Assembly: GCA_051362555.1 (NCBI GenBank)
Contig: CM120640.1
Coordinates: 1,426,001 to 1,490,000, forward strand
Length of the DNA: 64,000 nt
Reading direction: 5' to 3'
From: Lingula anatina
Taxonomy: Eukaryota > Animalia > Brachiopoda
Part shown: one piece after another, positions 1 through 64,000 of the stretch
Layout: the number at the start of each line of letters is the position of its first letter
How positions within the stretch are numbered: position 1 is the stretch's first letter
Position numbers and translations under genes: made by a program
Notes under the pieces: generated by a model
Seen by the model: the letters and a program-made list of their open reading frames with translations, nothing else
Told to the model about the DNA's origin: nothing
Databases searched by the model: none

Positions 1-447
1 GTTCAGTCTGAACTCCCGATCTTAATTCTGCACGTCTTTTATACCATATTTCTTATCACAAGGTGGATTCAGTGCTGCATTATTTTGGCGGTACATACCA
101 ATTTTAATTATTCAAATTGCACACGTCCACTTAAGTTACATAACTACAGGTAAGGCCATAAAACGAGTCGAGTGCACAAGCAATCGACTCTAATCAAATT
201 AATTTACATGTCTGGGAATTATATTTGTGAACACTACAGATTGTTGCGTTCACGTGCCCATATGGGGATGACGTGGGCTGCTGCTGTGGTCTTACTTACT
301 TTCTGCCAATTGTCACGCTAGAATAGCTGTTCCAGAAGTAGCAGAGCCTGTAGAACCTGTAGAACCGCTGAAGAACCGCTTTGGGAACAAACACAAGGGT
401 CTCTGGTAGGGAAAGTGGTCTCACTGGGAGGTGGGCAGTGGGGTCCC

Positions 448-580
448 GTGGCGGATTTAGAGTAGGGGGTCAGGGGGATCCTGCCCCCCCCTCCCCTTCG
501 GTTTCTGAAAAATATATCACACCAATATTCCCCTCTTGAAATTAGAATTTTGACTAGCTAAATCATAGTTCTAAGCCTTA
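448..580 (+). repeat. Dispersed MITE fragment (hAT-like 5' end); related copy at ~54864-54980
   Basis: Both sites share GGATTT.GAG..GGGGGTCA.GGGG.TCCTG.CCCCCC ... CCTCTTGAAAT.AGA.TTTT.ACTAG.T.AATCATAGTTCTAA. Confidence 0.6.
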
Positions 581-3084
581 GAGAATAAAATACACTGACG
601 TCACACTGTGTCAACATTATAAAGAATTTCGATGTAGACTGTTCCAAATTGCCGAGACCCCATGACTTAAGGTTAGTTGTAATAAAGAAAAAGAAAACAC
701 AAATCTCGTTGCCTGTGCAGGAGGCCCCAGTGTAATAGCGCCTTGGACCCGGCGTGTTCGATACGTTTTAAGAGCACTTGCGGTGCATATAAAACCAAAT
801 CGCAGGCGTTTTGATGAAACAAAATCATTGACTTAGTTTGTTGCCAGTTACAAAAGAACCAAAACCTAAGACAGTCAGAATCAAACCTATGGTGCAGACG
901 TCATTAATCCACTCAGGAACAATGAATTAAGCCCCGAGCTGGGTGGTTGGACTGTATGCTCACATAACGAAATGGTCGTCCTAAGCCATCATCGGCCATG
1001 TAACCTTTTGCTTGGTTTGCAGTGTCAGTCTAGTGTTCCCTTATTTTCCAGCAATAAAATAATACCTCATGTTTCGAAAGGCAACAAATAACCATTGCGT
1101 TAGAGAAGAAAAACGCTATTTCTGCTCACATGCATTGAGCGCAATCATCCTAGATAAGGCAAAACCTAGTGGCTTAGCGTAAGGTCAAGCGATATTTCTA
1201 GAGATTTGTAGGAGAGTGAGGTCAGAAATAAAGGCAGACTAGCAAGTATTTGAGACTAAAGCTGACACTGGATTTTATTCCCTGTAGTTCTGTCAAAATG
1301 CAGCACAGCACGTACAGTGCCAATTCAACGTGCTTTGCGTGTGGTTTTCTGTATTGCTTTCTAAGCTAACATTCCCGTCGTATAGAGTTTCACTTGCAAA
1401 GTTCACCTCACCGGATTCACGCACGGTTTCCTATCTCGTATGACGCAAGACTGACTTTATGCAATCTAGGCTTATTTCCATTTTAAAACTAACTACTGTT
1501 GAATATCTTTCATTATGTCTGATGTAGAGACAGAATACAGAAAGCACAATTTGGGTACAGTTTTAATTTGGGGGTACTATTTTGCGGGGTTGGAAATCCA
1601 GCTTAGACTTCTGAAATCGCATTTCTGGTGACTTAAAGTCAACTTTGTGAAAATGGTTTATGAACGGTCCACCCACTGTTAATGACGCTGCCATGCTTGC
1701 ATGTAAAACTTGGTCGTAAAACAGAAGAACAGAAGAATATATGAGTTGTGTTCAGTAACCTAAAGACGAATGCAAACCTCCCCGTGTAAACCGGTGTTAA
1801 CAATACAATGTGGTAATCTCGGGTAAAGGCCTTTGCTGTCCTAGTGTTACCGCAGATAAGAAAACTAATGTCGTTATCAGGAATAAATGCTTTGCGGTTG
1901 AGGTGAGAAAAAGAAAACAGCTGTCTGCTATCGAGGAGATGCCTTTCATAATGGCAACTTCGGTTCTTTGGCATGTTATTTCTTTCCTCTGTTCCTGTTT
2001 TTCGAGCAGGCTTTGATATACCTGAACGCTACTTTGGCAACCAAGGGCCACAAGATAAATCCGTCTTCATTGTGTTTTATTAATTTTAAAACCCTTATCT
2101 CATCTTTTTTTCTGCAATAGGACACTTATTAATTTGCAACGGTAACCCGCAAAATCTTACGTAACTTACACTAACTCCTCCCCGACATAAACGTTCTTCA
2201 TTCTGGATGTGTCGGGAATATAAAAAACGAGCAATTTTTGTCATATTAATGGTAAATTTTATTTTGGAAAATTATCTGTTCTGAATGCATGTCCAGAACA
2301 ATATATAAATATATTAGTGTGCTTATGCCCCTAGTCTACAGCGACTACGAATTTCACGAACCGTTTGAACTGATAAATTTTAGAAATCGTGGGGAATTGT
2401 GGAATTTTGCACATATCTGGTAGAAATCTTGTCCCTGCTTAACTTCCGAAATGGATGTTCAGCATAGAGCAGCTATACAAACAGCTATACATTCACTAAT
2501 CATGTTAGATTGTTATCCTTTTTGAAAGCAGGCAGCGCCGCCTACAAGAGATAATTACAGCACGCGGTAGACAGCACGCGGTGGACATTTGACACGTCGG
2601 ATTTTAGGGGGTACATGTAATAAATGTGAATAAATGATATTAAATATTGATATCTTCACCTCTAGTTTGTCTTTTCTGTTTCACTAATCATGTTAGTTAT
2701 GGTATCTGTAATGAAAATCACTATTTATAACAATTTTCACTTGTGATGTGATCATTTATAAATAAAAGCACATGATACTGGAGGTGGGACAACCTTTTTG
2801 ACCAATGTTGTAGTACTGCTCATAGAACTGGCATCAACTGGTGATAAATAGAAGACTGGTTCCAAACTTTTGTGCCGATTTCACGATCTCTCAAAAATTC
2901 CAAGAACTGGCTGAGAATAAATAAAAATCAGTTAAAAGCTTAAAGAATTTATCACTATTGAACTAATAACACTGGAATTTATCAATCCTTGGGTTCGTGG
3001 AATTCGTAGTCTGTGTGGAATATGTGCAATGGGAGGTAGAGCAGAGACAGACGACGGACATGTAAATCATCATCATCATCATCA

Positions 3085-5492
3085 TCATTTAGAGCCTATA
3101 GTGTTCCACTGTTGGACAAAGGCCTCAGCATGCTTTTTCCATTGTTTCCTATCCTGAGCCTCAGATTTCCAGTTTGGCCAAGGTTTCTTCTTCCAAGACT
3201 TCCAGTAATCATCTAATTCATCCCTCCATCGTTTGACCGGCCTTCCTCTTTTTCTTTGTCCATACCTTGGGGTCCATTCTGTAAGCCTGATTGTCCACCT
3301 ATTGTCCTTCATTCTTTTGACATGTCCTGCCCACCTCCATTTCATTTCTTTAACTGTGAACAGTACGTCCTTAACTTTGGTCTGTTCACGTAACCATACA
3401 TTCGTTTTCCGCTCTCTTGGACTGATGTTCAACATAATTCTTTCCATCTTTCTCTGAGCTACTTGTAGCTTCTGTTCCATGGAGGCATTCAGTGCCCAGG
3501 TCTCTGAACCATAGGTGATTGCCGGGAGCACACAAGCATTGAACACTTTCTTTTTCAGGCAGGTAGGAAGGTTGCTCTTGAAGATGTCATTGTGCTTCCC
3601 ACATGCTGCCCATCCTGCTTTTATCCTTCGTTGGATTTCTTTCTCCAGTGTTCGATCACTAAGGCTGAACCGTTGCCCAAGGTATATATACTCTTCTACT
3701 GCTTCTATCTCTTTGGTGTTGACCTTCACTGTGCAAGGGGTGGTTAGTGGTCCAAACATCACCTTTGTCTTGCTGGTGTTCATCTTTAGCCCACTTTTTG
3801 CGCTTTCATGTGCTAACGCCTGTAGCATTTCTTCGAGGTCTTTTGCATCATCTGCTACTATTATGATGTCGTCTGCAAACCTAAGGTGATTGAGCCTGGT
3901 ACCGTCTATGTTTATGCCCTTGTCCTGCCAGTCTAGATCCCTGAATATACGTTCCAATGCTGCTGTGAACAGTTTAGGAGAGATTGTATCTCCTTGGCGT
4001 ACTCCTTTCTTGATCCTGATCTTATTGGTGGTCTTGTGTAGTTTGACTGTTACAGAGCTATCGGTGTATATGTCTCTGAGGACGTCTACGTATCCATCTT
4101 CGATCCCTAGATCTTGCAGGGATGCCAGTATATACTGGGTTTCTACTGAGTCGAAGGCTTTTTCATAATCAACGAATGCTACACATAGTGGAATGTTATA
4201 CTCAAGACATTTCTCTTTGAGCTGGTTGACAGTGTGCATATGATCAGTAGTGGTGTACTGGCCTCTGAAACCTGCTTGTTCCTTTGGCTGCGCTTCATCT
4301 AGTTGTCTTGTTAGCCTTTCGGTCAATATTTTGGTGTAAATCTTGTACAAATTAGAAAGTAGGCAGATGGGTCTGTAATTCTTGATGTCTTTCCTATTGC
4401 CCTTTTTGAACATTATGATCATGTTGGCGTTCTTCCATGCTACAGGAATTTTCTTCAGATTTAGCACTTTGTGAAGAGCCTGGCTAATTCCTGAGATGGG
4501 ATATCTCCTCCTGCTTTTACCATTTCTGCTTTGATGTTGTCATTTCCTGCTGCCCTTCCGTTCTTCATTTTCTGGACTGCTGACTCTACTTCCCAAGCTG
4601 TTATGTCTGGTAGATCGCATGCCTTTGTTGAGATTTCTATTCCCTTGTTGCTGTCATACAACTCTCCATAGAATTCTTCTACTCGTTCTAATATCTGGTC
4701 TTGTGTGGTGAGCTCATTTTCATCTTTGTCTAGAAGAGTCAGCATTCTATCCTGCCCTAGTTGAAAGGATCTCTTTGCTCTTTTCATGCTCTTTCCATTT
4801 TCGATGGTCTCTGCTATCTTCTTCATGTTCTGCTTCCTGATGTCTTCCCTTGCCTTCTTCTTGATGGTCTTATCCGGTTCTGCATATTCGATGTTGTTTC
4901 TGATGTCCCTGTTGTTGTTTACCTCCATTTTCTTCATCATCCGTCTTTTCTTCATGAGAATCCTCGTTTCTGTTGAGAGCTTTGAGTCCTTCATTTTACT
5001 GGCCGGTGCGACTTCTGATGCACATTCTAGGATGGTGGTCGTTATTCTATCGTTCATTTCATCTACTCCATCTTCACCTTCTAGCTCTAGTGCACTGAAT
5101 CTGTTCGTTAGGAGGATTTGGAACTCGTCTTTCTTTATGACCAGTTGCTCGATACTAGGTCTCTTTGATGGATTTGACAGGCATTTCTGTCTGTCCTTCC
5201 TGACATTGATCCTAATCACTCCCATAACTGCTCTGTGGTCACTGCCCGCATCCATCTGTTTAGCACTTTCACATCCGTGAAGATGTTCGGTCTGTTTGTC
5301 ATGATGTAATCAATTTCGTTTCTTGTACATCCATCTGGGCTTTGCCATGTCCATCTTCTTGATATCTTCTTCTTGTAGACGGTATTCATGATCTTCAAGT
5401 TATTTGCTGTCGCCCATTCAATCAGTAAGTCTCCTCTTTCATTCCTCCCTCCACTGCCAAATTTCCCTGTGGCACGCTCTTGTACATCTGAC
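3085..5492 (-). pseudogene. RTE ORF, C-terminal part (end of APE endonuclease, linker, reverse transcriptase), frameshifted
   Basis: Motifs GKFGSGGRNERG, WTWQSPDG..NEIDYI, SDHRAV, NYRPICLL, QAGFR, FVDYEKAFDSV, GVRQGDTISP, LRFADD, YIYLG. Frameshifts near 5255 and 4465 split it into ORFs 5216-5398, 4461-5255 and 3085-4467. Confidence 0.95.
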
Positions 5493-5498
5493 TAATTT

Positions 5499-5571
5499 GA
5501 TGTGATGGCCTAGTGGTTAGCACGCTTGATTCGGGTGTGAGGGGTCCCGGGTTCGAATCCTGTAGCCGCGA
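5499..5571 (+). promoter_or_regulatory. tRNA-Pro(CGG)-derived head with internal Pol III promoter at the RTE 5' end (not a functional tRNA)
   Basis: A box TGGCCTAGTGG 5506-5516; B box GGTTCGAATCC 5550-5560. TTCGGGTGTGAGGGGTCCCGGGTTCGAATCC closely resembles the eukaryotic tRNA-Pro anticodon loop, variable loop and T arm. The acceptor stem does not pair. Confidence 0.85.
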
Positions 5572-5863
5572 TTTATCATTCTGGTAAACATGTAAAACCA
5601 GTACTACCTGTATCATGGTCAGGACCCGTAAGCTTTGAACAGCAACCTGATTAGGAGTTACACAAAAAAAAACCTACTGCCTTAGTAGCAAAAATCCAGC
5701 CGGATCATAAGGCTAGCGGAGAAAAACCGTATACAAACAGAGGGCAGGCAAAGCTCTTTAGTGTGTTCACACAAGTTTGCCTAGGAATAGTGTTGCCAAC
5801 TTCAACACCCTCTCCCAACCCGCAATGGCCAGCGTGGGATGAGTAGGCCTAAAAAATTCCAGC

Positions 5864-6927
5864 ATGAAACGACCAACAAACACACGGCCCCCAGTACCCA
5901 GCCGCACAAACGCCCTGAACTTAGGAGGTGATCCTGGTTCAGACCAGCAGAGTGCAGGAGGTGTTAAGAATCTCTGGGGCAGCAAGGATCACCGAACACC
6001 AAGACCAGTGAAAAATTTCAACATCATTGTTGTCGCTTATGACAACAATTTGCGTTTACAATCGTATCACTAGTCAGCTTTGTATTATTATGCAAATCAT
6101 TTACTCTGTATATATACTGTATGCAGCAGTTCTGGGCGCGGCCACGTTGTATTTGACGAGCGAAGGCTCAGGTCGCCGAGTCTGAAGTTTTAGTAGGCAA
6201 AATTTGTGGATCAACATTTGGACGGGAAAGCCACATTTCTCTGTACGTATTGTATTCAATTCTATTGTTAATCATTTGCACAACATTTCCGTTTCTTATA
6301 ATTAATTTATTATTTCTTTTTATATTTGTATTCAATTTATGTTATATTTGTGTATTTTGTATAATTAGTTTGGTATTTATATTTCATTATTTTGTTATTT
6401 TTAGTTTCACCATGTCCATGTCAGTGTGTGCGTGAAATAAAGTGTGAACATTTCCCGTCGTTTGTTTGTTTGGTGTGGGATCCGCAACAATCATTACTTA
6501 CAACATTAGAACTCTGAAGAACAATGAAAGACTTGCAGAATTGGAAACTGAACTCCAGGACACCGGAGTTAAATGGCATGTGATAGGCTTGTCAGAAGTT
6601 AGGCGAGCGGAAGAACGCTTAATTACCTTGAATAGCGGACATATATTGTACCATACAAATGCTTCAAATGGCCAACAAGGAGTTGGATTTCTGATACACA
6701 AGGCGCTAAGCAAGAACATCATCGAGGTAAAGCAAATTAGCGCAAGGGTGGCTACAGTCAAGCTCAAAGTGAATCAGAGATTCTCAATGAATCTCATTCA
6801 GGTATATATGCACCAACATCAAGCAGACCAAATGAAGAAGTAGAACAACTGTATGAAGAAGTACAACGTCAGTTGACAACAGACTGCCACTACCACATAG
6901 TCATGGGTGATTTCAACGCCAAGATCG
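5864..6927 (+). pseudogene. RTE ORF, N-terminal part (APE endonuclease), interrupted by a solo LTR
   Basis: ATG at 5864 (MKRPTN...GGVKNLW...NFNII). Removing 6028-6494 restores the in-frame NFNIITYNIRTL, followed by IGLSEVRR, GVGFLI, QVY(APT, 2-nt frameshift near 6805) and IVMGDFNAKIG, which ends at the TSD. Confidence 0.92.
6028..6489 (+). mobile_element. Solo LTR (462 bp), BEL/Pao-like termini
   Basis: Ends TGTTG...CAACA; 5-bp TSD ATCAT (6023-6027, 6490-6494); TATA-like run near 6109 and AATAAA near 6436; precise removal restores the RTE reading frame. Confidence 0.88.
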
Positions 6928-7504
6928 GGACATGTAAACAGCAACAGAAAATTGCAATTACAAAGTAATAAGAACATTTAATTATGGCCCCCATCGTAAA
7001 CCAACTGAAATAAAGAGGGGGTACGCCAGCGCGTGGCATCAAAATACAATAAAATATTCATAATAGACATGCTGTTGTCTACTGGCGGTGACGTTCTTGT
7101 AGCAGTGGTAGTGCAGGCAGTTGATGGCTATTACACTTCGTCGTGGTAACACAAAGTCACGACAGGGTCACAGTAAATTCCATAAGTCTGCAATTTTAGG
7201 GTTCATAGTATATTACATCATTTCTGTAATAATGATAATAATAATTATCTATTTATTTAGTGTTTGCCTCGTCACCAAATTCTTAAAAACTTGATAAAAC
7301 ACTGAAACTCTCCTTAAACGATATTTATTTTGAGTATTCAATTCGACATTAGTTTTGCACGTTAAACTTAGATATATTCATGAATATTTTCTTATTCATA
7401 AATATGTCGATAATTTTTACTTTAAAATATAATTTTATGAGTCTACTTAACGTTTTATGGATTTTTAACACTAGATAAATAGATAATTATTATTATCATT
7501 ATTA

Positions 7505-9106
7505 CAGACTTGACATTTAATATGGAATATTTCAGATTCAAAGGTATACCTTCGTAAAAATGCGTTCTTTTTTCAAAAATCTCAGATCCCATATAAGATA
7601 TCTGATTAGACAAGTGTGTCATCGAGTGTGTCGCTACCAATTAACTGACTACTATGTCTGTCGCACTGCTACACTGTGTAATATGCAGTGATTTAATTAG
7701 GTAGTGCGCTTTTTGGCTGGCCAAAGTTTGGCTTTGGCGAAGCATGGTTCTGTCAGAAAAGTATCCACATGTCGGCAACTACTGCATCGAAGATTTGAAA
7801 TTCTGCATGCAAGTGGTGGGTTTTGCAGTGCGTAAAATGAGTTAAGCAGTGTTTTACAAAATTGTTTATCTGTGCCAGAATGACGCAAAAGAGACAGACA
7901 TTGCTAGATAGATTATTGTGTCACACGGAATGGTCCTCACAGTTTTATAGAATTATGCCCAGACTGATGTACCTACACAGAGACCACACCCAATGTATCG
8001 AAATCTTACCACCAGGGTACAGGACTCACTGTCCTTCTGGATATGTTGCTGCACCACCCAGTCCATTCACAATGATGGGCAAATTGCCACCAAACCGCGT
8101 TTTTCAAGACTCTTAGCGAACACCAAACTGGTTTCAGCAGGTAAGAATACCAGACGACCTCTGGGGAAGCCACTGTAAACAGCAAAACAGTATCGTCTGT
8201 TTCTCTAATAAATTGGGGACCATGACTGTTTCTGAGTAGAACACTGAAACCGCGTGGCTTTCTTTATTGAGGTCAGATTTCACCTGTACCGCTCAACTGG
8301 TCAAAACAGAGTTTACAGACATCCTGATAGGCATACGACGAAGCGTGTGCCGGGTCTGAAGAGACTGGGGTTATTGACACGTCAGTATTTGATGCCACAT
8401 CAGTGAAAAAAAAATAATGATAGTCATGGATGGAACCCGAACCAGATCAAATAAAAGAATAATCTAGGAACTAATGTGGTATCATTTGATAGGGAGCAAC
8501 TTAGGAGCAATTTTCACACAAAGTACTTTTAATAGCAGATAATTACAGAACCAAGGGAATGAGCTGCTACATTGGTCATCAAAATCGCCATTTTTGAACC
8601 ACATAGACAATATGTGGGTAGACCATTACTCGCCGAATCAACGGCCTGCATGTTCTACAACAAAACTGAACCAAATTGGACAGGTTTTGACTGATGCCTG
8701 GAATTTTATAACAGATAAAATTCTAAAAACCTATCCCAAGGAATGCTTTGCCGCTTGAAAGCTCTAGTAGCAACCAGATGAGGTCAGGCGTTACAGCGAC
8801 CGATGCTGTGACTAGACACTGACATGAGGGTCCTTTTTGGGGCGTGCAACTCTTTTAAAGACGATAATTAGGAAAATATGGAGATCCAAAAGTGGTTGCC
8901 AAATGACTTGGAAAAGGCAATCCATTTTTGTTTGCTTCACTGGCGAATTCAGTTAATGGACTGATGTCACAATGACATCAAATATATTATTAAAAATTAT
9001 TAAAACACGATTTCAATCCTTATTTTCATTTATCAGTCAGCAAAATCGGAAAAAACCTGATGAAATTTTATTTGGAAAAAATGTTCCATATTAAATGTCA
9101 AGTCTG
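7505..9106 (+). mobile_element. Decayed Tc1/mariner DNA transposon with transposase relic
   Basis: 23-bp TIR CAGACTTGACATTTAATATGGAA at both ends; TA TSD (7503-7504, 9107-9108); relic motifs WSSKSPFLNHIDNMW at 8573-8617 (cf. Tc1 WPSQSPDLNPIENLW) and RLKALVATR*G near 8752; many stops and indels. Confidence 0.88.
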
Positions 9107-10908
9107 TACATTTAAACACTTTTCTGATTTAGAGGAAACCTTATTTATGTGATAAAAATGCAGAGAAAGTCTCTGTTTGGCGAGTGCAGCAAAATGAAAT
9201 GATCACGACTGTTGTGGTTAAGAAATCGCGATAATTAGATCTTATGAAACCATTTACCATGGATCATGATGAAGACCTATCAGACATCCGGTTGTGCCAG
9301 AGATGAACAGATTCTGGTTATGTTTACATAATGATGTTGTCAGCCTTTTGTTTTGTTTTGTTTTTTATTTCTTTCCGTTTTAGACTCACCCACCCTTGCC
9401 TGCCTTAGCGTGTTACAAATAAGAGCCAAGTTTACCGAAAGAAATCGAAAGCTAATATCAAGAAACATATCTCCAAACCATGAATACTATTGATAACGCC
9501 TGGCCAGGGCACCTGTAATTAAAACGCTTTGTCACAACTCGTTTGTCACACCTGCTTGTATGCATTCTTCAATTTTACACCTCACTCTCTCGCACTCTCA
9601 CTCTTCTCAACCACCTTGCCAACCTTTATACATGGTCAGTTTATCGGCACATCACCATGGTCCGTTTTCATGTTTCTAATTGTCCACTTTAGTTGCTACA
9701 CGATAGAACCACTCTCTTAATATTCTGATGGGAGAATCCTACGCTTAAGTAATAATTTGCAACTTAAATCTTAATGAATAATTGTGTCTATAGATATAAA
9801 TTTCGCTTCACTCACCTGCCGGGAAAAGAAGACTGGTTAATCGCCCTTCGTGTGTTGTCATAAAAAAGGAGGGTGTCTTTGGTCAGAAATTTACTTTAGG
9901 TTTTTTTTCTCGTCTCATACGAGACTGTTTTTAAACTGATCCTATATCAATCTATCACGAAAAGGAATATTTTTTTCTGCCTTATTAGACGTAAAGTGAG
10001 CCTATGCCAGTCACGTGGTATACATATCGAGGGCAAAGACTAGCACTTATTTACAATATGGTGGTTTCCAGTTACGGAGAGATGAATGACAGTATACTCA
10101 TGTTCACAGGTATAAAACTCAACACTTGACGTTTAGACTTTAGAAAGCAGTTAGAAAACTCAACAGCAGTTTTAATTGTTTCTTGGTAAATAAGAAGGTG
10201 TCAGCAATGCGACAAACGGGTATAATGGCGAATCCTCTGGTTTTTGTCAACATCAAAGAGGTAAGGAAAAAGTTGACAATTTTATATATTTCTTGTCCTT
10301 TATAGTAAATTCCTTTCGCTGCGTTTGTGTTTACTGTTAAAAACAACGGATTTGTCCATTTTGGCAAGGCCTAGTGTGGAACTGGCATGTCCGTTATCTA
10401 TAGTAGTTTTCTTAAGTGATTTTGATGCAACGGTTAAAACATATTATTTGCTTATTTTTGTATACTAATTAGACCAAGACATTTACGTTTGTAATTTCTT
10501 ACATTATACAATGCGCTTGTTGTGGATGACCACTCTGCAAGACGTCAATAGAGTGGACAAACTGGACAAAGTAAAGAAATGTGCACAACTTGCAAATAGC
10601 GAGTGAAATATATGTGAATATCTAGTTCAAAAGTTCTCTCTGTGACCCTGTTGGGGGATTTTGTAGATAACATACCATGCCCTTACCGTTTTCAGAGGTG
10701 GAATTAATTTAAACAAACGTACTATGCTATCAAAAAGTAATTTTTCAAAACAACAATAATAATCACTGAATCCGCGGCCCATCCTCTTTTGCAGAAGTCA
10801 GCAGTTCCAAAGGAGGGTTCTTTTCTGACAAAAAGTGGACTTTTTTTTACCCTCTCATTCGACGTATGGGATTTGAGAAATGGAATAAAACCCAGTTCAA
10901 ACTCTGAC

Positions 10909-11479
10909 ATCAACAAGGAGACATACATACGAGTTTTGTTTTCTCGATTCAATGTCTGTGGAAAAAAAAATTTTTGACCAGTTTGAACGATGGGAATAAA
11001 TGTTGTTAGGTCTTAGAGTTCAATGGTTTTCGATATCTACAAAGGATTAAATCATTTGTGATAACAAGCCGACCATCGGTGTAAGCATTTCGTATTTCCT
11101 AATAAGGACCACGTTAAACTCTTTTAGATAAATACCAAAAGACACCATTTCATATTACCTAAAAGTGATATTTGAACGGATTTTTTCTGCTTGATTTCTG
11201 TGCTGTACACAAACGGGGCAGAAAAGTCGGTCAGATAATAAAGTTAAATTTAAGACCAAAAATGTGAAAAAGGTGCAGTTTAAAGCTCTTTTATGGCTGA
11301 TCGTGCTATTAATTCGGTTTCTCGCTTGGCATTTCGACTTTATTTGTGTTGTTTAAGAAACAAGTAGCAGTGGTGTATATGAGTAACTGGGAATCCACTG
11401 TCCACCGACGCTTGGTTCAAATGTACCTTTCATAAATGAATGCAACACAAAACTTGAAGATCATTTTGAAAATTAATTA
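10909..11479 (+). repeat. ~570-bp dispersed repeat, copy 1
   Basis: Near-identical to 12889-13467 (starts ATCAACAAGGAGACATACATACGAG, ends TTTTGAAAATTAATTA). Confidence 0.95.
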
Positions 11480-12095
11480 TTCCGACCAAAAGAGCAGATC
11501 TTTGATAAAAAGAACCCCCTCCGCCTGTTGACAGGTCCGTCGCAGTTCAGCACTTTTTCTCTCTTTTTACTACCTCAAAAAAGAAAAGATTTTTGTATTT
11601 CTGTATGTTTTGTCAAGTTATCTAACTTTAGAAGGTCTTTAAATTAAACGATAGCACATTCTTCACAGGTGTCAGAAATTAAGTGTTTAGCATGCCTACC
11701 TGCCATTGTGATGATGAATAACAATATACACCACAGTTACAAATCAATGCCTTCCTAAACACTACTGCACGATTCTGGTTCTTATGATTAAACAGTACTT
11801 AAGGGTCACTTATCACACTGATATTATTTATGAATGGTTCTTACTTAAGTCAAGATACCTTGCAGACTGAGTAATTGATTGATCTATGAATAGTCTCATG
11901 AGATTTGGTGAGTGTGACATTAACGAGCACGAAATAGATACTTGGCGTACGTCTTTGTTTATATTAAACCTGTAAACCTTTTCATTCCAGATGGTGTTGC
12001 GGCAAAAGTTAGTGTACAACTTTTTTCTCTAGCAGAAGATCAGTTTGCTTGCCCAAATTTCTGCCTAAAGGTCTTTGTAAAACTTTTCATTTCAG

Positions 12096-15056
12096 ATGCT
12101 GTTGCGGCATAAAATAGTGATAGCTTTTTCTCTACTTCTAATAATCAGTAGTCTGTGTAAGAGTCACGCTTGTGGAGATAACCCCATGGTAACCGTGAGG
12201 ACTTTTGCTGCAAAAAAAGGTAAGGATTTTTATTCTTCTTCAAAGCAATCAACTGCTGGTGCACTAATGCGTGCATTTGAATTAGAAATTGGTTTGTCTG
12301 TTTTGTCTCTGAGTTCACATTGTTACATACAGTGTAACTTGAGATCATAAGGAACAGAGTAGGCCTACATTTCATTTGCTAAATGTGCAGTAAGCCCACT
12401 CTTAATGCCGTATACCGCAGCATCAAATCGTACAGAATTTAATAGACGCGTTGGTCAAAAATTTGGCGTTTTACATAAAAATATGATTGGTCTGCACACT
12501 AGAGATATATTAAAATTGATTACCCTACTAAAGAATGGATTGATAAAAAAGAAATCGTAGTAAAACAACCCACTGCAAAAGGACAGATCACGTGATCTGT
12601 GACGCGATACTTGCTGACGTGCACCAAGCAGCTAGCATAAGGTGTAGGACCAAACTGAAGGTAGAAAAGGTGTGTTCTTTGACGTTAAGACACTGAAAAA
12701 ACACCTGGGCCCCGTAACTCGAAAGCATCGCGCATTGCGACCGAGCGCAAGCGTCTCGATTCCATAACTTGCCCATACCCGCCATATATAATACACTGTA
12801 GTCTCTATGTGATATCGCTATTGGCGATACGCGATGTTTTTGAGTTATGGGATCCTGGGCGCCTGCAATTAAATATTTCTTGAAAAGAATCAACAAGGAG
12901 ACATACATACGAGTTTTGTTTTCTCGATTCAATGTCTGTGAAAAAAAAACAAACTTTTGACCAGTTTGAACGATGGGAATAAATGTTGTTAGGTCTTAGA
13001 GTTCAATGGTTTTCGATATCTACAAAGGATTAAATCATTTGTGATAACAAGCCGACCATCGGTGTAAGCATTTCGTATTTCCTAACAAGGACCACGTTAA
13101 ACTCTTTTAGATAAATACCAAAAGACACCATTTCATATTACCCAAAAGTGATATTTGAACGGATTTTTTCTGCTTGATTTCTGTGCTGTACACAAACGGG
13201 ACAGAAAAGTCGGTCAGATAATAAAGTTAAATTTAAGACCAAAAATGTGAAAAAGGTGCAGTTTAAAGCTCTTTTATGGCTGATCGTGCTATTAATTCGG
13301 TTTCTCGCTTGGCATTTCGACTTTATTTGTGTTGTTTAAGAAACAAGTAGCAGTGGTGTATATGAGTAACTGGGAATCCACTGTCCACCGACGCTTGGTT
13401 CAAATGTACCTTTCATAAATGAATGCAACACAATACAAAACTTGAAGATCATTTTGAAAATTAATTAATCTAAACAAATACATTGTTTAGCTGGCAATGC
13501 TGCGTTCATAAAGATTTATTGAGCCGTCATTAATCACTTGTAATGCGTTTCCAAACACCTTACTGGTGAGCTCAATATGACGACTCAAGGAGATAACTAA
13601 TTTGATGACAACGACAAGCATCCCTCAGACATAACGAAGAAGGTGCATTATTTTCAAAGCTGGATATCTACAAAACAGAAACCCAATTTGCATATTTTGA
13701 ATCTATGCTTGGACAAGTTTTCTGAAATATACACGCCACCCGTTATTCGATATTTCACTCACGCTAATACATGATATTGCCAATGACATATAACGTTGAA
13801 TGTTTTAAATAGAAGTTTGGTATATAAAAACGATCCTTGACTTACACAATGTCGAATTAAAGGTTGTAGGTCTACTATACATACACGTCGACGTATTTTT
13901 ACTGGGCCTTTTGGTTGCATTGACAGTATGAAGAAACCTTCTAACCTTTGCCGATGTGTACAAGTGGTGATACATGTAGAGTCCGGTTCTCATCTCACCA
14001 TCTCTTGTCGTCACGATCTCTTGACACGAACGCCGTCGTGCGCAAACATACCTGTAAATTGACGCAGTGTCTTAATGTCAGTGCGTTTTTCACGTATGGG
14101 TGAAAGATGGAGATGAGTTAAATTGGCAATATTTCGAATGCTGACGAACTCGAACACACGCTCGCGCGGGCACTCACGCACACACACAACACACACAAGA
14201 AAAAATATTAAGGGCACATCATCTTAGCGTGTTATTGTCTCAATCTCGAGTTACTCAATTCACAATGATATTTCCCAATTTAAACCTCGTTCCAAATCTA
14301 AATAGAATGCAGAATTGCATAAACAGAGGCAAACATAGGCAAGCCAACTCTTTTTGGGACAAATTTATTTCTTTAGCATAACGACCTTTCTACAGAATCT
14401 TATCTGTATTGTAAGATAAGAAAAAGAACTCAAACAAAATTTCAATTTTTGATTTAAAAATAATAAATCGATTAAAGATAAATATTCTATCATTAGTTAG
14501 ATATAAACCCCAAATAGTTTTAAAATGCATTATGTATACCTCCATATATGCAGAATCCCTTTAAAAGAGAAAGAAACAGTTTCCTGCTCAACAAAAGAAT
14601 AAGAAAGAAATCAAGAAATTGAAAAAGACAGAAAGAAACGGAGAATACATTCTTTGATGTCATTTCCGTTCCTGATTTAAAACAAAAAAAAAAAAACTTT
14701 CTGTCGTCAGCTTTCAGTTATTAAAGTAAATCATCAAATTCTAATAAGGCCTTCCTTTCTATAATCTTCTAGGTTTTACTCAACAGTACGCCATGCAGTG
14801 GCTGCGGGAGAACTACGCTCGTATGTACGAGGAAGTGATGAGTCGATACGAGGACTATAAGAACTGTGTCGCTATGGTAGATACCGGCTATTTTAAACGA
14901 GAGCACCCGGAGAGAGGGACAGTGTACGGCACAGGACGCTTCCAAGTGGCGTATAATACCGCCATCACTGGCTACAGGGAACAAGGTAGCAGCAAAGGCT
15001 TCTGGGAAGGTACATATAGATTCAAGGATAAATATAGATATGAGATTAAAAAGTAA
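12096..15056 (+). CDS. Unidentified 135-aa secreted protein or putative peptide precursor; coding exons 12096-12219 and 14773-15056
   Basis: tttcag|ATG; hydrophobic signal peptide MLLRHKIVIAFSLLLIISSLCKSHA; phase-1 donor G|gtaagg at 12220 joins acceptor ttctag|GT at 14773 in frame (AAKK-G-FTQQYAMQWLRENY...). Confidence 0.75.
12707..12855. mobile_element. Short MITE; inverted relative at 55346-55497
   Basis: Imperfect TIR GGGCCCCGTAACTCGAAA / TTTGAGTTATGGGATCC; the interior matches the reverse complement of ~55440-55497. Confidence 0.65.
12889..13467 (+). repeat. ~570-bp dispersed repeat, copy 2 (intronic)
   Basis: Direct repeat of 10909-11479 with only a few substitutions and indels. Confidence 0.95.
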
Positions 15057-16629
15057 AGAAACTGAATTGTACGTTTTCAGGTATCTTTGCAGTCTTAAAA
15101 ACATTTGCTTTGCAATAATGAAACATACTTGTAAATAGAATAACCTTTACATGCTAATGCGTTAAATGGTACTGTCACACCTGACGTACAGCACTAACGT
15201 TTGGGACAAATTGAACATACGCAGGCAAACGTTGGTGTACGTCCGCCTACGCAGAGGGAGATGAAATATCTTCAGCTTGTTCAAAAGCAATTTCATGATA
15301 TTTTATCTCTTGTATCTTTACTTTAATGCGCTGGAAACAGGGTGGTTTCATACGCTCAAAGTTGTGCGTATCATCGATGACACATACGATATACTTATAC
15401 GTACTGTAGGGGCCTACGACTTTACGCAAGGTGTGACTGAGCCTTAAGTTTTATTTTAAATGGAGTTATGACGTGAGGTACAGGCCGTGTTAAAGTAGAA
15501 AACTACATGTTCATCAGTTTGATACTCAGTTAACCTATGATATGTATTACTTGATTTCTGCAGGCTTCAAAAGCATGGTAAAAGGTATTCTCTGAAGAGT
15601 GGATAATGAAACCATCGATAACAGTACCGCGCAAAAGAAGCTGGGAAATTGGCGACACCATGTAGCTGGTACTGTAACTCCATAAATACAGTTGAACGGC
15701 ACCTTTGTGTAACTCCATATACACAGTTGAGCTGAAAACGTCAACGTGATTGGAGGAACAGCAGGCACGCCCATACGTATACACACATTGAACTTCCGCT
15801 TGAATCTTAAAATTAGACTGAGGAAATTGCTATGTTTTTTTTTTAATTTAAACAAATAAAAGAAAATAGATTAAATAGAATTGACTTGTCATAGAGTTAA
15901 TTTTCTTTTAAATGTTATATATGCCGAGAGTAAATTCTGAATGATTTTGTAGGGGCCTATGCAAGTTCGGGCGTCTGTGTTTGTAAGAGCGAGCGTTAGG
16001 CCTACTAACTTAATTTTCCCCACAAATAATGACGCCATGTGGGCGAAGTATCAGGTAGATTAACAATATTCAGACAGAAATTGATTCTAGTCTCAAATCA
16101 GTTACGAGATTTTCACGTTCATGATTACTCGAAGTGAAAGTTATATTTACGGAGACATAATAAAGAATGAAGGTCGTAGTGGAGGCGGAGGAAATCGCTG
16201 AGCTCAACACGGTCTCTCTGAACTGTTACATAACAAAACAACATGTTATATTTTTAGAATCATTCTTTCGTAGGTACAGGGATAATTAGTTTTTTTTTCA
16301 TTCTTCGCTTGGTTAAAGCCTGTTATCGTACACTGAACACGCTATTTCAAAAACCAATTGCTTTTTTTATTTGTATACTCTACATTTAAGTCACGATATA
16401 TGGTCGTGTATGGCATATTATTCCTAATCATCCGGTAGTCTGTGGTTGCCTGTAGAGCTTCTCGTATGAAAGAAGCTTCTTCTATCCACAGTCTCATTTA
16501 AGTTGACTACAACATTATGATCGAGTTTTTTTATTCTTTTTATTTGTTTATTCTTTTTTCTAATGTTCCAATATACAATATACCACTGTCGCATGTACCA
16601 TTCGTGAATAGATTAATTCAACCTGACAT

Positions 16630-16635
<6 letters not shown>

Positions 16636-16676
<41 letters not shown>
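16636..16676. repeat. (CT)n microsatellite
   Basis: Directly visible. Confidence 0.95.
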
Positions 16677-16679
<3 letters not shown>

Positions 16680-16988
16680 TTGAATCGAAAAAAAATGCAG
16701 GGCATCAGAAAGCAGAACATTGATAAACCGCTGATATTCCTCCTCCTCAAATGTTTCACGCAAGTTTTACGTTAAAGATATTTAAATTGTGAAGGGGAAT
16801 CTTTTGGAATGACCCATTATAAAGAAAACACTCTGATAATATATAAATAAAGCTAATTCTTACTTAGAAATACAGTAAAACATCCGTTATTTTGAAATCG
16901 TATCACTCTAACCTGCGAAAAATACAGTGGAGGATCATCTTGAATCAACGTTGAAGTGAATTATCGATGTCAAGTTTTGCTTCACCAC

Positions 16989-17087
16989 GAGCATGCGCAC
17001 CTGCTGGTGACGTCACTCTGTAAACCATAAGAGTGCGGATTTGGGATGCCTTAACAACCCGAGATACTATCTTTTATAACGGTAAGT
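16989..17087 (+). promoter_or_regulatory. Probable NUDT9 promoter and first non-coding exon
   Basis: NRF1-like GCATGCGCA (16991-16999); palindromic CRE GTGACGTCAC (17007-17016); consensus donor G|gtaagt at 17082. Confidence 0.6.
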
Positions 17088-19464
17088 ATTCCACTAATAC
17101 CGCATGAGTTCACTGTTTTTCTTCCTCTATAGCATCGTAATACATTATATTAATGAAGGACGTAGAATACAGATAAAAGAACATTAAAGAACCCTAACAA
17201 TGTGAAACTCGAACGTGAAGAACCCATCGATCTTTAGAATCCTGGCTACACAATATGCAAGCACCACCCGTTTGGCTCCTATGACAGTATTGGAATGTCA
17301 TCCTTAACCTACGCACTGGACATATCAGCTTACATTGGTATGACAATGGCTAGTGATATGAGGAATATGACCATTACTGATTAGATACCGCATTGTGATG
17401 TCATCAGACTGGGGTTGCATAGAAGCTACTGATTACTATCACCATGATGTGTGAAATTTTCAAAAAGTAAAAAAAGGAAAGAAATAAAAGTAATTATAGA
17501 CAACATTTTATACATAGTAGTTTAGATGTTGGTTATTTCTAGCAGACCAGTGCTGATCATGCCATCATCATAGAACTCTAAATAAAATGCTCTCAGAATT
17601 GGAACCACAGAATAACAATAACAAAATAACACTTCTAAGACATAGGGAAATCTTTGGAGATACTGAAGGTTGGGAGCACCTGCACTACGAGAAAACTGCA
17701 GGTTCTCCCAGTTCTATAATTCTGGACAAAGTGTTTTATTTCCGCCAGGCTATGTTTGCATGTGATTTATTACTTTGTAATGTATTTTTACATAAACCTT
17801 GCCAGTCCAGAGGTTCTGTGATATAAAAAAAGTCTTGCAGGTTCTCTGGCATATTTAGTGATCATGACCAGTCGGATGGGCAGTTTCCCAATGTCTGTCT
17901 TTTTTGACACAGAAATCACACAAACTGTCATTTTTACTTTCTATACTTTAAGAATTATCAATAAATGTAGCTGGGGAGGGCTTATTTCACTTTCTTTGTT
18001 TTAGAAAGTATTACCTGTGTTGCTTTCATTTTTAATGTATATATAAATTATTTGATATTTGATTTCAGTGCAGTTTGTTCCTTTGAGTCCTTAGATATTG
18101 CCAGGTTAGGAGTTGTCATCTTAATCATAGCTATCGTGTGGCCTGCCAGCAGGTATCTACCTGTACTCAGACATTCCTTCTTCAACTACACGGTGAGTTC
18201 ACAAGTTTGCAGTTATAGCTCTGTAGTTGTTGGGCGATTTTAATGTGAATAATTCAAAGTTCCTCATGTACCTACATATATACGATTAATTTTCAATTTG
18301 AGAGAATTTAAAAATGTTTAACTGTGCACATCCCAGATGGATTGTTTTGGTGTCAAGGTTAGGGATATTAAAAATGACATGCTAAATAGTTATTCTAAAT
18401 TTAACAGCATCGTTGAAATTTAAATCTGAATGCTTTTTAAGGCTTTACCTGAAACTGTGACGAGAGTCTGCCACAGAATTTTAAAAAAAATTACCACATT
18501 ACACATATTTACAAGGTTGTTTCATGATATTTGGACACAGACCAGAAATAATGTTAGGCATATGATATATAATTTCTATGTACAAAAATGGCATATAATT
18601 GTTTTTCCTGGTTTTGTTTATTCACAAAAAAAATTGATTCAGGTTTCCCTTTAAAACCAAACGAAAACAAAAACCACATGATGAGAAAAACAAATATCAC
18701 AGAATGATATCACAGAATACTCTTTTGTCAAAATAATTTTCAGTACAAAAATGCACCTTGGAGGTAAAACTGGCTTCTTCAGAAGCCATAATATAAATAA
18801 ACTAATATTTGCACAAACCATGTGAATGCTAGATTGCTCCTAGGCCATTCTGTCATATTTGCAGTTAAATAGAGTTAGGTCTAGGGGGTCATCCATTTTT
18901 TTATTTTCACAAGTTTACAGAGCCTAGATTTTTGCCAGACCACCTCCTCCCTTCAGAGTGTACAAGATGAGATTCTAAAATTGATGACCTTTGACAGCAA
19001 TTTGGATCATCCTTTTTATTATTCCTCAAAAGTGAACAGGGGGCATTAACTCCCTCCCCTTTCCCCAGCCTATGGTTTGTAGACTTGTGAAAATGGTGAT
19101 AAAATTGATGGTCCCGTTACTAGTGAGTCCCAGTGTTTGCCTCTTAGGAAAATTAGTTGCTGGCCCGAAGGTCCAGCCATCCTGAAAAGTAGCTGGACCA
19201 ACTGTCTGCCGGGTGGGAAAACTTCTCAGCCCGTTCTGAAAGTTGTCGACCCCGGGCAGACGTTCCAGCATTAATTTCTAACACTGCTAGTGACTGACTT
19301 GACTTCAGAAATTGTTTTAGGGCCTTTTCACTACAAGTGGTACATTTCACTGGCCTGGTCCACTCTGAGAAGTGTTAACATGTCATAATGCAGTGGGGCT
19401 TACTCTCTTTCACAAGTTCTCCACAAATTACAGGATATGCAGACAAAAAACAGGGGCTGACTTA

Positions 19465-19676
19465 GACCCCATTCCCATAGATTTTAGATTGATCTATCTC
19501 ACTAGATTACTGTCAGCTTAGCCGGCTTATGCGTCTGTCCCGCCTGATAAAATCTGTAAGGGGGTAATTAACTATGGTGCGCGCTTGGCTGACTGCAATT
19601 TAGCGTGAACCCTCAGGGAGTTAGATCGATCTAAATCTAAATCTCTGGATTGATCTAAATCTCTGGGAATGCACCC
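19465..19676 (+). mobile_element. PIF/Harbinger (Tourist-like) MITE, copy 1
   Basis: TTA TSD; TIR core CATTCCCA(T/G)AGATTT; same family as 46383-46597. Confidence 0.8.
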
Positions 19677-20506
19677 TTAGAGGGACGTTCTATAACCAGA
19701 TACATGATTGCGGCTGTCCCATCTTGTCCTTCTGTAACCCCACATACTAATACTACTCCCTATGCTGCTCACTTATTTAACTCTGGGGTTATGGAGAAAA
19801 TAGATGGCAGGAAGTGATCTGAGATCAGCTTCCTGAAGTTTGGACTAGTACATTTTCTGTTCAAACTGATCTCAGCAGTGCTGAATTAAAGAAATGACAC
19901 CAGCGGGTTCCCTTAAAAGCTTTTCCGAGTTCCTGCTATGCTTGGTAGCTCAAGCGCTAAGAGCATGATGGTATACTTTTAACTCCGAGCTTTTGTATGT
20001 GGAAGCTAGGTGGAAGTCATTGTGAGTCTGTATGTTTTGAAGCAGGGGTTATTTTGATTGAAAAGGCAGCAAGAACCCTGGAAAGTTGTGGTAACAAAGT
20101 AACTGCGTATGTGGGTTGAAACATTCAGTCGGGTAGATTGACAGTCTTGACAGTTGATTTACTCCATCAAGCCTTTGGTGTCATTAGGTTTGGTGATTAC
20201 AAAGCTATGATTGAATTCACAGAGATCAATATTTGAGAAATACTTGAGTGGGTGATACATGGCATATTTGCAATACTGTAAATTACACAGCTATAGTCTA
20301 ATGCATGCTAGCTTTATGCTATTTTTCCCATCTAATCTCAGGTATATCAATGAGTTTGTTATACCTGGATATTGTAGTGCATGTGTACTTACTGAGGCTC
20401 TCTTAGCCATTGTTAGCAGATTGATTACTGAAAAGCACTTAAAGCTGAAATTTCTCCGAATCTAATCTCATTCAGTGTTATTTCATTGCAGTTGAATCGG
20501 TTTTAT

Positions 20507-23500
20507 ATGGGCAACAGCAACAGTACAACCACCATGACTTCAGTTCCGAAACCAAACTCACACTACAAGTGTCGTAATTGTCAGTACCCGCGTGGTGGAC
20601 CTCAGCGTTACGCAGTACCCGATGATAAAGTGTCCTGGAAGACAAATTACCCAGAATATGCACCCCCGGAATTTACCTCAGAATCTGTGTCTTCAGGACC
20701 GGTATGGGCAGATCCGGGAGTGACGTAAGTTGTTGTGGTGTTTTCTTTTATCATATTGTAGTCCTATATCTGGCACAATGCTTGTATATTAAAATAATAG
20801 CTAAATTTGTTTCTTTTTCAAATTGACACATTTTTGCTATCATTTGCTAATTCATCATTTATTAATTAAAGACGCTATATTGGTTAAAGCAAGGATATTA
20901 AAATAATAATAATGATAATTCATATAATATATAATTTGTTTTAATTGAAAATTTACCCATAAGTGTCAGATTGCCAAACCTGTTTAAATATTTGTCTCTT
21001 TCTCCTACTTTAACTTAACCAAACCATTTTAGTCATTGGTTTAACTGCCCATTATTACATATGTTGGAGATCAGCTTGGCTCTCAGGATCATTACTGTAG
21101 TGCAAAGAAACTAAAATAAGATACAGAATGGTGACTTCATAATTCATCAATACTGTGGTAGAAATTGGAATTGGATTGATCCCTGATCATAGTGGTAGTT
21201 TATAGATGGTGAGGTGTTTTACAAGTAAATGTGGTTCCAGGTAACAGTAATCATCATCAGGGAAATGACTCCACTTAAGAAACAGTTTAAATTAAACCTC
21301 AATATAAACATGTGTAGGCTATGGGTGTGTTGACAATTAACTTGCACACAAAATGTCTTTGTACCAATATGTTTTTTTATCTTTCCAGAGAGAAAGGGCC
21401 ACCACCTTTGAAATGGAATACTGTCCATGGCAAAGTAAACAGGGTCAGCCATATGGGTCAATATGAAGTAGTTAATGGCTTACCACAGTAAGTAATGGGC
21501 CAAAAAAAAAAACATGTTTGTATAGAGAAATATCATTTACTCTCTCTTTTAACTATGAAGTCTTATCTTAGTCTTTATGTCATATAATTTATTGATTTAT
21601 AGAAATGTCTGGACAGAGATTTCCAATTTTATGCATTTTGTGTGCTTTTTAATAGGCAGAATTAGAAGTATTATTTTAAATTATCGAGTTGAAAATCCAT
21701 GTCACAGCCCTTATTTAATTTGTTGTCTTGATAATCAGATATGATTTTTTTTTTGTGGTTTTCCACCTTAAGCAGCCCTCAGACCCTCAGTCCCAAGAAC
21801 CCTGAGTCATTTCTTTCTACTTTTTTTCTGTTAACCCAAAATGATGTCTTGCAAATAAAGTATTACAATGTTCTATATCCATATTAACTTTCCCAGTTTA
21901 TGTTGTGACAAGAAAACCTCACTTTTGCAGGAATCCCGTCGGGAGGACAGGAATTAGATCGCGGGGACATTTAGGACGTTGGGGGCCGAACCATGCAGCA
22001 GACCCTATTGTCACAAGGTAGAAAAACACAGTTGGGCTCTATCCAGATACACGTGTGGATCAATCTATCTTCAAGGGGATTCTTGCTAAATTGCAATCAA
22101 CTGAAGCAGTTTAGATGTCTGTCACATCTACTGAAGCTGCTAGGGGGTAATCAATTGTTGTTTAACTGGCTCAGTAGGCATGCCAGACATCTAAGTGGCT
22201 AAAGCTGAAAGCAGTTTAGAGAGAAACCCCTCAGAGATGGATCCCCCCCTCTCCCAACATATCTCTTTGTCAGGATTTCGCAGAGTGTATTGCTAAAGTA
22301 TACCATTCAATGTGAGAAGATCCTCCATCAGTTAAAATATGCTTCTTTAATGTGTTGAAATACTTTCTATTAAACTTTGATTTGAAAAGATGAAGTTTTG
22401 ACTTTTACTGAAACAGTTCTAATATTGGTATTAAAATATTAGAATAGCTTTAGTGAGTTATTTCAGTACTGTGTCATGTCTTTCTTAGTGTGTGATTGCA
22501 TGCGAATAAATCATGCCAGATTGAACTCAGAGGAAGTCAGCTCAGGTTGTTTCAAGACTGAAAACATATCGTATACCAAGGGTGTGTTATTTATCCTGAT
22601 CTTCTTTTTTTTTTTTTTTTTTGAACATTTGTCTTCATTCATTTGTCCTTTTTGACATCAGAGCCTCATGTCATGTTGGATTCATATATTATTTAGGTGC
22701 TATCTCAAACATTAAATATCTTGACCCTTTCTTTACTAGGTGGAAAAGAGATAAAAATGGTTCCAAGGTTATCCATCCAACAACCAAGAAGCCTATATTA
22801 CAGTTTGTTGCTATACAGAGAAAAGACAGTGGAGAGTGGGCTATACCTGGGGTAGGTTACCTGGGCGGAGTGTGATCTTTGCAGCTGTTTTGTTTCAAAC
22901 TCTCTGTAGTTATTCATTGACTAAAAGTTACATGTGAACCAAACGTTTTTTTTTCAACAGTTTAAAGATCATTTATCCTGTTTAATGCTACTTTATCAAT
23001 GTACACTTAACTAGGGTAGACCATAGATTTCTCACAAAATGGCTATCAGGTAGCATCCAGTCTGCTGAGGTTCTTTGGCAATTTTAGATATTAATTGGGA
23101 ACAATGCTACCCCAAATTTTCATAACCATTCCCCCTGCCCTGTATTTGGCATCATTATACAGACTTCCACAAAATACAGACAATTGATGGTGTGGTTTCA
23201 AAACTTATGTTAAAACTTAAGCAGTGAATTTGGATTGCAACTTCATATTTTTATAGAAGCCCACAAATTCATTTAATTTTAAAACCTAATTTTCTCTTCA
23301 TGACAAATTTTTATTTGAACTGTGTGGCCAGACTATGGGAAGAATTTGCTGTTGTATGCCAGTACAGTGTTGATTCTGTCATCAAATTAGTTATTTATTA
23401 TAAAAATTTATTTATCAGTAAAGAAGTTTTGTCATTTTATCACTAGGGCATGGTGGATGCTGGAGAGAGAGTCAGCGTCACTCTGAAGAGAGAGTTTGCT

Positions 23501-25285
23501 GAAGAAGCCATGAATTCCTTAGAAGCAAACTCAGAGGAAAAGGAGAAAATTAAAAAGTCCTTGGAAACATTATTTAGTAAAGGTGTTGAGGTAAGTTTTT
23601 GTTTTACTGATCAATAATCCAATGGACATGAACATTTTTACATTCAGTTTATCATGTTCATATGGATTTGGTAAAAATGCCAGTGATGTTAAATATTTGC
23701 ATGCATTTTAGCAGATGAAATGAAGTGAAAAAAGTGATTTAATAATTTTAGGTGATAAAGGGACCAGTGTAGTGATGATCCATACTCCTTGGAGACTTCT
23801 TTAATTTTACAGAGAACTATGACTACTTATAAATATACTACCTGGAATACCCCCCCCCTTTTTATTTTCTCAATCAGTGTCTAATGTAGTGAATAATGCC
23901 ATGAAATAAGAAAACTTGTTTCCCGTGTCAGGTATACCGAGGCTATGTGGACGACCCACGCAATACTGACAATGTCTGGATGGAGACGGTGGCTTACAAC
24001 TTCCATGATGATACAGGAGACAGCGTGGGGAAGTTTAATCTTAATGCGGGTAAAATACCACACCTACTATCATTTATAACTTGTGTATCCAGGTGTGAGA
24101 ATTTTAAAGAACTTTGGGCAGGGTTTTGTGTCAGTTTTTTCCAGACGTTTTGTTTAAAAGTTGATTATAAGCTTGGTCAGGAGTGAAATCAAGCTTAAAA
24201 TGAAACTTAAAAGTTGATTTAAAGCTTGATTTCACATCTGACCGAGGCTTTCCCCAGAGAACCCCCCAGCTTTCACTGGGAAGACCTCAAATGTCAGCCT
24301 ATATTTACAAAGATGGTTGGACAGCTTACAAAATATTTGGGTTGGTTGGTTGGCTGGGATTTTGGAACTCCCTGTAAATTGATGACCATATTGCAGATTC
24401 ACATTTTGGACTCCGTGTACCCCAGATCTTGGGGAACCCCTGATGTCCAGTTATAAAAATATTTCAATTTGTCTTAAAAAAAAAAAGAAGTTATCCTCAT
24501 TTACAAATGTAGTACTAAGATTTTGTAAGATTTGATTTGATTGGGTTTTATATTTCTGTTAGTGATTCAGATGGTTGTATCTCATTGGAGGTGGGGTGGG
24601 GTGAGGTGGGGTGGGGGGGGTGGGGTGAGGTGAGGTGAGGTGAGGTGGGGTGGGGTGAGGTGAGGTGAGGTGGGGTGAGGTGGGGTGGGGGGGGGGGTGG
24701 GGTGAGGTGGGGTGGGGGGGAGCTTTCAAAACAAAAACGAAACTCTTTAACCTTTAAAGTGGTCTAAACTTTCATATCATAATTGTAAACTAATTAAGTG
24801 AAACATTGCACCTGTTTTATAACATGAAAGACGTGGCTGATAATAAGATCAATATTTACGTTAAAGGGACCAGTGTGGACTTATCATAGAATGAAAGTAG
24901 ATCTAATTTTTGGTTCACAATTTTCTACCAATTTTGTTGCCCAAAGTCCTTTTATGAAACTTTCCCCAGCTACCGTTGTGATAATGTCTCTCTTAGACCA
25001 CCGTCACGGAATCAACCTTACACTGTCAACATAAACCGCAACTGTTTGTGGCAGTAACTTGACATTTGATCTCTCCATTCATTTGATATTGCTATGCCTA
25101 ATTTCACTCATGGAAATGTCAGTTAACATGGATGGTAACATTACACTAAACAGGTTTTATTTCATTTTTCAGGTGATGATGCTGGCAATGTGAAGTGGAC
25201 CGATATCAGCAGCTCTCTTCAGCTCTTTGCCAGCCATGTGGATTTTATAGAAAAAGTAGCTAAGAAGAATAATGCACATTGGTGA
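20507..25285 (+). CDS. NUDT9: ADP-ribose pyrophosphatase NUDT9-like; exons 20492(ATG 20507)-20724, 21389-21487, 21931-22017, 22740-22851, 23447-23590, 23932-24049, 25173-25285
   Basis: Spliced translation gives [67 protein letters not shown]...KREFAEEA (Nudix box), [31 protein letters not shown]. All introns are GT-AG with matching phases. Confidence 0.96.
24587..24720 (+). repeat. (GGGGT/GAGGT)n G-rich pentamer repeat, potential G-quadruplex, in the last NUDT9 intron
   Basis: Directly visible; many G3+ tracts. Confidence 0.9.
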
Positions 25286-27001
25286 TTCATATTTCATGAA
25301 ATATTGGTTAGGAAGGCAATTGTGAACCATAAGGGGGGTGGGGTCTCAAAGAAGGGTATTAAAATTGCCCCTTTACTGAACTCTTCCCATCTAAATTTTG
25401 ACCCCCTGTATAAAGTAAGTTCAGAATGGACAGGAGTAGAGTAGAGGAAATACCACCCCTGAACAAAATTACACATATATATATAATTTCAGGAAAATAT
25501 TATAAGGTTTTTGCCTCACAGTTTGCCCCAATTCATTTCTCTTCCTTGGTATTGTGTAGAAGACCTTCCATAGACCCCCCCTAAGGTTACAACATTTAGT
25601 AAGAGATTTCATTGGAGTGCATTCTGGACAAAATTAAATGGGAATCCTCTGAGATGGCAACAAGTCTGGCATCTTAGTGTATCTCAGAAGATTTCCATTA
25701 CTGTAACAATGAGTTTTAGTAATTGCGTTTGTGCCATAACTTTACTTTAAGAAATGTGAACTTTACAACGTGCAAAAAGTTTCAGGAAGACTGGGTAAGA
25801 CTGTGAAATACTATTATATGAAATACTATACTGTACGCAGTAGATCAAAATGTCGTAGAAGACTGGAGACTGTGGCAATAATATCCATGGCTTGTTCCCT
25901 GTAGGTGAAAAGGTGTAAGTTATGCTCAAATTTAATCTGCATTTAATCTTCCTTAGAAATGCTAGAAGCAACTCTGTGACAGTGACTGTATAGTATTTGC
26001 TTTAATAAGTTTTATCATTCTTTGTAAGCGTACAGAAATAAATATGACCTATAAGCAAAATTTCAACAAAACTTGGAATACCTTCAAAGGATAAAAGTAT
26101 TATGTAGGTGACTGTGTAGAAAGTGCCAAGTTGTAAACAAAGAAACAGTTAAAGTTGCCTGAAAGTAGCCCATGAAATGCCATGATTTACTCATTTCTTG
26201 AAACCCTTTGTTTAAACTAATTTAGAAAAAAAAAACTTTTGGCATTCACCGACATGCAAAGGAAAAAATTGAACTGTATCCACTATCAAAACTAAAAGGG
26301 GCATGATGTTTGCCATTAATGTAAACTTTTTAGGAAGGCTTTCACATTTAATATGGATCATTCCTGTTTTGGTATACTTTTGTTATTTACTTTTTGCAGT
26401 ATACTTGGGACAGCTACCCACAAATGTAAAATATTTACATGATGTGAAGGCATTGACTTCCAGGATTAGTGTCTATTAATTGAATATTCTCTCATCTGAA
26501 AATGTGATATTGTGTAGTTATTTTTCTTTTGATAACTAAATGGTAATTATATTAGATACTTGGGGTAGATGATTTCTACTAAATTTGAAAATCTGTTAAG
26601 AGATACTGCTTTGTGTATTGAATGTGTAAGAATATTTTCTTAATATCAAACATTTTGTATTTGTGGTAAATTCTCTGCTGGTTAATTCAGCTTAAGACTA
26701 TAAGGAAAACTGTAAATTTGTGATGTCTTTTTCTTAATAGTGAACAGATATATAATCATTATTAAAGTAAGTCTGCATACTATTATATGTAGTTTTTTAT
26801 CACTGCAGCATGACCAACTCACCACCATTACTGCCTATAGAGAAATTGCATCCCACCTCCTCCTCCTTCCCCTCTGTTTAAATTCTCTCTCCAGCCAAAT
26901 CTTGAAGTCAAGGAAGCATCATGATACCCCCATGGTTTATACATGATTTCAGTTCTTGAAATTTATAAAGACATTGCTTTTAATGCCTATAAACACAAAT
27001 G

Positions 27002-30000
27002 AAACAAGGCAGCAAAGCTGTCAAATGTACAGACAAAAAGCAGGAAATAACAAAAAAGGCTACTGTCAATTCTGATGCAAAAGTACATTTTGTTAAACTG
27101 CAAATTCAACATCAAATTTTAATTATGCTCAACAGGTAAAATACATCTGTGTCTGTACATAAAAACGGCATTTCTTTAAAATAATGGCCCGATTATGCTG
27201 ATTTTTGAACTCAACCTGCGATTTAGCAGGAATGACCACTCCTGTGAGTTTAATGACAATTGGCCTATATGTTTTTCTTATATTGTGTTTACAGTGTTGC
27301 ATATATGCTGAAAAGTGAAAAAAAAAGCATAACTACTAAAATAGTGGCCCGATCATGCCGATTTTTGAACTTGACCTGCGTTTTAGTAAGATCAATTACT
27401 CTGCATTTTAGTCCTGTATTTCTTTTTGAAAGTTTGACAATCATAAGTAACATGGTTTTCCCATAATGGTCATCTTGGCAGCAGCACCCAAAATTGTGTT
27501 TTCTTCTATTCTGATGCAATATTACATAATGGTTAACAGCAAAATGACCGTTAATTTTTAATAATAAAATACACGTATCATGGATTTTCAGAAAATGTGA
27601 CTAGCATGGGTCTTCAAGCCCGTGGAACATGCCGATTTTCGAACTTGACCTGTGTTATAGTAAGATCAATTACTCCTGTGATTTTCATGACAACAGGCCT
27701 AACGGTTTTCCTTAAAATGTGTTTACAGTGTTGGATATATGCTGAAAAGTGAAAAAACAGCATAACTTCTACAATAATGGCCCGATCATGCTGATTTTTT
27801 AACTTGACCTGCGTTTTATGAATATTCATCAGCTCTGTAAATATACAGCCAAAAAGTAAAACTGCCTTCCACTTATCATGTTTACAATGAAAGTGCACGG
27901 TGTCGGCACCGGCGACGACGGCGACGACAGACGCAGGTGATGGCAATATGTACAGACACATCTGTACATATTTACTGTACTGTTTGAGAACAGTAAGTGA
28001 CATGGTTTTTCTTAAATGGTCATCATGGGAGCAGTGCCCAAAATGGTTTTTTTTCAAATTTTGATGCAATATTACATAATGTTTAACAGCATAATGACCA
28101 TCAATTTTTAATAATAAAATATTAGTATCATGGATATTCAGAAAATGTGACTAGCAAAGGTCTTCAGGCCCATGGAACTTCAAAGTTACAACTTGAAAAT
28201 GCCAGAATGTAAACAAGACAGCACTGTTCTGAAATGTTTTTTTTCTTTCCATTTTTAACACTTTTTTTAACATAAAACAAAATTAACAGGTTACTGCCAT
28301 TTTTATACGATCAACTAAGAAAATTGATGAGATGGGAAAAATATCAATACAACAGTGTTAAATGTCCAATTTCCTCCATTCTGAGATTCTGAACATAGTG
28401 AATGATTGAATCTGACAAACTGCAATGATATGAGTTTATTTCCATTTTGGAAACTTTATTACACAATACACGATAACAAGTTTACCATCATTTTTACATA
28501 ATCAACTAACAATGTTGTAAAGATGCAGGAAATGTCAAACAAACACTTTTACGTATCTTATTAGTTCATTAATGAGACTGTTAACATGCCTAACAGTTGA
28601 ATCTGAGGAAATTTGAAAAAACAGCATAACTTCTAAAATAATGGCCCGATTATGCTGATTTTCGAACTCAACCTGCGTTTTAGTAAGATTGACCACTCTT
28701 GTGAGTTAAATGACAATTGGCCTATCTGTTTTTCTTATATTGTGTTTACAGTGTTGTATATATGCTGAAAAATGAAAAAACAGCATAACTACTAAAATAG
28801 TGGCCCGATCATGCCGATTTTCGAACTTGACCTACGTTTTAGTAAGATTGATTACTCCTGTGAGTTTCATGACAACAGGCCTAACGGTTTTCCTTAAAAT
28901 GTGTTTACAGGGTTGCATATATGCTGAAAAGTGAAAAAACAGCATAACTTCTACAATAATGGCCCGATCATGCTGGTTTTCGAACTTGACCTGCGTTTTA
29001 TGAATATTCATCAGCTCTGTAAATATTAAGCCAAAAAGTAAAACTGCCCTCCACTTATCGTGTTTACAAGGAAAGTGCAAGGCGCCGGCATCGGCATCGG
29101 CGACGGCGACGACAGACGCAGGTGATGGCAATATGTACAGACACATCTGTGTCTGTACATAAAAAGTTAGGGCACAAAGTTCTGTAGAACAGTGGAAGAG
29201 CATATCTCTGGAGTGTTCAAATCCAATCCCAAGGACTTGTGCCAGTTATAAATCCAACACAAAAGCAATGAGGTGGATAAATATATATTTCCATTAACAG
29301 GCTTCCTCATTTAATAATACAATTAAATGAGTTCTTTATTATACATTAAATAATGGCCTATCATGCCTATGTATCGAAAGCACTGCACTAAAAAGATCCA
29401 CTGTAAAGTTGTGAGCAAGTGCAGGTTCAAACAATTCAATCTGAAGGAATATTAAACAAATTCCTTCTCTACACAAACATTTTTTTTAGAAAATGTACTT
29501 GGTGCTTAATATATTTTCTAGAAGTAATTAATTTGCGAAAAATGTCTGCATTTTCTACTGAAATGTGCACATGATACGACATAACTGTGCAATCTTTATA
29601 ACTATGTCTGCATCAAACAGAAACAAGGCAGCAAAGCTGTCAAATGTACAGACAAAAAACAGGAAATAACTATGCACAAAATAGGCTACTGTCAATTCTG
29701 ATGCAAAATTTTAATGATTGAATCTGACAAACTGCAATTATATGAGTTTATTTCCATTTTTGAAACTTTATTACACAATACACGATAACAAGTTTACCAT
29801 CATTTTTACATAATCAACTAATAATGTTGTAAAGATGCAGGAAATGCCAAACAAACACTTTTACGTATCTTATTAATTAAATAATGAAACTGTTAACATG
29901 CCTAAGAAATGAATCTGAGGAAATGTGAAAAAACGGCATTTCTTTGAAATAATGGCCCGATTAAGCTGATTTTTGAACTCAACCTGCGTTTTAGCAGGAA

Positions 30001-32954
30001 TGACCACTCCTGTGAGTTTCATGACAATTGGCCCATCTGTTTTTCTTATATTGTATTTACTGTGTTGCATATATGCTGAAAAGTGAAGAAAAAAGCATAA
30101 CTACTAAAACAGTGGCCCGATCATGCCGATTTTCGAACCTGACCTGCATTATAATAAGATCGATTACTCCTGTGAGTTTCATGACAACAGGCCTATCAGT
30201 TTTCCTTGAAATGTGTTTACAGTGTTGCATTTATGCTGAAAAGTTAAAAAACAGCATAACTTCCCTTAAAATGGCCCGATCATGCTGATTTTCGAACTTG
30301 ACCTGCGTTTTATGAATATTCATCAGCTCTGTAAATATTAAGCCAAAAAGTAAAACTGCCCTCCACTTATCGTGTTTACAAGGAAAGTGCACGGCGACGG
30401 CATCGGCATCGGCATCGGCGACGACAGACGCAGGTGATGACAATATGTACAGACACATCTGTGTCTGTACATAAAAATGTGACTAGCAAAGGTCTTCAGG
30501 CCCATGGAACTTCAAAGTCACATCTTGAAAATGCCAAAATGTAAACAAGACAGCACTCTTCTGAAATGGGTTTATTTCCGTTTTTAACACTTTTTTAACA
30601 TAAAACAAAATAAACATTTTACTGCCATTTTTTTATGACCAACTAAGAAAATTGATGAGATGAGAAAAGTATCAATAGAATAGTGTTAAATGTCCAATTT
30701 CCTCCATTCTGAGATTCTGAACATAGTGGATGATTGAATCTGACAAACTGCAATGATATGAGTTTATTTCCGTTTTTGACACTTGATTACACAATACATG
30801 ATAACAAGTTTACCATCATTTTTATATAATCAACTAACAATGTTGTAAAGATGCAGGAAATGTCAAACAAACACTTTTACGTATCTTATTACTTAAATAA
30901 TAAGGCTTTTAACATGCCTAAGAATTAAATCTGAGGAAATCTGAGGAAATGTGAAAAAACAGCATAACTTCTAAAATAATGCCCCGATTATGCTGATTTT
31001 TGAACTCAACCTGCGTTTTAGTAAGACTGACCATTCCTGTGAGTTTAATGACAATTGGGCTTTCTGTTTTTCTTATATTGTGTTTACAGTGTTGCATATA
31101 TGCTTAACAATGAAAAAACCCGCATAACTACTAAAATAGTGGCCCGATCATGCTGATTTTCGAACTTGACCTGCGTTTTAGTAAGATTGATTACTCCTGT
31201 GAGTTTCGTGACAACAAGCCTAACGGTTTTCCTTGAAATGTGTTTACAAGGTTGCATATATGCTGAAAAGTGAAAAAACAGCATAACTTCTACAATAATG
31301 GCCCGATCATGCTGATTTTCGAACTTGACCTGCGTTTTATGAATATTCATCAGCTCTGTAAATATAAAGCCAAAAAGTGAAACTGCCTTCCACTTATCGT
31401 GTTTACAAGGAAAGTGCACGGCGCCGGCGACGGCATCGGCATCGCCATCGGCATCGGCGACGACAGACGCAGGTGATGGCAATATGTACAGACACATCTG
31501 TGTCTGTACATAAAAAAAGCATAACTACTAAAATAGTGGCCCGATCATGCCGATTTTCGAACTTGACCTGCATTTTATGAATATTCATCAGCTCTGTAAA
31601 TATACAGCCAAAAAGTAAAACTGCCTTCCACTTATCGTGTTTACAATGAAAGTGCATGGCGCCGGCGACAGCGACAGTGACGGCAACGACGGCGACGACA
31701 GACGCAGGTGATGGCAATATGTACAGACACATCTGTACATATGAACTGTACTGTTTGAGAACAGTAAGTGACATGGTTTTTCTTAAATGGTCATCATGGG
31801 AGCAGTGCCCAAAATAGGTTTTTTTCAAATTTTGACGCAATATTACATAATGTTTAACAGCATAATGATCATCAATTTTTAATAATTAAATATTAGTATC
31901 ATGGACAAATAGTAAACGTGACTAACAAAGGTTTTAAGGCCGATGGAACTTCAAAGTCACACCTTCAAAATGCCAAAATGTAAACAAGACCGCACTGTTC
32001 TGAAATGGGTTTATTTCCATTTTTAACACTTTTTTAACATAAAACAAAATTAATAGGTTACTGCCATTTTTATAAGATCAACTAAGAAAATTGATGAGAT
32101 GTGAAAAATATCAATAGAACAGTGTTAAATGTCCAATTTCTTCCATTCTGAGATTCTGAACATAGTGAATGATTGAATCTGACAAACTGCAATGATATGA
32201 GTTTATTTCCATTTTTGACACTTTATTACACAATACACGATAACAACTTTACCATCATTTTTACATAATCAACTAACAATGTTGTAAAGATGCAGGAAAT
32301 GTCAAACAAACACTTTTACGTATCTTATTACTTAAATAATAAGGCTATTAACATGCCTAAGAATTAAATCTGAGGAAATCTGAGGAAATGTGAAAAAACA
32401 GCATAACTTCTAAAATAATAGCCCGATTATGCTGATTTTCGAACTCAACCTGCATTCTAGTAAGACTGACCATTCCTGTGAGTTTAATGACAATTGGGCT
32501 TACTGTTTTTCTTATATTGTGTTTACAGTGTTGCATATATGCTGAACAATGAAAAAACCACATAACTACTAAAATAGTGGCCCGATCATGCTGATTTTCG
32601 AACTTGACCTGCGTTTTTGTAAGATTGATTATTCCTGTGAGTGTCATGACAACAGGCCTAACGGTTTTCCTTTAAATGTGTTTACAAGGTTGCATATATG
32701 CTGAAAAGTGAAAAAACAGCATAACTTCTACAATAATGGCCCGATCATGCTGATTTTCGAACTTGACCTGCGTTTTATGAATATTCATCAGCTCTGTAAA
32801 TATAAAGCCAAAAAGTAAAACTGCCTTCCACTTATCGTGTTTACAAGGAAAGTGCACGGCGACGGCATCGGCATCGGCATCGCCATCGGCGACGGCGACG
32901 ACAGACGCAGGTGATGGCAATATGTACAGACACATCTGTGTCTGTACATAAAAA
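27002..32954 (+). mobile_element. Compound array of non-autonomous Helentron-type (HINE/DINE-like) elements containing ~159-bp satellite monomers
   Basis: Left ends AACAAGGCAGCAAAGCTGTCAAATGTACAGAC (~27003, ~29622); monomers with GAACTTGACCTGCG spaced 159-160 bp; (GAC/GGC/ATCGGC)n microsatellite followed by the palindrome ATGTACAGACACA-TC-TGTGTCTGTACAT and an A-run at ~29133, 30445, 31484 and 32922 (truncated versions at ~27143, 27948, 31719). Confidence 0.82.
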
Positions 32955-34039
32955 GACACTTATTTGTTTTAAATGTACTTACATCTCAGTAGGAATGACA
33001 CATTTATTTTTGTTACATGAACAATAGCTGCACTGGAAGTTTTAGGCTCCCCACACCAATAAAGAAGGTATCTAGAGACCCCCTTTGAATGACTTGACAT
33101 ATAACAGAAAGGTGGAGAAAAAAAAAATAAACGAAAGAATTTCTGGAGCACATATTGGATTTTCCTATAATTAGGTCACTGATGCAAATAAAAGTTTGTT
33201 AAATAATCCTTCAGAAACATAAGGCTTGAAATTAAAGAAATGAATAAATGAAAAGAAAATAGTAAATGTCACCAACTGACTAGTAGTTAACATTAAATAA
33301 ATGGCACTGCCATTAGTTTCATTTCACTGAACAAACTTAACAAAATGGTGTGACACTTATACACCTAACAAAATTTTACTTCTACTTTCACATAAATAAT
33401 TGGTCAATTTTTCTTCATTTTTTTGCTAATAATTGACAACACTGTCTCTCTTTTACTAGTACCTATTTTTGGATTTAAAAAACCAAATCCAACTGAACTA
33501 AATTAATAATTTAGTTTTTAGTCTTTAACATTTAGCTCTCCCTATTCTGGGAAAATCAAACACTAAGACATAGATGTACACACCATAAAGCAACCAATTC
33601 CTGAGTTAGCACTGAAAACTAGTTCACTTAAAAAGAACAGAGGCCAAAAAAGAGAACTACCATAAGTTATTTGCAAAACTAAATGGAAAATATACAAAAG
33701 GAAATAAAAATAACAGAAAAACTGAAAATAATGTATTACAAAATTGGGACACGACCAGAGTAAAAATTTATAGGTAAAAGTTCCACATTTAAGGACAATC
33801 TCAAAATATCACTCATCTTTGTGCCTTTTAACATGGCATTGAAGAACTATGATCTTACAGTTTGTTTAAGAAAAGATCTTTTACTTCCAATCTATTCAAG
33901 TAAAGTATAACTGGATTATAAATGCTGTACATAAGCAATTATGCAGGATAATGAGATGTGGCCCACACATTATAACATCCAAGCAGTAGTCTGTCTAAAA
34001 TACGGTTTCCTCAAAACATAGAGGCTGTACTGGATAGCG

Positions 34040-37000
34040 TTAACGGAGCCCATTGATATCTCCATTGCTCTCATCATGGTCGCCATTACTTGTAACCTCC
34101 TGGTGGACATCACCATTAGCAACCTCATTAGGTATAGAGTCATGTGACACAGTGGCCTTCCCCTTGGTATTCTGTAGCCAGACCTTACTGGAGAGATTGT
34201 ACATGGAGTAATAGGGATCCCCTGTGACTTCCTTCACTATATCCAGAAAACTGGGCAAGTCTAATGGCTCCATTGCTGGGATAGTGCTATACGTCTCCAG
34301 GAGAATCAGCCCTTTACACCTGAAATTTGAAACAATGTTATAAAACATGAAAATATCTTAATTCATTTCTACCTTAGTTGTTTGAAGTATTAAAATACAT
34401 CCAATTTCTCAAAATGTGACCCAGGCTACCTCTTCCAGTTCTCTCACCTTTCTTGACACGGCTCCTTGTACAGATCCATCTGATAATATTGATCATTCCA
34501 CAGAAAACAGCGCCTTGTCTTGTAGATGGTCTGATGCTTCTCGTCTATCTGAGCCAGGAGGTTCTGAGAAATAACAAATGAAACAATTTGACAGATTTTA
34601 CTGTGCATTTAACAAATTTCAGAATGGTTCTACCAAGCTGAATACTTGCAGAATTGATAATTACATTTTTATGAGCTAAATTTCAGCAATTAACATAAAT
34701 AAAATAAGTCTACAGTATTTTGTGCAGAATTTATATTATATAAACTAAAAACTGTGAAGTGAAACTAAATGTCCACTGAAGGCAATCAAAGGAAACTTAC
34801 AAAACAACAAGTGTATAAATTTAAGTCTCTAGGATTCCTCTCACAAAACAACTTGATTCAATAATTAGTCTTAGACTGCCAAATATTTTAGCCGACTTAA
34901 TGATGGAGAATGTATCACAGAGACCCTAAACAGCCACTTGCCTATTTCTTAGTCTTTTAATAACTGAGCCCCTGGAATAAACTGATTGTCAGAACAATGA
35001 TTTGCACTCTCAACTGTCACTAATTTATTAGGGTATCCAATGACAACTGCCTTTACTGTCGGCCAGACTTTCATAACCTATATAGTGGGGTTACCCTACA
35101 TGCAACTGACTGGCCCAGTCTAGAAAATAGGCTAAACAAAAAACTCATTTCTGAATCAGTGCCTTACTGTGTAGTCCCTTGACGTGATGTGCATCTTGGT
35201 CTCTGCACTCTCGTTATTCTGCAGATAGCGACGTATGGTGTGAGTATATGTCCAGTTACCTGATACAAACAAAAATGAAGATGTGTCAAATAGTGAATTG
35301 TTCAACTGGGGCCACAGCAATAGTATAAAGGTTCAATATTTCGAAGGTTCATTGGTCCGAATATTCACTATAGAATCCTTGATTAAAAAAACAATGAAAA
35401 TGTTATCATTTTTTGGACCAATGAACCTTCAGACTATCAAGACGCCCCCTCAGTATGGAATACAAGCCTCTCTTTACAAAGAGAAGTATTTTAGAAACTT
35501 TAACTTGCACAATGTTCAATTTTATATGCCAATTCAGCATTCGTAGTCAGTTTTACCATTTTGCCCTCGTTTCCGTATTCTGGCCTGGGTTTTCTGGCCA
35601 GGGGTGGCCAGGTAGTCATGAACAACATCAAAATCTTGAAACTGAGGATAACCCTGGAATGAAAAAATACTTCATGATTTAAGAAAAAAATCTTGAAACC
35701 AAGGATAACTTTGGGATGAAAAAGTAAAGAGGTTCAATTTTAAAGTTAAAACATAAATAACAGTTTCTTCCCCCTTTCACCACTCAATAATTAATTAATA
35801 TTTTAAATTTCAACCTCTGTGTAATTATATTCTAACCAATAGATTTTACAGATGACAGAAAAACTCAAATATTTAACCTAATCACAACTTATGAATACAC
35901 TAATTTTCAACCCCCCCCCCCCCCAACCCTCCCCCCCCCCCCCCTGACCCAGGGTGCCACTCTCCACAGCAATCAGTCAGTGCAGGTTAAAGTCTCTGTC
36001 ATACCTGGCGTAATGAGGTACATATGAGTTGCATATGAGCATATTAATTTACCTGGTGTATGAAGTAGGGATTCATGAAGCAGATGAGACGCCATTTAGT
36101 GACTAAGTCAGAAAATGTGGCGCGGTGTCCAAGGTGCCACCAATGATGTTATTGAATCCAAAAAAAAGTTTTAAATAGTTGGAAAAATCTCATCCCTGAT
36201 GAAATTGACTTTGGGCATGTTCAAAACATTTTAGCGCCCTCCTGGTATAAAAATGTACACCAGAGTTTGCCTGTGTATTCGATATGTATATGACGTAAGT
36301 CTAATGAACCTCTTACGTTTGTCTGCTTATGGGCAATCTTACGTTATTGCCATACGCCAGGTTTGACAGTGCCTTAAGATACTAATGTGCAATTAGAAAT
36401 GTTTTAAGAGTGAAGTAAGTTGGTAAACACTCATGGACAGCAAGAATGTGACGATACTACAAAACTCACCAGTAAACGAGGAAAAAACGCAAGTCTTGTG
36501 AAGTGTCCAGGTGATTGTAATCAAGGAAACTTATAAGACAAGCTGAAGTCTTGTGCTCACTACTGGGCCCATACCATTATGTAAATATTTTGCAACTGCC
36601 TATTACCAAATTAATAAACTACATTTCTTTTTATCCATTTGAAAAAAAAAAAAAAAAGAAAGAAAGATTGTGGTTCAAGAAAAATCATGATAGAATGAGC
36701 CCAGTGTGACGTCACAAAAAAATTGTCAAACAAAAGGAACAAACACCGGAATGCAGGTTCACAGATAAGAAGACAGGGGGAGAAAATGGCCGCCTGATTC
36801 TGGTCCTCTCCTCTCCATCTGGATCACTGCTTACTGCTGAGAAGAACAACATTGCAAACTCAACAGGGCCACTACTTACCTTAGTCTCTGCACTGGCAGC
36901 CATGTCTATCGCCTAGATGAAATAGGAAAAGTCACACATTGGGCAGGAGCAGACACTAATCACACGCAAGCACTGCAAACAACATGCCCCGCAATCGTGT

Positions 37001-40000
37001 TACAGGTTGCCAAAATAATTAAGTGAATGCAGTGTCAGAAAATGAAATAATTTTTTTATATAAAAACCAGCCTTGAAGTTGAAAATCCCTGTGTTATAGC
37101 AGGCAGTTAGAATTTAAGTGATTGAGATCAGTGTGAGAAAGATATGAAAACTACTTTATCTGTTCTTAGCAAAAAAATTAAAATTTTTAATGGTACATCT
37201 ATTAACCTATTGTGTCATTCCAAACTAGTTATCTTTAGTCTGAAGTAGGGAACTTACAACTCAGAAAACATCTTAGTTAAGTTACGTGTAACAAACTTGG
37301 GATCAGTAAATGTAGTGTTATTACTAGACTAAGTACATATTTTATAAAAAGAAATGATCACTATTGGAAACATCTGAACTAGTTTAAACTTGGAAAACAA
37401 ACTATACCCACTCAATAGTATGCTGCTTTGAAAAATGTTAATAAAACAGATGTGGCAAAAAATCTCCAACGTGAAAAAAAAGGGTTTCTCACACATCAAC
37501 GGAGCTTTATAATATGATTAGAATCTAGCATAATTCAAAGGTGCAAAATCAGCAACACTCTGCTTGCAATTAAGTTATTTTTTAAAAAGTAAGATGCCAA
37601 ACCACACCAGGCCAGAGCTGTTCTCTCTGTTAGTAGTTCCCATACCTCCAGACTTGGAAGCTCTCTCACCAAGAACTTCCTCTTCTTACTGTTCACGTTG
37701 AGCCTTTCCCTGAAGTCCATACCCAGACGATCTGTTACTGTCTGAAAAAGATATGAAAATTTGAAACAGTGGTTGAACACCTCATTAAGAATTTATAAAG
37801 CCTTATCATTTGTGGAGTTTGAAGTCAAGTGATGTCTCTATGAAGAGTTCAATAATTGCCTATTAGGCAAACCTGATTTGCCAGGCAGTGTTGTCAGATT
37901 AATGCAACCTGACAGGAAGAATTCAAAGCTAAAACAGACACACAGATACACAGAAAAGATGACAGAGGTAATAAAAAAACTCACTGATATCATGCGTATA
38001 AGTTTGGCTTCAAAATCAGTGGAGTTGTCAATAACATCATAATATGGGTGTCCAACCCAAGCCTACAAAAGAAAATATATACAGGTAATTAAACATCAAT
38101 AATTTTTTTTTCTTTTTTTTTCTTCTTTTAACTGAATTATGGTAATACAATAGTCAGATAAATAAACCAATGACGAATATGATTCAATCTTTCAATGAGA
38201 AAAAAACTAAAATTCCAGCTGTCAATTTGAAAAATTCCAGCTTAGTTTGAAAGCACTTAGACTTATTTTGATGAGACAAAAGTTGATAAAAAAGCAGGAC
38301 TGAAGAAATACGTTTTTTTTTTTTCTGTTCCCCACCCATATTTTTCTTTCATTTTCCTCGACCACAAGGATGAGCATACACCTGTTGTCTTATTATTAGT
38401 CCCATTTGTTCAGGAGTTGATGTATCTTTCAACTCTACCAACCTGGGAGGCCATATCATCAAGATTTCGTGCTACATCTGGAGATTCATATCGCACGGCG
38501 TGCTCTGTGGAATAAAACTTCTCGGCACCCTTGGCTGCAGTGACCATGTGGATCACCTGGTTATATCTGAAATAACACTCGGAAACGTCACTCTTCATAT
38601 TGTTCTGCTGGTGTGCAGCAAGTGTAAATAAAAATAGTAGTCAAGTTTTAGTCATATATAATAAAATTAAGAAATTCTTGAAATTAGACAAAACATTTAA
38701 ACCAGACCCAGTACAATTCAATATTTTGTGAGAATATTGTAATCTTTACAGCATTTCATATTTTTTGCATTCTGCTTTTCTTGTCTGAACACAGATTATC
38801 TTAAAGAAAAAAATGCCAAGCACAAAGGGGCATTAAAAGAAAAAGAAAACCCACAAATACCTGTTATCTCTCAGCTCTATCTCATTCCAGCCATTTTTCA
38901 TCTTCATCTCTTCCCACTGTTCTGGCTTCATGTCTGATGAAGAGAGCAGACGACAACATGAAAGCTTTGATCAGTCTACAGGTACAGCCCAGAAAAACTA
39001 ATGTTTCTGAAGAGTCACATGTGCACCAATCAATTTTTCATTTCTTAAACCTGACCCTTTAACTTTTTGATCAGCAACTTGAGACTGTTTTTCCTAATGG
39101 AGATCTACTGACAGTGCTTGGACAAACATCAGTGACAATAGAAAACTATCTGCTTCCAGTGCTGAGCACTCACTGGGGTGGACAGGGAGAGACACTCTCT
39201 GGTTAACAGTAACTCACAAAGTGAAGAAAAAAAGGGCGATTATGCCCTAATGTAACATAAACAGGAAAATTTACTACCCGTCACAAGATCTCAATAAGTT
39301 TGCTTTCTGCTGTTTTGTGAAGTGAATTCATTGGCTGTGCAGAGGATTATAATAATTTTAGTTCCTATATGTATTACCCTGCAGGTTTTGAAGCTGTCGA
39401 TCTCTAAAAGTGAACAGGTACAAACTGTATTGTTAATGTATACTGCTCAATGTCCAAAGGACTTAAATTGCCACCATGTTTGATACTTACAAGCTGTAGC
39501 GTCCATGATGCCTCTGTCGCAGATAATAAGGCAGTTCTTGGTGCTCATCTGTGCCAACTCGCAGTACGTCTTCTCTATCTGCATCATACACTTGATAAGA
39601 TTCTCTTGAAACTGGAAAACTGGAATCAAATACATTAAAACTTTAACAATACAAGGATGTGTCTACTTTATCAAATACTTTAAAACAAAATTCACTTTTT
39701 TTCTAAAAAAAAAAAACTGCAGTGTAGATTTCCTTACAAATCTGATGTTTGAAAAAAAAAATGATTAGGTCAAACAATTCTGACATCTTCAATTTCTGTA
39801 AGTCAACAGGATCTTTTTTCATTAATTGGTTTCTCTTTTTTCTGATACCAGTTTAAGTAGGGATGATAAATGAGATGATCAATAAAATAGTTCAAACTGA
39901 TTAGAAATGTAATCCACCCCTACGTTTTGTTAATCAGTAGTATTAAAACCAGTAACATTTTATACATAATATGTATTGCATTATTTACAGATAGATACAT

Positions 40001-43000
40001 CCACATCTTATTTGCAGTACTTAATAAATGTAATGTAAAGATACAGCCTTAAAAAACTTAAATCCTACTATTGTAACATTTGAATAATTCATATTTCTGG
40101 AACTACATACTGTGGTTGTTGCAGTAGCATCATATGCATCCTACACTACTAATGTCCAATTACTATAAGCACAGTGACAGAGCACAGCAAAATGACACAC
40201 ATGCAGCAAATAGCTTGGTAGCAGTTAGCTTTGTAATGTTATACGACACAAACTAGGGTCACTGAGTATGTAAAAGTTAAAAGACACTTCTTACCTGTTC
40301 CAGTTTGCTTGCCTTTCTTCTCCCCTCATGCTTCCTCATAGCACACAATGGATTACATAACAATATTAACACCAGCAAACAGAACACATTGAGTAGGAAA
40401 ACAGGGAAATAGAAAAAGGTCTAAACTACCCATGCAGAAGATACCCAGAGTACTAACACCAAGCCTCTGTCAATAAGTAAACTGAAACTTTTTCAATCCA
40501 TTGGTTTTTTGTTCCAAGGAAATTAAAAAAGGACAAAATATTTCTTTTAGCCATCATCTCAATTTTTTCAACACTATCAATGGGATGCATAGATGAATAT
40601 TTTTCCAGGAACTTTAAATACTTTTGTAAAAATATGTTCTATTTCTTGAAATTACAGTATCCACAATATCATTCAGCAATCCCACCTATTTCCAAAATTA
40701 AAACAGTTTCAAAAAAACTTCAGTTTACAAAATGAACTTTCCCATCTCCCAAACCTGACAGTATGATAACGTGAAATATGTGTTTGTGAAATTACCTGCA
40801 GCTGATTTAGTCCAGGGTAGGGATGAAATTTAAAGAAAGAAACAAAACAGAACATGAGAACAGGATACTATTATACCAAAAGATGTTCATTTTTTCATTA
40901 ATACTATGTTTTAGGTTAAATAATGGTGAACTGTGTTACATATCCTGTGTGTGGATAAAAATTCATTTATAATTGAATTTAATATATTATAAGGAAAACT
41001 ACACAAAAAGAGAATAGAACATGCACTGTATAAGACACCAAGCACCTGGTCCATAGGGGAAATAAGAAATTCAAGAATATATTTTTGCAAAAATAAATAA
41101 ATAAACGCATAATAAATAAAACTATCAATAAACTGATTTATCAATGAACAAAATAACAACATTAAATAATTCATCTTAAAATCAAGTTGCAGAAGTCATG
41201 TTGACGGCTTCATTCCCTGGCATTGCATGTCAGACACCAAGTAGAAGTGGGCAGTACACTGTCTTACTGGATAATAGGATAATATTTAGGGAAACAGGTG
41301 CCTGGCATAGATGTAATCACTCTGATAAGTCATATTTATAGAATTAATCAATCATTTATGTGGCAGGTACACATCAACTGTAGGTACATTTGTTTGGACC
41401 AAGAAATTCTGATCCATTTCGAAAACAGATTTTAAAGACAGCTGACATAATAGTACAAGCATCTGAGTACAAGTAAGGCCTGGGCTATTTATAATACACA
41501 TAAATGCTACATGTTTAGGTACTTGCAGATATCCTTTCATCTTAATAACAAATTTTCTGATAATAATATACAATCTATCCATTGCAACCACAATACACAG
41601 AAGGAAGCTTCAGATAAGAAAGACCCAGCATGAATATAGAAACCAATCAATAGATCAATGCAGATAACAATGAATTCCAAATATTCAATACCAAATAAAT
41701 GTATTTCAATTACTTACTAACAATATCCCCACATGGAAATTTGATTTATGATTATTGACAAAACAAACTATATGCATAATAAGTGGGACATATTCACAAA
41801 ACACTACCGACAGTTACATGCTTTTACATCAAAATAAAATCTGACAAGCAAATGGATGTAATTAACTTGCTTCTAGCAAGCCAGAAAATCACTGCAATAA
41901 CTGGTTTCTGGAAACATTGAGTGGAGGTGGGTTAACAGCAGGAATAAAGGGCAAAGATTCACCAATCTGATATGTGCACAGAGTGAAATAAGTGTTGATA
42001 CCAATGCCTTAAAGTTTGTAATAGAAAATTTGACCCTTTCAAGGAATCAAAATGAAAAAGATTTTCTGCGATGTTGTATTTCTATGGCTCAATTAATTTT
42101 GTCTGAAATTTGCTGAAATGAACTAAATGAAGTTAAAGAATACAGATTTAATATTAAAAGTGAGAGACTAACAGGGAAAGCTCAAAGCTCCAAGCCATAG
42201 GATAGACTTTGTAGACTAACCATCACATAAAGTCACAGCTGCAACAATGAAAGCGAGAAAAAAATAATACTTGAAGCTTATTTTGAATTTCAAGTTAAAG
42301 GAGAATATGTAATAATGTTAAAATGCTATTACTATTTTTGAATAAACTAAAAAGTAGAAAAAAATAACATATCAATCACTACTGGGATATCCCATATTTC
42401 ATTCATAAAATATTTGTCTTCATTAAAAACATTCAGACTGTAGTGGACAACCAAAGCCTGGTTTATCTGAGGGTTTTAAATTCTTCTAAGGTATGCAAAC
42501 TTTCATTTAATTTAGGTTCTCATAGAAGCTACAAATCCCCCTTTTCTGCAGACATACTTGACAGATTTTGGGGATTGGCTCCAGGCTGAGCTGAACCAGG
42601 GTGACCTTGGATAAGGTCAATATCAACTTTTGTCCTTCAGATAAAATAACTTTCCGGGCAAACATGATAAATGTGAAAATATGACTGAAAGAAATGCCAG
42701 TGGCAGGCATCAATGCGGCATGCTTTGCTGCTTTTTGTAAAATAATAAATGTATATTATTGAGCAACAAGATTAACATCAATTACAAATATGGAACAGAA
42801 AGGGGGATTTATGCTTATAAAAATAATAAAATAATGCTCATAATGCTCTGGGAAAATGGAAAACACTCCACTGTTCAGAATCAAAACCAGGTAACACAGG
42901 GCTCTATAGTTTTCCACCTTAGGTAGAGCATACAAACAGTAAAGCAGAAACAGTAGCTATATATTGCCTACCTGCCACAGCACAGGTAAATATATAATAT

Positions 43001-46000
43001 AGATGAATTCATACATACAGACTCATACAGCAGCACCACCTGAGACTGCTCACTATAATGATATCATTCCTAATTACCAGCAAGGTGCTTTATCTTAATA
43101 AAATGCAAATGGAGGCAGCAGCTTTCTTGCAATCTACTTGCCAAAGCAAAAACAGCTGGTTATTCAGATGATTTAAATGAAGTTCCACCTACAAATGCAG
43201 GTAAATAAACAATGACAGGCCATCCAAACAGAACTTGAATGTGGAAGACCTGACTGAACTTAACCTGGTGTGCCACTGCATAAGCCTGATGTACTGTAGA
43301 AAAGCTTAAAATCTACAAAGGTATTCTTACTGTCATTGTCATTCATCTCCATCCATTTTACACCGCCGCTGAAACAGAAAATAACAAAAATTAAACTCAG
43401 TACACCTTAATCAAGTTATGAAAACAGTTCATTTCAATCTATGCATGTCTGTGAGTGAGTAATTCTGCCCTATGTTCAGCTCTTTTCTCCTTAATTTCCA
43501 TTTCCTTCTATAATACATACGGTAATTCTCCAATCTATACGAACGCCGCAATAATTACGAACAAAACGTTTTTTCTCTGAATCTGAATTTTTTGTCTCCG
43601 TTCTGTACGAACGATCGCTAAACTCACCTTGGGCACAATTTAAATTTTCCGAACGCAAGAAAGTGTGCCCGATTGAAACTCGCCCCATGATTCGTCAAAG
43701 CGAGTTTTCAGACCACCGTTCCAAACAAAGGAACTGCCACTTGACAGGAGAGATTGTTATCATGTATTTGTGTTGTTTTTGAATGAGACGATAGGAGGAC
43801 TCAACCTGCCCGCCGTTAGCTACAGGCCAGTTTTAAAACCCTATTGTTATTTAGAAATTATTGAAAGCATCAGTACACATAAATTACTTACTGTTTATTA
43901 TCATTTCTTAACTTCTGCCGGCCGACTGGATCATCAGCATCCACCATCAGTGTTTCACCGATAACTGGTTTCTAGTAAAATCTATAAACTTGAAACCCAC
44001 GCACAACAGAAGAGTATGAGAAATCCATTGTCAATGATCGAGTTTTTCATTTGGTTTTGGTAGTCATCAGGAAATTATTTTTTTAAGAGGAGTTCTGTCT
44101 TGTATTGTATTTATTTTTCTAATTTGAGTTGTGGTTTTTGTTTGTTTGTTTGTTTGATTTTCCTTGTTTAAGACCTTGTCTCATGAACAACTATTAGGTA
44201 AACCTTACTGATATTAGTGATTGTGAAAAATGAAGGTGCCGTATGACCTTATAGAAATTTGCCTGCAGTTTTCTGTATTTTTCTAATTTAGTTTAAATTG
44301 ATTGCGTGCAAATTAATATGCTGTAAAAGACTTTCATAAATAGACTTGAATTGAGCTGATGTTATTTTTTATATCAAGTATAATCTCTATTAACGTTAGT
44401 GAAATCTACTGTGAGGAGTTTCAAGTATTTTGTTTTGGCGGGATAAATTTATGTAGGCCTAATGGGGGGGGGGGGGTGTGACATTATTAATATTGCAAAA
44501 TTTCTGTATGTGAAATCATATTAAAAATAAACACGCAATAAATAAAATATGCAACTGGATACGAAAATATTCTTGTCTGTTTTTGACAATAGTTGGGAAA
44601 AACGATGTTGTCCTGTCTTGGTTAAACATAACAGGGAAAAACGATGTTGTCTTGTCTTGGGAGAAATGTACCTCTTTAGTATGAAGAAATTGTTTTTTAA
44701 CTTGAATTCCCGACTTTTGTTTAGTTTGTTTTAATTCATTGCAATATCGCAAGAATAATTTGTTTGTGCTTTTAGCTGATCACAGTGATTTAATCTGAAA
44801 GTAATGCTTACACTTAGCAATGTAGGTAAGTGGAGATAACTTCAGGTACAGCCGTATTCCGTCCGTTTTTCAATGGTTACGAACGCGTGGCAATTTTTAG
44901 CAGACTGAATTTCAAGCCTTACGAACAAAATGATTATCTTCCAAAAATAATTAATTTAAAACGTTCGTATAGATTGGAGAATTACCGTATTACTACTTAT
45001 CACTGAATGGTGTCTGGAGCAGTCAGTATAACCATCATTTTATGTCATACTCACTACACAAAGTACGGGTATATAATACAATTATTAAGCTCATTAATTT
45101 AATATAAAAATCTAACAACATATGCATATAATCTAGGACATTGTATAGTATTTTATTGTATTGTATTGTATTATGGATGTCTGTCAGAAAACATTACTAT
45201 TACCACTGAAGGTAATGTATTATTTACTTATGGTGGTAGCTGGGAATACAGACCAAGACTGGCAACTTTCTATATTTAAATATTTAAGTACATCATTTCA
45301 ATTAAGCTAGAGACTTCTCTTCACCTGAGCAACTACAGCTTCAGGAAAACAGGCGTAATTTTCATATAAAAATTCTTGGTGGGTAGAAGTTAACTTTAAG
45401 TGCATCATTTATTCAACAGATTACTGATCTTCAGCCTCACAATCCAAATCATTATCTGGAAAATGTACATGAATGCGAATAGATAGCTTTTGGGTGGAAA
45501 TTTACTAATACATACATCATCCAAATCACTGTCTAGGAAATTACCCATTTCTTCAGCAAGCATGTGAGTAGGTAAACTTAGCCCCTGCCACTGTGTTTCT
45601 GCATGCTTTAGGACCACCATAGCTCCCAGGTCTCAGCAGGTGTTTCTACTGAGGATGGGCAGACCTACCTTAGAGTTTATTGTTAACTTACCTCATCAAG
45701 ACTGTAGCACACTCTGGCACACGGAACACCTAATAAAGTAATAAGTAAACCATTAGATGCTGTCTATTTATTTTCTTTATCATCTTTTTTTACCCCCCCC
45801 CCCCTTCCTCTTACATATTCTACTTTCATTTTACACTATATTAAACAGTTTGCACGTTCTAATTTTGCTGAACTTGAAATAGTCCCATACTTAATACAAC
45901 ACCCAAGAAAACACCTACAAATCAGGGTATGGCTAGGGTCAGGATACATAGCAAGTATACTTTAAACTGGAAACTTGAAAGCAACAATTCTTTTTATTTT

Positions 46001-47473
46001 ATTTATTTATTTATTCATTTATTTGGGGGGGGGGGGGGCAAATTGTTAATAGATAATTTTCAATAATGTGTGGAGGGTTACAAATACTTAATTGCAATAC
46101 TTACAAATCACATTTTTCAAATAGTGCTTGTTCTTCAAAGTCTAGGACACCAATTACTTTTAATTTTAATGAAGACTTTTACAGACCACATGTACTAGTA
46201 ACCACACCTAACTTCCCCATCAGACAACATATCCCACACTGCAATATCTCAAGGAGTCAGACTGGTTCTGGAGCTCATCACTCCAATATACTGAGGGGAA
46301 GTCTGATATGAGAAAGTGCTCAAACCAACTAAAACTGTTGTGGCAGTAACTTCAAGTACTACTACTAAATTCTTGGTCATTAGGGTGCATTCCCATAGAT
46401 TTTAGATCGATCTATCCCCGTGGGAAGTCTCACTAGATTACTGTCAGATAATCCGGCTTAAATGTCTGTCCCGCCTACTACAAGCTATAAGGGGGTAATT
46501 AACTTTCGTGTCCGCTCAGCTGACAGCTATTTAGCGTGAACCCCCAGGGAGTTAGGTCCATCTAGTTTGGATCGATCTAATCTCTGGGAATGGGGTCTTA
46601 GACTCAATATTTAGATTCCTAAAGCAAGTGGAGCACCTGTTAGCACCACTTTTAGACCCTGGACTCCTTTGGGAATCTAAAAAAATTATATAAACATTCC
46701 AACTCAGGGCAGAAGAATGTGAGGACTGTGTCTGGCAATAAATAATATTTATATATAACTGGGGGTATTCCACATATAACATCACAATGCACATTTGCTT
46801 ATTTCAGGTATATTGCAAATGTTTTTTCAACAAAGCACTGGAGAAATGGTGAAAAATGTCAATCATTTCCACTCTTTTGCCATAGTAAATAAACTTAAAA
46901 ACTACCCAAAATAAATAAATGAAATTAGATCGCTAAAATTTGACAAAGCCCTTTTGCCTTTCTGTTGATAATTTCCTCTTATTCCAAATATTAAAATACA
47001 TACTAGTACACAAATTTGGACAGAGGGAGAAAAAAAACATGCACGAAGACACGTAGGCACACACACATACACACAAATGCAGATCTCACCTTCCAGCCTA
47101 TAGTCTCAAAGAAGGAGCAGAGTCTTGACTGCCCAGTGGTCTTGCCTCCACATGGTCCTGAAAATTTAAAACATGGATAACTAGTTTTTCTATTCTATTT
47201 TTATCAAATTACAATATTTACTAGTATCCTGTTTTCAGCACCAGTCAGACATGATTTTTGGTTAAAGAAAAAAGAAAGGCCTGAGGCCTATTAAAGTGGA
47301 AAACAGATAATAAAAAAAAACAACAAATTTCCACTTTAAAATTCTATCAGACAAAAAAATAAAATAAGAAAAAAAAAAAAAAAAAAGGTCTGACCAGTTT
47401 AACTTAACAGTTCAATATAACAAGAATAAAGTGATGCAGGGGAGGGGGGTGACAATTGGATGATATTATTTAA

Positions 47474-47509
<36 letters not shown>

Positions 47510-50500
47510 TGTATGTATGTATGTATGTATGTATGTATCCAATACCACGTCTCTCTCTACACACCCTGAGCTTCAGAGATAACTTGACACTAACCTCTTC
47601 ACTATAGCCTATCTTCATCGTGTCAAGTTACCTCTGACCACATTCGATTGCCTCCGCCGCCCGCCAATCAAATTTAAAGCCCGCACTCAATGACTCATTG
47701 AACGATCTAGCCAATGAACGCGAACGAGTCAAAGCGCGCTTTGTTCAAATCCGGACCAATCAAAGATAAGGCTGAATATCAGGGACTTGCCGTAACCTGT
47801 GGGCAGCACGCAAAATACATCATCCCTCAGTAGATAATTATGCAGGGCATCAAACTGCTCTGGTTTCAATTCCGATATACTCCATGCTTTCTTTGTGCAC
47901 GGTTATGCACTCGGAACTACTCGGATGTCTCCGCACTCGACAATAACTATGTTGTTAGTATGGAGCTTGCGGAATCAGCCGAGGATTACCGATTGACGGT
48001 CAACCAATCAGCGTTTTCACCAAACTTTGGTGAAAAATTTTGAAACATGGATTCGATTGGCTTATATAAACTAGGTCAAACTATTTTCGTCAGAGGTAAC
48101 TTGACACGATGAAGATAGGCTATAGTTAAGAGGTTAGTGTCAAGTTATCTCTGAAGCTCAGGGTGCTCTCTACACCTCCCACTAGAACATTTATGTCACT
48201 AACAACATGCACCGATTCCTCACACGGATCAATAATATGCTTCCAGAAACTGGCTCTCCTGAATAATATCAAGACTAAGATCTATCTTACTATTATATGT
48301 GAAAGAATTTGCAGGGAAATCTAGGGATATAAATGGCTTCATCTGAAAATTGAGCTGCAATTCCTTGCTGTGAATCAGCTATCTGCATGACAACCATGCT
48401 GCTATATTCTTTTATCTAACAAGATCAATAGATGTAATAAGGAAATCAGTCTACATCAGCTCTGTTTGTAACCACACGAACGTCAACTTGATATCAGGCA
48501 TTGAATTTTTTTCTATTGGGCTATTATTTATCCCTTTTAAATTGATATGTGAGATCAAATCATCTCGTTTTTATTCATCAAATTCAAGAGGTATATTAAT
48601 GTGGGTAAGCTGGTATTTTGCAAAAAAAAAAAAAAAAGGATCCCTCACAATATCATTCTCATGTAAGATTTAAAAAGTAGGCACTTGGTTAAATTCTAAA
48701 TATTATATATTATATCAAAGTCATACCAGTATATCATATCTTGTGCATAATGGCACTCCAATGGAGCATCATTCTTACCAACAAGAATGAGCATTCATTT
48801 TGGGATCAATTCAATCAGAGCAAAATTGTTCATTAGCTTGGTGGTTGGATCATCTGATGAAGGCCTATGACCATATTGGCTGCAAGCCAACAGCAGGAAG
48901 AAAATGTTAGCTTGTGCTAAATAATTATCATCTACAATTTAGTCTGATTTGGCTAAAATGCTTGGTTTCCAGATTGGAGATTCTTCCATCCCTTGGCAAA
49001 GCTTTCAACAAGTCAGATCATCAAGATTTAAATAAACGCTCAAGTAAAACTGCCCCAGGAAAGGTGGCTGACCAAATTAACATTGATTATTTTCAGGTGC
49101 ACAAAGTAAGGAACTTTGGCATAAACATGTGTAAAGAAAAGTATTCACTAACATATCAAACATTTGCCATATTGCTGCGCACTTTTAGAATAAAATGTTG
49201 GTTTGGTTTAAAAGAAAAAAAATCTGAGACATCAGAGCCCAGGAGCTAACATAAAAATATGTAGGTGAGACTCAATGAACAAAATGTTGGGTTTAGTTTA
49301 AAAGAAGAAAAAAAACTAGGAAAAATTCAAGCCAGAAGCTAACACAGCAATATATAGACTTGTGAGTGTCTGCCAAGAATGGGTACTTGATGCACATACC
49401 CCCCACATCCTCTACACTTCTCTAGAAATAGAAATAACTTGGGAACACCTGAAAATGGTACAAAAACATTGTGCAGAAGTCTTCCACTAAGCACAGGTGG
49501 TGGGATGGTTCATGATATGCCATAATAAACTATGCTTGGGATCCTCATTATCACCTGAGCTCCGTCCAACCAAGATAAATCCAAAGACCGGAATTTAGTG
49601 AAAGTGCACTAAAACTATTCCACCTGAAGATGTACCAGGTTGAAAATAAACAAACTCTCATTGTTGTCGTCGTGGTCGTCTAAAACTTGTCAAACATTTT
49701 CAAAATAAACTGCCCATAGCAAACTAATGGCATCACTCTGCTGCAAAAACATCTCAGATATGTTGCAAAATAATGTGACAGTCACACACCTGGGTAACTT
49801 GAATTAAGCCTGCCAGAGTATCTATTACTGAGTTTAAAGAAATTAGTAATTATCAGATTTCCTTGGATATTTTCTAATAATAATAAAATTAAAAAAAAAA
49901 AAACCTGCTGTTCTCAAATACCCAGGTATTAAATGCCTTATGTCAATATCATAGCTATACCATGGCAGTTTATTCTTATTTTATATCTTTTTTATTTCAA
50001 AGCTTATCTTATAGACTTTAGAACAACGTAGCCCATAGACAGTTTTTTCTGCTCATAGTATAGACTTTCCCAGGGCCTCCCCAAGCTCTCTAACCCCAGC
50101 CAGGGCCTCCCCAAGCTCTCTAACCCCAGCCAGGGCATGCCTTGTCATAAATGTCAAGATTATTTATGAGAATTTTTCTTCATAACCATGAATTTAACAG
50201 TAAGCACATGGTCTACAGGTAAATACAAATCTAATGGAATGGAATCTACAGGTGAATTACCATATTATTACTGTTACATTACACTGAGATTATCTGGAGA
50301 AATCAGAACAGTTACTAGTAGGAGGAAGTTGTAGACAACTGTGAACAAGGCTAATGATGCTATTTGTGGACATTTGACTTATGCAGCCATTAATACTGTA
50401 AACTATGTTTTTAAATCTCACTCAGAGCTCTGAGCGAAATTGAGCTTTAAAAATATATTTCAGAACAGAATGCACACAAAGAAGCAGAAAAAACTTTGAG

Positions 50501-52324
50501 ACAAATGAGGCACTGAATTCATGGCCCTTGTTTCTTTTTACTAAAAATATTTGTGTATTTATTTTGGTCAAAGTTGTACAACTTCGTTTTGGTTAAGCAA
50601 AAATTGTGACATCTAAGCACAGCTGACAATCTGGATATATACTGTTTTAATGGATCTACCCAGCAAACACATTAACGTATTGTAACCACACCATAATATG
50701 TTACCACATCATAATATGTTACCAACATTTCTTGGTTATATAAACATTGTGGTATTGTTATAATAACTCTGCGTTTGCTGGGTACACAGGTACCACTAGG
50801 GTCCGTGCAGGATGCTATTAGGACAGAGAGTGCTGACCACTAACCTAAATTTAACCCATTATCTAATAGAACTATTTGATTTACATGTGTCTCTGTCACC
50901 ATCAGAATAAATGTTCCTGAAAGCCTGGATAAAATAAATGACCCCCTCATCAATGCCCCATGATACCATTAGCCTGGGTGCTGAATTTCTATAGAATGCC
51001 TAGTTAACTGCCTGCCTGCACATCAGCCCTATTGGGTTACCTATTAAATCATTCTCTAGCTCTGTCTCCATGGATAGGAGAAAAAAACATGAGCCATAAG
51101 CCACTTGAACCAGACGAGGCATTTTCCATCCTTTTCTCTGAGCTGAAAACTGGTCATGAACTTTCAAAACTATTCAAACAGCTGATTGAAAACTGCAATT
51201 GGTAAACCATTGCATAACAGGGAGTGTGAAATTTAAGTACAACCTCATTATTAACATAAATTCCTTTTATTGGATTTGTGATTAGCATTAAATGTCTGAC
51301 CCTGATCATTATGTTGCATTTTCCCTTTTGTAACATTTTCTTCTCCTTAAACTTTTAGCATTTATGTTGGCAATTTTAATTTAGAGAGATCAGAAAGTGG
51401 TATGCGGCTTTTGTTAGGTTCAAATTTTAATAACAGTTTAAAATTACATGAAGCGAAAGTTAGAGAGGCAAAAGTACTGTGAAATGGCAACATCTATAGT
51501 CTCAGCACCTGTTCATTAAGTCAAAGAAAATGATGGGGCAAGTAAGAATTATGCAAACAATACATAAAATTTGTGTATAACATAAGACTGATGTGAGGAA
51601 TAACTTTTTATACAGCATTCCACTTTATAGATAACATTTATTATCACCTGGGTGATGAAATATATTCCTTGGGAAATAATTTCCATTCCATTGTAGATAG
51701 TAAAGATTTAATGAAGGAGTCATTTGAAACCCATTCACTTTGAACAACAACCCTGTAATTTAAATATATTTTCTCAATCATTTATAACATCAAATTAATA
51801 ATTAATTTAAATTGTTACTAAATAAGAAATGGGTTTGTTAGCCTGCTAGAATCACGATTCTCATTCTTTTAAGCACAAAAATGTCAGCAAATCACGTTAT
51901 TTTCTGTAACATCTATATTTATGTAATATTATTCCAACATAATTTATTCATAAATAAACCAGCCTGCAACAAGGCATGGATGGCTAATTTTAGACATCAC
52001 CACAGACAACATTATTTATCACTCGTTACGGCTATTTAGTGTGTCATTTCATTTAACTACAGAAAAACACATTTTAACCCACTGTCTCAATCATATGGAG
52101 ATACATTTTTGTTTTATTATTCGGAACAGTAAAATAAACCCTTGCACCATTTATAATTAAGAATCATTTGCTCTGCCAGCGACTGGCCGGCGATTCTTTG
52201 CTTCACCACGTGGAAACATGACCTTGTTTATATTTGATTGCAAATAGCAATGTACATGAAACTCACCTCCCGTCAAAACCAGCTTAAAGACTTGGTTCTG
52301 GTTGACTCCCAGTTGATGTGACAT
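34040..52324 (-). CDS. ttd14: TRPL translocation defect protein 14-like (P-loop NTPase plus CYTH-like domain); exons 52324-52267, 47157-47090, 45729-45692, 43368-43331, 39619-39491, 38933-38861, 38566-38443, 38062-37985, 37741-37646, 35653-35557, 35259-35168, 34563-34448, 34319-34040
   Basis: Spliced translation: [19 protein letters not shown] (Walker A), [111 protein letters not shown]. All phases are consistent. Confidence 0.93.
35991..36374. mobile_element. Old Harbinger-like MITE; a similar element lies at ~15170-15445
   Basis: Imperfect TIR CTGTCATACCTGGCGTA / TACGCCAGGTTTGACAG flanked by TAA/TTA-like sequence. Confidence 0.5.
43520..44987. mobile_element. Non-autonomous Tc1/mariner/pogo-type element
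   Basis: Perfect 26-bp TIR CGGTAATTCTCCAATCTATACGAACG; TA on both flanks; no transposase recognised inside. Confidence 0.85.
46383..46597 (+). mobile_element. PIF/Harbinger (Tourist-like) MITE, copy 2
   Basis: TTA TSD; interior homologous to 19465-19676. Confidence 0.8.
47481..47538. repeat. (ATGT)n microsatellite
   Basis: Directly visible. Confidence 0.95.
47562..48165. mobile_element. MITE with ~77-bp TIRs and 9-bp TSD (Mutator-like)
   Basis: TIR CACCCTGAGCTTCAGAGATAACTTGACAC...GTTACCTCTGAC, near-perfect at both ends; TSD CTCTCTACA at 47553-47561 and 48166-48174. Confidence 0.9.
50071..50136. repeat. Perfect 30-bp tandem duplication
   Basis: AGGGCCTCCCCAAGCTCTCTAACCCCAGCC repeated twice. 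Confidence 0.9.
50659..50782. mobile_element. Small MITE with CCCAGCAAAC termini and TA TSD (CACTA/EnSpm-like)
   Basis: TA-CCCAGCAAAC...GTTTGCTGGG-TA; internal short tandem repeats. Confidence 0.7.
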
Positions 52325-52752
52325 GGTGACAAAACTGTCGGTTTTTGAACTATTTCACAACCTTGCCATAAATATCGCGCGAATATTCCGATCACAACAT
52401 GCGTCAGTTTTCGCATGCGTCGTACGTCATCAATTTTTATTGCAACATGGCCGGTGATAGGCTCCTAACTATGCCGCATAAATATAAGCTATAAAATATA
52501 ACTTTTAATTTATTACATTAAGGGAACATATTATTTATGTTTAAAAGACTCATCAAAGGTAATATCAAGATGATTTTTAGCTTTTCGTTCGATTTAAAGG
52601 AAGAAAACATCGACTTCCTGCCACAAACATTCTATCCAATGAACAGCCTTGGCACAAAATTTCTGAAGACAAGACAAGTCAATGAAAAAGAAAAACTGTC
52701 AAAATATTGAAAAAACCGGCATGCAGTCGGCCGATTAGAGTAATCGTATTTT
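52325..52752. promoter_or_regulatory. Bidirectional promoter between ttd14 and TRIM37
   Basis: Divergent ATGs separated by 428 bp; CpG-rich patch with TCGCGCGA, CGCATGCG and TACGTCA, YY1-like CAACATGGCC, and ETS-like ACTTCCTG. Confidence 0.8.
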
Positions 52753-63789
<11,037 letters not shown>

Positions 63790-64000
63790 GTAAGACAGTG
63801 CACAGCAATTGAATAGCAAAAAATTAGCATGTTTGAGCGAGTGCATGCTTGAACGCATGTGTAGTTCTGTTTTATGGGATCAAGTGTTCTGTATGAAACA
63901 ATTTGCTGCTATGTCAATCAAATGGTGTTTAAGGAAATTGTTATGTTTTGGAATTTGTGTATGAAAATGCCTGTCTGCCACCTTATATAACCTGTATGTT

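Follow-up and report, generated by a model that had tools for sequence, protein, structure and literature searches.

In the available portions of three sources, transcription of LINEs by Pol II and of SINEs by Pol III is given as a rule (PMC10886601, PMC5786205, PMC2666806); one of them treats autonomous LINEs as Pol II units (PMC5786205) and another holds Pol III to be limited to short RNAs (PMC10886601). The closest described relatives of the element reported here are HmRTE-e01 and BmRTE (Tay et al. 2010, PMC2887409), which, as described in the available part of that paper, share with it a single ORF of ~990 aa (APE endonuclease plus RT) in ~3.3 kb, a 5′ UTR some hundreds of nucleotides long, a very short 3′ UTR, a microsatellite tail and many 5′-truncated copies. 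Unlike these two, our element carries a tRNA-like head and a sense strand free of runs of four or more T (T4), and the word tRNA has 0 hits in the text of PMC2887409 available to us. RTE-1_DAn and the elements related to it do contain tRNA-like sequence, mentioned once in the available part of Kojima 2018 (PMC5786205) as a source of matches to remove; their likeness to our element goes by that description only, and position, promoter role and terminators are undiscussed there. Bipartite RTE-based SINEs from the same source (CoeSINE4, SINE2_Gav, SINE2-1_EC and HaSE1) are described as combining a tRNA head, RTE 5′ UTR sequence and an RTE tail, as our element does, but they are short and non-coding, whereas our element keeps the whole ORF in between.

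Partial parallels are also found outside the RTE clade. R2 and L1Tc, with their HDV-like ribozymes, offer a precedent for translation of the kind proposed below, their RNA being described in the available part of PMC6765202 as uncapped with an IRES-like 5′ structure; R2 differs in being a Pol I co-transcript freed by self-cleavage, with no tRNA promoter (PMC6765202, same part). The TRIMp3 elements Cassandra, Helenus and Ajax are, like our element, retrotransposons with Pol III promoters derived from small RNAs, but according to the portion of PMC10886601 at hand they are non-autonomous LTR elements of 0.3–1.3 kb that do not code. Searches of open-access literature, at the level of listings and the openings of abstracts, turned up nothing that proposes an autonomous LINE transcribed by Pol III, describes RTEs as avoiding terminators or reports the pseudoknot described below, although subscription journals, Repbase and the supplement of Kojima 2018 may contain a remark of this kind; PMC13343379 mentions neither tRNA, nor Pol III, nor a promoter.

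The stretch of DNA analysed (64 kb, from Lingula anatina; hereafter the window) holds at 3067–6927 a copy of an RTE-type LINE whose 5′ part is inverted and into which a solo LTR has inserted; the copy is flanked by an 11-bp target-site duplication (GGACATGTAAA, + strand, 3056–3066 on the left and 6928–6938 on the right). On the − strand, sequence and translation place a (TGA)7 tail at 3067–3087, whose first TGA is the stop codon, so that the element has no separate 3′ UTR; the tail had been described earlier as (ATG)n, and its microsatellite nature stands while the unit is revised. The 3′ part of the single ORF occupies 3088–5493 (− strand) and encodes the second half of the APE endonuclease, a linker, the RT with its FADD motif, and the C-terminus. 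In this copy it is frameshifted near 5254 and 4461. Searching the translations of the window against Pfam matched the RT part to PF00078 (E 1e-34), and over its aligned part the ORF is 95% identical to P0018, a Lingula anatina protein according to its source record. Beyond the inversion joint, on the + strand, 5 nt (5494–5498) that may be 5′ leader or untemplated separate the joint from the tRNA-Pro-like head (5499–5571), which is followed by a T4-free leader of 292 nt (5572–5863), in agreement with the ~290 nt estimated previously. Six ATGs lie upstream of the start codon in head and leader together. A conserved pseudoknot (5812–5850, +), in which the loop of a stem-loop pairs with a strand further downstream, ends 13 nt before the ATG at 5864.

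The ORF begins at that ATG (5864–6027, +; MKRPT...GVKNLW..., with N-terminal motifs that match P0121–P0123) and is interrupted by a solo LTR of 462 bp (TG...CA, 6028–6489) with a 5-bp duplication (ATCAT, 6023–6027 and 6490–6494), a later insertion outside the LINE proper. It resumes on the + strand at 6490–6927 with the opening half of the APE endonuclease, which extends as far as GDFNAKIG (68% identity to residues 57–161 of P0121, with a frameshift near 6803). Although a Pfam search of the window's endonuclease pieces alone gave no match, the homologue P0121 carries PF03372, PF14529 and PF00078. The single EN-RT ORF proposed in the earlier note is therefore present as one ORF with endonuclease and RT, although broken by frameshifts in this copy, and the endonuclease does read NTVYKK in place of the usual NTFFKK. 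The element agrees with the RTE clade in its single ORF, the order of APE endonuclease then RT, the lack of an ORF1, the microsatellite tail that follows a very short 3′ UTR, and the 11-bp target-site duplication. With the SINE2 class it shares a tRNA-derived head with A and B boxes but not the short (100–700 bp), non-coding build, and its ~3.4 kb with an EN-RT ORF rule out a SINE. The window element is a degenerate copy of an RTE-type LINE built of one ORF behind a tRNA-like head, with no T4 on the sense strand; neither the head nor the leader, tail or LTR occurs a second time within the 64-kb window.

Inversion and LTR insertion are both real, as read joints and duplications attest, with the inversion break at 5493/5494, 5 nt before the 5498/5499 given earlier. 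At the other joint, 3 nt (6928–6930) are common to the element and the right duplication, and a two-piece layout with such an overlap is the expected product of twin priming. We suggest that this copy was inserted by twin priming with the inverted piece reaching the 5′ end of the RNA: because twin priming runs the inverted piece towards that end, and the piece stops 5 nt past the base at which the head begins, the head would mark the start of the RNA.

Neither ARAGORN nor the Rfam tRNA model detected the head in the 64-kb window. A tRNA-like covariance model trained on one tRNA gene and four tRNA-like pieces from other loci, with the window sequence excluded, returned 5499–5571 (+) as its sole match in the window (27.7 bits, E ~5e-7 as a rough value). 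The head aligns to a tRNA-Pro(TGG) gene in 55 of 88 columns, best near the anticodon and T arms, the gene having been picked by a Pro-shaped pattern and the comparison made with the Pro isotype alone. The A box (5506–5516) and the B box (5550–5560) both agree with what we take to be the consensus, and both are intact in a head that sits right at the inverted piece's 5′ end. Covariance match and alignment together bear out the earlier description of a tRNA-Pro-like head with intact boxes.

Our recount agrees with the previous manual scan that the sense strand contains no T4: there is no run of four or more A on the + strand in 3067–5498, and no run of four or more T on the + strand in 5499–6027 or 6490–6929, while the solo LTR (6028–6489) has five such T-runs on the + strand and the window averages ~10 runs per kb on each strand. 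On their other strand the three segments hold 20, 6 and 0 runs, respectively, and the longest stretch of the 64 kb that lacks a run of four A is 2938–5593, the runner-up measuring 745 nt. Since the sense strand of the element is only 18% T, the window average is too strong a null. Codon shuffling gave an expectation of 2.7 T4 against the 0 seen (P = 0.045), and a neutral null in which third bases were redrawn from T-neutral contexts gave 3.2 (P = 0.023), both for the window element alone. The comparison with codon-shuffled sequences proposed earlier thus places the element below expectation, at P = 0.045 only; for this element by itself the absence of T4 goes modestly beyond chance, and the matched third-position null excludes general T-poverty as the only cause.

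Sequencing reads from Lingula anatina were used to view other copies of the family. The joint 6930↔5493 (opposite strands) was recovered in two of two DNA runs and one of two RNA runs, and the joint 6022→6490 in both DNA runs and by a single read in one RNA run, from which it follows that inversion and LTR are private to the window copy and that other copies are collinear and LTR-free. Head depth was ~12 in run X1 (flank 4.1, endonuclease 52) and ~126 in run X7 (endonuclease 402), between roughly one quarter and one third of the value for the endonuclease, with a further dip at 5579–5719 (14 and 29); if the flank represents single-copy depth, an estimated ~3–4 headed copies stand against ~12 with the 5′ half of the endonuclease. 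The low head depth fits 5′ truncation and, at ≥88% identity, excludes an abundant young SINE as the source of the head. Furthermore, a contig from run X7 with the joint 5565→6743 represents a second, rearranged copy that links head to endonuclease, so that the linkage of the head within this species is demonstrated in part. RNA reads were few (67 and 141 in the two runs), and their profile along the element was flatter than DNA depth. They keep the polarity of the element on both sides of the inversion and hence derive from collinear copies. Among these 67 and 141 reads none covered 5579–5719, next to none lay on the head and no start sites were seen. First mates fall on the sense strand of the element, which under the usual stranded polarity (uncalibrated for these libraries) would correspond to antisense RNA.

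To place the element among its relatives, an endonuclease alignment search retrieved 89 loci (79 metagenome, 9 genome-bin and 1 viral), of which three named Sphingobacterium loci and other matches below 30% identity were set aside. RTE-like matches in genome bins are presumably host DNA inside bacterial bins; the viral contigs gave one weak locus (26% identity) and none on a second search. Among the long RTE loci retrieved, a tRNA-like head lies immediately 5′ of the ORF in four: L002 (30.8 bits with the Rfam tRNA model, exceeding its gathering threshold), L015, L003 (partial) and L014 (weak; E 0.12–0.26 with the covariance model, and a TTTT inside the head at 141). The head of L003 recurs in L035, a partial locus of the same family from a second data set; L002, L015 and L035 were part of the covariance model, which makes their own scores circular. 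ARAGORN at a low threshold returned mainly noise on the retrieved loci. In the bin behind L003, a host-contaminated assembly, at least four copies join the head to the ORF start. A one-off SINE insertion or template switch, the explanation against which the earlier note had weighed its proposal, is thus at odds with the presence of heads in further lineages of RTEs and in multiple copies of a single family.

All four of these ORFs are free of T4. Together with the window, the five headed elements contain 0 T4 in 14.2 kb of coding blocks against 9.0 expected, whereas ten elements without a detected head contain 94 in 28.1 kb against 86.1 expected, so that headless RTEs do not show the equal depletion that the earlier note had considered. 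Where T is one of the synonymous choices and would create a T4, it is used at 0 of 57 sites in headed elements (window 0 of 17) versus 138 of 322 in no-head elements, and at 56 of 177 in the six no-head loci with at least 300 nt upstream (P ~2e-8 with sites taken as independent, although the headed sample amounts to three lineages with non-independent sites and the groups were defined after heads and T4 counts had been seen together). This is not a general lack of T: TTT/Phe is 0.14 in headed elements (six rows, with L035, partial and carrying one T4, counted in this analysis only) versus 0.45 for T at other NNY codons, the corresponding values for no-head elements being 0.50 and 0.56. In the no-head loci the covariance model gave no match 5′ of the ORF, whether or not its filters were on; four of these ten contigs have <250 nt of upstream sequence. 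L024 was omitted as a near-duplicate of L023, and several loci lie outside both pools: L005 and L006 (5′-truncated members of the L003 family, with 0 and 1 T4), L027, L029, L031, L044 and L081 (5′ end missing or unexamined, with 7, 3, 3, 7 and 3 T4) and L004.

L004, which belongs to the window's own clade, is a plain exception to the pairing of head and T4 absence: it is T4-free outside an insertion (P = 0.16 alone), and no head was found in it by the covariance model, with filters off too; a recent swap of its 5′ end would explain this. L013, also with no head found, has 2 T4 against 6.4 expected (P = 0.024). Headed elements are further depleted in A6+ runs (2 vs 15.4 expected), and to a lesser degree in A4 (112 vs 134.5) and G4 (17 vs 25), while tolerating 30 A5 runs. 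The depletion of long A-runs is confined to headed elements, in which some general avoidance of runs therefore exists. No clear contrast emerged for AATAAA or for splice-like motifs.

A FastTree phylogeny of 132 rows, built from homologues only, with neither an outgroup, a clade test nor a named RTE reference, places headed elements in three separate, well-supported subclades, and the heads of different headed elements differ from one another. Clade A comprises the window, the L003 family and L004; clade B, L014 and L015; and clade C, L002. The tree includes two Bombyx ‘endonuclease-reverse transcriptase’ entries, which we take to be BmRTE. In place of FF, the endonuclease motif has varied residues in all 6 database proteins of clade A and all 13 of clade B, while FF is kept in 60 of 84 other database proteins, and in 5 of 7 of clade C, where two partial loci have 2 and 1 T4. 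Among the headed elements themselves FF is replaced in all four in which the motif is readable, L002 reading NTMF. The remark on this motif, made from a single copy, consequently extends to whole clades, FF being lost in clades A and B.

The stem-loop just before the ATG is common to all 16 aligned RTE leaders, headed or headless. Its stem shows 18 two-sided changes versus 8.5 in shuffles (0 of 500), a value to be read with the structure having been derived from these same sequences, so that slid controls favour it. Pairing of the loop with its own partner strand scores 4.4 versus 3.4 for cross pairings (0 of 20,000 permutations, 11 lineages). In 13 of the 16 rows an ATG follows the partner strand at a distance of 8–20 nt, and the remaining 3 have no ATG afterwards; a constant frame linking the pseudoknot to the start codon is thereby ruled out. 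We infer an internal-initiation element; alternatively, it could be a binding site for the element's own protein. Uncapped LINE RNA is translated via a 5′ structure in R2 and L1Tc according to the available part of PMC6765202, and Pol III RNAs retrotranspose with ORF2p alone according to that of PMC2666806, a mode of mobilisation that suits a LINE without ORF1.

Taken together, these sequence patterns make it probable that Pol III makes the full-length RNA of these elements and that this RNA is likely translated cap-independently via the covarying pseudoknot before the ATG. Active copies would be transcribed end to end (~3.4 kb) from the A and B boxes of the head, which would recruit TFIIIC and Pol III; selection would act against T4, since each one would end the RNA prematurely, and termination would occur at the first T-run of the flanking DNA. 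The uncapped RNA would then serve as the reverse-transcription template and probably as mRNA too, with initiation guided by the pseudoknot. The element has no internal sense-strand run of four or more T, as expected of a Pol III type 2 unit. Of the earlier proposal of Pol III transcription with purifying selection against terminators, the pairing of head and T4 absence in three subclades, with headless RTEs at expectation, speaks in favour, while L004, the TTTT in the L014 head and the A-run depletion speak against. By its sequence the feature is one that recurs across RTE lineages with a strand-asymmetric signature. There is perhaps an even chance that the broader scenario holds, in which several RTE lineages, each on its own, replaced their 5′ module with a tRNA promoter and turned into autonomous protein-coding Pol III retrotransposons, their 3.3-kb uncapped RNA being translated via a clade-wide pseudoknot and selection on terminators having rewritten both codon use and the endonuclease motif.

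Were this so, a coding unit of 3.3 kb transcribed by Pol III in nature would overturn the LINE/SINE polymerase rule and Pol III would be able to make a long translated RNA; a single internal deletion could turn such a LINE into a tRNA-headed SINE, replacing the sequence of deletion and then head capture. A T4-free ORF, TTT avoidance and loss of the FF motif would provide a sequence-only marker for such families in any genome, and head plus pseudoknot are compact enough for reporter testing.

It is conceivable, though unlikely, that the head is instead a passenger that a template switch carried over from a tRNA or a SINE, with Pol II or read-through RNA as the transcript and T-runs lost through homopolymer avoidance, weak rU:dA hybrids in reverse transcription or decay of U-rich RNA. 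The depletion of A6+ and G4 in the same elements, the headless yet T4-free L004, a leader most of which has no RNA reads and the standing view of LINEs as Pol II units (available parts of PMC5786205 and PMC10886601) all speak for such a passenger. The thresholds on the two strands are nevertheless unequal (T4 0 vs 112 A4 and 30 A5), an outcome impossible from slippage in double-stranded replication; a cause at the level of RT should also strike headless RTEs, which are at expectation, and heads of different origin are paired with the T4-free state in three subclades. Pol III transcription accounts equally well for head and T4 avoidance if the Pol III RNA is only the reverse-transcribed one, in effect a very long SINE that keeps its ORF, while capped Pol II transcripts or read-through RNA, from the same copy or from others, supply the protein; Pol III transcripts are normally non-coding and mobilised by ORF2p alone (PMC2666806, in the part available). 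We consider this division of labour improbable, more so than a passenger head, as the uninterrupted ORFs of L002, L014 and L015 (a single tblastn block each) are most easily kept if the transposing RNA supplies its own protein, and the six upstream ATGs with a start-proximal pseudoknot fit internal initiation.

Least probable, in our estimate, is that the head acts as a processing signal by which RNase P excises the element from longer host transcripts, as 5′ ribozymes do in other LINEs. That reading leaves the absence of T4 unexplained, and the window head retains its boxes but fails ARAGORN and the Rfam tRNA model. In keeping with a processing role, the L002 head is still tRNA-folded, and headless L017 has a weak 5′ twister-ribozyme match (E 0.003, below gathering), so that the 5′ modules of these elements look interchangeable.

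Long runs of A on the sense strand are depleted in the elements that carry a tRNA-like head 5′ of the ORF: the coding blocks of the window RTE (3067–6927) and of the related loci L002, L003, L014 and L015 together hold 2 runs of six or more A, compared to 15.4 expected. This depletion was confined to headed elements, and was accompanied by an AAA/Lys value of 0.43 vs 0.70.

A feature common to headed and headless RTEs emerged from the aligned leaders (window 5812–5850 and L002–L034), in which a covarying pseudoknot lies a short way upstream of the start codon. Searches of the open-access literature found no published description of a pre-ATG RTE pseudoknot; the structure may correspond to the conserved RTE 5′ UTR piece known from SINEs such as HaSE1. 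At two loci (L016:336–344 and L017:497–505), the in-frame ATG overlaps the 3′ strand of the pseudoknot, and the N-terminal extension usual in the other elements is absent. The 5′ end of the L017 contig, a headless RTE, also holds a weak match to the twister-P1 ribozyme (L017:9–64; E 0.003, below gathering). At L004, three tandem repeats of ~100 bp (3120–3450) lie 5′ of an RTE in which no tRNA head was found and which has no sense-strand run of four or more T; these may represent a different type of 5′ module, or host DNA.

Loci L002–L007 derive from bacterial genome bins of a species collection (G001–G003); these bins contain animal-type RTE LINEs and microsatellites, both presumably reflecting host contamination. 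The gene model annotated for database protein P0018 (95% identity to the window LINE over the aligned part) combines part of a LINE of this family with a C-terminal region of unrelated sequence, and is probably a chimera introduced during annotation.

Among other repeats in the window, the solo LTR inserted into the LINE (6028–6489) belongs to a family of higher copy number and exceeds the LINE 5′ part in read depth; one RNA run yielded LTR reads from both strands. Nested repeats of 160 bp to 1.4 kb (D1–D5 and D7) form a complex array at 27000–33000. A direct duplication with 2-kb spacing (98%) occupies 10909–13478, and two MITE-like inverted repeats lie at 47562–48165 and 7218–7513 (arms of 89 nt and 47 nt).

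Follow-up and report, generated by a model that had tools for sequence, protein, structure and literature searches.

A covarying pseudoknot ahead of the start codon of a tRNA-headed RTE retrotransposon from Lingula anatina, and a predicted helix joining the start-codon region to the 3' end

Conserved domains have been described in the 5' UTRs of RTE retrotransposons, together with RTE-derived SINEs of bipartite build (Kojima 2018; PMC5786205), and one of them, the conserved RTE 5' UTR domain of the Ceph-SINEs, is treated there as conserved sequence only. The parts of that paper on which we draw work with sequence similarity and hold no pseudoknots, covariation or helix between the 5' and 3' regions; they offer binding of transcription regulators as a speculation, and leave open both the role of the conserved blocks and their retention in non-autonomous elements. 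RTE SINEs have also been reported to carry a bipartite tail (PMC4844689) and a 3' hairpin (PMC6007223), and pairing between the 5' and 3' regions is not described in the passages of these two papers that were searched. In R2, the protein binds a pseudoknot in the 5' RNA, and the sections of PMC6765202 used here place this pseudoknot near the start of the ORF, relate that it has been proposed both as an IRES and as a protein site, and record that R2 also gives rise to bipartite derivatives. The leader described in this work resembles R2 in the place of its pseudoknot, in the two roles proposed for it and in the bipartite derivatives, but R2 has another topology, belongs to another clade and contains an HDV fold, whereas our leader adds a predicted helix to the 3' end. 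Likewise, the HDV-like ribozymes of RTE and L1Tc (PMC6765202, PMC5786205) represent a structured RTE-clade 5' region that has been linked to translation, and the twister T-variants of Perere-3 (PMC8501958) are a structured 5' region of an RTE-clade element. As far as these sources go, such ribozymes sit at the extreme 5' end and cleave, whereas here the 5' end is a tRNA head. Finally, type 4 (HCV-like) IRESs, for which the relevant passage of PMC8789048 gives spacers of 8-17 nt, share with our leader a pseudoknot placed at that distance before the AUG and a length of about 300 nt; the knot found here differs in being a compact local H-type fold with a bulged stem and not the base of a branched domain III.

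The sequence under study is the 5' leader of a tRNA-headed RTE LINE, and the copy present in the window (the whole 64,000-nt stretch of L. anatina DNA that was analysed) is dead. The coordinates of its features are collected in Table 1. The 5' end of the element lies at ~5499-5501, contigs of other genomic copies begin to align at 5501, and the head was called by neither ARAGORN nor Rfam. As in the RTE clade, there is a single ORF with an APE endonuclease and a reverse transcriptase (broken in this copy; RVT_1 match at 3088-4422), a very short 3' UTR, a microsatellite tail and a target-site duplication. The proteins nearest to the endonuclease piece are those of L. anatina, with identities of 92% and 97% for the endonuclease-bearing P0001 and P0003, and the N-terminal part of the ORF is 66% identical to the full-length P0002. 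The 5' part of the ORF is broken by an insert plus a frameshift near 6810. An 11-bp target duplication (3056-3066 and 6928-6938) brackets the whole element and the un-inverted junction is visible in a contig of another copy (loose end behind 5493, DNA run X6), so that the two oppositely oriented parts represent one full-length insertion with a 5' inversion of the twin-priming type. Within the inverted element (3056-6938) the inverted part extends to the very 5' end, that is, to the tRNA head; ~3 nt were lost at the inversion point and 7 nt at 5494-5500 have no assignment. The insert, 462 bp at 6028-6489 inside the RTE ORF, has TGTTG...CAACA ends, an AATAAA signal and a 5-bp duplication (ATCAT), resembles a solo LTR, is missing from other copies of the RTE, and its high contig depth suggests a multicopy family. 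By eye, the element resembles published RTE 5' and 3' pieces. No second copy of the leader or of the knot was found within the window.

Table 1. Position of the RTE features in the window.
Feature	Position	Strand	Remarks
tRNA-like head	5501..5571	+	Pol III box A 5506-5516, box B 5550-5560, read by eye
Domain A copy 1	5612..5664	+	stem 1 3' strand 5625-5630; stem 2 5617-5623 with 5646-5652; inner 3-bp hairpin 5632-5643
Domain A copy 2	5741..5785	+	stem 1 AGGGC 5741-5745 with GCTCT 5753-5757; inner hairpin 5761-5772; then AGG
Hairpin GTGTTG/CAACAC	5789..5809	+	6 bp in window, 7 bp in majority form; between domain A and the knot
Domain B, AUG-proximal H-type pseudoknot	5810..5849	+	bulged stem 1 with invariant CCA/UGG core; stem 2 GGCC/GGCC
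CAGCATG, 5' strand of predicted closing helix	5860..5866	+	includes start codon 5864-5866
RTE ORF, 5' part	5864..6930	+	N-terminal peptide and first half of endonuclease
RTE ORF, 3' part	3085..5493	-	rest of endonuclease, then reverse transcriptase
CATGCTG, 3' strand of predicted closing helix	3126..3132	-	codons just before EAFVQQW at ORF end
3' terminal stem-loop and (TGA)n tail	3067..3125	-	(TGA)n 3067-3087

The premise that this family is transcribed by Pol III, made in an earlier reading of the DNA from its letters (hereafter the sequence-only reading), agrees with the presence of box A and box B and with the lack of the T4 terminator in the sense strand. No T4 run occurs in the 3385 sense bases of the window element, where about 3.4 are expected (P 0.013-0.023 by shuffling), and the deficit is weaker when codon usage is controlled for on the three ORF pieces (P 0.084). 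The tRNA-Val-headed locus L002 has none in 3282 sense bases; twelve other loci have from 1 to 24, most of them at or above expectation, and L008, which has no visible head, is also low (two runs; P 0.035, codon-usage control). As a coding RNA made by Pol III would need to be free of T4, the window element and L002 fit this mode of transcription. tRNA-like heads recur before RTE ORFs in different lineages: besides the window they were seen in L002 (218-292, called by ARAGORN), in L157 (about 3870-3920, by eye) and in L015 (395-483), where a T5 run lies directly behind the head. Four RNA runs yielded 3, 5, 2 and 0 reads, which are too few to reveal 5' ends; nearly all have the first mate on the + strand, and none lies upstream of 5770.

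The segments that the sequence-only reading quoted from the leader are all in their places, with the ATG at 5864. From the window sequence alone, folding of the leader is no better than chance. Its minimum free energy has a z of -0.28, with 39 of 100 shuffles folding equally well, nine sub-windows range from -1.36 to +1.19, and helices of at least 5, 6 and 7 bp number 19, 4 and 1 against 14.7, 3.7 and 0.9 in shuffles, counts that are reached by 35, 99 and 119 of 200 shuffles, respectively. A majority form, built by script from the differences found in contigs of three DNA runs of the same species, is also ordinary by energy (z -0.54). With single-sequence energies being unremarkable, the case for structure rests on comparison. 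The window copy differs from other copies in lacking 6 nt behind 5616 and 9 nt near 5660, in having T for C at 5651, G for T at 5740 and A for G at 5789, and in 3 extra nt at 5855; the 6-nt insertion behind 5616 is carried by one contig at full depth in X3 and appears as loose ends in X1, and at position 5740 every one of the three covering runs shows T at full depth. These differences decide the fate of a three-way junction proposed earlier: its closing stem AGAGGG/CCCTCT is perfect only by virtue of G5740, and the junction therefore depends on a letter that other copies do not have; in the covarying fold AGGGC pairs instead with GCTCT. The hairpin GTGTTG/CAACAC, placed by the sequence-only reading within that junction, is lengthened to seven pairs in other genomic copies, where each of the three covering runs has one contig with A5789G; by eye, L219 has a hairpin of different sequence at the same place. 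Of the other pairings quoted by that reading, CTGGT/ACCAG and CTACT/AGTAG find no backing in the comparison. The strongest helix of the majority form, the internal pairing CUGCCUUA (5677-5684 with 5740-5747), was rejected, as it competes with stem 1 of domain A and is without comparative support.

For the comparison we used 23 loci from metagenome contigs, found with an alignment of the N-terminal protein and with leaders disregarded. The AUG-proximal knot (domain B) occurs in twelve of them (L001, L002, L004, L007, L008, L011, L013, L014, L019, L020, L021 and L022) and is absent from six (L009, L012, L015, L017, L018 and L023, the last with a fragment of it by eye); the other five (L003, L005, L006, L010 and L016) have too little upstream DNA. 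In the window, stem 1 pairs UCCCA 5813-5817 with UGGGA 5835-5839 and, beyond a 3-nt bulge (ACC), CGC 5821-5823 with GCG 5832-5834, and stem 2 pairs GGCC 5827-5830 with GGCC 5846-5849. A strict descriptor of this fold, written after the leaders had been inspected and thus not blind, gave six matches in the 50,475 nt of the loci, all before the endonuclease frame, and a single match in the two strands of the window taken together, which is the knot proposed by the sequence-only reading. In a MAFFT alignment of twelve hand-cut stretches, 90% of the stem 1 cells are paired against 72% in shuffles (reached by 0/500) and 37-52% when the stem is slid along the alignment. In six of its ten pairs both partners have changed, but 48 of 500 shuffles attain as many, and taken alone this measure does not exceed shuffles. 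Furthermore, a covariance model of stem 1 only recovers L014, which lies outside its training set (E about 1e-7) and by eye also carries a 6-bp stem 2. Among ten elements the four letter pairs of stem 2 occur in two forms each, in a search that itself required stem 2. The motif is also found by eye in LINEs and SINEs of coelacanth, butterfly and moth within the portion of the PMC5786205 supplement covered, with GGCC/GGCC, UGCCA/UGGCA and GAGCA/UGCUC as stem 2. Judged by this comparison, the AUG-proximal knot is real and covaries across relatives, which bears out the earlier claim of a structured leader ending in a pseudoknot. The knot before the ATG recurs with compensatory changes, but its register did not stand, and stem 1 had to be redrawn with the CCA/UGG core and the 3-nt bulge. 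The gap of about 14 nt between knot and ATG given by the same reading is that of the window, whereas the family majority has 11 nt (3 nt fewer at 5855); both values lie among the 8-17 nt by which the pseudoknot of type 4 IRESs precedes the initiation codon. A five-codon upstream ORF (5825-5842) begins in the knot loop in frame with the main ORF, and the ATG that L021 has at this position is likewise in frame and reads on into its ORF.

Pattern searches beyond these loci provided both a control and two more relatives. A scan of viral contigs gave 120 matches to the conserved core, none of them RTE, and among these chance matches stem 2 was present in only three. Scanning viral and genome contigs by protein brought up no relative, while the pattern scan of genomes gave 83 matches of which two are RTE (L157 and L219); stem 2 is present in 25 of the 83, the pattern itself having demanded part of it. 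The knot model also gives 32-34 bits to two matches in bacteria (L158 and L213), so that the model score alone is no proof of an element. L157 and L219 are animal-like RTE sequences within prokaryote genome bins, probably by host contamination. In a midpoint-rooted FastTree of the endonuclease (39 of 42 rows, L013, L022 and L023 having been dropped for short overlap), the knot-bearing elements fall into two groups whose union is without support, and the second group has an upstream ORF1 (Pfam Baculo_FP_2nd in L019). In L011 (721-723), L013 (1130-1132) and L019 (1255-1257) a single stop parts ORF1 from an endonuclease-reverse transcriptase in the same frame, with the knot 20-40 nt downstream of the stop, and readthrough or reinitiation is possible there.

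Upstream of domain B the leader contains two copies of a second pseudoknotted domain (domain A), with a stem 1 of 5-6 bp, a stem 2 of 7 bp, an enclosed hairpin of 3-4 bp and AGG after it. By eye, both match the conserved domain of the Ceph-SINEs as given in the part of the PMC5786205 supplement covered. In the window, copy 1 is damaged, as the loss of 6 nt behind 5616 has taken away the 5' strand of its stem 1, and it is also short of the 9 nt near 5660; it has a further hairpin after AGG. In copy 2 stem 2 pairs AGGCAAA 5746-5752 with TTTGCCT 5776-5782. Two pairings named by the sequence-only reading, AGGCAAA/TTTGCCT and TCAGG/CCTGA, are supported, being the same stem 2 in the two copies. With a descriptor of the domain, the majority form yields both copies, the window form copy 2 alone, and 2 of 200 shuffles match as well, figures to be read with its circularity in mind, since it was written from the same sequences. 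On the 23 loci the descriptor gave two AT-rich matches, and a degenerate copy in L004 escaped it. When it was used without change on L219, which was found later, it matched twice in 8033 nt, both times in the leader. By eye, the stretch 4038-4378 (-) of L219 holds four tandem copies (two similar pairs) before domain B. When seven copies are aligned, of which four come from L219 and one is the damaged copy 1 of the window, 87.6% of the cells are paired against 70.4% in shuffles, and nine of thirteen pairs change on both sides, a count reached by 14 of 500 shuffles. On the evidence of these aligned copies, the domain A knot covaries. The motif AAAA(T)TCCAGC occurs twice in the leader, at 5688-5698 before copy 2 and at 5851-5863 before the start codon.

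The sequence-only reading overlooked that the start-codon region can pair with the 3' end. Behind its knot, each element has a segment complementary to one and the same 3' place, namely the codons just before EA(F/Y)xQxW, ~3 kb away in the element RNA. One fixed rule, which sets the 18 nt that follow the knot against 14 nt of the 3' site, was applied to all elements, its windows having been set after viewing the window copy, L002, L008 and L021. Under this rule 7 perfect pairs are obtained in all five elements that have the knot and both ends, in four variants: CAGCATG/CATGCTG (twice), CTCCCAT/ATGGGAG, CTCCTAT/ATAGGAG and CTCCAAC/GTTGGAG. Non-cognate combinations of strands give 3-4 pairs, except for the window with L021, whose letters are identical. 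The cognate score is reached by 2 of 120 permutations, a statistic that comes from few related elements and ignores kinship, and tiles with seven pairs elsewhere in each element number 0/210, 0/202, 3/204, 1/205 and 1/191. The 5' strand of the helix follows the amino-acid changes in the 3' codons (HA, MG, IG or VG before EA). The later-found L219 forms 8 pairs, one of them G-U, which makes a helix of 7-8 bp in all six elements with knot and both ends, two of them sharing one variant; L157 is without a recognisable 3' end. In single-ORF elements the helix covers all or part of the AUG, and L014 retains it without an AUG in it. With an energy of -11.6 kcal/mol the closing helix is weak for seven pairs across 3 kb, and these would need a protein or stacking. 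By energy, the 3' site is the best-ranked partner in the window and in L021, third in L014 and outside the top five in L002 and L008. In the portion of the PMC5786205 supplement covered, six bipartite elements (CoeSINE4, CoeSINE5, RTE-N1_Lch, SINE2-1_PXu, SINE2-1_PPo and HaSE2_DP) keep by eye the knot and the 3' end, and in them both helix strands adjoin, forming a local hairpin of 4-6 bp just before AGGC. Among the other elements of that portion, also by eye, 6 pairs can be formed over 3 kb in the autonomous RTE-4_PPo, and in RTE-N2_Lch the two strands pair only if bulges are allowed.

We give even chances to the reading that the last of the knots and the predicted 7-bp closing helix form a closed-loop signal, which the RTE protein would recognise on the RNAs to be copied. 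In the open state the ribosome would start at the AUG 9-15 nt behind the knot, and in tRNA-headed families this initiation would take place without a cap. Closing of the helix would bury the AUG and switch the RNA from translation to copying; knot, helix and 3' stem-loop would thereby be joined as one composite handle, to which newly made RTE protein would bind for target-primed reverse transcription. Such a signal would explain that a piece of the 5' UTR and the 3' end are kept in non-autonomous RTE derivatives and SINEs, and the retention of knot and 3' end in non-coding derivatives is itself seen in their sequences. That the R2 protein binds a pseudoknot in its own 5' RNA (PMC6765202) also speaks for the signal. 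The closed-loop signal is compatible with an IRES role and the two are not exclusive. Counting against the signal, closed-loop enhancement of translation would yield the same helix, and the tight spacing to the AUG in single-ORF elements fits an IRES equally well. The wider proposal that a large group of RTE LINEs shares an RNA switch, with the knot serving a cap-free start at the AUG and the helix locking the AUG to the 3' end for reverse transcription, is a tentative one, which we hold to be possible but clearly short of probable.

In the main rival reading, by analogy with HCV, the leader would be IRES-like, with domain A and the hairpins recruiting the 40S subunit and the last pseudoknot setting the AUG in the P site; we find this rather doubtful, and equally so its corollary that the 3' pairing would merely regulate or boost translation and that SINEs would keep the knot in order to sit on ribosomes. 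The distance from the first base of the 3' strand of stem 2 to the in-frame AUG, which is 14, 15, 15, 14 and 21 nt in L001, L002, L004, L008 and L007, 18 nt in the window, 15 nt in the majority form and 16 nt in L219 and L157, is as such an IRES would require, and the gap of 8-15 nt between knot and AUG in single-ORF relatives is within the type 4 spacer range, but this regularity breaks down in six elements of the second clade, where the next in-frame AUG is 19, 37, 103, 119 or 139 nt away or absent, in L014, where the knot lies inside the frame, and in L021, where an AUG at 14 nt is out of frame. Internal entry would also suit the position of the knot 20-40 nt after the ORF1 stop in two-ORF elements and the five upstream ATGs of the leader, two of them inside the knot, which would hinder scanning. 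The need for a cap-free start would be understandable in knot-bearing elements with tRNA heads (window, L002 and L157, the first two without T4 runs); however, the knot is also present in L008, L021 and L219, which show T runs and no visible tRNA head, and it is kept in non-coding SINEs. Its occurrence in headless, two-ORF and SINE elements means that an uncapped transcript is not what explains its conservation. Regarding the fold itself, we saw no domain III of the GGG-loop or GA(U/C)A-loop kind, the covarying fold has no branched domain III with a IIId GGG loop and a IIIe tetraloop, its knot being local, and Rfam gave no IRES match on the window, on 5400-6500 or on 15 loci. A type 6 (dicistrovirus IGR) IRES was rejected: the frame of the knot end relative to the ORF is not constant as it is in those IRESs, frames 0, 1 and 2 all occurring among 13 elements, and single-ORF elements have an AUG and not a non-AUG first codon.

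Other roles for the fold appear less probable still. The strand order of domain A resembles the pistol ribozyme topology, and its 7-bp stem, often opening with G-U, its 3-bp hairpin of GCC/GGC type and the AGG that follows could suggest a self-cleaving ribozyme that frees the RNA 5' end, either as an HDV-like variant or with domain A forming a new class. HDV-like and twister ribozymes have been described in RTE elements, in the parts of PMC6765202 and PMC8501958 consulted, but here we judge a ribozyme very improbable. An Rfam search of 5400-6500 at E up to 10 gave no ribozyme and one unrelated weak match, and a scan of the window, 5400-6500 and 15 loci gave no ribozyme family. In the window form of 5400-6500, twister, hammerhead and pistol have neither a family-model match nor a catalytic core, and the leader has no hammerhead CUGANGA core. 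The nested double pseudoknot of HDV (P1, P2, P3, L3, P3', P1', P1.1, P4, J4/2, P2') was not found with descriptors that had no positive control: the strict one gave 0 matches on the window and majority forms, one with L3 up to 45 nt also gave 0, and the matches of a relaxed one, in which alone a catalytic C in C-N-R-A J4/2 followed by P2' is seen, are equalled by 37 of 40 shuffles. One descriptor match lies in L004, far upstream of its leader. Cleavage would moreover sever the tRNA promoter from the element and from the SINEs that carry the domains, an argument also made in the part of PMC5786205 used here, and it would split two-ORF elements. By all these searches the leader is very probably not an HDV-like ribozyme, and the earlier suggestion that it is ribozyme-like finds nothing beyond chance. 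Flavivirus xrRNAs are pseudoknots that protect RNA from 5'-3' exonucleases, and by analogy the knots could shield the RNA with tandem domain A copies as successive blocks, which we regard as improbable. Domain A is indeed a compact knot in tandem (two in the window, four in L219), an uncapped Pol III transcript would need 5' protection, and HDV folds protect R2 templates in this way according to the relevant part of PMC13708176; but most knot-bearing relatives are without domain A by the strict descriptor, and shielding leaves the closing helix, the AUG spacing and the position of the knot between ORF1 and ORF2 without explanation. We also think it extremely unlikely that the conserved blocks act as DNA, as promoter or regulator sites of the kind speculated on by Kojima, with folds that are incidental. 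Single-sequence folding no better than shuffles and an invariant CCA...TGG core could be taken in this sense, but a DNA site would not be expected to show paired letters changing on both sides, as is seen in three domain A stems, in domain B stem 1 and across 3 kb.

For the closed-loop signal, the fold turns the question of the RTE SINEs into a test by compensatory mutations, in a 7-bp helix and in a stem of 4-6 bp. If it holds true, a shared switch would explain the bipartite build of RTE-derived SINEs, and also the repeated promoter swaps to tRNA heads and Pol III transcription in coding RTEs, and it would provide a way for an RNA made by Pol III to be translated. As RTE UTRs serve as template signals in gene-insertion tools (in the part of PMC13708176 consulted), a structural rule for them has a practical bearing. 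LINEs would moreover join those RNAs in which end-to-end closing brings about the change from translation to copying.

In the literature searched, which largely did not include subscription papers, patents and Repbase reports, we found no description of the two pseudoknots or of the 5'-3' helix, nor of end-to-end closing in a non-LTR element. The flavivirus 5'/3' CS with its adjacent pseudoknot, Ty1 CYC5/CYC3 and the HIV-1 U5:AUG pairing are genome cyclisation signals, in which long-range pairing at or near the start codon toggles the RNA between translation and copying. These systems belong to viruses or LTR elements, whereas the element described here is non-LTR. In summary, the blocks as conserved sequence and the structured 5' RNA of R2 with its dual roles were already known, and the pseudoknots and the predicted closing helix are what this work adds to them.
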